NCBI GenBank assembly: GCA_041687695.1
Contig: JAWLBL010000042.1
Span: 1-47,705, forward strand
Length of the DNA: 47,705 nt
Source: Myxococcota bacterium
Lineage (GTDB): Bacteria > Myxococcota_A > UBA9042 > PHBI01 > JAWLBL01
Reading direction: 5' to 3'
Shown in pieces: positions 1-47,705 of the stretch. The notes beneath the pieces are model-generated. The model was given only the letters and a program-made list of their open reading frames with translations, did not search any database and was not told where the DNA came from. Numbering within the stretch: position 1 is the first letter of the stretch; each line of letters starts with the position of its first letter. Position numbers and translations under genes: made by a program.

Positions 1-32
1 CGATCCCAGGGCGGCGGTCGGTGCCGACCATT

Positions 33-474
33 CCGGGCCGGCTGGAAGAGGGTGTCGTATTGATGCCGGCTGAGCCGGCGATGGAGTGCTCCGGCTTGCT
101 GGAGCCCCGGCCCCGGCGGCTTGCCGCCGGGATCTGGCCGCCAACCCGGCGCAGCAAGCTGCGCCGAAGCGGGGCTCCGGCAAGCCGGAGCACTCCGGTT
201 GGGCTTTTGCGACACCCTCTGGAAGCCGGCGATCCCAGGGGGCCCGGCGCGTGCGTGGTCGCTCCGCCGGGCCGGCTGGAAGAGGGTGTCGCATGGGTAC
301 CGGAGAAGGCGGCCCTGGAGTGCTCCAGCTTGCTGGAGCCCCGGCCCCGGCGGCTTGCCGCCGGGATCTGGCCGCCAACCCGGCGCAGCAAGCTGCGCCG
401 AAGCGGGGCTCCGGCAAGCCGGAGCACTCCGGTTGGGCTTCTGCGACACCCTCTGGAAGCCGGCGATCCCAGGG
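33..474. repeat. Two tandem copies (234-bp period) of a nested-palindrome REP/REPIN-like element; the tail of a further copy is at the window start
   Basis: GGAGTGCTCC(G/A)GCTTGCTGGAGCCCC at 83 and 317 pairs with GGGGCTCCGGCAAGCCGGAGCACTCC ending at 196 and 430. Inner hairpins are CCGGCGGC-TT-GCCGCCGG and CGGCGCAGC-AA-GCTGCGCCG. Outer arms are CCGGCTGGAAGAGGGTGTCG and CGACACCCTCTGGAAGCCGG. Confidence 0.85.
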
Positions 475-510
475 GGGCACCCATCGGGCCGCTGAGGTCG
501 GGCTGGGCCC

Positions 511-560
511 TGGAGTGCCTGCGCTAGCGCGGGCTCGTTGGCTTGCAGAGCCTGCGGCGC
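511..560. repeat. Partial copy of the dispersed GGAGTG-footed palindromic repeat also found at 42283 and 47241
   Basis: TGGAGTGCCTGCGCTAGCGCGGGCTCGTTGG...GCGGCGC closely matches 42339-42388. Confidence 0.8.
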
Positions 561-567
561 CCTCTGC

Positions 568-945
568 TCAGTGGGCCTCCTCGTAGTCGACCTCTTCGAC
601 GACGGCGAGGATGAGCTTGGTGTCGAGCAGGCGCAGGTCGGCGTCCCAGGGGACGCGGACGCCGGCGTCCTTGGGGAAGAGGATGAAGGCGCCGGCGGGG
701 ACCCCGGAGACGTTCTCGCCCAGGCCGGCCTCGTCGTCGGGGTTGGCGCGGGCGACCTCGATCACCTCGCCGTACAGGGCGTCCTGGTGCTTCTCGGCGA
801 CGCCCTGGGGCAGGAAGAGGCCGCCCGCGGTGCGGTCCTCGCCGTGGTGGACGCGGACCAGCACGCGCAGGCCGAGGGGCTGGATGTGGCGGATGCGGCG
901 CTTGGGAGCGTCGGTCGCGGCGGCTGGGGTGGGCTTCTTGGACAT
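568..945 (-). CDS. groES: GroES/Cpn10-family co-chaperonin (divergent; no groEL in window)
   Basis: IQPLGLRVLV start motif, TAGGLFLP mobile loop, GEVIEV, and C-terminal ILAVV; 125 aa. Confidence 0.8.
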   Translation of the reverse strand: MSKKPTPAAATDAPKRRIRHIQPLGLRVLVRVHHGEDRTAGGLFLPQGVAEKHQDALYGEVIEVARANPDDEAGLGENVSGVPAGAFILFPKDAGVRVPWDADLRLLDTKLILAVVEEVDYEEAH

Positions 946-975
946 GTGGGAGGCTCGTTACGGCAGGCTGGAGGG

Positions 976-3366
976 TCAGCCGGGCTCGGCGGTCTCTTTG
1001 ACGACCTTGCGGGCGAGGCCGCGGTAGCGGCGCAGGGTCTGGGCGACGAGATCGTGGATCTCGGCGGCGGGGCGGCCAGTCATCATCGACAGGCCCTGGT
1101 CGACGTCGTCGATGGGGTAGACGTGGAAGCGGCCCTCGGCGATGGCTTCGCGGACCTCGTTCTTGAGCATCAGGTGGCGGACGTTGGCCGAGGGGATGAG
1201 GCAGCCCTGGGTGCCGGTCAGGCCGCGCTCTCGGCAGAGCTCGAAGAAGCCCTCGATCTTCTCGTTGATGCCGCCGACCGCCTGGACCGAGCCGTGCTGG
1301 TTGACGGCGCCGGTGACCGCCAGATCCTGCCGCAGCGGCAGGTCGGCGAGGCTCGAGACGACCGCGTACAGCTCGGCGGCCGAGGCCGAGTCGCCGTCGA
1401 CGTAGGAGTAGGACTGCTCCATGGTCAGGGTGACCGCGAGCGACAGCGGGCCCTCGTCGTGGTAGCGGCCGCCCAGCCAGCCCTGCAGGATGAGGACGCC
1501 CTTGTTGTGGATGCTGCCCGACAGGCGGGCCTCGCGCTCGACGTTGACGATGCCGAACTTGCCCGGGTAGGTGCGGGCGCTGATGCGGACGGGTTTGCCG
1601 AACTCGAAGTCGCCGCTGGCGTAGACCGACAGGCCGTTGATGATGCCGACCCGCTCGCCTTCCGTGCTGATGATCAGCTGCTCTTCGAGGATGGACTCGA
1701 GCATCTTGCGGGCGAGCAGGCCCTCGCGCTCCTCGCGGCCGAGGACCGCGGCGCGGACGTGCTCGCGGGTGACGCGGTCGGCGCCGGCCTCGTGGGCGCG
1801 GTAGTCGGCCTCGATGAGCAGGTTGGCGATGTCGTTGAAGCGCAGGGTCAGCCGGCCCTGGTCGGCGACCATGCGGCTGGCCTGCTCGACCACCGCCGCC
1901 ACGCCGTCGCGGTCGACCGAGCGCAGGCGCTCGTTCTTGCAGGTGGTGGCGACGAAGCGGGCGACCTCGTACTCGGTCTGCTCGTCGCGGTGGATCTCGG
2001 CGTCGAACTCGGCCTTGAGCTGGAAGTACTTGCGGAAGTCCTCGTCGGCGTGGAACAGCAAGTCGTAGTGGTGCATCGGGCCGATGAGGATGATCTTCAG
2101 ATCGATGGGGATGGGCAGCGGGCGCATCCCGGTGGTCGGCACGAAGGTCATCTGCTCGCCGATGTCCTCGATGGCGACCTCTCGGTTCCTCAGGACCGCC
2201 TTGAGGTTGTCCCAGACCATCGGCTGGCGGAACAGATCCACGGTGTTGAGCACCAGGTAGCCGCCGTTGGCCAGCGCGACGGCGCCGGCGCGGATGAGGC
2301 TGAGGTCGCTGGCGTACATGCCCTGCTCGACGCGCTTTTCGACCTTGCCGAACAGGTTGTAATAGGTCGGGTGGTTCTCGAAGATGACCGGCGCGCCCTC
2401 GGTCTCGGAGTTGTCGACGAAGACGTTGACGATGTAGCGCTGCGCCATCGCCTGGCGCGCCTCCTCGGTCTCCTCGGACTCGTCCTCGGCGGGCAGAAAG
2501 CGCGCGATGTTGCGCATCACGTCGTCTTCGAGGGCGTCGATGAAGACCAGGACCTCCTCGTGGTCGCTCCAGGCCTCGCGCAGGGCGGTGAAGCGCGGCC
2601 CGGCGACCCCGGTGCCCAGCTCTTTCTGGGCTTCCTGGATCTGCTCGGTCGCGGTGACCTGGATGTCGCGCGCGCGCTCCAAGAACACGCTGATGAGCGG
2701 CTCGACCTTCTCGCGCTTGGCCTCGATGCGGCGGCGGCTGCGCTCGGGCAGCTCCATGACCTCCTTGTTCGACAGCAGCTGCCCCTTGACCACCGGGATG
2801 GTGACCAGGCCGTTCTTGGTGGGGCGCACCGAGAAGCCGTGCTTGTCGGCCTGCTTGGCCATCTGGTTGAAGGCGTCGTTCTCGGCGTCGACCGACGAGT
2901 TCAGGATGCGCTGGATCTTCTCCTGGTGCTCCTTGGCGTGGAAGGCGCGCGGCAGCTCGCCCAGCAGCTCCTCGACCAGGCCTTCGACCTCTTTGGCGAA
3001 CTTCTCGCCCGCGCCCGACGGCAGCTGGATGGGGTAGGGGCGGTCGGGCGTGTCGAAGTCGTTGACGTAGACCCAGTCGGGCGGGACCGGGCGCGTCGGG
3101 GCGACCTTGGCGAGCAGGTTCTTGACGATGGTGGTGCGGCCGGTGCCGCTGACGCCGCTGACGTAGATGTTGTAGGTGCGGCGGTGGATGGCCAGGCCCA
3201 GCTCGAGGGCGCGGGTGGCGCGGTCCTGCTCGACCACGCCCTCGAAGACCTCGAGGTCGTCGGTCGAGTCGAAGTCGAGGCGGGCGACGGCGCTGGGGCG
3301 CCAGACCTGGTCGGCGGTCAGGGCGCGGACGGCGGGCGCGGCGGCGGCGGATTTCTTCTTGGGCAT
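976..3366 (-). CDS. Lon-like (LonC / AAA_32-type) S16 protease
   Basis: Catalytic Ser in VDGDSASAAEL and Lys in GGINEKIEGF; PPDWVYVNDF and ANGGYLVL motifs; Walker-A-like GVSGTGRTT; coiled-coil insertion. Confidence 0.9.
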   Translation of the reverse strand: MPKKKSAAAAPAVRALTADQVWRPSAVARLDFDSTDDLEVFEGVVEQDRATRALELGLAIHRRTYNIYVSGVSGTGRTTIVKNLLAKVAPTRPVPPDWVYVNDFDTPDRPYPIQLPSGAGEKFAKEVEGLVEELLGELPRAFHAKEHQEKIQRILNSSVDAENDAFNQMAKQADKHGFSVRPTKNGLVTIPVVKGQLLSNKEVMELPERSRRRIEAKREKVEPLISVFLERARDIQVTATEQIQEAQKELGTGVAGPRFTALREAWSDHEEVLVFIDALEDDVMRNIARFLPAEDESEETEEARQAMAQRYIVNVFVDNSETEGAPVIFENHPTYYNLFGKVEKRVEQGMYASDLSLIRAGAVALANGGYLVLNTVDLFRQPMVWDNLKAVLRNREVAIEDIGEQMTFVPTTGMRPLPIPIDLKIILIGPMHHYDLLFHADEDFRKYFQLKAEFDAEIHRDEQTEYEVARFVATTCKNERLRSVDRDGVAAVVEQASRMVADQGRLTLRFNDIANLLIEADYRAHEAGADRVTREHVRAAVLGREEREGLLARKMLESILEEQLIISTEGERVGIINGLSVYASGDFEFGKPVRISARTYPGKFGIVNVEREARLSGSIHNKGVLILQGWLGGRYHDEGPLSLAVTLTMEQSYSYVDGDSASAAELYAVVSSLADLPLRQDLAVTGAVNQHGSVQAVGGINEKIEGFFELCRERGLTGTQGCLIPSANVRHLMLKNEVREAIAEGRFHVYPIDDVDQGLSMMTGRPAAEIHDLVAQTLRRYRGLARKVVKETAEPG

Positions 3367-3395
3367 GGAGGCGCGGACCTTTCAGGGCCGAGGGA

Positions 3396-4415
3396 TCAAG
3401 GATTGCCGAGGTCGATGGAGCGCAGGTGGGCGGCGGCGTCCTCGGGCGCGGTCGGGTTCACGTAGAAGCCCGTGCCCCACTCGAAGCCGGCGAGCGACGT
3501 GACGCGCGGGAGGATCTCGAGGCGCCAGTGCCAGTCGTCGGCGAGCGACTCCCATTGGTGGGGGCGCTTGGGGACCGCGTGGGTGTTGGGCTTGTTGAGC
3601 AGGACCAGGTTGTAGCCGACGCCGTCTAGGCTCCGGCGCATGCGCGCGATGACGTGGCTCAGGTGCTCGGCCAGGACCAGGGCCTCGCCCTCGGACAGGC
3701 GGCCGAAGTCGTGGCTGTGGCGGCGCGGCATCAGCACCATCTCGAAGGGCACCCGCGAGGCGTAGGGGCAGACCGTGACGAACTGGTCGTCGACCCGGAC
3801 GACGCGCTGGCCGGCCTCTAGCTCGAAGGTGATGACGTCGCAGAAGATGCAGCGCTCCTTGGCGAGGAAGTGCTGCCGGGCGGCCTGCAGCTCGTTCTGG
3901 ACGCGCAGCGGGTAGACCGGGATGGCGACCAGCTGCGAGTGGGGGTGGTGCAGGCTGGCGCCGGCCTCGACGCCGCGGTTGCGGAAGACCTGGATGTACT
4001 TGAGGCGCACGTCGCGGCGCAGGTCGACGATGCGATCGCGCCACGACAGCAGGACCTCGGCGACCTGGCCGGTCGACATGTCGGGGAGATCGTGGTCGTG
4101 GTGGGGCGACTCGACGATGACCTCGTGGGCGCCGACGCCGGCGGCGCGGTCGTAGGGGCCGACGGCGCGGCGGTCGACCTCGCCCTCGACCTGGAGGGCC
4201 GGGAAGCGATTGGGGACCACGGTGACCGGGCCGTCGGGGCCGTGGCGGCGCGCGATGGCGCGGTGGTCGACCTCGCCGGGGCCGCACAGGGGGCAGGGGG
4301 CGTCGGTCGAGGCGGCCGGGGGGCCCTTGGGGCTGAAGTCGCTGGGGCGGCGGCCGCGCTCGGAGGCGATGATGACCCAGCGCCGCTGGATGGGATCGTG
4401 TCTCAGCTCGGACAT
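3396..4415 (-). CDS. galT: GalT-family hexose-1-phosphate nucleotidylyltransferase
   Basis: MSELRHDP...WVIIA..R..RP N-terminus, CPLC, VPNRFPAL, GAHEVIVE, catalytic GASLHHPHSQ, HWRLEILPR, and AGFEWGTG. Confidence 0.9.
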   Translation of the reverse strand: MSELRHDPIQRRWVIIASERGRRPSDFSPKGPPAASTDAPCPLCGPGEVDHRAIARRHGPDGPVTVVPNRFPALQVEGEVDRRAVGPYDRAAGVGAHEVIVESPHHDHDLPDMSTGQVAEVLLSWRDRIVDLRRDVRLKYIQVFRNRGVEAGASLHHPHSQLVAIPVYPLRVQNELQAARQHFLAKERCIFCDVITFELEAGQRVVRVDDQFVTVCPYASRVPFEMVLMPRRHSHDFGRLSEGEALVLAEHLSHVIARMRRSLDGVGYNLVLLNKPNTHAVPKRPHQWESLADDWHWRLEILPRVTSLAGFEWGTGFYVNPTAPEDAAAHLRSIDLGNP

Positions 4416-4481
4416 GAGCGTCCCTGGACCGGACGATTGCGGAGGGCGTGCGAGGGCGAGGAAGGTAGCGCCGAAGTCGGC

Positions 4482-6602
4482 TCAGGCATACCAGTTTTCC
4501 ATGGCGAGATCGCCGGCGGGGAGGGTGACGCGGGCGCTGTCCTGGGCGGGGAAGCGCTCGACGGGCTCGCCGGTCGGCGTCTCGACGACCACGGTCAGGT
4601 CGAACACGCGCACCTGGCCGGGGCGAAAGCCCAGGGCCTCGGCCGGGACGCGGGCCTCGAGCACCTGATCGCAGCCGCTCTCGGCGCCGGGGGGCTGGGC
4701 GTCGGGGGGCCAGAGGTGGACGGAGGCGACGGGGCGGCCGGGGGCGCGCAGCTCGAGGCGGACGCGGCGGTCGGACAGGGCCTCGCGGGCGGGGGCGCGG
4801 GTGTCGACGCGCAGCGACAGGGAGGTGTCGTCGAAGCCGAACAGGACCTGGGTGACCAGGGACTCGGCGCGGTGGATGGCGCCGTGCCAGGGCAGGATGC
4901 GGCCGGCGCTGATCCAGCGGTAGTAGCTGTCGCAGCGGCCGTCGAGCGGGGGGCGCAGGGGCTGCAGCGGGGGGTGGACGGCGTCGGTGGCGCGCGCGGC
5001 GCCGTGGTCCTCGATGGGGTGGCGCAGGGTCTCGGGGACGGGGCGGCCCAGGCGGGTGTAGATGGCGGCGCAGTGGGCGCGGAGCAGGGCGTCGAACTCG
5101 GCGTCGAAGGCCGAGGAGTGGCCCTCGCCGAGCCACCAGAACCAGTCGGAGGCCTCGGCGCGCATGACCAGCTCGGCCAGGGCCGGGTCGGTCTGCCAGA
5201 GCGTCTCGAGGGGCTGGGTGACCTGGTCGCGGGCCTGGGTCAGCAGCTCCCAGCCGCGGTTCTTGGCCGGGTCGCCCATCCAGGTGCGGAAGGTGCCGTC
5301 GATCCAGGAGCCGACGCCCAGATGGGGAAGGTGGGGCAGGCGGCGGTCGCCGGTGCCCACCGCGTCGAGGGCCTCGGTGAAGGTGGACAGGCGGAGATCG
5401 GGGGCGCGGGCGATGGCGCGGTACAGCTCGGGCAGGAAGGCGGTGACGCCGCCGGGGTAGGTCTCCCAGCAGTTCTCGCCGTCGAGGGCTACGGTGACGA
5501 CGCCGTCGCGGCGCAGCGAGTGGCGGACGCCCTGCAGGCGGCCTACGAAGTCCTCGGCGGCGCGGCGGGCGGGCCAGCCGGCGTAGGTGAAGCCGATGAG
5601 GTCGCTGAGCTCGTGGTGGCGGAAGAAGGCGGCGACGGTGGCGTCGCCGGTGCCGGGGGGGCCGCCGACGGTCCAGGGGCCGAAGCGCTGGTCGGGCGAG
5701 AGGTGGGCGCCGCCGACGCTCTTCATCAGGATGGCCTCGTCGGTGGCGAACCAGCGGAAGCCGGCGCCGGCGACCAGGGGGATGATCTCGGGGGCGACCG
5801 AGCCCTCGGAGGGCCACAGGCCGGCGGGCGGCTGGCCGAAGCGGGCGGCGTGGGCGGCGTGGGCGCGGGCGAGGTGCTGCTGGGCGTCGGCCGGGTGGCG
5901 GAAGCGGGTCGCGGGCAGGGGCGAGGACGGGTCGGCGCGGCGGGCCAGCTCGGTGTCGACGAGCAGCGGCAGGATGGGGTGGTAGTAGGGCGAGCAGGTC
6001 AGCTCGATCTGGCCCGCCTGGGCGAGGCGGGCGTAGCGGGGCAGGACGGCGGCGGCGGCCTCGCGGTGGACCTGGAAGAGGACGCGCTTGTCGGCCTCGT
6101 CGAAGTGCTGGCCCTTGCCGAGCAGGGGCTGCAGGGCCGGGTGGTTCTTGATGACCTCGCCGCACCAGGCGAGGTTGAACCAGACCTGCAGATCGCGCAG
6201 CTCCTGGACGGACAGGTCGGCGCCGGCGGCGACGCGGTCGCGCAGCTCGCGGTAGCGCGGCCAGGGCTCGAGCATGTTGCCCGGGTGGAGGCTGAAGAAG
6301 TGGCGCCGGATGAAGGCGCGCTCGGTCGGGGCGAGCTGGTCGGCGGGGCGCTCGGACAGGCGCCAGAAGGCCTCGCGCTGCGGGTAGTCCGGGGCGCCGA
6401 TGGCGTCGAGCTGGTCGCACAGGCCGGGGACCCAGTTGAAGGTGACCCGCGCCTCGGGGACCAGCTCGGCGACGTGCGCCATGTCGGTGTAGTCCTTGAG
6501 GGCGTGCAGGCGCACCCAGGGCATGATCACGGTGCCGGTCGTCGGATCGCGGTACGACGGCTGGTGCATGTGCCACAGGAAGCAGACGTGGAGCGTGGGC
6601 AT
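4482..6602 (-). CDS. Glycoside hydrolase family 57 (amylopullulanase-like)
   Basis: FLWHMHQP, PYYHPILPLL, GLWPSEGSV (nucleophile Glu), ALDGENCWE (acid/base Asp), and AEASDWFWW. Confidence 0.9.
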   Translation of the reverse strand: MPTLHVCFLWHMHQPSYRDPTTGTVIMPWVRLHALKDYTDMAHVAELVPEARVTFNWVPGLCDQLDAIGAPDYPQREAFWRLSERPADQLAPTERAFIRRHFFSLHPGNMLEPWPRYRELRDRVAAGADLSVQELRDLQVWFNLAWCGEVIKNHPALQPLLGKGQHFDEADKRVLFQVHREAAAAVLPRYARLAQAGQIELTCSPYYHPILPLLVDTELARRADPSSPLPATRFRHPADAQQHLARAHAAHAARFGQPPAGLWPSEGSVAPEIIPLVAGAGFRWFATDEAILMKSVGGAHLSPDQRFGPWTVGGPPGTGDATVAAFFRHHELSDLIGFTYAGWPARRAAEDFVGRLQGVRHSLRRDGVVTVALDGENCWETYPGGVTAFLPELYRAIARAPDLRLSTFTEALDAVGTGDRRLPHLPHLGVGSWIDGTFRTWMGDPAKNRGWELLTQARDQVTQPLETLWQTDPALAELVMRAEASDWFWWLGEGHSSAFDAEFDALLRAHCAAIYTRLGRPVPETLRHPIEDHGAARATDAVHPPLQPLRPPLDGRCDSYYRWISAGRILPWHGAIHRAESLVTQVLFGFDDTSLSLRVDTRAPAREALSDRRVRLELRAPGRPVASVHLWPPDAQPPGAESGCDQVLEARVPAEALGFRPGQVRVFDLTVVVETPTGEPVERFPAQDSARVTLPAGDLAMENWYA

Positions 6603-6656
6603 GACCTGTCCTCGAGCGGGGGGAGGGTGGCCAGGATGGCACGAACGCTCGGGGCG

Positions 6657-7559
6657 TCAGGAGGATCCGACGCGGACGCGGGCGACGCCGAGGCGCTGGC
6701 CGTCGGGGCCGAGGACCTCGCAGCTCCAGGCGCCGGTGCCGCCGACGTTCAGGCGCTGGCGCGACCAGGTGCGCCACGAGGGGCTGCGGCCGACCGACAG
6801 CTCGACCCGCGAGACGACGCGATCGCCGTGGCGCCAGACGTGGGTGACCGTGGTGTCGGCGTCGCTGCCGAAGGCGGTGAAGCACATCAGCAGCTCGGGG
6901 ACGGCCTTGTAGCGCTGGGCGACGTTGACGGGCTTGCGGGCCTTGATCTCGGTGGCGATGGCGAGATCGATGAGGCGCGGGCGGCCGTCGGGCCAGATCT
7001 CGACCCCGGGGCGGAGGGCTTCGCCGGCGCCAGCGGGGGGCAGGGGCTCGCGTTTCGGCTCGCGCGGGGTGTCGCGGGGCGCGGCGGGCGCGGCGGACGT
7101 GGCGGGGCGGGCCGCCTTGGGGCGCGGGGCGAGATCGGGATCGGGCAGGTCACGGGCGGCCGGATCGTCCGCCAGCTTGCGCACGTCGTCGGCGCGCAGG
7201 GCGCGGGCGGCGTGGGGGGCGGACTCGACGACGATGGCGTCGGGGTCGGCGGCCGGCGGGGCGTTGGCGGCGGCGCGCTTGGCGCGGGCCTCGGCGATGG
7301 CGCGGCGCTCGCCTTCGGAGAGGTGGGGCGCGGGCGGCGCGGGCGCCTGGGGCGAAGCGGCAGGGCGGGACGCGGCGTCGGCGGGCGCGGCGGGGTTCGC
7401 GTCGGAAGGCGTGCCGGCCTGGACGGCGGCGGCGGGGACGTCGGCTTCGGCGTCCTCGGAGGCGCAGGCGGATCCCAGCGCGGCGGCGCAGACGGCGCCG
7501 AGCAGCGACAGGGCGAAGAGGCCCGGACGGGGGGCCGTGATGGGGTGACGGGAGACCAT
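6657..7559 (-). CDS. Putative lipoprotein with Pro/Ala-rich linker and C-terminal DUF2914-like domain
   Basis: Hydrophobic signal ending LGSAC; C-terminal CFT...VTHVW...VEL.VG.S..WRTWS...G.W.CEV pattern. Confidence 0.65.
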   Translation of the reverse strand: MVSRHPITAPRPGLFALSLLGAVCAAALGSACASEDAEADVPAAAVQAGTPSDANPAAPADAASRPAASPQAPAPPAPHLSEGERRAIAEARAKRAAANAPPAADPDAIVVESAPHAARALRADDVRKLADDPAARDLPDPDLAPRPKAARPATSAAPAAPRDTPREPKREPLPPAGAGEALRPGVEIWPDGRPRLIDLAIATEIKARKPVNVAQRYKAVPELLMCFTAFGSDADTTVTHVWRHGDRVVSRVELSVGRSPSWRTWSRQRLNVGGTGAWSCEVLGPDGQRLGVARVRVGSS

Positions 7560-7655
7560 TTGGATTTGATTGCGCCAGCGTCGACGTGGCGCTACAAGGC
7601 GCGCGCAGGTTCCAGCAGACCGGGCGAGCCCCCTACTCCGGGCAGGTCGAGCGAG

Positions 7656-8060
7656 ATGTCAGCCGGCGATCGGAAAGATGCACCGCGTGCGGCGCAGGCC
7701 ACGTTTGAGCACACGCTGACCGTGCGTGCAACCAACCGGGACGAAGTCCTGGGCCAGGTGGCGCGTGCGGCGCGGGTGAGCTGCCCGACGCTGGACGCCG
7801 AGGCGCTGGCCGCGTGCCTGCGGGCGCGGGAGGCCGAGCGGTCGACGGCGGTGGGGGGGCGGATGGCGCTGCCCCACGCGGCGATCGAGGGGCTCGAGGA
7901 GCCGGTGCTGGTGGACGTGACGCTGGCGCGGCCGGTCGCGTGGGGCGAGGGCGGCGCGCCGGTCGAGCGGTGCGTGGCGGTGCTGGTGCCGCCGCGGCGG
8001 CCCAGCGTGCACCTGGAGGCGTTGGCGCGGGCGGCGCGGCGCATGGGGGCGGGATCGTGA
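7656..8060 (+). CDS. Stand-alone PTS IIA (Fru/Mtl/Ntr-type) domain protein
   Basis: 3' end of ORF 3870..8060; RE.ERSTAVGGRMALPHA carries the phospho-His motif; HLEALA; ATG at 7656. Confidence 0.75.
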   Translation: MSAGDRKDAPRAAQATFEHTLTVRATNRDEVLGQVARAARVSCPTLDAEALAACLRAREAERSTAVGGRMALPHAAIEGLEEPVLVDVTLARPVAWGEGGAPVERCVAVLVPPRRPSVHLEALARAARRMGAGS

Positions 8061-8182
8061 TCACGGCGGGGTTGGGAGGGCTGGTGGGCCTGGCGTTCCT
8101 GCTGGGGACGGCGACCGCCACCCCGCCGCTGCTGTTCGGGCCGGCGCTGGCCGTCGGGCTGGCCTGGGTGCTGACGCGCTGA
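8057..8182 (+). CDS. Putative 41-aa small membrane protein
   Basis: GTG start overlaps the PTS IIA stop (GTGA). The sequence VITAGLGGLVGLAFLLGTATATPPLLFGPALAVGLAWVLTR has two hydrophobic segments. Confidence 0.4.
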   Translation: MITAGLGGLVGLAFLLGTATATPPLLFGPALAVGLAWVLTR

Positions 8183-8248
8183 CGAAGGGCTTGGAATGCC
8201 GGGCGCGGTCGTCTGTTTCAGGCGGCGTCCCGTCCGGTGGGTGAGGCG

Positions 8249-9502
8249 ATGTCCGCGAGTCCGCAACGACCGTCCCTGAGCCTGGTCCCTGCCGCGCGTG
8301 AGCGGCTGGACGAGGCCGAGGCCTTCACGCTGCAGCTGGGCGTGGCCCTTCACCGCTACGGGGTGCCTTCGCACCGGCTGGAGGCGGCGCTGTCGCAGGT
8401 GGCGCAGCGGCTGGGCGTCACGGGGGCCTTCTTCTCGATGCCGACCGGGCTCATCGTGGCCTTCGGCGACGGGGCCGAGCAGCGCACGCGGGTGGAGCGG
8501 GTCGAGCCGGGCGAGCTGGACCTGGGCAAGCAGGGCGCGCTGGACGAGGTGGCGCGCGAGGTGGGCGAGGGCGTCATGTCGCCGGCCGAGGGGGCGCGGC
8601 GCATCGAGGCCATCGTGTCGCGGCCGCCGCCGTACGGCAGGCTGACGACGACGGTGGCCTTCGCGGTGGCCTCGGCGACGGCGGTCATGTACCTGGGCGG
8701 CGGCTTCGGCGACATGCTGGCCTGCCTGGGCATCGGCGTAGTCATCAGCGGGCTGGCGACCCTGGCCGGGCGCTCGCCGTCGCTGGGGCGGCTGTTCGAG
8801 GCGGCGGCCGCGCTGACGTGCGCGCTGCTGGCCAAGGGGCTGGCGTCGCTGGGGCTCGTGACCGCGCTGCACTCGGTCATCGTGGCGGGGCTCATCGTGC
8901 TGCTGCCGGGGCTCAGCCTGACGACGGCGCTCAACGAGCTGGCGATGCGGCACCTGGTGGCCGGCACGGCGCGGCTGGCCAACGCCTGCGTGGTCTTCGT
9001 GCAGCTGGGCTTCGGCGTCGCGCTGGGGCTGCAGCTGGGCAACCTGTGGCCGCCGGCGCCCGCGGTGGCGCTGTCGCCGGTGCCGGCGTGGCTGCCCTGG
9101 GTCGCGCTGCCGCTGGCCGCCTGGCCCTTCATGGTGCTGTTCCGGGCGCGGCGCAGGGATCTGTGGCCCATCGTGGCGTCGGGCTTCCTGGCGGTCGGCG
9201 GGGCCAAGCTGGGCGCGGCGCTGCTGGGCCCGATGCTGGGCGGCTTCCTGGGGGCGCTGATGGTCGGCCTGGGCAGCAACGCCTGGGCGCGCTACACGCG
9301 GCGCCCGGCGGCCAGCACCCTGGTGCCGGGCCTCATCCTGCTGGTCCCCGGGTCGCTGGGCATGACCAGCCTCCGCTCGCTGCTCGAGCGCAACGTCATC
9401 GGCGGCGTCGAGACCGCCTTCACCATGACCCTGGTCGCCATCGCCCTGGTCGCCGGGCTGCTCATCGCCAACGCCCTGCTGCCCGCGCGACGCAGCCTGT
9501 AA
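8249..9502 (+). CDS. ThrE-family threonine/serine exporter
   Basis: LG.ALH.YG.P.HRLE, LIVLLPGLSLT.A..ELA...LV.G..RL, and PGLILLVPGS; about 10 TM segments. Confidence 0.85.
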   Translation: MSASPQRPSLSLVPAARERLDEAEAFTLQLGVALHRYGVPSHRLEAALSQVAQRLGVTGAFFSMPTGLIVAFGDGAEQRTRVERVEPGELDLGKQGALDEVAREVGEGVMSPAEGARRIEAIVSRPPPYGRLTTTVAFAVASATAVMYLGGGFGDMLACLGIGVVISGLATLAGRSPSLGRLFEAAAALTCALLAKGLASLGLVTALHSVIVAGLIVLLPGLSLTTALNELAMRHLVAGTARLANACVVFVQLGFGVALGLQLGNLWPPAPAVALSPVPAWLPWVALPLAAWPFMVLFRARRRDLWPIVASGFLAVGGAKLGAALLGPMLGGFLGALMVGLGSNAWARYTRRPAASTLVPGLILLVPGSLGMTSLRSLLERNVIGGVETAFTMTLVAIALVAGLLIANALLPARRSL

Positions 9503-9604
9503 CAGGGCCTTTCGGCGGCCTCCGACTTTTTCGACAGCCCCCGGGACTGCGCCTAACCTCGCGCCGGACCGACCCGCGTCGTCGCGGCGGTTCGGAGACG
9601 CACG

Positions 9605-12600
9605 ATGGCACATCCCCAAGCCCATGAAGGTGGCCGACTCGGCGGGACCAAGATGGTCTGCCCGGTCTGCAACGCGACCTACTCGCCGGACGTCCAGGTC
9701 TGCCCGGCCGACGGCTCGGGCGTCCTCGAGGTCCCGAACGCGCCGCTGCTGACCGGGACCACCCTGGACGGACGCTACCAGGTGGGCGGCGTCATCGGCT
9801 CGGGCGGCATGGGGACGGTGTATCGCGCCTGGCAGGCCTCGATGGAGCGCGAGGTCGCCATCAAGGTGCTGCACCCGCAGTACGCCCACGAGCCGCGCGC
9901 CGTGAAGCGCTTCTTCCGCGAGGCGCAGGCGGCCAGCCGCCTGGTGCACCCGAACATCGTGACGGTCTACGACTTCGGGCGCTCGCGCGAGGGGCAGCTG
10001 TACATGGTGATGGAGCTCGTGCAGGGCTGGACCCTGGGCGACCTCATCTACTACAAGGCGCCGCTCGAGCCGGCCCTGGTCGTCGCCATCGCGCTTCAGA
10101 TCGTCGACGCGCTGGAGGAGGCGCACAAGCGGCGCACGGTGCACCGGGATCTGAAGCCCGACAACGTCCAGTTGACCAAGGTCGGCGACCGGGTGCACGC
10201 CAAGGTGCTGGACTTCGGCATCGCGCGCGTGGTTCGCGAGCCGGACGCGGCGCTGGAGACCGCGCTGTCGACCGTCGACATCGCCGGCACGCCCGCCTAC
10301 ATGAGCCCCGAGCAGATCCTGGGCAAGGACCCCGATCCGCGGACGGACTTGTACTCGCTGGGGATCATCCTGTTCGAGATGCTGACCGGCGAGCGGCCCT
10401 TCGTGGACGAGAGCTCGGTCAGCCTGTGCATGAAGCAGATCAACGAGCCGCCGCCGCGGTTGAGCGAGCGGGTCGACGAGGCGACGCTGCCGGAGGCGCT
10501 CGAGCAGCTGGTCTATCAGCTGCTGGCCAAGGACACCGCGCATCGCCCGGCCAGCGCGGCCGTGGTGCGCAAGCAGCTGCTGGCGATCCCCGGGGCGCGG
10601 ACCCCGGTGGACACCTCGGGGCTGGGGTTCGACACGGACGCCGGCTGCATCGCGTCGGTGCCGACGCGGCTGGACGCCGGGGCGATGGCCGGGCTGCCGA
10701 CGCTGGAGGGGCCGCAAGCGCTGGAGGGGCCGCAGGCGCTGGAGGGGCCGCAGGCGCTGGAGGGGCCGCAGGGGCCGGGCGCGGGGCTCGCGGAGACGGC
10801 GGCCGAGGGCGGCTCGCAGGCGGCGCGGCTGGGCGAGGTGATCCAGCGGGCGAAGCTGGCCATCCCCGAGCCGCGGGCGCTGCGGGGCGAGGCGCGGCGG
10901 GCGTGCCCGACCTGCGGGGACGAGGCGGCGCTGGACGCGCGCGGGTGCCGGCGTTGCGGCGCGGTGGTCGAGCCGGCGGGCGCGCCGTGGGCCCGCGCGG
11001 GCGGGCTGGGGCCGGCGGACGTGGCGCCCGAGGGGCCCGAGCGGGTGGCGCGCGCGAGCCGCGGGCGGCGCGGCATCGGGGCGGTGGCCTATCTGGTGTC
11101 GCACGATCCGCAGGCGCTGCGGGCCGAGCCGATGGCGCGGTGGCTGGCGGGGCGCGAGGCGGCCGGCTGGGGCGTCGCGCGGCACCCGCTGGGGGTCGTG
11201 GTCAAGGCGCCGGTGGGCGACCGGGTGGCCGCGAGCGGGGCCCTGGGGGCGGCGCAGCAGCTGCTGGAGGTCGTCGGAGAGCTGCTGGCGGGCGCGGGGG
11301 CGAGCGTCGGGACGCCGGCGATGCTGCGGGCGGGGGCCTGCGCGGTCGGGAGCGACGACGAGGCCGGGGCGCTGGACGTGGCGCGGCGGCTGGCGGCGGT
11401 GTCGCCGCGCGGGGCGATCGCGGTGCCGAGCGCGCTGGCGACCCAGCTGGGGCTGCGGGCGCGGCCGCTGAGCGGCATCACGCTGCCGAGCGGGCGCCTG
11501 CTGGACGCGGCGGCGCTGGGCGGCGCGCTGCGCGACGAGGCGCTGGAGTTCGAGGACAACCTGTTCGGCCGGGCGACGGCGATGCGGCGGCTGATGCAGC
11601 TGGCCGAGGAGGCGCACCGCGACGGGCCGGTGCGCATCCTGATGACCGGGCCGCGGGGCAGCGGCCGGACGTCGATGGCCAAGGCGTTCGCGGCCGAGGC
11701 GGACCACCTGTTCATCCGGGTCTCGCCGGTGGCGTCGGCCTGGCCGGGGCACACCGCGGCGCGGCTGGTGCGGCACGCGCTGGGCGTCGGGGATCTCGAG
11801 GGCGAGGAGGCGGTGCTGGCGCAGCTGGAGACGCTGCCGCCGCGCGATCGGGACGTGCTGGCGCTGCTGGCGCTGGACCGGGCGCCCGCCGAGAGCGCGT
11901 CGGCGCGGGAGATCGCGACCGCGATGGCGGATCTCCTGGAGCGGCGGGCCGGGGCGCGGCCGTTCCTGGTGGTGTTGGACGACGCGCACCTGATGGACCC
12001 GGCGAGCGCGTTGCTGGTCGAGCTGACCGTGCAGTGCGCGCCGACGCGGCCGTGGGTGTTCCTGGCGACGAGCAGCGCCGAGCGGGTGGTTGGCGCGGGC
12101 TCGGGCGCGGGCGCGGGCGGGAGCGGGCTGTTCGAGGATCCGCGGGTGCCGCGGGTGGAGCTGCGGGCGCTGGGGCTGCGGGCGGCGACGTCGCTGCTGG
12201 AGTCGCTGGGCGTGCTGCCGCATCGGCGCAGCGGGCTCTTGCAGGCCGGGCAGGGCAACCCGCTGGCGCTGCAGCTGTTGGCGCAGCTGCCGGCGGACGC
12301 GCCGCTGCCGCCGACGGCCGGGGTGCTGACGACGCTCTTGCCCGAGGCGCTGCGGCGGCTGCCGGGCAAAGACGCCGAGGAGGCGTGGCTGGTCGCGGTG
12401 CACGGCGGGCCCGAGGACGACCGGCGGGCGGTGCAGGCGGCGCGGCTCTATCTGGAGTTGGGGCTGCCGGGAGAGCTGGCCAAGTGGCTGGGCAAGCGGC
12501 TGCGCAACGGGGGCGGGATGTTCGCGCGGCTGGCGGCGGCGTGGCAGCCGCCGACGCGGGCGCACCTGGGGTGGCGGGCCGAGCGGTTCGAGCGGCTGGG

Positions 12601-13756
12601 GCTGTGGCGGCTGGCGGACGTGGAGTACGCGGCGGCGGCGCAGCTGGCCGGGGCGGCCGAGGGGACCTGGGAGCGGCTGCAGAGCGCGCGGATGAAGGCG
12701 CGGGCGGGGGAGATCCCGCAGGCGCTGGCGCTGTTCGACGCGTGCCTGCGCGGCGACGCGGACAGGAACCACCCGGACGCGCTGCTGCGCTTCGCGACGG
12801 TGCTGCTGGAGGCCGGCGAGAACGCGCGGGCCGAGGCGGTGCTGCGGCGGACGCGGGACGCGGTGAGCTACGGGGCGCGGCCGGATCTGCAGGGCGAGCT
12901 GTGCGCGCTGCTGGCGCGGTGCGCGGTGCGGCGGTCGAGCGCGGACGAGGCGATGACGCTGCTGGCGCGGGCGCGGGACGTGGTCGAGATCCTGAGGCCG
13001 GTCGAGGCGAGGACTGCGCGGGCGCTGGAGACCCTGGTGCAGGAGGTGCGGGCCGAGGTGGCGCTGGCCACCGGGGACGCGGACGGGGCGCGGACGAACC
13101 TGCGGCAGGCGTGCGACGCGTTCCGGGACCTGGGGCGGCCGACGGACGCCATCCGGCTGCTGGTCGAGCTGGGGCGGGTCGAGCTGGACTGCGAGGACCC
13201 GACGCGGGCGGGCGACACGTTCCGGGCGGCGGCGCGGCTGGCGGCGGCGGCGGGGCTGCGAGGGGTGCTGCGGCGGGCGCGGATCGGCCTGGGCGACGCG
13301 CTGGTGGCGCTGGGCGAGGTCGAGGAGGGGACGCGGCTGCTGCGGCACGCGCTGCGCGAGGCGGCCGAGGACGACGCGGACGGGCGGGGCCTGGTCGAGG
13401 CGGCCATCGGGATGGCGCGGGCGATGGCGGCGCGCGGGCTGGAGGCGGACGCGCTGCGTTACGCCGAGCGGGCGCGGACGGCGGCGCGCGGGGACGCGCA
13501 GCGGGCGCGGGCGCAGCTGGCGTTGGCGCAGGTGGTCTGGCAGGCCGGGGCGGCCGGGGCGGCCGGCGCGGGCGGGCCGGGCGGCGGCAAGCGGCAGGCG
13601 GCGCGGATGCTGGCCGAGGTGGTCGAGCTGACGCAGCGGGCCGGCGACGGGCTGGGCCACGCGCGGGCGCGGCAGCTGCTGGACGCGGTGCGGCTCGAGG
13701 CGCGGTCGAACACGTCGCGCGAGCTGGGCTTCGTCATGCACCAGGCGGGGCGCTGA
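9605..13756 (+). CDS. Ser/Thr protein kinase fused to zinc ribbons, a degenerate cyclase-like region, an AAA/STAND-like NTPase and TPR-like helices (start may be ATG 9653)
   Basis: GSGGMGTVY, VAIK, HRDLKPDN, DFG, and GTPAYMSPE; CPVC/CPAD and CPTC/CRRC; LFGR..., GPRGSGRT, and VVLDDAH; Ala/Arg-rich helical C-terminus. Confidence 0.85.
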   Translation: MAHPQAHEGGRLGGTKMVCPVCNATYSPDVQVCPADGSGVLEVPNAPLLTGTTLDGRYQVGGVIGSGGMGTVYRAWQASMEREVAIKVLHPQYAHEPRAVKRFFREAQAASRLVHPNIVTVYDFGRSREGQLYMVMELVQGWTLGDLIYYKAPLEPALVVAIALQIVDALEEAHKRRTVHRDLKPDNVQLTKVGDRVHAKVLDFGIARVVREPDAALETALSTVDIAGTPAYMSPEQILGKDPDPRTDLYSLGIILFEMLTGERPFVDESSVSLCMKQINEPPPRLSERVDEATLPEALEQLVYQLLAKDTAHRPASAAVVRKQLLAIPGARTPVDTSGLGFDTDAGCIASVPTRLDAGAMAGLPTLEGPQALEGPQALEGPQALEGPQGPGAGLAETAAEGGSQAARLGEVIQRAKLAIPEPRALRGEARRACPTCGDEAALDARGCRRCGAVVEPAGAPWARAGGLGPADVAPEGPERVARASRGRRGIGAVAYLVSHDPQALRAEPMARWLAGREAAGWGVARHPLGVVVKAPVGDRVAASGALGAAQQLLEVVGELLAGAGASVGTPAMLRAGACAVGSDDEAGALDVARRLAAVSPRGAIAVPSALATQLGLRARPLSGITLPSGRLLDAAALGGALRDEALEFEDNLFGRATAMRRLMQLAEEAHRDGPVRILMTGPRGSGRTSMAKAFAAEADHLFIRVSPVASAWPGHTAARLVRHALGVGDLEGEEAVLAQLETLPPRDRDVLALLALDRAPAESASAREIATAMADLLERRAGARPFLVVLDDAHLMDPASALLVELTVQCAPTRPWVFLATSSAERVVGAGSGAGAGGSGLFEDPRVPRVELRALGLRAATSLLESLGVLPHRRSGLLQAGQGNPLALQLLAQLPADAPLPPTAGVLTTLLPEALRRLPGKDAEEAWLVAVHGGPEDDRRAVQAARLYLELGLPGELAKWLGKRLRNGGGMFARLAAAWQPPTRAHLGWRAERFERLGLWRLADVEYAAAAQLAGAAEGTWERLQSARMKARAGEIPQALALFDACLRGDADRNHPDALLRFATVLLEAGENARAEAVLRRTRDAVSYGARPDLQGELCALLARCAVRRSSADEAMTLLARARDVVEILRPVEARTARALETLVQEVRAEVALATGDADGARTNLRQACDAFRDLGRPTDAIRLLVELGRVELDCEDPTRAGDTFRAAARLAAAAGLRGVLRRARIGLGDALVALGEVEEGTRLLRHALREAAEDDADGRGLVEAAIGMARAMAARGLEADALRYAERARTAARGDAQRARAQLALAQVVWQAGAAGAAGAGGPGGGKRQAARMLAEVVELTQRAGDGLGHARARQLLDAVRLEARSNTSRELGFVMHQAGR
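10702..10772 (+). repeat. 18-bp in-frame tandem repeat x4 (LEGPQA)
   Basis: GCTGGAGGGGCCGCA(A/G)GC is repeated four times inside the kinase linker. Confidence 0.9.
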
Positions 13757-13772
13757 CGGCCGCTGGCGCCTT

Positions 13773-14047
13773 GGGGGGGGCGGACCCCCTCCCAGGGCGT
13801 CCAGGGGACGGTTCGCGAGGGGGTCGGCCCCCTCTGAAGGCGTTCAGGGGACGGTTCGCGAGGGGGTCGGACCCCTCTGAAGGCGTCCAGGGGACGGTTC
13901 GCGAGGGGGTCGGACCCCGTCTGGAGGTGTCCAGGGGACGGTTCGCGAGGGGGTCGGACCCCCTCTGGAGGTGTCCAGAGGACGGTTCGCGAGGGGGTCG
14001 GACCCCCTCTGGAGGCGTCCAGGGGACGGTTCGCGAGGGGGTCGGAC
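13773..14047. repeat. Intergenic tandem array of about six 43-44-bp units, each with a hairpin
   Basis: Unit GTCCAGGGGACGGTTCGCGAGGGGGTCGGACCCCCTCTGGAGG(C/T), with stem GAGGGGGT-CGG-ACCCCCTC; lies between convergent stop codons. Confidence 0.9.
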
Positions 14048-14055
14048 GCGCGCGC

Positions 14056-14499
14056 TCAGCCGAGCCGGAAGATCGAGAGGTTGCGCGGCTGGGCGGGCTC
14101 GAAGAGGTCGGCCAGGGTGAGGTGGCGGACCTGGGCCATGATGGTGTCCTGAAGGCGCTGCAGGGGGCCGCGGATGTCGCAGTGGACCTGCTGCTGGCAC
14201 GAGCAGGGCGCGGCGGCGGTGCAGTCGACCAGGGCCGTCTGCTCGTTGAAGAGCTCGAGCACCTGGGTGAAGGCGACCTCGGACAGCGGCACATCGAGCC
14301 GGTAGCCGCCGGCGGAGCCCTGGGTCGAGGCCAGGACGCCGCCACGCTTGAGGGTCTGCAGGACCTTGGCGAGCAGCATCTCGGGGATGTCGTAGCGGGC
14401 GGCGATCTCCTTGGCGCTGACCGTCTCGCCCGCGGCCTGCTGGCTTACGTGTCGCAGCGCGAGCAGCGCGTACTCGGTCTTCTTGTTGAGCTTGAACAC
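14056..14499 (-). CDS. Rrf2-family transcriptional regulator with Cys cluster (IscR-like)
   Basis: GTG start after a GGAGGT RBS; KTEYALLAL, EIA.RYDIP...LAKVLQ.L...G...S.QG..GGY; C-terminal DCTAAAPCSCQQQVHC. Confidence 0.85.
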   Translation of the reverse strand: MFKLNKKTEYALLALRHVSQQAAGETVSAKEIAARYDIPEMLLAKVLQTLKRGGVLASTQGSAGGYRLDVPLSEVAFTQVLELFNEQTALVDCTAAAPCSCQQQVHCDIRGPLQRLQDTIMAQVRHLTLADLFEPAQPRNLSIFRLG

Positions 14500-14615
14500 C
14501 GGGAGACCTCCGCCGCACGCCGCGCGAGGCGCGAGAGGGGGCAAGCTAACGCCCGGGGGGGCGGCAGGCAAGCGCGGGCTTCCCGGCGCCCCCGCGGGCG
14601 TGCTAGAGGCAGCGC

Positions 14616-15362
14616 ATGGACACGCACTGGCCCGTCGAGCCCTGTCACCCCGCGTTGCCGCCGGCCTTGTGGGAGGCTCTGCGCCCCGCCGTGACGCGGG
14701 CGGGGCGGCGCGTGGCCGTGTTCGACGCCGACGGGACGCTGTGGTCGGGCGACGTGGGCGAGGCGCACCTGGACTGGCTGGACCGGCACGGCGTCGTGGC
14801 GCCGCCGGCGCCGCACGGGTCGCTCCGCGAGGCCTACGACGCGCTGTGCGCGCGCGACGCGTCGGCCGGGTACGCCTGGGCGTGCGAGGTGATGGCCGGG
14901 CTGGACGAGGCGCGGGTGGTCGAGACGGCCCGGGGCTGCTGGCAGGGGCACCGCGAGCGGATCTTCGCGCCGATGCGGGCGCTGGTCGCGGCGCTGGCAG
15001 CGGCGGGGGTCGAGGTCTGGGTGGTGAGCGCCAGCCATCGCTGGATCGTGGCGGCCGGGGCGGCCGAGCTGGGCGTGGCGGCCGAGCGGGTGGTCGCGGT
15101 GTCGGTGCCGGTCGCGCAGGGGCGGCTGGGGGCGCCGGTCGAGCAGCCTATGCCCAACGGGCCCGGCAAGGTGGCGGCCATCGCGGCGCGTGTCGGGGCG
15201 CGGCCGGTGCTGGGGGCGGGAAACAGCCTGCACGACGCCCCGATGATCGACACCGCCGAGGTGGGGCTGCTGGTCGCGACGCCCGGCAGCGGGTACCTGA
15301 CGCCCGCGCTGCGCGAGCGGGCCGAGCGGGGCGGCTGGTTCACGCTGGCGCTCGAGCCATGA
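14616..15362 (+). CDS. HAD-superfamily hydrolase (HAD-IB/phosphoserine-phosphatase-like)
   Basis: Motif I FDADGTLW, motif II VSAS, motif III Lys (GPGK), and motif IV GAGNSLHD. Confidence 0.8.
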   Translation: MDTHWPVEPCHPALPPALWEALRPAVTRAGRRVAVFDADGTLWSGDVGEAHLDWLDRHGVVAPPAPHGSLREAYDALCARDASAGYAWACEVMAGLDEARVVETARGCWQGHRERIFAPMRALVAALAAAGVEVWVVSASHRWIVAAGAAELGVAAERVVAVSVPVAQGRLGAPVEQPMPNGPGKVAAIAARVGARPVLGAGNSLHDAPMIDTAEVGLLVATPGSGYLTPALRERAERGGWFTLALEP

Positions 15363-15586
15363 CCACGCGGGCCCTGGTCGCCTGGGTGGTGGCCGTCGCG
15401 TTGGGCGTGTTCGTCATCGGCCGGGTCGTGCGCCTTCGCCGCGCGCGCGCCGCGCTGGCCGAGGCCGAGGTCCAATTGGCGAGGGCGCGGCAGGCGGGCG
15501 ACGCGGCGGGCGAGGTCGTCGCGGCGCAGCGGGTCGAGGATCGCGCGATGACGGTGCGGCGCCTGAGCCCCTTCCGACGCGCTTGA
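15359..15586 (+). CDS. Small single-pass membrane protein (75 aa)
   Basis: ATGA overlap with the HAD stop; N-terminal TM segment followed by an Ala/Arg helical tail. Confidence 0.55.
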   Translation: MTTRALVAWVVAVALGVFVIGRVVRLRRARAALAEAEVQLARARQAGDAAGEVVAAQRVEDRAMTVRRLSPFRRA

Positions 15587-15613
15587 GGCGGGCCGGAGGG
15601 CGCCTCGGGCGAC

Positions 15614-16180
15614 CTACTGGCCGGCGGGCGGGGGGGCGCCGTGCTCGTACACGCGCAGGCGCGACCAGAGCGCGCCCAGACACCAGAGCAGGGCGTCCTC
15701 GAGCTCGGCGCGGGTGACGCCGGCGCGCAGCAGCAGGCCCGAGAAGTCACCGTCGAAGCCGACGTGGTTGGCCAGCGGGAACAGCACGCGCCGGACCGCC
15801 TCGGGCATCCGGCGATCGGTCGCGCCGAGCAGATCGAACAGCAGGTTCAGGCCGTCGAGCAGCGCGCGGTCGCGGTCGCGGTCGGAGGTGCGGACCAGCG
15901 CGAGCATCTCGGCGATGTCGCAGACCACGTCGGGCGCCAGGAGCCTGGCGTGCCGTGGGGCGTGGGCCGAGCAGCGGCAGGTGGCCGCCGCCGCGTCCGC
16001 CAGGGTCGGGCACCGGAAGAACAGCAGGAAGCCGTCATCGAGCCGGAGCGGCTCGTGATCGGTCTCGTCGCCCTGCCAGGTGAGCGTGTACAGGTCCGCG
16101 TCTTCCCGTCCGGGGTCGACCCGAAGCGCGACGAGCCGCGTGGAGGCTCCTGATTCGCGCCTGTCGAAGAACCGGTCCAT
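15614..16180 (-). CDS. Hypothetical protein (188 aa)
   Basis: Globular composition and GC3-biased codons; ATG at 16180; no family recognised. Confidence 0.65.
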   Translation of the reverse strand: MDRFFDRRESGASTRLVALRVDPGREDADLYTLTWQGDETDHEPLRLDDGFLLFFRCPTLADAAAATCRCSAHAPRHARLLAPDVVCDIAEMLALVRTSDRDRDRALLDGLNLLFDLLGATDRRMPEAVRRVLFPLANHVGFDGDFSGLLLRAGVTRAELEDALLWCLGALWSRLRVYEHGAPPPAGQ

Positions 16181-16424
16181 CTCGCCATGACTCCTGCACG
16201 CGCCGACCATCGGCCTGGCGCCGGGGCACCTCGGGGGGGAATTTGTCCAACCTCGCGTGTCCTTGCAACTTCGGGTCCGCCATCGAGACACGAGCGAGCC
16301 TCATGTGGCTCGCGACCAGGGGCGGACGGCCGGCGGGCAGGCCTTCCCCCGGATGACCGCTCGGAAGTGGACAAGGCTCGATAACGATGGACGATCGGGC
16401 CGCCGCGTCGAAAGGAAGGTGGGC

Positions 16425-17489
16425 GTGAAGGTCGGAATCTTCGGGGTGGGTCTGCTCGGCGGCTCCGTAGCCCTCGGGCTGCGGGGGCGGCTCCTGGCGC
16501 GCGAGATCCACGCCTACGATCCCGCGCCGCTGGCGCTCGAGGCCGCGCAGGCGCTGGGCGTGGCGGACGTGGTGCATCCGTCCCTGGGGCCCTGGATCGG
16601 CGAGCTGGACGTGGCGGTCCTGGCCGCGCCGACCGGTGCGCTGCCGGCCCTGGGCCAGGCCGTCGCCGCCTTCGCCGGCCCGCGGACCCTGTGGATCGAC
16701 GTGGGCAGCGTCAAGGCGCCCGTCGTGGACGCCCTCGAGGCCGCCCTGCCGCGCTTCGTGGGCACCCACCCCATGGCCGGCAGCGAGCGCGCGGGCGTCG
16801 AGCACGCCACCGCCGGCCTGCTCGAGAACGCGGTCTGGGTGCTGACCCCCACCGACCGCACGCCGCCCGACGCGCTCGACCGCGCGACGGCGCTGGTCAC
16901 CGAGCTGGGCGCCTACCCGCTGCGCCTCGATCCGGCCCTGCACGACGCCCTGGTCGCCCGCGTCTCCCACGTCCCCTACCTGCTGGCGGTCGCGCTGAAC
17001 CTGCTGGTCGCCCGCGATCCGCACCGCGATCACCTGATGTTCCTGGCCGCCGGGGGCTTCCGCGACCTGACCCGCGTCGCCTCGGGCGCGCCCACCATGA
17101 GCCGCGACATGGTCGTCCACAACCGCGCCGCCGTCCGGCAGGCCCTGGGCGACCTGCGCGCGCTGCTGGGCGAGCTCGAGGCGCGCCTGTCCGACCCCGA
17201 GGCCCTGCTCGCCCTCGCCGAGGACGCCAAGGCGACCCGCGACGCCCTGCCGGTCGTGCGCCGCGCCCTGCTGCCCCGCCTGTACGACGTCGTGCTTGCC
17301 GTCCCCGATCGCCCCGGCGAGCTGGCCCGCCTGACCGGCGCCCTGGCCGAGGCCCGCGTGAACATCCGCGACATCGAGGTCTTGACGATTCGCGACGGCC
17401 GCGAGTCCATCCGCATCGGCTTCTCCTCGGGCGAAGACCGCGACGCCGGCCGGCGCGCGCTCGCGGACGCCGGCTACCTGGTACGGTGA
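16425..17489 (+). CDS. tyrA: Prephenate/arogenate dehydrogenase with C-terminal ACT domain
   Basis: GVGLLGGS Rossmann motif, DVGSVK, HPMAGSE, HD..VA.VSHVP, and GFRDLTRVA; ACT motif VPDRPGEL. Confidence 0.92.
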   Translation: MKVGIFGVGLLGGSVALGLRGRLLAREIHAYDPAPLALEAAQALGVADVVHPSLGPWIGELDVAVLAAPTGALPALGQAVAAFAGPRTLWIDVGSVKAPVVDALEAALPRFVGTHPMAGSERAGVEHATAGLLENAVWVLTPTDRTPPDALDRATALVTELGAYPLRLDPALHDALVARVSHVPYLLAVALNLLVARDPHRDHLMFLAAGGFRDLTRVASGAPTMSRDMVVHNRAAVRQALGDLRALLGELEARLSDPEALLALAEDAKATRDALPVVRRALLPRLYDVVLAVPDRPGELARLTGALAEARVNIRDIEVLTIRDGRESIRIGFSSGEDRDAGRRALADAGYLVR

Positions 17490-17493
17490 CCCC

Positions 17494-18774
17494 ATGACCC
17501 AGACCCGCGGCCTGCGTGGCGCGACCACCATCGACGCCGACACGACCCACGACATCCTGACGGCCACGCAGGAGCTGCTCGAGGTGATGGCCGAGCTCAA
17601 CGGCTTTTCGCCCGACGACCTCGCCAGCATCTTCTTCACGGTCACCCCGGACGTCACGGCCACCTTCCCGGCCCGCGCCGCGCGGCAGCTGGGGTGGTCG
17701 CAGGTGCCGATGATGTGCGGCCGCGAGATGACGAGCCCCGGCGGCCTGCAGCGCTGCATCCGCGTGCTGGTCCACTGGAACACCGACAAGACGCCCAGCG
17801 AGGTGCGCCACGTCTACCTGCGCGGCGCGCGCCACCTGCGCCCCGACTGGGCCGGCGAGCTCGCCCCCGGCGCCGACGAGGCCACTCTGCCGCGGACCGC
17901 CGTCGTCGCCGACGCCCCGCCCGAGCCGGCGCTGCCCCCGGCCGTCGGCGACGTCGCCCCGGTGGCCTTCCAGGGCGAGCCGGGCGCCTACTCGCAAGAG
18001 GCGATCTACCGCTTCCTGGGCGCCGACACGCCCTCGGTCCCCAGCCCCACCTTCGCCGACGCCTTCGACGCCGTCGCCCAGGGCCGCGCCCAGGCCGCCC
18101 TGATGCCGGTCGAGAACTCGACCACGGGCTCCATCTACCCGGTCTACGACCTGATGCTGGCCCACGACCTGACCGTGCAGGCCGAGGTCATCTTCCGCGT
18201 GCGCCACGTCCTGATGGCCCCGGCCGGCACCGCCCTGGCCGACGTGCGCGAGGTCTGGTCGCACCCGCAGGCGCTCGAGCAGTGCGCCCGCTGGATCGCC
18301 TCGCACGGCTGGTCGCCGCAGCCCGTGCACGACACCGCCGGCGCCGCCCGCCAGCTGGCCGACGCCCCGCGCCCCGGCGTCGCCGCCATCGCCAGCGAGG
18401 TCGCGGCCGCCCGCTACGGCCTCACCGTCCTGGCCCGCGACATCCAGGACGTCGCCGCCAACTACACGCGCTTCGTCCTGCTGACCCCGCGCCCGCTGCC
18501 CGCCCTGGCGCCCACCAAGACCTCGATCCTGTTCGCGACGCGCCACGTCGCCGGCGACCTCTACTCCGTCCTGGCCCAGTTCGCCGTCCGCGAGATCAAC
18601 CTGACGCGCATCGCCTCGCGCCCCGACCGCAAGACCCCCTGGAACTACATCTTCTACCTGGACCTCGAGGGACCCGCCGCGTCGCCGCGCGTGCAGGAGG
18701 CGCTGGCCGCCATCGGCCCGCACGTCACCTTCCTGCGCGTGCTGGGTTCGTTCCCGTCCTTCACCCTGGAGTAG
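17494..18774 (+). CDS. pheA: AroH-type chorismate mutase fused to prephenate dehydratase-ACT
   Basis: N-terminal RGLRGATT, SIFFTVTPD..ATFPA, RCIRVL, and HVYLRGA..LRPD (AroH); then AFQGEPGAYS, PVENS, SHPQALEQC, NYTRF, and NLTRIASRP (PDT-ACT). Confidence 0.9.
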   Translation: MTQTRGLRGATTIDADTTHDILTATQELLEVMAELNGFSPDDLASIFFTVTPDVTATFPARAARQLGWSQVPMMCGREMTSPGGLQRCIRVLVHWNTDKTPSEVRHVYLRGARHLRPDWAGELAPGADEATLPRTAVVADAPPEPALPPAVGDVAPVAFQGEPGAYSQEAIYRFLGADTPSVPSPTFADAFDAVAQGRAQAALMPVENSTTGSIYPVYDLMLAHDLTVQAEVIFRVRHVLMAPAGTALADVREVWSHPQALEQCARWIASHGWSPQPVHDTAGAARQLADAPRPGVAAIASEVAAARYGLTVLARDIQDVAANYTRFVLLTPRPLPALAPTKTSILFATRHVAGDLYSVLAQFAVREINLTRIASRPDRKTPWNYIFYLDLEGPAASPRVQEALAAIGPHVTFLRVLGSFPSFTLE

Positions 18775-18779
18775 CCCGC

Positions 18780-19187
18780 ATGGTGCGCATCGACCTGACC
18801 TACGAGGGCGGCCTGCGGACCGCGGCCCGGCACGCCCCCTCGGGGACCACGCTGCAGACGGACCCGCCGGTCGACAACCACGGGCTGGGCGAGAGCTTCT
18901 CGCCGACCGATCTGCTGGCGACGTCGCTGGGCGCCTGCATGCTGACCATCATGGGCATCCGGGCGCGCCAGCTGGGGCTCGCGCTCGAGGGGACGCAGGT
19001 CTCGGTCGACAAGTTCATGGTCGGGCCGCCCCGGCGGGTCGGTCGGCTGGTCGTCGCCATGGTCCTGCCGCCCGGCGTGCCAGCCGAGCACCGCCCCGCG
19101 CTCGAGGAGGCCGCGCGGAGCTGCCCGGTCGCGCTGAGCCTGCACCCCGACCTCGAGGTCGCGCTGACGCTCACCTACCCGGACTGA
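18780..19187 (+). CDS. OsmC/YhfA-like family protein
   Basis: Y.GGLRT...H..SG...TD.PVDNHG.GESFSPTDL.ATSLGACM and CPV; ATG at 18780. Confidence 0.85.
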   Translation: MVRIDLTYEGGLRTAARHAPSGTTLQTDPPVDNHGLGESFSPTDLLATSLGACMLTIMGIRARQLGLALEGTQVSVDKFMVGPPRRVGRLVVAMVLPPGVPAEHRPALEEAARSCPVALSLHPDLEVALTLTYPD

Positions 19188-19349
19188 CCGCGGCCGCCGC
19201 CCCGACTCGGGTCGTCGCGACCGGGTCGGTGGCGTGTGATGTAACCGGACGGAATACGGGTTTGTGACCGAGAGCGGACGGGCGCGGTTGTGCGACTCCC
19301 AGGCGCCACCTAGCCTGAGACGGTCATCTCGGGACCGTGGGGAGCCGTC

Positions 19350-22300
19350 ATGCAGAGTGTGAGTTGCTTCGGTTACAACCTGGGCGTCGGGTTGGTGGTG
19401 TCGCTGGCGATGCTGGCAGGGGCTTGCGGCGGCGAAGGCGCCGGCGGCCCCGGATCGGAAGCGGACATCCCCAGCACGCAGCCGGACGTGGACGCGACGG
19501 ACGCGACGGGGCAGCCCGACCTGCCGAAGTCTCCCGACGGGGACCCCGGAGACACGACGGCCCAGCCGGACCCGGGCGGGCCCGACGATACCGCCCTCGG
19601 CGAGGACTACGTGCCGTCGCCGGGCGAGTTCCTGCATCCCTGTGTCGAGAACGCCGACTGCTACTCGGGGTTCTGCGTGCCGACCGAGCAGGGGCACGTG
19701 TGCACCAAGACCTGCACCGGGTCGTGCCCGAACGACTGGCGCTGCACGGGCGTGACGACCAGCGGCACGGACATCGCGTTTCTGTGCCTGCCCGACTCGA
19801 GCAAGCTCTGCGCGCCGTGCACGGTCGACTATCAGTGCAACGGCGGCTACTGTCTGGGGCTGCCGGGCGGGGCGAGCTGCACGCGGCCGTGCTCGGACGA
19901 GCAGCCGTGCCCGAACGGGTACGCCTGCGAGGAGCGGACGAGCGACGAGGACGGGTCGAAGACCAGCATGCAGTGTGTGCCGGTGACGGGGCGGTGCGAC
20001 TGCTCGGTCGCCAACCACGGCGAGGAGCGGCCGTGCGTGGTCGAGAACGGATTCGGCAAGTGCTGGGGGGCGATGGTCTGCGACGGGCAGGCGGGCTGGG
20101 GCGCGTGTGACGCGGCCGAGCCGGTCGCCGAGATCTGCGACGGCGTCGACAACGACTGCGACGGCCTGGCGGACGAGGGGGCGGTGGCGCCCGAGGAGGA
20201 CTGCAGCGTCGTCAACGGCTTCGGGGCGTGCGCGGGCGTGTGGACCTGCGGCGGCGCGGACGGCTGGCTGTGCAACGCCAAGGAGCCGGCCGAGGAGCTG
20301 TGCAACTACGTCGACGAGGACTGCGACGGGGTCGTCGACCAGACCTTCCGGGACGCGGAGAGCGGCGAGTACCTGAGCTACGAGCACTGCGGGCTGTGCA
20401 ACAACTCCTGCGAGGGGAAGATCCCGTTCGCGACCGAGACGGCGTGCGCGCTGGTCAATGGCAAGGCGGGGTGCATCGCGGTGACCTGCGCCGTGGGTTA
20501 CGCGATCCCGGCGCAGACCAACCAGGCGTGCGTGCCGGTGGGCGGCGGGACCGACTGCTCGCCGTGCCTGGGCGACGCGACGTGCGAGGACCTGCCGGGC
20601 GGGCAGTGCGAGGCCCTCGAGGGCGGCAACTACTGCACGCGGGCATGCGAGGCCGACGAGGACTGCGTGGGGCCGCTGACGTGCCAGGAGGGGCGCTGCA
20701 AGCCGGTGAGCCTGTCGTGCTCGTGTCTGCCGTCGAACGCGGGGCAGACGCGGCCGTGCCTGCAGGCGAACGAGCACGGGGTGTGCTACGGGCAGGAGAC
20801 CTGTGACCCGACGGCGCCGCCGGGCTGGTCGGCGTGCACGGCGGCGACGCCGGCCGAGGAGGTCTGCGACGGGCTGGACAACGACTGCGATGGGCTGGCG
20901 GACGAGGGGGTGATGCACGACCCGCCGCAGTGCGAGGTGACCAACGCGTTCGGCACGTGCACGGGCGTGTACGTGTGCGGCGGCGCCGCGGGGTGGACCT
21001 GCGCGGTGGCGACGCCGGGCGAGGAGGTCTGCGACTACATGGACAACAACTGCGACGGCGTGGCCGACGAGGGGTTCAAAAACGCGAGCGGGCAGTACGT
21101 CGACGACGCCAACTGCGGGGCGTGCGGCATCTCGTGCGACGGGGCGCTGCCGAACGCGACGGCCGCATGTTCGGCCGACAGCGGGACGCCGCGGTGCGAG
21201 GTGGTCGAGTGCGCGCCGGGCTTCGTGCAGAAGGGGCCGCTGGCCTGCCTGCCGGCGAACCTGGACGCCTGCCTGCCGTGCGCGACCGACGACAACTGCC
21301 CGGGCGGCGCGTGCATCACGTTGACCGACGGCAAGTACTGCATGAACCCCTGCCAGGACGACTCGGCCTGCCTGGACAAGTACAGCTGCCAGGAGATCGA
21401 AAACGGCGGCTACTGCCTGCCCAAGACGCTGTCGTGCCAGTGCGACGGCACCAACACGAACCTGCTGCGCGGCTGCGAGGTGGTGTACGAGCCCACGAGC
21501 GGGCCGAGCTACGGCTGCTTCGGCTTCCAGCAGTGCACGGCGACCGGTTGGGGCGACTGCGCGCTGCCCGAGGAGAAGTGCAACCTGCTCGACGACGACT
21601 GCGACGGCCTCACCGACGAGGACTTCATGGACGAGGCCGGGCAGTTCAAGAGCGACCAGCACTGCGGGGCCTGCGGCAACGACTGCACGCTGCTGCAGTT
21701 CCCGGGCGGCGGCGGCGTGTGCAACACCCTGTTCGACCCGCCGATCTGCTCGATGGCCTGCTCCGACGGCTGCACGGACGTCAACGGCCTGTCGTCCGAC
21801 GGCTGCGAGTGCTGCAACCCGCAGCCGACCGACCTCCCCGATCCGCTGGGCTACGACGCGAACTGCGACGGCATGGACGGTGAGAAGTTCAACGGCGTCT
21901 TCGTCAGCAAGGAGGGCGACGACGCCAACACCGGCCTGTGGGGCGACCCGAAGCTGACCATCCAGGCCGGCATCGACGCGGCGGTGGCGATGGGCAAGCG
22001 CGACGTGTACGTGGCGACCGGCGTGTACATCGAGGCCATCACCCTGGCGCCGGGCGTGGGTGTGTACGGCGGCTACAGCGCCGACTACGACGTCCGCGAC
22101 ACGGTGCCCTACGAGAGCGCCATCCTGGCGCCCGCGCCGACCCTGACGCGTCCCGGGGCGGTGAACGCCATGGGGATCACCGGCGGCGAGGCCGGCACCG
22201 CGGTCTTCGACGGCTTCAGCGTCTACGCCTACCACAACAAGCTGCCGGGCCAGTCGTCGTATGGCGTGTACCTGCTCGACGTCGACGCCACCCTGCGCGT

Positions 22301-23426
22301 CTCCCACAACATCGTCGTCGGCGGCTCGGGCGGCAAGGGCGCCCGCGGCACCGACGGGCTGGCGGGCGGCGACGGCAGCGCTGGCGTCACCGGCATCGAC
22401 GCCTTCGACCTGGCCAACGAGTACGGGGTAGGCGTGGTCTGTAGCGACGCGCTGCACCGCTCGATGGGCGGCTCCGGCGGGGCCGGCAGCTGCGGCGGCG
22501 TCGAGACCAGCGGCGGCAAGGGCGGCAACCGCATCTGCCCGGTCAGCCCGGCGACCAAGGTCGTGGTGGGGCCGACGGCCGAGGCGTGGGGCGCGGTCGG
22601 AGCGAACGGCGGCGGGGCGGCCGGCAAGCCGGGCTGGGACGTGTGGCACCAGGCCTACTCGTGCGCGGCCTTCGACACCTTCGACACGGTCGAGGGCGGC
22701 GACGGTCAGGACGGCCCGTCCGGCAGCCACGGCCAGTCGGGCGACGGGTGCGGCGATGCGGACGGCTCGGTGGTCGGTGGGCTGTGGGCGCCCGGGGTGG
22801 CCAGCGCCGGCACCAGCGGCACGCACGGCGGGGGCGGGGGCGGCGGGGGCAGCGGCGCGGGCGCGTTCCTGCACAGCTCGTGCCTGGGCGACTACGGCGG
22901 GCACAACTTCGGCGGCACGGGCGGCGGCGGCGGCTCGGGCGGCTGCGGCGGCACGGCCGGCACCGGCGGGACCAGCGGTGGCGGGGCCTTCTCGGTGTTC
23001 GTCGCGTGGACGGCGCCGCCGGCGAGCGTGCCGCAGCTGGCGGACAACGTCCTGCACGGCGGCTTCGGCGGCGACGGCGGCGACGGCGGCAACGCGGGGA
23101 CCGGCGGCTCGGGCGGCGCGGGCGGCTTCGGTGGCACCGGCGACGGCGGCTTCGCCGACAGCAAGGACCTCTTCCCGGCCTTCAAGGGCGGCAAGGGCGG
23201 CAAGGGCGGCAACGGCGGACACGCGGGCGGCGGCGGCGGCGGCTGCGGCGGGCCGGCCATGCAGATCTACGTGGCGGGCGCGGGTGACGTCGACCTGACC
23301 GCGTGGAAGGCCGACAACGTGTTCGGCACGCCCGGGACCGGCGGCGCGCCGGGGCTGGGCGGGTTCTCGCTGGGCAACCCGGGCGGGAGCGGCGCCATGG
23401 GCGCGACGACCGAGACCAATTTCTAG
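19350..23426 (+). CDS. Large Cys-rich surface lipoprotein with ExCDGxDNDCDG repeats, a DUF1565-like segment and a Gly-rich C-terminus
   Basis: Lipobox LAGAC; about five EICDGVDNDCDG-type motifs; VFVS..GDDAN.G...DP..TIQAGI; GGxGG-rich tail. Confidence 0.8.
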   Translation: MQSVSCFGYNLGVGLVVSLAMLAGACGGEGAGGPGSEADIPSTQPDVDATDATGQPDLPKSPDGDPGDTTAQPDPGGPDDTALGEDYVPSPGEFLHPCVENADCYSGFCVPTEQGHVCTKTCTGSCPNDWRCTGVTTSGTDIAFLCLPDSSKLCAPCTVDYQCNGGYCLGLPGGASCTRPCSDEQPCPNGYACEERTSDEDGSKTSMQCVPVTGRCDCSVANHGEERPCVVENGFGKCWGAMVCDGQAGWGACDAAEPVAEICDGVDNDCDGLADEGAVAPEEDCSVVNGFGACAGVWTCGGADGWLCNAKEPAEELCNYVDEDCDGVVDQTFRDAESGEYLSYEHCGLCNNSCEGKIPFATETACALVNGKAGCIAVTCAVGYAIPAQTNQACVPVGGGTDCSPCLGDATCEDLPGGQCEALEGGNYCTRACEADEDCVGPLTCQEGRCKPVSLSCSCLPSNAGQTRPCLQANEHGVCYGQETCDPTAPPGWSACTAATPAEEVCDGLDNDCDGLADEGVMHDPPQCEVTNAFGTCTGVYVCGGAAGWTCAVATPGEEVCDYMDNNCDGVADEGFKNASGQYVDDANCGACGISCDGALPNATAACSADSGTPRCEVVECAPGFVQKGPLACLPANLDACLPCATDDNCPGGACITLTDGKYCMNPCQDDSACLDKYSCQEIENGGYCLPKTLSCQCDGTNTNLLRGCEVVYEPTSGPSYGCFGFQQCTATGWGDCALPEEKCNLLDDDCDGLTDEDFMDEAGQFKSDQHCGACGNDCTLLQFPGGGGVCNTLFDPPICSMACSDGCTDVNGLSSDGCECCNPQPTDLPDPLGYDANCDGMDGEKFNGVFVSKEGDDANTGLWGDPKLTIQAGIDAAVAMGKRDVYVATGVYIEAITLAPGVGVYGGYSADYDVRDTVPYESAILAPAPTLTRPGAVNAMGITGGEAGTAVFDGFSVYAYHNKLPGQSSYGVYLLDVDATLRVSHNIVVGGSGGKGARGTDGLAGGDGSAGVTGIDAFDLANEYGVGVVCSDALHRSMGGSGGAGSCGGVETSGGKGGNRICPVSPATKVVVGPTAEAWGAVGANGGGAAGKPGWDVWHQAYSCAAFDTFDTVEGGDGQDGPSGSHGQSGDGCGDADGSVVGGLWAPGVASAGTSGTHGGGGGGGGSGAGAFLHSSCLGDYGGHNFGGTGGGGGSGGCGGTAGTGGTSGGGAFSVFVAWTAPPASVPQLADNVLHGGFGGDGGDGGNAGTGGSGGAGGFGGTGDGGFADSKDLFPAFKGGKGGKGGNGGHAGGGGGGCGGPAMQIYVAGAGDVDLTAWKADNVFGTPGTGGAPGLGGFSLGNPGGSGAMGATTETNF

Positions 23427-23524
23427 GGACCACCGGAGGGGGAGGGGGCTCGCGCCGGCGGCGGGGTCACGGCCAGACCGTGATCCCGTCGCCCGGTCGA
23501 GCGCTCGGCCTGGGGGCTCGAAAC

Positions 23525-23561
23525 GACGAGGGGCCCCGGCCAGGCGCCGAGACCCCTCGTC
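23525..23561. terminator. GC-rich hairpin between convergent genes; possible terminator
   Basis: GACGAGGGG...CCCCTCGTC inverted repeat; no U-tract. Confidence 0.3.
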
Positions 23562-23579
23562 CTGTCGACCTTCGGCTGG

Positions 23580-24578
23580 CTACTCGCCGGACGGGCCGAA
23601 CTTCAGCGGCTCGCCGTGGCTCCAGGCCAGCGGGTTGGCCTGCAGGCCGAAGGCGATCTCCGTCCACTTGCAGGCGATGTCGGCGTCGCCGTCGCCCTCG
23701 GCCTTGTCGACCTCGAGCTGAAAGAAGCGCTCGCGCAGCTCGTCGGACGGGCGCGACAGGAGCTGCATCAGGGACTTGGCGGCCTCGGACGGCTCGAGCA
23801 TGCGCGGCTGCCAGCGGCCGTAGACGCGCTCGTTGTCGACGTAGTCCTCGGTCATCCCAGTGCGGACGAACGGGTAGCCGACGGTCAGCGCCGTCACCTG
23901 GTCGGCGTTGCGGCCCAGGTTGAGGGCGAGGACCTTGGGCAGGATCGACACCGCCCAGTTGGCCACGACGTAGCCGGGGACGCCCGGCCCGGGGTCGACC
24001 GCCTGGCGCGACGAGATGTAGACGACGGTCAGCGGCTCCTTGGCCTCGAGGGCCTCGCTGGCCCACAGGTGGGTCATGGCGAGGAAGCCGTCGACCTTGG
24101 TGTCGACCACGTCGTGCGACTGGCGCAGGTTGTCGACGAAGGCCTGGCGGACGCGGGCGCGGCGCCACGCCATCGGCTCGTCATCGAGGTGCTTGGGCGC
24201 GCGGCCGAGCAGGTAGCCGCTCTCGGACAGGCCCGAGTTGCAGATGAGCAGGTTCGGGGGCTTGCCGCCCATCTTCTCGATGACGTGGCTGCGGATGGAC
24301 CAGACGTCGCGTGGGTTGGTGACGTCCGCCTGGATGGGGAAGGCCCGCCCGCCGCGGGCCTCGATGAGCGCGACCGTCTCGAGGCCGTCGGAGTAGCTGT
24401 TGTGGAAGTGGATGCCCACCGACTCGGCGCCGTTGAGGCCGGCAGCGAGCGCGAAGGCTTGACCGAGGCCGCCGTCCTTGCCGGCGCCCGTGATGAGGAC
24501 GCGCTTGCCGCGCAGGCTCTCGGTCAGGGAGGGGGGCAGTTCGAAGTTGGCGGGATCCGCCTTGATGGCCAATGACAA
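23580..24578 (-). CDS. Atypical SDR-family oxidoreductase
   Basis: TTG start after AGGAGG; VLITGAGKDGGLG, QADVT, LLICNSG, YISS, and PFVRTGM; the catalytic position reads YVVAN instead of YxxxK. Confidence 0.75.
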   Translation of the reverse strand: MSLAIKADPANFELPPSLTESLRGKRVLITGAGKDGGLGQAFALAAGLNGAESVGIHFHNSYSDGLETVALIEARGGRAFPIQADVTNPRDVWSIRSHVIEKMGGKPPNLLICNSGLSESGYLLGRAPKHLDDEPMAWRRARVRQAFVDNLRQSHDVVDTKVDGFLAMTHLWASEALEAKEPLTVVYISSRQAVDPGPGVPGYVVANWAVSILPKVLALNLGRNADQVTALTVGYPFVRTGMTEDYVDNERVYGRWQPRMLEPSEAAKSLMQLLSRPSDELRERFFQLEVDKAEGDGDADIACKWTEIAFGLQANPLAWSHGEPLKFGPSGE

Positions 24579-24733
24579 GGTCAGCCTCCTGGCTCGCGTC
24601 GGGTAGGTCTCCGGGGGTCGTCGCGCGCGCGTGACGCGCTGCGTCAACCTAACCTCGGCGCGGGTCCGGAAGCAACGGCGAGGGTGGGAGCCGGGTCACC
24701 GGGAGGTCCACGGCGCCCGGCTCCGCCGTGACG

Positions 24734-25198
24734 TCAGCGGCCGCCGCCCCGGACGTTGTAGCGCGTGCGGTGGACGACCTGCGTGCGCTGACCACCGCGG
24801 CGGTGGTCGCGGTAGACGCGCTGGTTGCCGCGGTGCGAGGCGCGGTGCTCGACCTTGCGGTGCCCGCGATCGACGACCACGACCCTCTCCTTCACCACGG
24901 TCGGGCCGGGCACGTACACGACCTCGGGCTGCGGGGCGTAGTAGGTGTCGTAGACCGGCTGCGGCGGGTAGTACACGGGGGCCGGCGGCGCGTAGACGAC
25001 CGGCGGCGCGGGCTGCTGGACGACCACGACCGGCGGGGGCGGGGGCGGGCCGTAGTCGAGGGCGATGCCGGAGCCGCCGCCGCCGAGGACGACCTGCACG
25101 CGGAGGTCGCTGCGGTGGCGGGCGTGGGCGTCCGGGGTGGCGGCCAGGGTGACGAGGGCCGCGGCCGCGAGGGCGGAGAGCGTGAGGACGGGCTTCAT
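24734..25198 (-). CDS. Secreted Pro/Tyr/Val-rich low-complexity protein
   Basis: Signal peptide ending AHA; PPPPPVVVV/PVYY repeats; basic His/Arg tail; GGAG RBS. Confidence 0.65.
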   Translation of the reverse strand: MKPVLTLSALAAAALVTLAATPDAHARHRSDLRVQVVLGGGGSGIALDYGPPPPPPVVVVQQPAPPVVYAPPAPVYYPPQPVYDTYYAPQPEVVYVPGPTVVKERVVVVDRGHRKVEHRASHRGNQRVYRDHRRGGQRTQVVHRTRYNVRGGGR

Positions 25199-25321
25199 GT
25201 CGATTCACTCCTGAGAGGGGTGGCCGGGGGGAGGTGGCCGACCCGGAGCCATCGACGCGGCCCGCCGGGAGCCATTCACCGCGATGATTCGAAAATGTGC
25301 GAAAGGATTGCTGTTTTTCGA

Positions 25322-25726
25322 TCAGGAGCCGCTGCCGCGGCCGGTGGCGACGATCATCGCGCCGCGGACGAGGTTGGGCGCCTTGGCGTTGCGGCGGGCG
25401 CGCTCGCCGCGGCCGACGGTGGCGCGGCCGAGCTTCATGTCCAGCTCCGTCTCGATGACGGCGAGATCGGCGAGCAGCGCGGCCCGCGCCTCGGGCGGCG
25501 CGGCGGCCGCCTTGTCGCGTAGGGCCGCGGCCTCGCGCATCAGCTCGACCTCGCGCGGGACCGCGCCGGCGTTGCGCATCACGGTCAGGTAGACGCGCTG
25601 CTCGAGCGGGAGGTTGGCGTCGCCCAGCTCGCGGAGCGGCTTGCCCTTGTTCTTCAGGTTGTCGAGCTCGCCGCGATCGACCGCCTCCTGGATGCGGCGC
25701 TCGGCGATGAAGGTGACCCAGTCCAT
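25322..25726 (-). CDS. DUF1992 (DnaJ-C28 conserved domain) family protein
   Basis: IAERRIQEA..RGELDNL..KGKPL and MRNAG.VPREV. Confidence 0.8.
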   Translation of the reverse strand: MDWVTFIAERRIQEAVDRGELDNLKNKGKPLRELGDANLPLEQRVYLTVMRNAGAVPREVELMREAAALRDKAAAAPPEARAALLADLAVIETELDMKLGRATVGRGERARRNAKAPNLVRGAMIVATGRGSGS

Positions 25727-25911
25727 GGCGGCTCCCTTGCGCGCGTGGCGTGCGCGCGAGGATGCAATCTGGGCGCGGGGGCGGCTCGGGGCAAGAGGGT
25801 GGCCTGGGAGCACGCGCACAGGCGGTGTGCGGGATGGCACGCTCGGCGCGGTTCGCAACACGGCGGTGCGCGTTGTGGCCCTACGGCACGATTCGTGCTG
25901 TGTTCTCGCCC

Positions 25912-27576
25912 ATGACGACGGAAGCGCTCACCCACCTGATCAGCCACCTCCTGGGAGGTCTGGGCCTCTTCCTCCTCGGCCTGGGCCTGATGACCGACGG
26001 CCTCAAGCGCGCGGCCGGCGGGGCCCTGCACCGGATCCTGAGCCGCTGGACCCGCACCCGCTGGCGCGCGCTGCTGGCCGGCCTGCTCATCACGACCCTC
26101 GTGCAGTCCTCCAGCGCGGTCACCGTGGCCACCATCGGCTTCGTCAACGCCGGCCTGCTCGGGCTCGGCGGCGCCGTCTGGGTCATCTTCGGCAGCAACG
26201 TCGGCACCTCCTTCACCGCCTGGCTCGTCGCCCTCGTCGGCTTCGACATCGACCTCGAGGCCTTCGCCCTGCCCATGGTCGGCGCCGGCGTCATGCTGCG
26301 CCTGACCGGCGAGTCCCACCGCCGCGGCGCCTGGGGCGGGGCCCTGGCCGGCTTCGGCCTGTTCTTCGTCGGGCTCGACCTCCTCCAGGGGGCCTTCGGC
26401 TCGCTCGGTGACGCCGTCGACCTCAGCGCCCTGGCCGACGCCGGGCTGCTGGGGACCGTCGCCTTCGTGGCCGTCGGCGCCGTCCTGACCATCCTGATGC
26501 AGTCGTCGAGCGCCGCCCTGGCCGTGACCCTGACCGCCGCCAACGCCGGCCTCATCGACCTGTCGGCCGCGGCCGCCCTGGTCATTGGCGCCAACATCGG
26601 CACCACCTCCACGGCCGCGCTCGCCACCCTGGGCGCCACCCCGGCCGCCCGCCGCGTCGCCGCGGCCCACCTGGCCTTCAACGTCCTGACCGCCGCCACC
26701 GCGCTGGCGCTGTTCCCGCTCCTGCTCGCCGCCGTCGAGGCCCTGGGCCGCACGGCCGGCGACGGCGGCGAGATCGCGATGACCCTGGCCATCTTCCACA
26801 GCACCTTCAACGTGCTGGGCGTCCTGCTCATGTGGCCGCTGTCGGGCCGCCTCGTCGCCTGGCTCGAGCGCCGCTTCCGGACCGCCGACGAGGACGAGCG
26901 GCGCCCGCGCCACCTCGATCCCAACGTGCTGGCCGTGCCGCACCTCGCCGTCAGCGCCATCGCCCTCGAGCTGGGCCGCCTCGGCGCCATCGCCCTGCGC
27001 ATGGGGCGCGCCGCGCTCAGCCACGAGGGCGCGCCGGGGCCGCGCATGGCCCGCGACGGCGAGACCGTCGACGCGCTCGGCGGGCTGGTCGCCGACGCGG
27101 TCGCCAGCCTCAGCCGAGGGCCGGTCGCCCGCGAGGTCGCCGACCGCCTGCCGGTGCTGCTGCTCGTGCGCGACCGCTACCTGCGCGTCGCCGAGCACGC
27201 CCAGGAGGCCGCGCGCTGGGGGGCGACGCCCGGGGCCGCCGAGGGGGCCGGGCAGCACGCCGCGCTGGCGCAGTACCTCGCGGAGGCCGGGCATCTGCTC
27301 GACGGCGCCGAGACGTGGCGTTCAGGCTGGTCGCCGTCGGCGCTGCAGGGGCGGGTGACGGCGCTCGAGGAGGGGTTCGAGCCGCTGCGCATCCAGCTGC
27401 TCAAGGCGGGCGCCGCCGGGCAGCTGGGGGTGCGCGCCATGGACGCGCAGCTGCGTCGCATGACCGCGGTGCGGCGCATGGCCAGCGACGCCGCCGAAGC
27501 CGCGACGCTGCTGGCCGGGGGCGCCGCGCCGAGCGAGCCGGGGACCGCCGACGCGCCGCGCCGCGCGGCCGCGTGA
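25912..27576 (+). CDS. Na+/phosphate cotransporter family (PNaS) protein
   Basis: GGLGLFLLG; two QSSSA repeats with G(S/A)N(V/I)GT motifs; helical PhoU-like C-terminus. Confidence 0.9.
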   Translation: MTTEALTHLISHLLGGLGLFLLGLGLMTDGLKRAAGGALHRILSRWTRTRWRALLAGLLITTLVQSSSAVTVATIGFVNAGLLGLGGAVWVIFGSNVGTSFTAWLVALVGFDIDLEAFALPMVGAGVMLRLTGESHRRGAWGGALAGFGLFFVGLDLLQGAFGSLGDAVDLSALADAGLLGTVAFVAVGAVLTILMQSSSAALAVTLTAANAGLIDLSAAAALVIGANIGTTSTAALATLGATPAARRVAAAHLAFNVLTAATALALFPLLLAAVEALGRTAGDGGEIAMTLAIFHSTFNVLGVLLMWPLSGRLVAWLERRFRTADEDERRPRHLDPNVLAVPHLAVSAIALELGRLGAIALRMGRAALSHEGAPGPRMARDGETVDALGGLVADAVASLSRGPVAREVADRLPVLLLVRDRYLRVAEHAQEAARWGATPGAAEGAGQHAALAQYLAEAGHLLDGAETWRSGWSPSALQGRVTALEEGFEPLRIQLLKAGAAGQLGVRAMDAQLRRMTAVRRMASDAAEAATLLAGGAAPSEPGTADAPRRAAA

Positions 27577-27653
27577 CACCGCGCGAGCCCTGAGCCCTTT
27601 GCACGGGCGGCCGCGGGCGGTAGAACGCCCGGACCAACCGAGCGGGGGCAGGG

Positions 27654-30041
27654 ATGCGACGACTGGGCGGGATCTTCGGGCGGCGGGCGCTTGCGGCGGC
27701 GCTGGTGGTGCAGGCGTGGACCCTCGGAGCGGGGTGCGGCGACGACGGCGCGGGCGGCCCCGGCGAAGGGGACGCGGACGCGCTGGTCGATGCCGAGCCC
27801 GATGGCGAGGCCGACGCCGACGCCGACGGGCCGGACGCCGCGACGGACGACGCGGCCGACGGTGTCGACGGCGAGGTCACCGAGCCCCCCGAGGACCTGG
27901 TGGCCCTGGTCGACGTGTTCGTGGGCACGGGCTCCGAAGGGTTCAACGTCGGGGCGCTCCAGCCGGGCGCGACCACGCCCTTCGGGATGGTCCGCCTGAC
28001 GCCGAACACGGTCGAGGCGTGGGGCAGCAAGCCGTCGGTGATGCACGCGGGCGGCTACAAGTACGAGGACCCGTACGTCGCCGGCTTCGCCCACATCCAG
28101 CTGGTCGGCGTGGGCGTGGCCGACTACGGCAACCTGCTGATGGTCCCGGGCGTCGGCGACCCGGCCGCGCACATCACCGAGGCCGGCTACCGGTTCGACC
28201 TCGACCACGGCCGCGAGTCCGGCGAGCCGGGGTACTACCGCATCGCCCGCAAGGACGACGCGTTCACGGCCGAGCTGACCGCGACCCCGCGCGTCGGCGT
28301 GCACCGCTACACCTACGCGCCCACCGACGAGGCGCTGGTCGTCCTGGACATCACGCGCGGCATCGGCGACGGCACCGCCCTCGACAGCGCCGTGACGGTC
28401 GACCCCGCGACGGGCGAGATCTCGGGCGTCGTGCACTGCTACGGCGAGTTCACCAAGCGCTTCGACGGCTTCGAGCTGTTCTTCGTCATCCGCCCCGACC
28501 GCGCGCCCGCGGGCGTCGGGGTCTGGGACGCCGACGGCTACGTCGAAGGCGAGACCAGCGTCGGCGGGCCCCACGCGGGCATCGTCCTGCGCTACGACGC
28601 GACCGAGGACACCGACGTCGAGGTGCAGGTCGGCCTGTCGTTCGTCGACGTCGACGGCGCGCGCGCCAACCTCGAGGCCGAGGCCGCCGGGCGCTCGTTC
28701 GACGACATCCGGGCCGAGGCGCGCGCCACCTGGGCCGACGCGCTGTCGGTCGTGCGCGTCGAGGGCGGCACCGACACCCGCCGCCGCCTCCTGTACACCG
28801 CCCTGTACCACGCGCTGCTCATGCCCACGCTGCTGACCGACCTCGACGGGCGCTACCGCGGCATCGACAAGCAGGTCTACGAGGCCGAAGGCTTCACCTA
28901 CTACTCGGACTTGTCGCTGTGGGACACCTACCGCACCTTCCACCCGCTCATCACGCTCCTCGCGCCCGATCGCCAGCGCGACTTCGTGGCCTCCCTGGGC
29001 GAGATGGCCAAGGTGTACGGCAAGTTCCCGAAGTGGCCGCTCGCCACGGGCGAGTCCGGCTCCATGCTGGGCGCCAGCGCCGACACCGTGATCGCCGACA
29101 CCGTGCTCACCGGGCTCCCCGGCGGGCTCGGCGTGTTCGACGTCGAGGCCGCCTACCAGACGATGCGCGCCTCCGCGACCCTGCCGACCCCCGAAGGCGC
29201 CAAACCGCGCGAGCACCTCGCGGCCTGCCTCGACCACGGCTACTGCCCGTCCGACCTCATGAGCGGCAGCGTCTCGCGCACCCTCGAGTACGGCGCCAAC
29301 GACTACTGCCTCTCCCGCCTCGCCGAGCACCTGGGCCACGGTGACGACGCCGCCATGTTCCTGCTCCGCTCCAAGAGCTACCAACAGCACTACGAGCCGA
29401 CCAAGGGCTTCCTGGCCCCCCGCCAGTCCGACGGCTCGTTCGTGCCCTTCGACCCCGAGGCCACCAGCGCCCACTACGTCGAGGGCACGCCCTGGCACTA
29501 CCTCTTCATGGTCCCCTTCGACGTCCCGGGGCTGGTCGCGCTGCTCGGCGGCGCCGAGCCCTTCGCCGCCAAGCTCTCCACCTTCCTGGAGGGCGGCCGC
29601 GACAACTTCTCGTGGGTCATGCCCAACGCCTTCTACTACCACGGCAACGAGCCCGACATCGTCGCCCCCTGGCTCTTCGGCTTCGGCGACCGCCCCGACC
29701 TGACCCGCTACTGGACCACCTGGGTCGCCGACAACGCCTACGCCCTGACCCCCGGCGGCCTCACCGGCAACGACGACGGCGGCACCCTGTCGTCCTGGTA
29801 CGTCTTCGCCGCCGCCGGCCTGTACCCGCTGCCGTGCACCGAGACCTACGCCCTGTCGGCGCCCCTGTTTCAGCGCGTGACGTGGCGGCTCGATGGGGGT
29901 GACTTCACCGTGCTCCTGGGCGAAGATCCCGATGCTGCGCCGCACATCGACGGCCAGCCCATCACCGGCCCGACGCTGGCCCGCGACCTGCTGGTCCCTG
30001 GCGCCACGTTGACGCTGCCGCCGCCGCCGGCGGCCCCCTGA
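27654..30041 (+). CDS. GH92 alpha-mannosidase family lipoprotein
   Basis: Lipobox LGAGC and Asp-rich linker; PGATTPFGMV, SLWDTYRT, SRTLEY, YVEG, HGNEP, and GNDDGGTLSSWYVF. Confidence 0.9.
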   Translation: MRRLGGIFGRRALAAALVVQAWTLGAGCGDDGAGGPGEGDADALVDAEPDGEADADADGPDAATDDAADGVDGEVTEPPEDLVALVDVFVGTGSEGFNVGALQPGATTPFGMVRLTPNTVEAWGSKPSVMHAGGYKYEDPYVAGFAHIQLVGVGVADYGNLLMVPGVGDPAAHITEAGYRFDLDHGRESGEPGYYRIARKDDAFTAELTATPRVGVHRYTYAPTDEALVVLDITRGIGDGTALDSAVTVDPATGEISGVVHCYGEFTKRFDGFELFFVIRPDRAPAGVGVWDADGYVEGETSVGGPHAGIVLRYDATEDTDVEVQVGLSFVDVDGARANLEAEAAGRSFDDIRAEARATWADALSVVRVEGGTDTRRRLLYTALYHALLMPTLLTDLDGRYRGIDKQVYEAEGFTYYSDLSLWDTYRTFHPLITLLAPDRQRDFVASLGEMAKVYGKFPKWPLATGESGSMLGASADTVIADTVLTGLPGGLGVFDVEAAYQTMRASATLPTPEGAKPREHLAACLDHGYCPSDLMSGSVSRTLEYGANDYCLSRLAEHLGHGDDAAMFLLRSKSYQQHYEPTKGFLAPRQSDGSFVPFDPEATSAHYVEGTPWHYLFMVPFDVPGLVALLGGAEPFAAKLSTFLEGGRDNFSWVMPNAFYYHGNEPDIVAPWLFGFGDRPDLTRYWTTWVADNAYALTPGGLTGNDDGGTLSSWYVFAAAGLYPLPCTETYALSAPLFQRVTWRLDGGDFTVLLGEDPDAAPHIDGQPITGPTLARDLLVPGATLTLPPPPAAP

Positions 30042-30052
30042 AGGAGCACCCA

Positions 30053-30628
30053 ATGACGCCCAAGACGCACCGCGCCCGAGTGTCCCCTTTCCTGATCGCC
30101 GCCTTCGCCGCCGCCCTGGCCTTCGTGGCCTGTGACAGCGACCCCGAGCCGGTCGCCGTCTCCGAGACGGTCTCGCTCAAGCTCGGCGGCATGAAGGAGG
30201 GCGACGCCAAGAGCGGCACCCACTCGCAGGACAAGAACGTCAACAGCGAGAGCGGCAACCCCTATGGCGAGTTCCTGAAGACCGCCCGCGACCGCCTGAA
30301 CCGCGACCCCTCCGAGATCCGCGTCCGCCGCGTCGACGTCCGCCTGCACGCCGACAGCACGGGCGCGACCGATCTCGGCCAGGTCTTCGCCGACCTAGAG
30401 GTCTTCCTCGCCAACAGCAACACGACCATCCCGCTGGGCACCGTCGACGCCCCGACCGGCACCTCGGTGCAGGTGCCTCTGAACGCCGGCCTCAGCCTCG
30501 ACGCGCTGCAGGCCTCGCTGCTCAGCGGCGACCTCAAGGCCGGCGCCCGGGGCCAGGTGGTCGACACCCCGCCCGCCAAGTACGACGTGCGCCTGACCAT
30601 CGACATCTCCTTCGAGGCGCTGCCCTGA
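30053..30628 (+). CDS. Hypothetical lipoprotein
   Basis: AAGGAG RBS; lipobox FVAC. Confidence 0.75.
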   Translation: MTPKTHRARVSPFLIAAFAAALAFVACDSDPEPVAVSETVSLKLGGMKEGDAKSGTHSQDKNVNSESGNPYGEFLKTARDRLNRDPSEIRVRRVDVRLHADSTGATDLGQVFADLEVFLANSNTTIPLGTVDAPTGTSVQVPLNAGLSLDALQASLLSGDLKAGARGQVVDTPPAKYDVRLTIDISFEALP

Positions 30629-30743
30629 ACCGGCCTCTAAGCGCCTGAACTAGAAGCGCCTGGGTTTCGGGGGCTTGGGAACGGCCGCGGCCCGCGCCGG
30701 GTTGACACCCGTAGACCCCCACCCCCGACACCCGGAGGACCCC

Positions 30744-31253
30744 ATGCGCCTGGCATGGCCGCTCCTCGCCGTCCTGTTCGGCGCCCTCGTCGCCGCCTGC
30801 GACCCCTCCCCCGACGACCCCTTCATCGCCTCCGACGACGACGACGACGATCCCGTCCCGGCGCTCGTCAGCGACTGCGCGGCGCTCGCGGGGACCTGGC
30901 AGGCCCGCGAGCTGCGCCTGACCAGCATCGCCAACCCCGAGGTCATCGCCGCCTTCGACTCGGATCTCACCGACTTCCGCGTCACCTTCACCAACACCAT
31001 CTTCTCGTCCCGCTTCGACCGCCCCGGCATCGAGCCCTTCGCCCAGACCGGCCGCTACGACGTCCTGGGCGACGAGATCGACTTCGAGGACGTGCCGCTC
31101 ATGCCCGGCCTGAGCGCCGGCGACAACCGCTTCGAGTGCCGCATCACCGACCAGGACACCCTGTTCCTGGTCGGCACGGGCGTCTCCTTCGACTTCGCCA
31201 GCTCCGGCGAGCTGCAGCCCGCGCTGTTCGAGGCCGAGCTCGAGCCGCTCTGA
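30744..31253 (+). CDS. Hypothetical lipoprotein (possible lipocalin-like beta-barrel)
   Basis: GGAGG RBS; lipobox VAAC; Asp run; LAGTW motif and alternating beta pattern. Confidence 0.7.
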   Translation: MRLAWPLLAVLFGALVAACDPSPDDPFIASDDDDDDPVPALVSDCAALAGTWQARELRLTSIANPEVIAAFDSDLTDFRVTFTNTIFSSRFDRPGIEPFAQTGRYDVLGDEIDFEDVPLMPGLSAGDNRFECRITDQDTLFLVGTGVSFDFASSGELQPALFEAELEPL

Positions 31254-31311
31254 CCGCGACGCCTCGGCGGACACCCTTGACCGCCGCCCCGCGTTGGTCC
31301 GAGCCTGAGGC

Positions 31312-31866
31312 ATGAACGAGCGACCGGACCCGCTGGCCTACACGCCCTACTACTGCGAAGAGAACGCCTGGCACCTGTGCCAGCGGCCCGAGCTGGCGCC
31401 GCTGGACCCGCACGTCGTGTTCGTCTCGAACGCGCGGCGCTGCGTGCCCATGTGGGCGCAGCGGGCCGCGCCCGAGGGCGAGCCGGTCCTGTGGGACTAC
31501 CACGTCGTGGTGGTCACCCGCGCCCCGACCCCGCAGGTCTGGGACCTGGACTCGCGCCTGGGCCTGCCGGTCCCCGCGACGCGCTGGCTGTCCGGCACCT
31601 TCGCGCACCTGGACGAGGTCCGCGCGTCCTTCCACCCCCGCTGCCGCGTGGTCGCGGCGGCCGAGCTGGTCGCCACCTTCTCGACCGACCGCTCGCACAT
31701 GCGCGGCCCGGACGGCGGCTGGTTGCAGCCCCCGCCGCCCTGGCCGGCCCCCTACGCGCCGAGCCGCGGGATGAACCTGTTCGACTTCGTCGACCCCGGC
31801 GCCACCGGGGCCGGGCAGGTGCTGGACCTGCCCGGCCTGTCCGCATGGCTGTCGGCCGCGTCCTGA
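31312..31866 (+). CDS. Protein N-terminal glutamine amidohydrolase (NTAQ1/Nt_Gln_amidase) homolog
   Basis: YCEEN.W.LC, VFVSN, WDYHV, WDLDSRL, FSTDRSHM and PPPPWP occur in the NTAQ1 order; putative triad C15/H64/D78. Confidence 0.85.
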   Translation: MNERPDPLAYTPYYCEENAWHLCQRPELAPLDPHVVFVSNARRCVPMWAQRAAPEGEPVLWDYHVVVVTRAPTPQVWDLDSRLGLPVPATRWLSGTFAHLDEVRASFHPRCRVVAAAELVATFSTDRSHMRGPDGGWLQPPPPWPAPYAPSRGMNLFDFVDPGATGAGQVLDLPGLSAWLSAAS

Positions 31867-31873
31867 CGCTCCG

Positions 31874-34800
31874 TCAGTTCCCAGCCGTGCACGTCCCGCA
31901 GCCGAGCTCGTCGACCAGCATCACGCAGGTCTCGCTCCAGCCGTCGTTGCAGCAGCTCGGCTCGAAGTCGCACACGCACGCGCTGACCTCGGGGTCCACG
32001 CACCCGGGCTCGGGGTGCGGGCTGCAGCAGCTCCCGTCCTCGCAGGGGCCGCAGTCCTGAGGGCACCCGCCGCAGCTCTCCCCCGGCTCGCACTGGCCGT
32101 CACGGCACACCGGCTGGCCCTCGCACGACCCACAGCCCAGCGCCTCCACGCTGCTCGCGCAGACCGCGTCCCAGGCCACCTCGCAGCAGAACGGGTCCTG
32201 CTCGCACATGCAGAAGGTGACGTCGGGCTGCTCGCACCCGGGCGTCGGGTGCGCGACGCAGCAGGCGCCTTCGCAGGGGCCGCAGTCCTTGTCGCAGTTC
32301 AGGCAGCTCTCGCCCGGCCCGCACTCGCCGTCGCCGCACTGGCCGCACTCGCCGCAGTCGTCGGGGCACGTCTCGCAGGACTCGTCCGAGTTGCACATCC
32401 CGTCGCCGCACTCGGCGCACTCGCCGCAGTCGTCCGGGCACAGCTCGCACGACTCGCCGGGCGTGCACATCCCGTCGCCGCACTCGCCGCCGCACGGCCC
32501 GCAGTCGGCCATGCAGGTCTCGCAGCTCTCGATCTGCAGGTCGCACACCTGGTCGCCGCAGGTCGGCTCGGTGTCGCACTGGCCGCAGCCGCGCCGCTCG
32601 ACCAGGGCGACGCAGATGACGTCCCAGGCCACCTCGCAGCAGTACGGGTCGTGGCTGCACACGCACGGCGCGACCTCGCCGTCCTGGCAGCCCGGCTCTT
32701 CGCTGGGCATGCAGCAGCTCGTCGGGCACCCGCCGCAGTCGCGCGGGCACGTCTGGCAGTCCTCGTCGGGGTCGCACGCGCCGTTTCCGCAGATCGGACC
32801 GCACTGGTCCTCGAACACGCAGCCGAACTCCGGATCGCAGGCGTCGGCCGTGCAGAAGTTGCCGTCGTCGCACTCCTTGTCGAACAGGACGCAGCCCCCC
32901 TGGTCGGGGTTGCAGTACCCCTCGAGGCAGGCGTCGCCCTCGCCGCAGTCCAACGGCTGCCCGGCGCAGAAGCCCTGCCCGCAGCTGTCGTTCTCGGTGC
33001 AGGGGTCGCCGTCATCGCACGGCCCGGTCGACGGCGTCGACGTGCAGCCGGCCTGGGCGTCGCAGCTGTCCACCGTGCAGGGGTCGCCGTCGTTGCAGTC
33101 CATCGGCGAGCCGGCCTGGCAGTTGCCGTTGCCGTCGCAGAACTCGAAGCCGTTGCAGACGTCGCCGTCGCTGCAGCTGCCGCTGACCGGGAAGGTGACG
33201 CAGCCGCCGCCGCCGAAGTCGCAGAAGGCGGTCGTGCAGGGGTTGCCGTCGTCGGGGCACTCGACCGGCTCGCCCGACAGGCAGCCGCCGGCGACGGGGT
33301 CGCACATGTCACCCGTCGTGCAGGGGTTGCCGTCCTCGCACGGGCCGGTGGTCGGCGTGAAGACGCACCCGATGTCCGGGTCGCAGGCGTCCGCCGTGCA
33401 CGGGTCGTCGTCGGCGCACACGGGCGGCGAGCCCGCCTGGCACTTGCCGGCGTCGCACACCTCGGCGCCGTTGCAGGGGTCGCCGTCGTCGCAGGTCCCG
33501 ACGGGCGAGGGCAGGTGCACGCAGCCGGTGAACGGGTCGCACAGGTCGTCGGTGCACGGGTTGCCGTCGTCGCAGGCGAGCGTGCCCTGGCCGACGCACC
33601 CGCCGGTCGCCTCGACGCACGTGTCTTCGGTGCTGCAGGCGTTGCCGTCGTCGCACGGCCCCTCGACGAAGAAGTTGTTGCACCCCTCGCCCGCGACACA
33701 GGTCGCCACGACGCAGGGGTTGTCGCTGATGCAGATGGGCGGCTCCGACACGGTCGTGCAGCCGACACCGGGCTCGCAGGCCTCGTTGCCGTTGCAGGGG
33801 TCGCCGTCGTCGCACTGGGGCGGCTCGGTGAACATGCACACGCCCGAGCTGGGGTTGCACACCTCGAGGCCGTTGCAGGGGTCGCCGTCGTCGCACTCGA
33901 CCGGCACGCCGCCGACGCACTCGCCCGTGTCCGGGACGCAGGTCTCGACGCCGTTGCAGGCGTCGCCGTCGTCGCAGACCACCGGCTCGCCGTCGACGCA
34001 CTCGCCCGTGTCCGAGGCGCACGACTCGACGCCGTTGCAGGCGTTGCCGTCGTCGCAGACCACGGGCTCGCCGTTCAGGCAGGCGCCGCTGGCCGGGTCG
34101 CAGGTCTCGAAGCCGTTGCACACGTCGCCGTCGTCGCAGACAACCGGCTCGCCGGCCAGGCACCCGCCCGAGGCGGCGTCGCACGTCTCGAGGCCGTTGC
34201 AGGCGTTGCCGTCGTCGCACTCGAGCGGCGTCCCGGCCACGCACGCCCCCAGCGCCGAGCTGCAGGACTCGAAGCCGTTGCACGGATCGCCGTCGTCGCA
34301 GGCCAGCGGCGTGCCGGCGATGCAGGCGCCGGTCAGGGGGTTGCACCCCTCGACGCCGTTGCAAGCGTCGCCGTCGTCGCAGACGACCGGGTCGCCAGCG
34401 AGGCACGCGCCGGTGGCCGGGTCGCAGGTCTCGACGCCGTTGCAGGCGTCGCCGTCACCGCACAGCACCGGGTCGCCCGGCAGGCACTCGCCGGTCGCCG
34501 GGTCGCAGCCCTCGGCGCCATTGCAGGCGTCGCCGTCGTCGCACACGAGCGCCTCGCCCGCGACGCAGCCTAGGTCGGGATTGCAGGTCTCGACGCCGTT
34601 GCAGGCGTCGGCGTCGTCGCACACCAGCGGCGTGCCCGGGACGCAGCCCGAGGTGGGGCTACAGGTCTCGGCGCCGTTGCAGGCGTCGCCGTCGTCGCAC
34701 GCCAGCGGGGTCCCCTGGACGCACCCGGTCGCCGGGTCGCAGGTCTCGACGCCGTTGCACGCGTCGCCGTCGTTGCAGCTCAGCGCGGTGCCCGCGAGGC

Positions 34801-37800
34801 ACTCGCCGGTGGCGGCGTCGCACGTCTCGACGCCGTTGCAGACGTTGCCGTCGTCGCACACGACCGGCGCGCCCGACAGGCACTCGCCCGTCTGCGCGTC
34901 GCAGGTCTCGAGGCCGTTGCACGCGTCGCCGTCATCGCAGACGACCGGGTCGCCGGCGAGGCAGGCGCCGGTCGCGGCGTCGCAGGTCTCGACGCCGTTG
35001 CAGGCGTCGCCGTCGTCGCAGATGACCGGGACCCCCTCGAGGCAGGCGCCGGTGTCGAAGTTGCACGTCTCGACGCCGTTGCAGGCGTCGCCGTCGTCGC
35101 ACACGACCGGCGTGCCCGGCAGGCACGCGCCGGTGGCGGTGTCGCAGGTCTCGACGCCGTTGCAGGCGTTGCCATCGCCGCAGACGACCGGGTCGCCCGC
35201 GAGGCACGCGCCCGTGCTGGGGTTGCAGGTCTCGAGGCCGTTGCAGGCGTCGCCGTCGTCGCAGACGACCGGGTCGCCCGGCAGGCACGCGCCGGTGGCC
35301 GGGTCGCAGGTCTCGACGCCGTTGCAGGCGTCGCCATCACCGCAGACGACCGGGTCGCCCGCGAGGCACGCGCCCGTGCTGGGGTTGCAGGTCTCGAGGC
35401 CGTTGCACGCGTCGCCGTCGTCACAGGTCACCGGCGTCCCGGAGATGCAGGCCCCCGTCGTGGGGTTGCAGGTCTCGAGGCCGTTGCAGGCGTCGCCGTC
35501 GTCGCACACGATCGGGTCACCGTCGACGCAGGCGCCGGTCGCGGGGTCGCAGGTCTCGCCGCCGTTGCAGGCGTCGCCGTCGCCGCAGACCACCGGCGTG
35601 CCGGCCAGGCACGCGCCGGTGGCCACGTCGCAGGTCTCGACGCCGTTGCAAGCGTTGCCGTCATCACAGGTCACCGGCGAGCCGGCGACGCAGGCTCCCG
35701 TCGTAGGGTTGCAGGACTCGACGCCGTTGCAGGCGTCGCCGTCGTCGCAGGTCACCGGCGTGCCGGCCACGCACTCGCCGCTGGCCGAGTCACAGCTCTC
35801 GACACCGTTACAAGCGTCGCCGTCGTCGCAGGTCACCGGCGTGCCGGCCACGCACGCGCCGGTGGCCGAGTCACAGCTCTCGACACCGTTACAAGCGTCG
35901 CCGTCGTCGCAGGTCACCGGCGTGCCGGCCACGCACTCGCCGCTGGCCGAGTCGCAGGTCTCGACGCCGTTGCAGGCGTCGCCGTCGTCGCAGCTGACCG
36001 CCGTCCCCGCGACACACTCACCGGTGGCCGAGTCACAGGTCTCCACACCGTTGCAGGCGTCACCGTCGTCGCAGGTCACCGCCGTGCCGGCCACGCACTC
36101 ACCAGTGGCCGAGTCACAGGTCTCGACACCGTTACAAGCGTCACCGTCGTCGCAGGTCACCGCCGTCCCCGCGACACACTCGCCGCTGGCCGAGTCACAG
36201 GTCTCGGCTCCGTTGCAAGCGTCCCCGTCATCACAAGTGACCGCCGTCCCAGCCACGCACTCGCCGGAGGCCGAATCACAGGTCTCGACTCCGTTGCAGG
36301 CGTCGCCATCGTCGCAGGTCACCGCCGTCCCAGCCACGCACTCGCCGGAGGCCGAATCACAGGTCTCGACTCCGTTGCAGGCGTCGCCGTCGTCGCAGGA
36401 CACCGCGGTCCCGGCGACACACTCGCCAGTCGCCGAGTCGCAGGTCTCGCCGCCGTTGCAGGCGTCGCCGTCGTCGCAGGACACCGCGGTCCCGGCAACA
36501 CACTCGCCAGTCGCCGAGTCACAGGTCTCGACCCCGTTGCAGGCGTCGCCGTCATCGCAGCTGACCGCCGTGCCGGCGACACACTCACCAGTGGCCGAGT
36601 CACAGGTCTCGACCCCATTGCAGGCGTCGCCGTCGTCACAGGACACCGCGGTCCCGGCGACACACTCGCCAGTCGCCGAGTCACAGGTCTCGACCCCATT
36701 GCAGGCGTCGCCGTCGTCGCAGGACACCGCCGTCCCGGCGACACACTCGCCAGTCGCCGAGTCACAGGTCTCGACTCCGTTGCAGGCGTCGCCATCGTCG
36801 CAGGTCACCGCCGTCCCAGCCACGCACTCGCCCGTGGCCGAGTCACAGGTCTCGACGCCGTTGCAAGCGTCCCCGTCATCACAAGTGACCGCCGTCCCCG
36901 CGACACACTCGCCGCTGGCCGAGTCGCAGGTCTCGACGCCGTTGCAGGCGTCCCCGTCGTCGCAGGTCACCGCCGTCCCAGCCACGCACTCGCCCGTGGC
37001 CGTGTCGCAGGTCTCGACGCCGTTGCAGGCGTCGCCGTCGTCGCAGCTGACCGCCGTGCCGGCGACGCACTCGCCGGAGGCCGAATCACAGGTCTCGACT
37101 CCGTTGCAGGCGTCGCCATCGTCGCAGGTCACCGCCGTCCCAGCCACGCACTCGCCCGTGGCCGCGTCGCAGGTCTCGACGCCGTTGCAGGCGTCGCCGT
37201 CGTCGCAGCTGACCGCCGTGCCGGCGACACACTCACCGGTGGCCGCGTCACAGGTCTCGACCCCGTTGCAGGCGTCACCGTCGTCGCAGCTGACCTCCGT
37301 CCCCGCGACACACTCACCAGTGGCCGAGTCGCAGGTCTCGACGCCGTTACAAGCGTCCCCGTCGTCGCAGGTCACCGCCGTGCCGGCCACGCACTCGCCG
37401 GAGGCCGAGTCACAGGTCTCGACGCCATTGCAGGCGTCGCCGTCGTCGCAGCTGACCGCCGTGCCGGCCACGCACTCGCCGCTGGCCGAATCGCACGTCT
37501 CGACGCCGTTGCAGGCGTCGCCGTCGTCGCACTTCGGCGGCTCGCCCGGCTTGCACTGCCCGCTCGGCGCGTCGCACGTCTCGACCCCGTTGCAGGCGTC
37601 CCCGTCGTCGCACACCGTCAGGTCCGGCTCGTCGTTCTTCGGGTCCTCCTCGTCGGGCAGGCAGTCCCCATCGGCGTCCTCGATGCTGGACTCCAGCGCG
37701 TCGATGATCCCGTCGCCGTCCCGGTCCGGTGGCGACTTCGACGTCCCGACCTCCTCGAAGTCCGACTTGCCGTCGCCGTCCGTGTCGGCGTCGGTCGCCC

Positions 37801-38032
37801 GCAGCCCGAGCCGCGACTCATCCAGGTTCGACAGGCCGTCCCCGTCCTCGTCCCCGTCCGGCTCCATGCAGACGGACTCGTAGCAGAGGTTGCTCGCGCA
37901 GGCCGAGTCCTCGCCGCACGTGTCCCCGCGCTTGCGCCGCTCATCGTCGTCACACCCGACCAGCCCCACCAGCGCCGCCAGGATCACCCCCCGGACCAGC
38001 GCCGTCCTCGACATCGATGTCCGCTCGAGCAT
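31874..38032 (-). CDS. Giant Cys-rich repeat lipoprotein (~2050 aa; start 38032 or 38014)
   Basis: Lipobox LVGC; DxDGDG Ca-binding-type repeats; roughly 47 copies of 27-aa CDDGDACNGVETCD..TG.C..G..V; C-terminal Cys modules. Confidence 0.85.
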   Translation of the reverse strand: MLERTSMSRTALVRGVILAALVGLVGCDDDERRKRGDTCGEDSACASNLCYESVCMEPDGDEDGDGLSNLDESRLGLRATDADTDGDGKSDFEEVGTSKSPPDRDGDGIIDALESSIEDADGDCLPDEEDPKNDEPDLTVCDDGDACNGVETCDAPSGQCKPGEPPKCDDGDACNGVETCDSASGECVAGTAVSCDDGDACNGVETCDSASGECVAGTAVTCDDGDACNGVETCDSATGECVAGTEVSCDDGDACNGVETCDAATGECVAGTAVSCDDGDACNGVETCDAATGECVAGTAVTCDDGDACNGVETCDSASGECVAGTAVSCDDGDACNGVETCDTATGECVAGTAVTCDDGDACNGVETCDSASGECVAGTAVTCDDGDACNGVETCDSATGECVAGTAVTCDDGDACNGVETCDSATGECVAGTAVSCDDGDACNGVETCDSATGECVAGTAVSCDDGDACNGVETCDSATGECVAGTAVSCDDGDACNGVETCDSATGECVAGTAVSCDDGDACNGGETCDSATGECVAGTAVSCDDGDACNGVETCDSASGECVAGTAVTCDDGDACNGVETCDSASGECVAGTAVTCDDGDACNGAETCDSASGECVAGTAVTCDDGDACNGVETCDSATGECVAGTAVTCDDGDACNGVETCDSATGECVAGTAVSCDDGDACNGVETCDSASGECVAGTPVTCDDGDACNGVESCDSATGACVAGTPVTCDDGDACNGVESCDSASGECVAGTPVTCDDGDACNGVESCNPTTGACVAGSPVTCDDGNACNGVETCDVATGACLAGTPVVCGDGDACNGGETCDPATGACVDGDPIVCDDGDACNGLETCNPTTGACISGTPVTCDDGDACNGLETCNPSTGACLAGDPVVCGDGDACNGVETCDPATGACLPGDPVVCDDGDACNGLETCNPSTGACLAGDPVVCGDGNACNGVETCDTATGACLPGTPVVCDDGDACNGVETCNFDTGACLEGVPVICDDGDACNGVETCDAATGACLAGDPVVCDDGDACNGLETCDAQTGECLSGAPVVCDDGNVCNGVETCDAATGECLAGTALSCNDGDACNGVETCDPATGCVQGTPLACDDGDACNGAETCSPTSGCVPGTPLVCDDADACNGVETCNPDLGCVAGEALVCDDGDACNGAEGCDPATGECLPGDPVLCGDGDACNGVETCDPATGACLAGDPVVCDDGDACNGVEGCNPLTGACIAGTPLACDDGDPCNGFESCSSALGACVAGTPLECDDGNACNGLETCDAASGGCLAGEPVVCDDGDVCNGFETCDPASGACLNGEPVVCDDGNACNGVESCASDTGECVDGEPVVCDDGDACNGVETCVPDTGECVGGVPVECDDGDPCNGLEVCNPSSGVCMFTEPPQCDDGDPCNGNEACEPGVGCTTVSEPPICISDNPCVVATCVAGEGCNNFFVEGPCDDGNACSTEDTCVEATGGCVGQGTLACDDGNPCTDDLCDPFTGCVHLPSPVGTCDDGDPCNGAEVCDAGKCQAGSPPVCADDDPCTADACDPDIGCVFTPTTGPCEDGNPCTTGDMCDPVAGGCLSGEPVECPDDGNPCTTAFCDFGGGGCVTFPVSGSCSDGDVCNGFEFCDGNGNCQAGSPMDCNDGDPCTVDSCDAQAGCTSTPSTGPCDDGDPCTENDSCGQGFCAGQPLDCGEGDACLEGYCNPDQGGCVLFDKECDDGNFCTADACDPEFGCVFEDQCGPICGNGACDPDEDCQTCPRDCGGCPTSCCMPSEEPGCQDGEVAPCVCSHDPYCCEVAWDVICVALVERRGCGQCDTEPTCGDQVCDLQIESCETCMADCGPCGGECGDGMCTPGESCELCPDDCGECAECGDGMCNSDESCETCPDDCGECGQCGDGECGPGESCLNCDKDCGPCEGACCVAHPTPGCEQPDVTFCMCEQDPFCCEVAWDAVCASSVEALGCGSCEGQPVCRDGQCEPGESCGGCPQDCGPCEDGSCCSPHPEPGCVDPEVSACVCDFEPSCCNDGWSETCVMLVDELGCGTCTAGN
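33750..37613 (-). repeat. Coding tandem repeat array, mostly 81-bp units
   Basis: GGTCTCGACGCCGTTGCAGGCGTCGCCGTCGTCGCA recurs on the + strand every 78-81 bp. Confidence 0.9.
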
Positions 38033-38259
38033 GCCACTTCCCCACCCTGTTCGCGGTGCGCCGACCCTAGCCTCACCCGCGGCCCGACGCAACGCGCGCT
38101 CCCCCGGGTGGCGCCCCGCCAGCGTCCCCGACACGCGCCCCGCGCCCCCTCCCCGCCGCCTCCCGATCGCCGCCCACGGCCGTTCACTCACCCGGGGTTG
38201 GCGCCCGCCGTCGCGTGGCGCATGCTGACGCCCCGCACCCCATCCCCGAGAGGTCCGCG

Positions 38260-39726
38260 ATGGCCACCCGCCCGCCCGTCGACGCCCCCTCCCGCGCCCG
38301 CCAGGCGCCCTACCTGTCCGCCCTGCACCCCCTCGGCCACCTGCCCGAGGTCCGCCGCGATCCGCTGGGCCTGTTCATGCGCGCCCTGCACGAAAACGGC
38401 GACGTGGTCCGCCTCCGCACGGGCCCGCTCAGGGCCTTCATCTTCTCGCACCCCGATCACGTCCAGCGCGTCCTCGTCGGCAACCTGGCCAACTACACCA
38501 AGCAGACCCGCGGCTACATCAAGCTGCGCCTGGTCCTGGGCGAGGGCCTGGTCACCAGCGAAGGCGAGCTCTGGAAGCGCCAGCGCCGCATCGTCCAGCC
38601 GTCGTTCCACCCCAGACGCGTGGCCGGCTTCGCCGAGACCATGACCCGCTGCGCCGACGCGCTGGCCGACGCCTGGGAACCGCTGGCCCGCCGCCACGCG
38701 ACCATCGACGTGGCCGACGAGATGATGGCGCTGACCCTGCGCGTCGCCTGCCTGACCCTGTTCTCCCACGACGTCGGCCCCTCCGGCTCCAACGAGGTCT
38801 CGCGCGCGATGGGCGACTACCTGTCCTACTTCACGCGCCTGGTCTCGACCCCGCTGCCCTTCCCCGAGGCCCTGCCGACCCCCCGCGCCGCCCGCATGCG
38901 CCGCGGCGTCCGCACCGTGCACGCCATCGTCGACGACCTCATCGCCCGCCGCCGCCGCCGCGACGCCGCCGACCCGGCCGCCGCCGCCGAGGCCACCGAT
39001 CTGCTCGGCATGCTCATGGCCGCCCGCGACGAAGAGACCGGCGAGGCCATGAGCGATCGTCACCTGCGCGACGAGGTCGTGACCATGCTGCTGGCCGGCC
39101 ACGAGACCACCGCCAACGCGCTGACCTGGGCCTTCCACCTGCTGGGCGACCACCCCGAGGTCGTCGCCCGCCTCGAGGCCGAGCTCGCCCAGGTCCTCGG
39201 CGGCCGCACACCCACCTGGGACGACTTCCCCCGCCTCACCTACACCGGCCAGGTGCTCGAAGAGGTCATGCGCCTGTACCCGCCGGTCTATGTGCTCGGC
39301 CGCCGCGCCGAGGCGCGCGACGTCGTCGGCGGCTTCGAGATCCCGCAGGGCGCCTACGTCTTCATCAGCCAGTACGCCATGCACCGCCACCCCGACTACT
39401 GGCCCGACCCCGAGCGCTTCGACCCCGACCGCTTCGCGCCCGGCGCGCCTAAGCCCGGCGGCGGCCACCGCGGCGCCTGGTTCCCCTTCAGCATCGGCCA
39501 GCGCCTGTGCATCGGCGAGCACTTCGCCCGCCTCGAGACGCGCCTGGTCCTGGCGACGCTGGCGCAGCGCTTTCGGCTCGGCCGCGAGCACGGCTTCCCG
39601 GTCGTGCCGCAGGCCAGCGTCACCTTGCGGCCCGAGCACGGCCTTCAGATGCGCCTGTCGCTGCGCGCCAACGAGCCCGCGGCCCGCGAACGCGCGGCGT
39701 CCCGATTGGTCACGGCGTCAGCGTGA
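38260..39726 (+). CDS. Cytochrome P450
   Basis: AGHETT I-helix, EVMR (ExxR), PERFDPDRF, and heme motif FSIGQRLCIG. Confidence 0.93.
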   Translation: MATRPPVDAPSRARQAPYLSALHPLGHLPEVRRDPLGLFMRALHENGDVVRLRTGPLRAFIFSHPDHVQRVLVGNLANYTKQTRGYIKLRLVLGEGLVTSEGELWKRQRRIVQPSFHPRRVAGFAETMTRCADALADAWEPLARRHATIDVADEMMALTLRVACLTLFSHDVGPSGSNEVSRAMGDYLSYFTRLVSTPLPFPEALPTPRAARMRRGVRTVHAIVDDLIARRRRRDAADPAAAAEATDLLGMLMAARDEETGEAMSDRHLRDEVVTMLLAGHETTANALTWAFHLLGDHPEVVARLEAELAQVLGGRTPTWDDFPRLTYTGQVLEEVMRLYPPVYVLGRRAEARDVVGGFEIPQGAYVFISQYAMHRHPDYWPDPERFDPDRFAPGAPKPGGGHRGAWFPFSIGQRLCIGEHFARLETRLVLATLAQRFRLGREHGFPVVPQASVTLRPEHGLQMRLSLRANEPAARERAASRLVTASA

Positions 39727-40702
39727 CCGGGCCGCCAGTCGACCGGGCCAGGGCCGCCGGCACGTCGTAGCTGCCGGCGACCTTGCGGTTCTGGCGCAGG
39801 CGCGTGACGCCCAGGGCGGCGTTGAGGCTGCTCGCCGTGCCGCGCACGGCCGTCAGCGCCGCCTTGGGCAGCACCGCGCTGCCCGTGTCCGCGACCTCGC
39901 ACACCATCGCCGTCCCGGCGACCGCCTGGAAGCTGCCGTCCAGCGGGTTCAGCGTGATGAGGACCTGCTGGCCCGTGCCCTTGTTCCAGGTCACGGTCAC
40001 GTCCCCGCCGGTCGAAACCTCGGCGCCCAGCCCGGTCGCCGGCGCGCTCAGGATCACCGGCTCGGGCGCCTGCACGACCAGGCTGAACGCCGGCAGGTCC
40101 TTGCCGCCGGCCGCCGACAGGGTCACCAGCGCGCCGCCGCCCGGCAGCAGGTCCTGATGGTCGGTCGCCAGGGTCGACGCGTAGCTGGTGCCCTGGGCGC
40201 CTTCGGCCATCGGGGTCAGGGTCACCGCGGGCGTGGTCCCGGCGACGGTGACGGCGCCCGCGTCGTAGCCGAAGGTGACGGGCGCCGGGGCGTTCGGGTC
40301 GGCCGGCCCGACGACGCAGGGGCCGAAGGTCTGACCCGACAGAGACGGGGGCCCGGCCACGGTGAAGCGGGCGACGGCGCTGGCGGCGTTGACGAAGCCC
40401 GAGTCCAGCTCGCTCAGCAGGACGCCGCCGCCCAACTGGGTTACGCCGGGAGTCGTGTCGGGCAGCGGTCCGGTGTCGGCCGGCGGCTGCGTCGTGTCGG
40501 CCGGCCCTTCGTCCGGCGCGCCAGGATCCGCCGCGACATCGGGGGCGACGTCGGGCTCGGCCGCGTCCGGGGTCGTGCCGGCGTCGGTGTCGGCGAAGCT
40601 GATGGGCGCGTCGGGCGCCGGCGTGGCCCCGCCACCCGCATCGTCGCAGCCAGCCAGCAGCGCCATCGCCGCACCCACGAGCAGGCCCTTCCGACATCCC
40701 AT
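39710..40702 (-). CDS. Hypothetical lipoprotein
   Basis: GGAGG RBS; lipobox LAGC; Asp/Pro linker followed by a beta-rich domain. Confidence 0.75.
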   Translation of the reverse strand: MGCRKGLLVGAAMALLAGCDDAGGGATPAPDAPISFADTDAGTTPDAAEPDVAPDVAADPGAPDEGPADTTQPPADTGPLPDTTPGVTQLGGGVLLSELDSGFVNAASAVARFTVAGPPSLSGQTFGPCVVGPADPNAPAPVTFGYDAGAVTVAGTTPAVTLTPMAEGAQGTSYASTLATDHQDLLPGGGALVTLSAAGGKDLPAFSLVVQAPEPVILSAPATGLGAEVSTGGDVTVTWNKGTGQQVLITLNPLDGSFQAVAGTAMVCEVADTGSAVLPKAALTAVRGTASSLNAALGVTRLRQNRKVAGSYDVPAALARSTGGPVTLTP

Positions 40703-40819
40703 CGCCGTCCTCCACCGCCGGGCGCCCCTCGCGCGCCGCGCTCAGTCAGCGCCAACCGCCCCGCCGAGTCAAGCGCGGCCGTCCGCTCGCGGCAGGGCTA
40801 CCGAGTCCTGGTTCGGGCC

Positions 40820-40872
40820 ACCGGACTGCACGAGCTCGCTCGTGCTCCGGCATGGCGCAGCTCGCTGCGCCC
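40820..40872. repeat. Paired short hairpins (REP-like)
   Basis: GCACGAGC-TC-GCTCGTGC and GGCGCAGC-TC-GCTGCGCC; the second has the same stem as the hairpin at 148-165. Confidence 0.55.
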
Positions 40873-40905
40873 GCGAGGCTACAGTCCCATGCCTCCCCGC
40901 GCAGC

Positions 40906-40964
40906 TGGCTGCGCGACCCACGAGCCCGAGCGAGCTCGAACCGTCCAACACGCCCGTAGCTAGA
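40906..40964 (+). repeat. 59-bp element, copy 1 (copy 2 at 45120-45178)
   Basis: 54/59 identical by manual alignment; weaker similarity extends about 20 bp upstream. Confidence 0.85.
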
Positions 40965-41055
40965 ACCCGTCGCGGTCGCTCACGCGCGCCGGCGGGCTGC
41001 GTTCGGCCGCCGTCCGGGTTATGGTCCTGACGCGGCCCCGGAGGGCGGCAGGAGC

Positions 41056-42270
41056 GTGGGCGTGGGCGAGCAGACGGCGGACGGGCAGGGCAGGGCGGGC
41101 GCCTCGCGCGCGGGGCGGATCCCCGTGCGCCGCGCCGTCGACGACATCGCCCGCTGGCTGTTCGAGCCCCTCCTGGCCCCGCGCCCCGAGGGCTCCTCCT
41201 GGCGCGTCGTCGCCTGGGACGCCGAGCAGGGCCTCTGCCTGACCCTGGACCGCAAGGGCGTCCTCCTCCTCGTCGAGCTCGAGGACCGCGACGACGCCCG
41301 CGACTGCTACGCCCGCACCGCCCGCTTCAACGTCACCGCCCGCCGCGTCTTCGACGAGGGCGCCCCCCTCGGCCCCGGCGAGCACAAGCTGGTCATGGGC
41401 GTCGTCGAGTTGGTGCGCCGCCGAGAGGGTGGCCTGCCCGACCTCACCGCCGCGCCCACTCGGGCGCGCTCGGCCTCGCGCGATCTCCTGGTCGACCGCG
41501 TCCTCATCCCCGAGGGCCGCGGCACCTACTACGTCAACCCCTACGTCGGCTGCACCATCGGCTGCTCCTTCTGCTACGTAGAGGGCCGCGCCGACCTCTC
41601 CCGGCGCCTCGAGGGCCTGCCCCACGTCCCCTGGGGCCGCTACGTCGACGTCAAGGTCAACGCCCCCGAGGTCCTCGCCCGCGAGCTGCCCCTGCACCCG
41701 CCGGGCCCGGTCCGCATGAGCCCCATCCTGACCGACCCCTACCAGCCCATCGAGCGCAAGGCCCGCATCACCCGCCGCTGCCTCGAGGTCATGGTCGGCA
41801 CCGGCTACACTCCCCTCATCCTGACCCGCGCCGCCCGCATCACCGACGACCTCGACGTCCTGACCCGCTTCGACGCCCCGGCCATCGGCCTGTCCATCCC
41901 CACCGACGACGACTCCGTCCGCCGCCTCTTCGAGCCCCACGCCGACCCGGTCGACGCTCGCATCGAGGCCCTCCGCGCCCTCCACCAGGCCGGCTGCCAC
42001 ACCTTCGTCGTCATCCAGCCCATGCTCCCCATGGACCCCGATCGCCTCGTCGCCCAGGTCGCCCCCTACGTCCGCGCGGCCCGCGTCGACCGCATGCACT
42101 TCATCGAGTCGGTCCGCCCCACCTACGCCGCCCACGGCCTCGAGCACGCGGCCACCCAACCCTGGTTCGACCAGACCCGCGCCCGCCTCCTCGCCGGCTT
42201 CGCCTCCCACGGCGTCGCCGTCGACGAACACGACGACCTCCTGGAAGCCATGCACCGCCACGGCGGCTGA
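41056..42270 (+). CDS. SPL-like radical SAM protein with an extra N-terminal domain
   Basis: NPYVGCTIGCSFCY (CxxxCxxC), VKVNAPE.L..EL, TDPYQPIE....ITR.CLE, and FEP.A....RI.AL..L. Confidence 0.85.
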   Translation: MGVGEQTADGQGRAGASRAGRIPVRRAVDDIARWLFEPLLAPRPEGSSWRVVAWDAEQGLCLTLDRKGVLLLVELEDRDDARDCYARTARFNVTARRVFDEGAPLGPGEHKLVMGVVELVRRREGGLPDLTAAPTRARSASRDLLVDRVLIPEGRGTYYVNPYVGCTIGCSFCYVEGRADLSRRLEGLPHVPWGRYVDVKVNAPEVLARELPLHPPGPVRMSPILTDPYQPIERKARITRRCLEVMVGTGYTPLILTRAARITDDLDVLTRFDAPAIGLSIPTDDDSVRRLFEPHADPVDARIEALRALHQAGCHTFVVIQPMLPMDPDRLVAQVAPYVRAARVDRMHFIESVRPTYAAHGLEHAATQPWFDQTRARLLAGFASHGVAVDEHDDLLEAMHRHGG

Positions 42271-42282
42271 CGAGCACCGCCC

Positions 42283-42454
42283 TGGAGTGCCCGCGCTAGC
42301 GCGGGCTCGTTGGAGTGCCCGCGCTAGCGCGGGCTCGTTGGAGTGCCCGCGCTAGCGCGGGCTGGTTGGTCAGCAAAGCTCGCGGCGCTCACCTGCAGCC
42401 AAGCCGCAACGCACGCACTTGGCTCATCGTCCCGGGACGACGGACTCTGGCCAC
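42283..42454. repeat. 28-bp palindromic unit x3 followed by an internally deleted copy of the ~180-bp dispersed element
   Basis: TGGAGTGCCCGCGCTAGCGCGGGCT at 42283, 42311 and 42339, then GCGGCGCTCACCTGCAGCCAA...TCGTCCCGGGACGACG...CTCTGGCCAC as at 47221-47345. Confidence 0.85.
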
Positions 42455-42481
42455 CCACGCCCAGGCACAGGACACAGAGCG

Positions 42482-42871
42482 ATGCCCCCTCCAAAGCGCC
42501 TACGCCCCGGGCCCGGCCTCGCGGTCCTCTTGATCCTCGGTGCGACGACGATGGGCTCGGCGCCTGCCGGGTTGCGGCCCGAGGCGCCGACGGCGGGCGA
42601 TCCGTCGCGCACCTTCCAGGGCGTCAACCGCGCCGTGTGGCGCTGCGTGCAGGCGGCGACCATCAAGGAGCACGAGACCGTGTACTCGCCCGAGGAGGCG
42701 GCGCGCGGGACCGCGACGACCGACACGCCCGTGGGGCTGGTCATCCTCGACTGGGACCTCGACGAGGCCGGTCAGGAGCTGCGGTACACGCTGCGCGACA
42801 AGCCCTTCATCATCACCGAGGGGCAGGTCTGGGGCGGCATCCGCGAGTCGATCGAGGACTGCCAGCGGTAG
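42482..42871 (+). CDS. Small secreted hypothetical protein
   Basis: Signal-like N-terminus; GC3-biased codons; two Cys. Confidence 0.6.
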   Translation: MPPPKRLRPGPGLAVLLILGATTMGSAPAGLRPEAPTAGDPSRTFQGVNRAVWRCVQAATIKEHETVYSPEEAARGTATTDTPVGLVILDWDLDEAGQELRYTLRDKPFIITEGQVWGGIRESIEDCQR

Positions 42872-42931
42872 CCCCGCTCCGCCCACTCCCGACAGGCGCG
42901 CGGGGCGAGCGACACGACGACGGCCAAACCC

Positions 42932-43375
42932 TCACTCCTGCCGCGCTCTCCTCGACCGCCAGCCGGCGAAGCGCGCGACGGCCCAGGCGAGCATCGCGAG
43001 CGTCGTCACGCCGCCGATGACCTGCTTGACGAGGTGGTAGCTCGTGCCGGCGAAGTACGTGGCGTCGGTCCACGCGAGGCCGCCACCGACCACCACGACG
43101 GCGATGAGGACGCCGTCGATCGCGCGCGCGTCGCGTCGGCCGGCCCAAAGCCCCGCCGCGAGCAGGGCCGCCGCGGTCAGCTGGAGCGCCCCCAGGCGGC
43201 GGAGCAGCCCCTCGACCGCGTGGTCGCCGGGGAGCGACAGCCAGGGCGACTCGCCGTGGGCGCGCCAGGGCTCCGCCCCGAACAGGAGCCAGCTCCCGAC
43301 CACGAGGTCATAGGCGACCACGGCCCCGAAGACGACCCAGACGACGCGCCGCGCCCACACCTCGGCGGCGGTCAT
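42932..43375 (-). CDS. Hypothetical 4-TM membrane protein
   Basis: Four hydrophobic segments from ATG 43375. Confidence 0.65.
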   Translation of the reverse strand: MTAAEVWARRVVWVVFGAVVAYDLVVGSWLLFGAEPWRAHGESPWLSLPGDHAVEGLLRRLGALQLTAAALLAAGLWAGRRDARAIDGVLIAVVVVGGGLAWTDATYFAGTSYHLVKQVIGGVTTLAMLAWAVARFAGWRSRRARQE

Positions 43376-43736
43376 GAGTTGGTTCGGGCGGAGGCCGGGT
43401 GCCGACGCGGCCGCGTGGTCCGCGAGGACGGCGGGACGTGAGGGGTCGGGTGAGGGCTCGGGTCTACGCATCTTGCAGTTGCCTGTCGCGCCAGGGCCGG
43501 GGCCACGCCTCGAGGGCCGGCGGCATGGGTGGAGGCCCAGCAGTAAGGGGGCAGGTCCACGGATTTGGCAAGGCTCCGTCGTGCCGGCCTACCCCCCATG
43601 GCGCCCGCGCGACCCTCTTGCGGCCCCGCCGCATCCCGATGATGCTCCCCGCCCGGACGACGGCGCCGGGAGCGACCCGGCGGCGCCCGTGGCTGGCGCG
43701 GCCGCCGCCGAACCTCGACCTGCACTCGGAAGGCCC

Positions 43737-45095
43737 ATGCCCCAGCCGCTCGAGCACACCCCCGGTGTCCATGGCGCTCCCCGCCCGCCGCGTCATGGCC
43801 GCGGGCTGCCGCTCTTCGGCTCGCTGGCGGCCATGGCGGCCAACCCGGTCGCCTTCTTTGCGGACGGCTACGCCCGGCACGGTCCCGTGTTCCGCATCCG
43901 CCTCCTGCACCAACAGCTCGTGGTGCTCGCCGGTGCCGAGGCCAACCACTGGCTCGTCCGCCACGAGCGCGACCTCCTGACCTCCAGGGGGCAGTACGAC
44001 GCCATCTCGCGTCTTCAGGGCTCGCATCCGGACTCCATCATCACCAACGTCGACGGCGACCGGCACGACGAGCTCCGCCGCGCCTACAAACACGGCATGT
44101 CGAAGAAGTACCTCGAGGCGCGGCTCGAGACGGCCTCGGCCGTCGGCCGCCGCTTCTTCGACGCGCTGCCCAAGGACGCGCCGCTCGACGCGACCCGCCT
44201 GTGCAAGCAGCTCGTCTTCCAGCAGCTCGGCCACACGCTGACGGGCGAGGCGCCGGACTTCCTGTTCGACGACATCCTCCATCTCCTCAACCGCATGATC
44301 GCGTTCTCGCTGCTGCCGGCCCTCGAGCTCCTGCCGCGCAGCCGCAAGACCCAACAGGTCATCGCCCGGCTGAACACCTACGGCCGCGATCTCAAGGAGC
44401 GCCTGCTGGCCGAGGACCGGCCGTGCCTCCAGACGAACCTCTTTCGTGACCAGGACCGGGGCGTCTTCAAAGAGGAAGACCTCGCGCTGCTGGTCGTGTC
44501 GGGCTACGTGGGCGGCCTCGACACGCTGGCCCACGTGATGAGCTTCGCCCTGCACGTCCTCGTGTCGAACGAGCCGGTGCGGCAGCGCGTGCAGGCCGAG
44601 CTCGACGCCCACTTCGACCCGGAGCACGTGACCGTCGAGAGCCTCGCCCGGCTCGAGAAGACCCGCCACGCCCTCATGGAGTCGATGCGCGTCCATCCGC
44701 TCATCCCCGGGCTGCCGCGCATCGCGCGCACCGACTTCGTCCTCGACGGCCACCAGATCCGCAAAGGCGACCGGCTCCTCCTCGCGGCCACCGTCTCGCA
44801 CTTTGACGACAGGCTGTTCCCGCGGCCCCACGAGTTCGACCTCGACCGCTTCTCCAAAGGGCGCCGCGAGCACCGCCAGCCGGGCGCCTACCAGCCCTAC
44901 GGCGTCGGCGAGCACTTCTGCCTGGGCTCCAGCCAGGCCGAGCTCCAACTGCTCCTGAACGTGGCCCTCCTGTTCCGGCGCTGGCACGTCGCGTGCCACG
45001 ACGAGCGCTACACCCTGCGCACCCGCTGGCTCCCCGTCGCCCACCCGGTCGGCTTCGACGTCGTCGTGCGCCCAAGACCGCTCGCGTTGGCGTGA
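43737..45095 (+). CDS. Cytochrome P450 (divergent I-helix)
   Basis: GLPLFG N-terminus, GGLDT I-helix, ESMR, FDLDRF, and heme motif YGVGEHFCLG; ATG 43737 after GGAAGG. Confidence 0.9.
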   Translation: MPQPLEHTPGVHGAPRPPRHGRGLPLFGSLAAMAANPVAFFADGYARHGPVFRIRLLHQQLVVLAGAEANHWLVRHERDLLTSRGQYDAISRLQGSHPDSIITNVDGDRHDELRRAYKHGMSKKYLEARLETASAVGRRFFDALPKDAPLDATRLCKQLVFQQLGHTLTGEAPDFLFDDILHLLNRMIAFSLLPALELLPRSRKTQQVIARLNTYGRDLKERLLAEDRPCLQTNLFRDQDRGVFKEEDLALLVVSGYVGGLDTLAHVMSFALHVLVSNEPVRQRVQAELDAHFDPEHVTVESLARLEKTRHALMESMRVHPLIPGLPRIARTDFVLDGHQIRKGDRLLLAATVSHFDDRLFPRPHEFDLDRFSKGRREHRQPGAYQPYGVGEHFCLGSSQAELQLLLNVALLFRRWHVACHDERYTLRTRWLPVAHPVGFDVVVRPRPLALA

Positions 45096-45119
45096 CCATA
45101 CCGCCCCGCGAAGCCAATT

Positions 45120-45178
45120 TGGCTGCGCGACCCACGAGCCCGAGCCAGTTCGGGCAGTCCAACACGCCCGTAGCTAGA
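45120..45178 (+). repeat. 59-bp element, copy 2
   Basis: TGGCTGCGCGACCCACGAGCCCGAGC...GTCCAACACGCCCGTAGCTAGA, with central hairpin GCCCGAG...TTCGGGC. Confidence 0.85.
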
Positions 45179-45197
45179 CCTCGATAGCCCTGGCCTG

Positions 45198-45259
45198 ACC
45201 CCTGGGACCTACCCCTGGGACTCACCCAGCTTGACAGGCTCGCATCGTACTTCTAGATG
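45198..45259 (+). promoter_or_regulatory. Candidate sigma70 promoter with upstream direct repeats
   Basis: ACCCCTGGGAC at 45198 and 45211; TTGACA at 45231, 17-bp spacer, weak -10 TAGATG at 45254; an in-frame ATG at 45266 sits at the expected +1. Confidence 0.3.
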
Positions 45260-45649
45260 CCAGGCATGGTCGGCCGCACCTATGATCCCGGCGACAGACG
45301 CACCAAGCACAAGCTCCCGCTCGTGGAGCGCCCGACCTTCGAGCGGAAGGACGGAGCCTTGATCGGGATTTGTCCGAAGGGGATGACCGAAGCCGAACGC
45401 AAGGTCCTGCTGGACCAAGCGATCGAGGCACCCCGCTCGGGCAAGAGGATCATCGTCTTCAACGTTCATCATGGAGTCGTGTACATGGCCGAGTCTTCGG
45501 ATGGACGGACCTTCCACGGCTATCCGTGGCGGCAGCGCCCGGGCCGTCCTGCGCTGCCCCGCAGACTCCGCGACCAGCTCAGAGATCGCGCTAACGAGAG
45601 CGGGCACCTGGCCGAGTTCGAGGCCTGGATGAAGGAACACGGTCGATGA
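45257..45649 (+). CDS. Small hypothetical protein; putative toxin/RNase-like (start 45257 or 45266)
   Basis: 130 aa, visibly less GC-biased; KHK, IGICP, FNV..GVVY.A, and FHGYPW; ATGA overlap with the next gene. Confidence 0.7.
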   Translation: MPGMVGRTYDPGDRRTKHKLPLVERPTFERKDGALIGICPKGMTEAERKVLLDQAIEAPRSGKRIIVFNVHHGVVYMAESSDGRTFHGYPWRQRPGRPALPRRLRDQLRDRANESGHLAEFEAWMKEHGR

Positions 45650-47043
45650 AGCGCCTGGGTGTGCCGCACGGTCTGACGTTCGAACTCGACCTCCCCGCCG
45701 AGGGCCACCCTCAGGCTGAAGGGCCGTTGACCCTGCGCCTCGCGGGGCACCCCATCTGGCCCGATCCAGCGACAACGTCGGAGCCGGCCGTCCGCTGGCC
45801 TTGGATCGACCTCCTCGAGCACCTCACCGACTGCTGGCCCTACCTAGAGTGGGAGGAGTCCTACCCGGCCGAGCTCACCCCGCGCTGGCCCGACCAGCTC
45901 CGCAGCGCCGCCGTCTTGCAGCGAAGGCCCTCCGGTCAGCCGCTCGACGACGATGAAGACGAGGCCGTCTACGCTTTCGAACTCCGACACGACCTCGCCC
46001 CCGGACTACGCGGAGCCTACCTCCCGTCGGTTCGCTTCATGCGCGAGCGCTCGGACTTTCGCATCTCTGCCGGCCCAGCCGGCCGACCCGCCCTCACGCG
46101 CAGGCTACTAGCACCGGCCGCTGACGTGCTCGAGACCCTCGCAGGGCTCGGTGATGCCCTCGCCGACTGCATCGAGTGCGCCGGCGGCTCGACCGAGGTC
46201 GTCGAAGCCTGGCGCCTCCGCGCGCCCGACCCCGCCTCTCGGCGCGCCATCGCGGCCGGACCCGCCGCCTCGCGCGTCGCCCTCGACCGCGTCCCCCCCG
46301 CCCGCGAGGCCTCGTTCCTCGCAGCGGCCCGCATGTCCTCGCACGTCCCCGTCTCTCAACAGCAGAGGCTCCTCGACGTCCTCGCGCAAGCCCGACTCGG
46401 AGGCTCTCCTCAGCTCCAGGCGACCACCTCGCACGCGCAACAGGCTTTCGAGTTGGTGCGCCGCACCGCCCGTAGAACCTACGAAGAGGGTTACCTCCTC
46501 GCCGACTGGTTCCGCGACCACCTGGGCCTGACCTCCCAAGCGCCCTTCGACCCGCAAGCCTGGCTCGTCGCCCAAGGGGTGCCCATTCACCCTATCGACC
46601 TGGCCACGGACGCAATTGACGCCGTGGCCTTCTGGTCCGAGGACCCCGCCTGCGCCATCATCGTCAACCGCAACGGTCGCTTCGCCTCCACGCCCGAGGG
46701 CCTTCGCGCCACCCTGGCCCACGAGCTGGCCCATCTCCTCGTCGACCGCCGCGCGGGCCATGCAGCCGCCGAAGTCCTCGGCGGCGCCGGCCCCGAGATC
46801 CCCGAACAGCGCGCCCGCGCCTTCGCCGCCGAGCTCCTCCTCCCCCGCGCCTCCGCCGCCGTCTTCATCCGCGGCCACTCCGACGACCCCGACCGCCTCG
46901 ACGCGCTCCGCCAGACCTACGCCGTCTCTCGCGCCATCGCCGGCTGGCAGGTCCGCAACGGCCCCGCCCAGGGCTGGCTGACTCCCGCCGAGCACGCCCT
47001 CGTCCGCCAATGGACCCAGGACCGCACCGTCAGCCTCGACTGA
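45646..47043 (+). CDS. ImmA/IrrE-family (Peptidase M78) Zn metallopeptidase with a large N-terminal domain of unknown family
   Basis: IDAVA.W, IIVN, RATLAHELAHLL (HExxH), and EQRARAFAAELLLP; short HTH-like C-terminal segment. Confidence 0.88.
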   Translation: MKRLGVPHGLTFELDLPAEGHPQAEGPLTLRLAGHPIWPDPATTSEPAVRWPWIDLLEHLTDCWPYLEWEESYPAELTPRWPDQLRSAAVLQRRPSGQPLDDDEDEAVYAFELRHDLAPGLRGAYLPSVRFMRERSDFRISAGPAGRPALTRRLLAPAADVLETLAGLGDALADCIECAGGSTEVVEAWRLRAPDPASRRAIAAGPAASRVALDRVPPAREASFLAAARMSSHVPVSQQQRLLDVLAQARLGGSPQLQATTSHAQQAFELVRRTARRTYEEGYLLADWFRDHLGLTSQAPFDPQAWLVAQGVPIHPIDLATDAIDAVAFWSEDPACAIIVNRNGRFASTPEGLRATLAHELAHLLVDRRAGHAAAEVLGGAGPEIPEQRARAFAAELLLPRASAAVFIRGHSDDPDRLDALRQTYAVSRAIAGWQVRNGPAQGWLTPAEHALVRQWTQDRTVSLD

Positions 47044-47116
47044 CACTCGCGCCGACCTCAGCCGCTCTCCGCCGGACCCGGATAGTGAAATGTGATGAAC
47101 TCTGACACCTGGACTC

Positions 47117-47391
47117 CAGCCAATGCGCAAGCGCGTGCATGTGACACGTCGTCCCGGAACGACGCGGCCGTTCGGTAGCCCGCGCTCGACCGATGGGTCC
47201 GAAGGCTCTTGACAGTAACGGCTCTGGCCACGGAGTTGCGTGGAGTGCCCGCGCTCGCGCGGGCTCGTTGGATCGCGCCGCTTGCGGCGCTCACCTGCAG
47301 CCAATACGCAAGCGCGTGCACGTGACTCGTCGTCCCGGAACGACGCGGCCGTTCGGTAGCCCGCGCTCGACCGATGGGTCCGAAGGCTCTT
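47117..47391. repeat. Tandem ~181-bp element: 94-bp near-identical blocks at 47117-47210 and 47298-47391 with the GGAGTG palindrome between them
   Basis: CAGCCAAT(G/A)CGCAAGCGCGTGCA...CGTCGTCCCGGAACGACG...TCGGTAGCCCGCGCTCGACCGATGGGTCCGAAGGCTCTT occurs twice. Confidence 0.9.
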
Positions 47392-47705
47392 CGCAATCAG
47401 GGTTCTGACCGTTCTGCCCCCCCCCCGAAGTTGCGAAGGCGAGGCCGCGCTCGAGGTGCGGTGGGAGGGCTGAGCGGCGGCTACGGGCCGGGGTCGGGCT
47501 CGCCCGGGCCTCGGGCGCGCCGACCCCGGGCTCGGTCGGGTCGGGGCCGGCTGGGCGATGCCCGCGCCACCCGAGACGCGGTCCTCGGCCAGCACCACGA
47601 AGCTATAGTGTCCTGTCCCGGCTCCCCGTCCCGGGTTTGTCTCGCGGTCGTTTCCCGGTAGTTGGGCTGGGATGAGCCCCTCTCGGGTGTCCCGTCCCGC
47701 GTTCG

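Follow-up and report, generated by a model that had tools for sequence, protein, structure and literature searches.

A putative NTAQ1-family N-terminal glutamine amidohydrolase encoded in a Myxococcota genome without detectable Bpt

The NTAQ1 enzymes of human and mouse (PDB 3C9Q, 4W79, 6KGJ and 8JJ*) are single-domain, cytosolic N-terminal glutamine (Nt-Gln) amidohydrolases, and the human protein carries a catalytic triad formed by Cys28, His81 and Asp97 (as given in PMC4214742). In the structural account of PMC11168063, the α-amino group of the substrate is held via waters on Glu29, His148 and Asp79, and Tyr80 and Met149 add contacts to the substrate N-terminus/backbone; the same account proposes that Glu158 favours a basic second residue. 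In Bacteria, the described system is the Leu/N-degron pathway, based on ClpS-ClpAP, on the Leu/Phe transferase Aat and, in some species, on Bpt, which leucylates Nt-Asp/Glu in Vibrio vulnificus (bioRxiv 10.1101/2021.07.26.453911). As far as that account goes, Bpt is the only described bacterial acceptor enzyme for Nt-Glu, and the pathway has secondary but no tertiary residues. A search of literature titles and abstracts returned no description of a bacterial NTAQ1 or of a bacterial Nt-amidase step, in line with an earlier note on this DNA, which had stated that canonical bacterial N-degron pathways have no described Nt-Gln amidase. To our knowledge, the destabilising residues described for the bacterial N-degron pathway are primary and secondary ones, with no tertiary (amidase-dependent) class. 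A further group to be considered comprises the protein-glutaminases of Chryseobacterium and Flavobacterium and the papain-fold Gln deamidases, which share with NTAQ1 a papain/transglutaminase-like fold, a Cys-His-Asp triad and the chemistry of Gln deamidation (PMC4214742); the protein-glutaminases differ in being secreted pro-enzymes that act on internal Gln.

The gene described here lies in the window, by which we mean the whole stretch of 47,705 nt that was analysed, and its main features are the following:

31312..31866, plus strand: putative NTAQ1-family Nt-Gln amidohydrolase gene, a complete ORF of 184 aa, predicted cytosolic
31351..31365, plus strand: YCEEN, residues 14-18, aligned to human Cys28/Glu29
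31354-31356, plus strand: codon of Cys15, putative catalytic nucleophile, equivalent to human Cys28
31492..31506, plus strand: WDYHV, residues 61-65, with Asp62/Tyr63 equivalent to human Asp79/Tyr80
31501-31503, plus strand: codon of His64, putative catalytic base, equivalent to human His81
31543..31551, plus strand: DLD, residues 78-80
31543-31545, plus strand: codon of Asp78, third residue of the putative triad, equivalent to human Asp97
31687..31701, plus strand: DRSHM, residues 126-130, with His129/Met130 equivalent to human His148/Met149
31729..31746, plus strand: PPPPWP, a family-conserved proline-rich motif, residues 140-145

The start of the ORF was taken at the first start codon past an in-frame stop, and the reading frame has the third-codon-position GC excess usual for coding DNA here. 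In the Pfam profile search suggested by the earlier note, the protein matched Nt_Gln_amidase (PF09764) with 151.5 bits and an E-value of 2.5e-44, along most of the profile (positions 1 to 177 of 184), the curated gathering cut-off of this family being 27 bits. Furthermore, a sequence search recovered the human NTAQ1 chains 4w79 and 3c9q with an E-value of 1.9e-33 over query residues 6-170. A match to PF18626, noted in the comparison with the protein-glutaminases, stayed under its cut-off (E 0.065), and the NCBIfam search with the 184-aa protein returned no model. Public annotation already recognises the family, several bacterial relatives carrying the NCBI name 'protein N-terminal glutamine amidohydrolase', and the protein of the window is one more member of it. 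In fact, compared with the public bacterial PF09764 proteins (Polyangium, Plesiocystis pacifica SIR-1, Lamprocystis purpurea DSM 4197 and Myxococcota MAGs), to which it is 40-56% identical, it has equal length and motifs and shows no difference of substance; what distinguishes it is its genome, which is without Bpt, whereas many of the genomes carrying the public proteins have it.

The five hallmark blocks that had been picked out from the letters alone (YCEEN, WDYHV, DLD, DRSHM and PPPxP) were all located in the 184-aa translation, and the Cys-His-Asp triad is complete, as had been claimed, Cys15, His64 and Asp78 aligning to Cys28, His81 and Asp97 of the human enzyme. The residues that contact the N-terminus of the substrate are present as well: in the alignment, human Glu29, His148, Asp79, Tyr80 and Met149 correspond to Glu16, His129, Asp62, Tyr63 and Met130, respectively. 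These eight residues are invariant in the 22 bacterial homologs of alignment A1 and are kept in 110/110 bacterial rows of a larger alignment, whose 121 rows (117 of them distinct) include four genomes that came in by two search routes. In the same bacterial rows, Asp80 of the DLD block is kept throughout (110/110) and Asp126 of DRSHM in 106/110, and of the proline-rich motif, in which Pro141 and Pro142 are both invariant in alignment A1, Pro142 is kept in 110/110 and Pro141 in 108/110. By contrast with the human enzyme, the position of Glu158 is occupied by Gln139, and it is variable across bacteria. The key residues are equally kept whether the rows come from Bpt-bearing genomes (45 rows) or from genomes that lack canonical Bpt (35 rows), which indicates that the enzyme is under the same constraint where Bpt is missing. 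Finally, Cys15 lies too near the N-terminus, with no hydrophobic stretch ahead of it by inspection, so that a signal peptide would not fit, and the absence of such a peptide reported in the earlier note is borne out. Judged on its sequence, the protein truly belongs to the NTAQ1 family, and its active site is intact.

The predicted structure leads to the same family. The AlphaFold2 model, built from a 22-sequence alignment, has a mean pLDDT of 95.0 and a pTM of 0.91, and in Foldseek it superposes on 15 human NTAQ1 entries with TM-scores of 0.86-0.90 and an rmsd of 1.8-2.1 Å, so that the α-β-α sandwich of the human enzyme is matched by a predicted, not a solved, structure. Identity to human/mouse NTAQ1 in the structural alignment is 32-34%, and length and single-domain architecture are similar. 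The next fold match is a protein-glutaminase at TM 0.38 (E 2.6e-3), the protein-glutaminases as a group reaching TM 0.35-0.39 with 17-18% identity. A match to NTAQ1 was thus found both by profile HMM and by structure, and the identification of a bacterial homolog of the eukaryotic enzyme, made in the earlier note from the letters alone, stands. The hosts differ: the bacterial one is without ubiquitin-type N-recognins (zf-UBR gave no match, but neither did its controls), and its genome has no ATE1/Bpt.

On these grounds, the protein is very likely an Nt-Gln amidase. By analogy with the human enzyme, Cys15, assisted by His64 and Asp78, would attack the amide in the side chain of an N-terminal Gln, ammonia would be released and hydrolysis of the thioester would leave an N-terminal Glu, with Glu16, Asp62, Tyr63, His129 and Met130 presumably holding the free α-amino group of the substrate. 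The presence of these α-amino-binding residues implies that the enzyme should act on N-terminal and not on internal Gln. We know of no exposure of N-terminal Gln by methionine aminopeptidase, and the substrates would therefore be fragments produced by endoproteolytic cleavage. The reading that we consider probable is that of a cytosolic, competent NTAQ1-type Nt-Gln amidohydrolase that is uncoupled from Bpt in this genome; family, fold and the conserved active-site and N-terminus-binding residues are read from the sequence and the predicted model, and from them we infer the amidase activity itself. The fate of the Nt-Glu product may be sought, speculatively, in two directions: an Nt-Glu reader or transferase that has so far gone unrecognised, or a non-degradative editing of N-termini, for example one that would block the cyclisation of Nt-Gln to pyroglutamate.

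The surroundings of the gene give little indication of a partner. The neighbouring ORFs are the following:

27654-30041, plus strand: GH92 glycoside hydrolase (PF07971 and PF17678)
30053-30628, plus strand: ORF of about 190 aa, no Pfam/NCBIfam match
30675-31253, plus strand: ORF of about 190 aa, no Pfam/NCBIfam match, ending 58 nt before the NTAQ1 gene
31874-38191, minus strand: Cys-rich repeat ORF of 2105 aa, converging on the NTAQ1 gene, with the two stop codons 7 nt apart

By eye, the N-termini of the GH92 ORF and of both ORFs of about 190 aa are lipoprotein-like and end in Cys; three lipoprotein-like ORFs thus lie directly upstream, on the same strand, of a gene with a predicted cytosolic product. 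The 2105-aa ORF consists mostly of Cys-rich tandem repeats of about 36 aa, built of CDDGDACNGVETCD... units, and its search against NCBIfam gave only ZmpC, with 23 bits against a cut-off of 3000. The scan for promoters and terminators, which is uninformative in a high-GC genome, found no promoter-like site and a single terminator-like one, which lies within the ORF on the minus strand.

The comparison was extended to other NTAQ1 loci. Clustering of the ORFs of at least 100 aa within 6 kb of the gene at 81 loci revealed no conserved operon partner, the largest neighbour cluster being found at 8 of the 81 loci, all of Chromatiaceae type, and the Pfam families of the 62 same-strand close neighbours are heterogeneous. 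An upstream α/β-hydrolase, found among 8 of these 62 neighbours, was considered as a partner and discarded, as two syntenies with no relation to each other underlie it: in Acidobacteriota the gene is MetX, in Nannocystaceae a generic hydrolase, and the two are 22-25% identical. An FHA-domain gene precedes NTAQ1 at two loci of one clade only (L086 and L105), and the window has none in that place. With no recurring neighbour and no pathway family nearby, the NTAQ1 gene stands alone. The 57 longer forms of the protein carry heterogeneous domains (among them UDPGP, GNAT, PrmA-like and NUDIX), none of which is dominant, and some of these fusions may be gene-calling artefacts; those with GNAT/RimI-like (two) and PrmA-like (one) domains fit loosely with N-terminal modification and are too few to count.

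Two single loci may be mentioned in this regard. Upstream of the NTAQ1 gene of Nannocystaceae bacterium ST9 (locus L072, 4529-5977), an RNA 2'-phosphotransferase (Tpt1/KptA) appears fused to an α/β-hydrolase, although in DNA of such high GC the ORF may have been called too long. In one genome of the window's phylum (G083, contig 53, L008), aat (23634-24146) and the NTAQ1 gene (19915-20430) share a strand and are about 3.2 kb apart; none of the remaining 44 carriers in the phylum sample shows this arrangement and the closeness is probably due to chance.

One alternative, which we regard as unlikely, is that the enzyme acts on a target other than protein Nt-Gln, such as an internal Gln of a specific protein, small peptides or amides. 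The distant fold relatives of the protein are protein-glutaminases and SseI (Foldseek; PMC4214742), and related protein-glutaminases and papain-fold deamidase effectors act on internal Gln; moreover, the pathway context is missing in this genome and the fusions are sporadic and varied, the 57 longer forms included. These points have to be set against the five residues that in human NTAQ1 contact the α-amino group and the N-terminal backbone, invariant in all of the 110 bacterial rows, and against TM-scores of 0.86-0.90 to NTAQ1 as compared with at most 0.38 to glutaminases. Another target had been the fallback of the earlier note, and it is weakened by the invariance of the residues that would hold the substrate α-amino group.

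The main proposal of the earlier note was that the amidase feeds Nt-Glu to a Bpt/ATE-like transferase, and in the genome of the window, a draft of 7.97 Mb in 63 contigs that is 99.27% complete, one part of the expected set was found and the other was not. Profile searches identified a single copy of PF09764, ClpS (115 bits) and Aat; 33 nt downstream of clpS lies an ORF whose best match is ClpA, with 580 bits over 484 residues, a value that falls short of the cut-off for the full-length protein, as the locus ends inside the ORF. The genome therefore resembles the described bacterial Leu/N-degron pathway in having clpS-clpA and aat, and the Nt-Glu expected from the amidase is a residue on which Bpt acts, but Bpt is absent here and NTAQ1 is linked to no pathway gene. 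In particular, neither ATE_C (PF04377) nor ATE_N (PF04376), the Bpt/ATE families, gave a match at E<=0.001, and the top ATE_C match at E<=10 has 11.9 bits and falls within a GNAT domain of PF13480. E. coli, run as a control in the ATE_C search, was likewise without a match. The GNAT protein was weighed as a hidden Bpt and rejected, since it is not similar to the divergent ATE_C-like ORF (described below) of another carrier, G083. NTAN1 and zf-UBR gave no match in the genome of the window, and none in the control genomes either, so that these two negatives carry no weight.

With Bpt undetectable, the Nt-Glu product is barred from the described Leu/N-degron route here, and the proposed handover to Bpt is unavailable, save for a bpt gene in an assembly gap or for a non-homologous enzyme. 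The sequence of events in which NTAQ1 yields Nt-Glu, a Bpt/ATE-like enzyme adds Leu and ClpS-ClpAP degrades the product, that is, a tertiary branch operating in this bacterium, consequently appears quite improbable. It can draw on ClpS-ClpA and Aat in the genome of the window, on ClpS and Aat in 45/45 carriers of the phylum, on the leucylation of Nt-Asp/Glu by Bpt in Vibrio vulnificus (bioRxiv 10.1101/2021.07.26.453911) and on the co-occurrence with ATE_C outside the phylum (40/50 carriers; 7/7 against 26/54 and 4/4 against 10/57 in two orders). It is opposed, besides the missing ATE_C/ATE_N in a genome of such completeness, by the 62 same-strand close neighbours, none of which belongs to an ATE_C, ATE_N, ClpS or Aat family, and by the survey of the phylum, as follows.

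Among 401 genomes of the window's phylum, each at least 90% complete, ATE_C was found in 16/45 NTAQ1 carriers versus 116/356 non-carriers (odds ratio 1.14, p 0.74), and 29 of the 45 carriers are without it. Of the 45 carriers, 26 belong to three families (f23, f35 and f43) and are without a canonical ATE_C match, three of these genomes giving only weak matches of about 65 bits. ClpS and Aat are present in all 45 carriers (a count on carriers only), and a role in an N-degron route through an unrecognised step may accordingly hold.

The picture across phyla is different. ATE_C was found in 40 of 50 NTAQ1 carriers, which were picked from 80 loci for their longer contigs, a count on carriers only. 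In an Obscuribacter-centred order (61 genomes) ATE_C is present in 7/7 carriers versus 26/54 non-carriers (nominal p 0.013), and in an Acidobacteriota order (61 genomes) in 4/4 versus 10/57 (nominal p 0.002); these p-values ignore relatedness, and larger carrier genomes are a possible confound. The Chromatiaceae (61 genomes) were tried as a further contrast and proved uninformative, with ATE_C in 6/6 carriers and 53/55 non-carriers: Bpt is nearly universal in this family (59/61), so that part of the 40/50 is clade background. The co-occurrence that the earlier note had put forward as a check thus gives a mixed picture, being seen in the Obscuribacter-centred and Acidobacteriota orders and showing no enrichment in the window's own phylum. 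Outside that phylum, these counts suggest that the usual role of NTAQ1 is coupled to Bpt, and a carrier that lacks Bpt is then less easily explained; a link to Bpt, plausible for certain lineages, is not obligatory, and in the genome of the window it is absent.

For the Bpt-bearing carriers, a tertiary N-degron branch is a reasonable hypothesis. A broader view, to which we give tentative and rather less than even credence, is that NTAQ1 and Bpt together form, in several phyla, a tertiary branch within the Leu/N-degron pathway (from Nt-Gln via Nt-Glu and Leu-Glu to ClpS-ClpAP), which would be the counterpart, possibly the antecedent, of the eukaryotic NTAQ1-ATE1 step, and that the Bpt-less Myxococcota keep the amidase because an enzyme or recognin not yet recognised reads Nt-Glu. 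A conserved bacterial NTAQ1 family makes the question of tertiary residues in bacteria directly testable. In some clades, NTAQ1 is found only in genomes with Bpt; in the genome of the window, as in three or more families of Myxococcota, a conserved amidase is found where the sole known acceptor of its product is missing, which points either to a missing component of the pathway or to a non-degradative role of N-terminal deamidation.

Returning to the enzyme, a probable amidohydrolase uncoupled from Bpt, its relatives are widespread. In a large protein collection, 1982 clusters at E<=0.001 were retained among 2319 candidates, the best 120 of which are 42-56% identical to the protein of the window and include many Myxococcota. 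A pattern search of species-representative genomes gave 378 stretches, of which 308 code for a relative, and the best 80 belong to Myxococcota (among them Polyangium fumosum DSM 14668 and Plesiocystis pacifica SIR-1), Obscuribacter/Melainabacteria, Acidobacteriota, Chromatiaceae (among them Lamprocystis purpurea DSM 4197), Planctomycetota, Spirochaetales and other groups. The distribution in the window's phylum is patchy (45/401 genomes), with one further carrier in the window's order, and a protein atlas gives both bacterial and eukaryotic PF09764 clusters as nearest neighbours.

The phylogeny against eukaryotic NTAQ1 proposed in the earlier note was run as a quick maximum-likelihood tree (IQ-TREE, LG+C20+F+G4; 121 rows, 184 columns), with no outgroup. 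Its eukaryotes are those found in the search for longer forms, namely fungi, green algae, nematodes, which are the sole animals, and protists, and six eukaryotic sequences were dropped for partial domain coverage. The 11 eukaryotic and 110 bacterial rows are parted by a single branch with an SH-aLRT of 99, which speaks against a recent transfer from a sampled eukaryotic lineage, and the protein of the window pairs with that of the other carrier of its order (G276) with a support of 82. Bacterial phyla cluster in part (21 label changes versus a shuffled mean of 37.4) on a weakly supported backbone. A relic, a contaminant or a recently acquired eukaryotic gene without function in the bacterium, for which the patchiness in the phylum (45/401) might be invoked, is very improbable indeed in view of the intact frame with every key residue kept, the typical coding GC excess, the 1982 related clusters, whose named members are mostly bacterial, the relatives in 308/378 candidate stretches, the neighbour from the same order (support 82) and the single branch between bacteria and eukaryotes (support 99).

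Some further observations concern other carriers. A divergent ATE_C-like ORF of about 350 aa (L114 865-1911, on contig 216 of G083) matches PF04377 with 62.6 bits and PF13480 weakly; it is found also in G148 and G303, these few NTAQ1 carriers being from families f23 and f43, which are otherwise poor in Bpt, and second copies like it occur in other families of the phylum, with no counterpart in the genome of the window. Two Bpt-less NTAQ1 carriers, G330 and G208, have two full-length Aat copies (PF03588) each, and the second of them might conceivably differ in its specificity for the acceptor. In the pair of MAGs L066/L070, one of which is labelled Bathyarchaeota and the other Gammaproteobacteria, the NTAQ1 proteins are nearly identical (branch lengths 0 and 0.009) and the upstream neighbours both have MliC/LprI domains; the Bathyarchaeota-labelled sequence looks like a mis-binned bacterial contig, not an archaeal NTAQ1. 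Finally, the NTAQ1 of a MAG labelled Bdellovibrio bacteriovorus (L056) falls within the Chromatiaceae clade with a support of 99, and NamZ, which lies upstream of it, is found too in a Chromatiaceae locus (L111), a placement due either to mis-binning or to recent transfer.

Follow-up and report, generated by a model that had tools for sequence, protein, structure and literature searches.

A conserved gene pair encoding a family-less small protein and an M78 zinc peptidase with a non-HTH N-terminal domain in Myxococcota: a candidate ImmA/Rosmer-type module

The window analysed here, that is, the whole stretch of 47,705 nucleotides from a Myxococcota bacterium (contig JAWLBL010000042.1), carries close to the contig end two adjacent genes on the forward strand, one for a small protein and one for a zinc peptidase. 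The features of the locus are as follows.

45096-45196, no strand: dispersed repeat in the upstream intergenic region, a genome-wide family with 31 matches
45199-45236, + strand: possible promoter region, from direct reading of the sequence
45257-45649, + strand: small protein gene, an ORF of 130 aa from the ATG at 45257
45266-45649, + strand: small protein gene from the alternative ATG at 45266, 127 aa
45646-47043, + strand: peptidase gene, an ORF of 465 aa
45646-46515, + strand: N-terminal domain of the peptidase, approximately residues 1-290, family-specific, of no known family
46576-46938, + strand: M78 (ImmA/IrrE) zinc-peptidase domain, residues 311-431 (Pfam PF06114, E 7e-7)
46720-46734, + strand: HELAH motif, residues 359-363, seen in the sequence
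47114-47410, no strand: downstream repeats, a 116-nt direct repeat around one copy of an approximately 50-nt element
47705: contig end

The stop codon of the small gene and the start codon of the peptidase gene overlap in an ATGA at 45646-45649, as the first-pass annotation had read. For the small protein, the 127-aa form starting at 45266 is the one found in the databases, and it fits a 65%-identical homologue better than the 130-aa form does. The two genes also use more A/T-ending codons than the rest of the window, another early impression that is borne out: their GC3 values are 0.78 (small gene) and 0.85 (peptidase gene), versus 0.93-0.98 in most long ORFs of the window and 0.90 in the neighbouring P450 gene. 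Upstream, two 10-nt direct repeats CCCCTGGGAC at 45199-45208 and 45212-45221 are followed by TTGACA at 45231-45236, and this segment possibly serves as the promoter region of the small gene. In a consensus scan, no canonical promoter came up ahead of the small gene; the one promoter-like site, at 45257-45286, lies within that gene. An Rfam search of positions 40000-47705 gave nothing at E<=0.1.

Pfam recognizes only Peptidase_M78 in the 465-aa protein, and no HTH is detectable in the front region of about 290 residues. The peptidase motifs are intact, as first read: HELAH occupies residues 359-363, and EQRARAFAAELLLP and the N-terminal motifs WPWIDLLEHL..CWPYLEWEE and F..RHDLA are found in the protein as well. 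H359, E360 and H363, together with the downstream E387 and E396, do not vary across 44 peptidase sequences. The absence of an Xre-type HTH, claimed before for this one protein, extends to the family, where none of the 44 members has such a match at E<=0.1 and all 44 match M78. Likewise, no HTH repressor gene adjoins the pair: five flanking small ORFs and two upstream ORFs gave no HTH match at E<=1. PDB profile matches, including IrrE and CapP, cover the M78 part only (profile positions about 352-447). The N-terminal domain has its own invariant residues in the same 44 sequences, W51, W53, W64, H115 and G123 among them. In searches of Pfam and of PDB sequences nothing matched outside M78, and in the protein atlas the N-terminal domain had no match above 0.78. 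A related-locus search of the genome contigs with the peptidase as query gave one irrelevant weak match, and a search of 50,697 phage records for peptidase homologues found none. A single HTH_11 match, with an E value of 0.083, was seen among the 44 family members.

The small protein belongs to a family with 277 representatives at E<=0.001. In the 127-aa numbering, C36 is invariant across 96 sequences, and K14, H15, Y73 and H84 are kept in at least 90% of them; the Cys and His are still kept in a distant subfamily. The His-Gly-Tyr-Pro strand that had been taken for the C-terminus is conserved but not terminal: within the 127-aa form it spans residues 84-87, with about 40 further residues after it that form two helices. 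No family match was obtained for the small protein in Pfam, PADLOC, NCBIfam or PDB sequences. More specifically, a profile search of the PDB gave no match at E<=10, PADLOC-DB v2.0.0 (the 2023 version) no family at E<=1 either for this protein or for a second copy in the same genome, and the viral folds of BFVD nothing at E<=0.001; the protein atlas gave unnamed clusters only. Fusion of the small domain to a longer protein was seen in a single match of a weak search, a 322-aa protein unrelated to the peptidase, so that the domain does not behave as a polymorphic-toxin tip.

The AF2 model of the small protein is a compact alpha/beta fold predicted with confidence on its own (pLDDT 90.4). Searched against 48,161 chains, it brought up RNase toxins in 12 of the first 13 rows. 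The best match was 5t87_E, the CdiA-CT of C. taiwanensis (Z 4.7, rmsd 3.4, 65 aligned residues), and YxiD, colicin D, RelE, BrnT, Nsp15 EndoU and MafB were also among the top rows. A CDD name quoted in the literature identifies chain E of 5T87 as the toxin (PMC9111745). The best Foldseek match had an E value of 0.073. All fold matches have Z below 5 and Foldseek E values of at least 0.07, below the tool's 'common' level, so that assignment as an RNase is no more than a lead. In the model, the small protein weakly resembles BECR RNase toxins (CdiA-CT 5T87, colicin D, RelE, BrnT, YxiD, EndoU), with which it shares a small alpha+beta shape. It differs from them in an extra N-terminal hairpin, two C-terminal helices and an invariant Cys that is not typical of these toxins, and has no sequence-family match. 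One possibility is that the small protein is a metal-independent RNase with a BECR-like shape, in which the conserved Lys/His/His/Tyr set could carry out acid-base cleavage of RNA. The Cys could mark a thiol enzyme instead, or a sensor of redox state or of metal.

A ribbon-helix-helix assignment for the two C-terminal helices was considered and set aside. Weak matches occur in few of the 96 members only, FitA-like ribbon-helix-helix in 5 and Arc in 2, with best E values of 0.01-0.02. Moreover, the helices are preceded by the final strand of the core sheet, and the loop between is of variable length. Searched against the PDB, a profile of this C-terminal part found nothing better than E 0.46, with the Mnt repressor at 0.71.

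The first-pass annotation had proposed a neighbourhood survey for conserved pairing and defence-island enrichment. First, the small protein led to 55 metagenome loci, including at least 5 duplicates; 54 of them hold the small gene and 50 have downstream sequence. The peptidase gene lies directly downstream on the same strand in 49 of these 50, and the exception (L022) has remnants of a peptidase gene. Second, in a sample of 401 genomes of the phylum, the small protein occurs at 27 places in 25 genomes of many families. The peptidase adjoins it at 25 of these places, and the other two stop at contig ends. Third, from the side of the peptidase, 30 of 91 places were examined: the small gene is upstream in 14 of the 17 whose match includes the N-terminal domain, versus none of the 13 that match M78 alone. 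In the remaining three N-domain peptidases no small gene was seen upstream, one of them having only 321 nt of flank. The pair is thus a conserved unit, specific to peptidases that bear the N-terminal domain.

As to the neighbourhoods, toxin-antitoxin (TA) or defence genes often adjoin relatives of the pair. TA or defence Pfam domains lie within 5 kb in 11 of 21 distinct long metagenome loci, a raw count given without a background rate. Two plasmid copies adjoin MazEF and VapC/Phd, and in plasmid homologues of the pair the two genes overlap by 4 nt. The second copy in the same genome, 36% identical to the window copy, is in a region that resembles a defence island, with a SIR2+kinase protein (PD-T4-6-like), two HNH proteins, a HIT protein and an MBL-fold protein as neighbours. 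No conserved third gene accompanies the pair, whose neighbours change at almost every locus. The pair is known from hundreds of sequence clusters, in several phyla and on plasmids, and its distribution is patchy (25 of 401 genomes). Decayed copies are present at five loci (L022, L057, L062, L066 and L068). The pair appears to be self-contained and to move horizontally, the signs of mobility being the patchy spread, the plasmid copies, the low GC3 and the decayed copies. The window copy adjoins P450 and radical SAM genes, with no defence island there.

In a complex prediction, the small protein and the peptidase were joined with an ipSAE of 0.84 (0.84, 0.84 and 0.85 in three runs), the best control reaching 0.00. 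The same mark is attained by 116 of 157 solved complexes and by 2 of 215 mismatched pairs, a calibration that holds only roughly here because our own alignments were used. At least 94% of contacts are shared between the runs, and partner pLDDT is at least 79. On the peptidase side the predicted interface comprises residues 39-51, 58-66, 86, 102-128, 144-146 and 184-185, all in the N-terminal domain; on the small-protein side it comprises residues 25-34, 55-63, 76-79, 84-86 and 89-101. The HExxH region (residues 359-363) is excluded. Thus, the conserved His-Gly-Tyr face of the small protein is predicted to dock on conserved motifs of the N-terminal domain, off the catalytic site, and the interface as modelled leaves the peptidase active site unexplained. 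The earlier suggestion that the N-terminal domain is a sensor changes accordingly: it appears, in the prediction, as a docking surface for the small protein more than as a free-standing sensor.

M78/ImmA peptidases are known mainly for cutting HTH repressors. ImmR/ImmA, DdrO/IrrE and CapH/CapP share with the peptidase of the pair the M78 catalytic domain, the HExxH and the downstream Glu motif. In contrast to those systems, which have an XRE repressor, the pair has none, adjacent or fused, and its partner protein is a globular alpha/beta protein. The peptidase ends 34 residues after the M78 match, which leaves no room for a C-terminal HTH/GAF-like sensor of the IrrE/CapP kind. RosmerTA (RmrT/RmrA) and node D25 of NetFlax, the ImmA-protease antitoxin hub, are likewise two-gene operons of an M78/ImmA zinc peptidase and a small family-less protein, with toxin-first order common and with TA and defence genes nearby. 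The RosmerTA mark of an M78 domain with intact HExxH is present too (PF06114 E 7e-7; best RmrA E 1.1e-9). However, RmrA often has an N-terminal HTH, and the peptidase of the pair has in that place the conserved non-HTH domain of about 290 residues, the predicted holder of the partner. Likeness to full-length RmrA fails: of the RmrA profiles (357-400 long) only positions about 127-287 match, the alignments starting at about 127-184 and covering peptidase residues 285-431 alone. The small protein matches no RmrT catalogued in PADLOC-DB v2.0.0 (2023). Like type II-like TA modules in general, the pair has overlapping, co-inherited genes, a complex in silico and a patchy, mobile spread.

The statement of the first-pass annotation that the architecture matches no named system agrees with our PADLOC-DB v2.0.0 run, in which the peptidase matched capP (5.8e-12) and RmrA (1.1e-9) over the M78 segment only and the small protein matched nothing. 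A term search for M78 or ImmA in a BECR classification preprint, a proteolytic-activation preprint and the DefensePredictor paper found no mention, and six accessions of peptidase homologues appeared in no paper found, nor in the NetFlax supplements searched. The kind, however, is not new, for zinc-peptidase antitoxins with variable toxins are already known as the ImmA/Rosmer hub. The NetFlax work and a preprint by Millman et al. describe ImmA-protease antitoxins as a hub whose partners are many unrelated toxins, the toxin gene coming first in 58% of cases, and report that rmrA could not be deleted (PMC10440598; 10.1101/2022.05.11.491447); in the tested Rosmer systems, the peptidase protein is the antitoxin (PMC10440598).

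Taken together, we lean, if by no great measure, toward the reading that the pair is a TA or abortive-infection module of the ImmA/Rosmer type, in which the toxin belongs to a new family and the HTH is replaced by a toxin-binding domain that is also new. The upstream protein of about 127 aa would be the effector, probably a toxin and possibly an RNase. The downstream 465-aa protein would be its keeper, with the family-specific domain of about 290 residues standing where an Xre HTH would otherwise be. In the model, this domain clamps the conserved His face and the basic loop of the effector, and the intact M78 zinc-peptidase domain is left free by the clamp. The M78 domain may then be the trigger or regulatory part, which could release the effector by cutting, for example, the keeper, the effector, or a protein that signals phage or stress. 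The pair may have an anti-phage function. Points against the reading are the low-scoring fold matches, the invariant Cys, the near absence of fused forms, the empty phage search, the metabolic surroundings of the window copy, the raw nature of the neighbourhood count, the active site that the interface leaves unexplained and the three N-domain peptidases with no small gene seen upstream. To our knowledge, how RmrA-like peptidase antitoxins hold and release toxins is not understood. The pair offers a clean test case, with no DNA-binding part, a dedicated, strongly predicted docking domain, an intact protease and enzyme-like conserved residues in the partner. Should the small protein prove to be a toxin, the ImmA hub would gain both a toxin family and a neutralising domain that are new, and the role of the protease in ImmA-type systems would become directly testable.

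A bolder version of this reading, which we regard as doubtful, is that the pair is a transcription-independent, protease-gated suicide module. The N-terminal domain would cover the active face of a new Cys/His-dependent effector, and the M78 domain, activated by a cue from phage or stress, would cut the clamp or the basic loop of the effector and so release it. If true, the mechanism would be distinct from that of the repressor-cleaving ImmA, IrrE and CapP peptidases and of the HTH-bearing Rosmer antitoxins, and the pair would represent two new domain families.

Alternatively, the roles may be reversed, the M78 peptidase being the harmful effector and the small protein an antitoxin, inhibitor or specificity adaptor in antitoxin-first order. 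This is unlikely, although the small-gene-first order is as in classical type II modules, the catalytic residues are invariant in the 44 peptidases and the two proteins are predicted to bind each other. There is also a precedent, since Makarova et al. 2009 predicted COG2856 to be a protease toxin whose antitoxin is an Xre protein (PMC2701414). However, the peptidase proteins of tested Rosmer systems are antitoxins (PMC10440598), and the small protein, with its enzyme-like invariant polar residues and a confident fold when modelled alone, does not have the character of a disordered, fast-evolving antitoxin. Moreover, the predicted interface lies on the N-terminal domain and excludes the HExxH, and hence gives no direct block of the active site.

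Less likely again is a protease-gated switch of the ImmR/ImmA, DdrO/IrrE or CapH/CapP type, in which the small protein would be a non-HTH regulator or substrate, cleaved after a stress signal so that another expression or activity is altered. The relatedness of the M78 domain to IrrE and CapP, the faint FitA-like, Arc and Mnt similarities of the small protein and the two 10-nt direct repeats upstream of its gene are in keeping with such a switch. However, the matches to DNA-binding domains never reach significance, and the segment before the helices is a core strand with a variable loop, not a ribbon. Nor is any third gene conserved beside the pair, and the predicted contact is with the N-terminal domain, away from the catalytic cleft. 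Least likely is a housekeeping or niche-specific pair with no relation to conflict systems, made up of a peptidase and an adaptor or chaperone dedicated to it. Such a pair would suit the metabolic surroundings of the window copy but not the patchy spread, two divergent copies in one genome, plasmid copies beside TA modules, decayed copies and atypical GC3.

The pair had also been described as bounded by repeats. Repeats are indeed present on both sides, but they belong to genome-wide families (31 and 69 matches) and therefore do not delimit a module; their candidacy as termini of a mobile unit was rejected on this ground. The upstream and downstream elements resemble each other in one 31-nt match of 81%, and their predicted folds are no better than those of shuffled sequences. 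The repeat at 45096-45196 has its 31 matches, itself included, in the window's own genome, with a core at query positions 27-65. The only local unit is the 116-nt direct repeat, whose copies at 47114-47229 and 47295-47410 are 91% identical. Between them, at 47241-47290, lies the GC-rich element of about 50 nt with 69 matches genome-wide, one of which is at 42339-42442 in the same window.

The two genes at the end of the window are coupled through the sequence ATGA (45646-45649), in which the start codon of the peptidase gene shares bases with the TGA of the small-protein gene. Their reading frames are:

45257 to 45649, forward strand: small-protein gene (the start is more likely at 45266)
45646 to 47043, forward strand: gene for a 465-aa peptidase

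The pairing is conserved, as seen in a survey run from both genes, with HMMs of the two families applied to every fetched locus. In the metagenome set, 55 loci (at least 5 of them duplicates) were retrieved with the small protein. Its gene is really present in 54, the 55th being a 12-residue chance match. Four of the 54 run out at a contig edge, and in 49 of the remaining 50 the peptidase gene lies directly 3′ on the same strand. In the single exception (locus L022, 4974-5601), which is embedded in an O-antigen/ABC-transporter cluster, just two short pieces of the peptidase gene survive. Its small gene is kept with an altered C-terminus and without the conserved Trp. Decay is visible in several copies (L057, L062, L066 and L068). 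When 401 genomes were sampled evenly from the phylum, the small protein appeared at 27 places in 25 genomes, 25 of these places with an adjacent peptidase and two cut by contig ends. Starting from the peptidase, 30 of 91 places were fetched. The small gene lies upstream in 14 of the 17 matches that take in the family-specific N-terminal region of about 290 aa (N-domain), and at none of the 13 loci that match only the ImmA/IrrE zinc-peptidase domain (M78). Therefore, the small gene is linked to the N-domain and not to M78 peptidases generally. The three N-domain places without an upstream small gene are L103 (where the flank is only 321 nt), L106 and L107.

The only Pfam match of note in the 465-aa protein is Peptidase_M78, which covers residues 311-431 and scores above the gathering threshold (E 7e-7). 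The PADLOC capP and RmrA models and the NCBIfam spr1629 antitoxin model align solely to this segment. More than 400 relatives of like length align over the whole length, N-terminal region included, at 30-39% identity. Among 44 aligned peptidases, the invariant positions include H359, E360, H363, E387 and E396 in the catalytic domain and W51, W53, W64, H115 and G123 in the N-domain, which also has a conserved AAARMS motif. The first-pass annotation had described an intact HELAH, a second motif downstream of it and no Xre HTH. HELAH (residues 359-363) and the EQRARAFAAELLLP motif are indeed found, and M78 was matched in all 44 family members, an Xre-type HTH in none.

The small protein has no match at E<=1 in Pfam, PADLOC or NCBIfam. 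At E<=0.001, a profile seeded with five close relatives recovered 277 proteins, each representing a cluster at 50% identity; 169 of them pass E<=1e-10. In 96 aligned sequences (numbered on the 127-aa form), C36 is invariant and K14, H15, G34, G70, Y73, H84 and P87 are each kept in at least 90%. A more distant subfamily retains the motifs G-x-x-C-P and (W/Y)-H-G-x-P. Judged by these alignments, the small protein and the peptidase are each members of a real family. The AlphaFold2 model built from the 96-sequence alignment is confident (pLDDT 90.4, pTM 0.84). Two helices at the C-terminus complete a fold that otherwise has a beta hairpin, one helix and a sheet of three strands, with Y73 and H84 on the sheet. 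The model has no convincing match among solved structures (best Foldseek E 0.073). The top structure match, 5t87_E (Z 4.7, rmsd 3.4, 65 aligned residues), falls below the level rated common for unmatched models; 5T87 chain E is a CdiA-CT toxin by the CDD name quoted in PMC9111745. In an unbiased structure search, 12 of the 13 top rows, all at Z <=4.7, are BECR-type RNase toxins (CdiA-CT toxins, YxiD, colicin D, RelE, BrnT, EndoU and MafB). The earlier guess of a BECR fold thus survives as a lead, below a fold assignment. The invariant Cys is hard to fit to BECR RNases and keeps other chemistries open.

Co-folding of the two proteins with alignments of both supports binding, short of proof. The predicted complex reaches an ipSAE of 0.84 (0.84, 0.84 and 0.85 in three runs) versus 0.00 in all three controls; 116 of 157 solved complexes and 2 of 215 mismatched pairs reach the ipSAE mark, counts that hold only roughly since the alignments were self-built. 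The runs have at least 94% of contacts in common, with partner pLDDT of at least 79. On the peptidase side, the predicted interface consists of conserved N-domain motifs (residues 39-51, 58-66, 102-128, 144-146 and 184-185), and the HExxH region lies outside it. The small protein would contribute residues 25-34, 55-63, 76-79 and 84-86 (His-Gly-Tyr) and the basic loop 89-101.

Of the readings considered, a toxin-antitoxin-like module of the ImmA/Rosmer kind has the best support, and three precedents in the literature back it. First, COG2856 peptidases, mostly fused to an Xre HTH, were linked to RelE and PIN toxins (Makarova et al. 2009, PMC2701414). Second, RosmerTA is described as pairing a Zn-peptidase antitoxin with a toxin whose function is unknown, and attempts to delete rmrA failed (Millman et al., preprint, 10.1101/2022.05.11.491447). 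Third, the ImmA protease domain is an antitoxin hub (D25) with many toxin partners, often though not always with an N-terminal HTH, and toxin-first in 58% (Ernits et al. 2023, PMC10440598). Unlike these antitoxins, the present peptidase carries a conserved, predicted docking domain of about 290 aa in the place of the HTH, and its partner belongs to an unnamed family. The literature and supplements searched hold no trace of the docking domain or the small-protein family; other supplements or newer DefenseFinder/PADLOC releases could list the pair. As to the harmful partner, the small protein's chemistry and the protease target, any assignment is one we infer. Less likely readings are that the roles of the two proteins are reversed, that the pair is a regulator-cleaving switch, or that it has a function outside conflict. 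The first-pass annotation's two-gene module is confirmed as a sequence observation, and its interpretation as a toxin-antitoxin or anti-phage system is supported in part. The family is widespread, clean and directly testable.

Within 5 kb, 11 of 21 distinct metagenome neighbourhoods (at least 5.5 kb each) contain clear toxin-antitoxin or defence Pfam domains, a raw count with no background rate set beside it: PIN, AbiEii/AbiEi, ParE/RelB, HicA/HicB, PemK, HEPN/RES, DUF433/DUF5615, AAA_15/21, GmrSD and nSTAND3. The remaining neighbours differ by locus, and these neighbourhoods share no conserved third gene. Two plasmids bear the pair, pTs417 of Ca. Thiodictyon syntrophicum (2 kb from mazEF) and a pAt plasmid of Agrobacterium tumefaciens (0.6 kb from vapC/phd). 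Both records annotate a 'hypothetical protein' and an 'ImmA/IrrE family metallo-endopeptidase' overlapping by 4 nt. No homologue was found in a collection of 50,697 phage records. Contig C5 of the same genome (locus L097) carries another copy of the pair, divergent at 36% identity and surrounded by a SIR2_2 and protein-kinase protein (PD-T4-6-like), two HNH proteins, HIT proteins and an MBL-fold protein:

L097 3563-6457, minus strand: 965-aa ORF, SIR2_2 plus protein kinase, low GC (0.56), kinase part matching PADLOC PD-T4-6 models
L097 8856-9155 and 11451-11750: 300-nt direct repeat with identical units (100% identity, spacing 2595 nt) bracketing the second copy

With the 965-aa ORF adjoining two HNH proteins, the region resembles a defence island. 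The 300-nt repeat is a duplicated part of a HIT-family gene, as if the second copy had inserted with, or by, duplication of its target. Around relatives, too, flanking genes are split or duplicated (Peptidase_S66 in L024, Tle1-like pieces in L045/L046), and in L020, L047 and L056 a C-terminal peptidase fragment lies 5′ of the small gene.

In the window, which is a complete contig, the pair ends 660 nt from the contig end. GC3 is 0.78 in the small gene and 0.85 in the peptidase gene versus 0.93-0.98 in most long ORFs of the window, bearing out the richer use of A/T-ending codons noted at first pass. This low GC3 suggests a foreign origin of the pair. The description as repeat-bounded is literally true and uninformative on module limits. 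The flanking elements belong to separate intergenic families dispersed through the genome, and they are ruled out as module ends. The 5′ element has 31 matches in the genome, itself included; the GC-rich 50-nt element 3′ of the pair (47241-47290) has 69, one of them earlier in the window. Abundant intergenic repeats of this genome form at least two families, and several copies lie inside the window. The repeats are:

45096-45196 (5′ of the small gene), 40887-40964 and 42283-42442: window copies of dispersed intergenic repeats
47114-47229 and 47295-47410: local direct repeat of 116 nt, 91% identical, 181 nt apart

The 116-nt unit is the sole local repeat; further copies were sought in the genome and none was found, and shuffled sequences are predicted to fold at least as well. 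Each unit adjoins one copy of the genome-wide GC-rich element. Finally, the stretch 45199-45236 holds two direct repeats of 10 nt, CCCCTGGGAC, spaced 13 nt from start to start, and a TTGACA hexamer; the repeats lie just 5′ of the hexamer and the small-gene start, and may be operator-like or have arisen by chance in GC-rich DNA.
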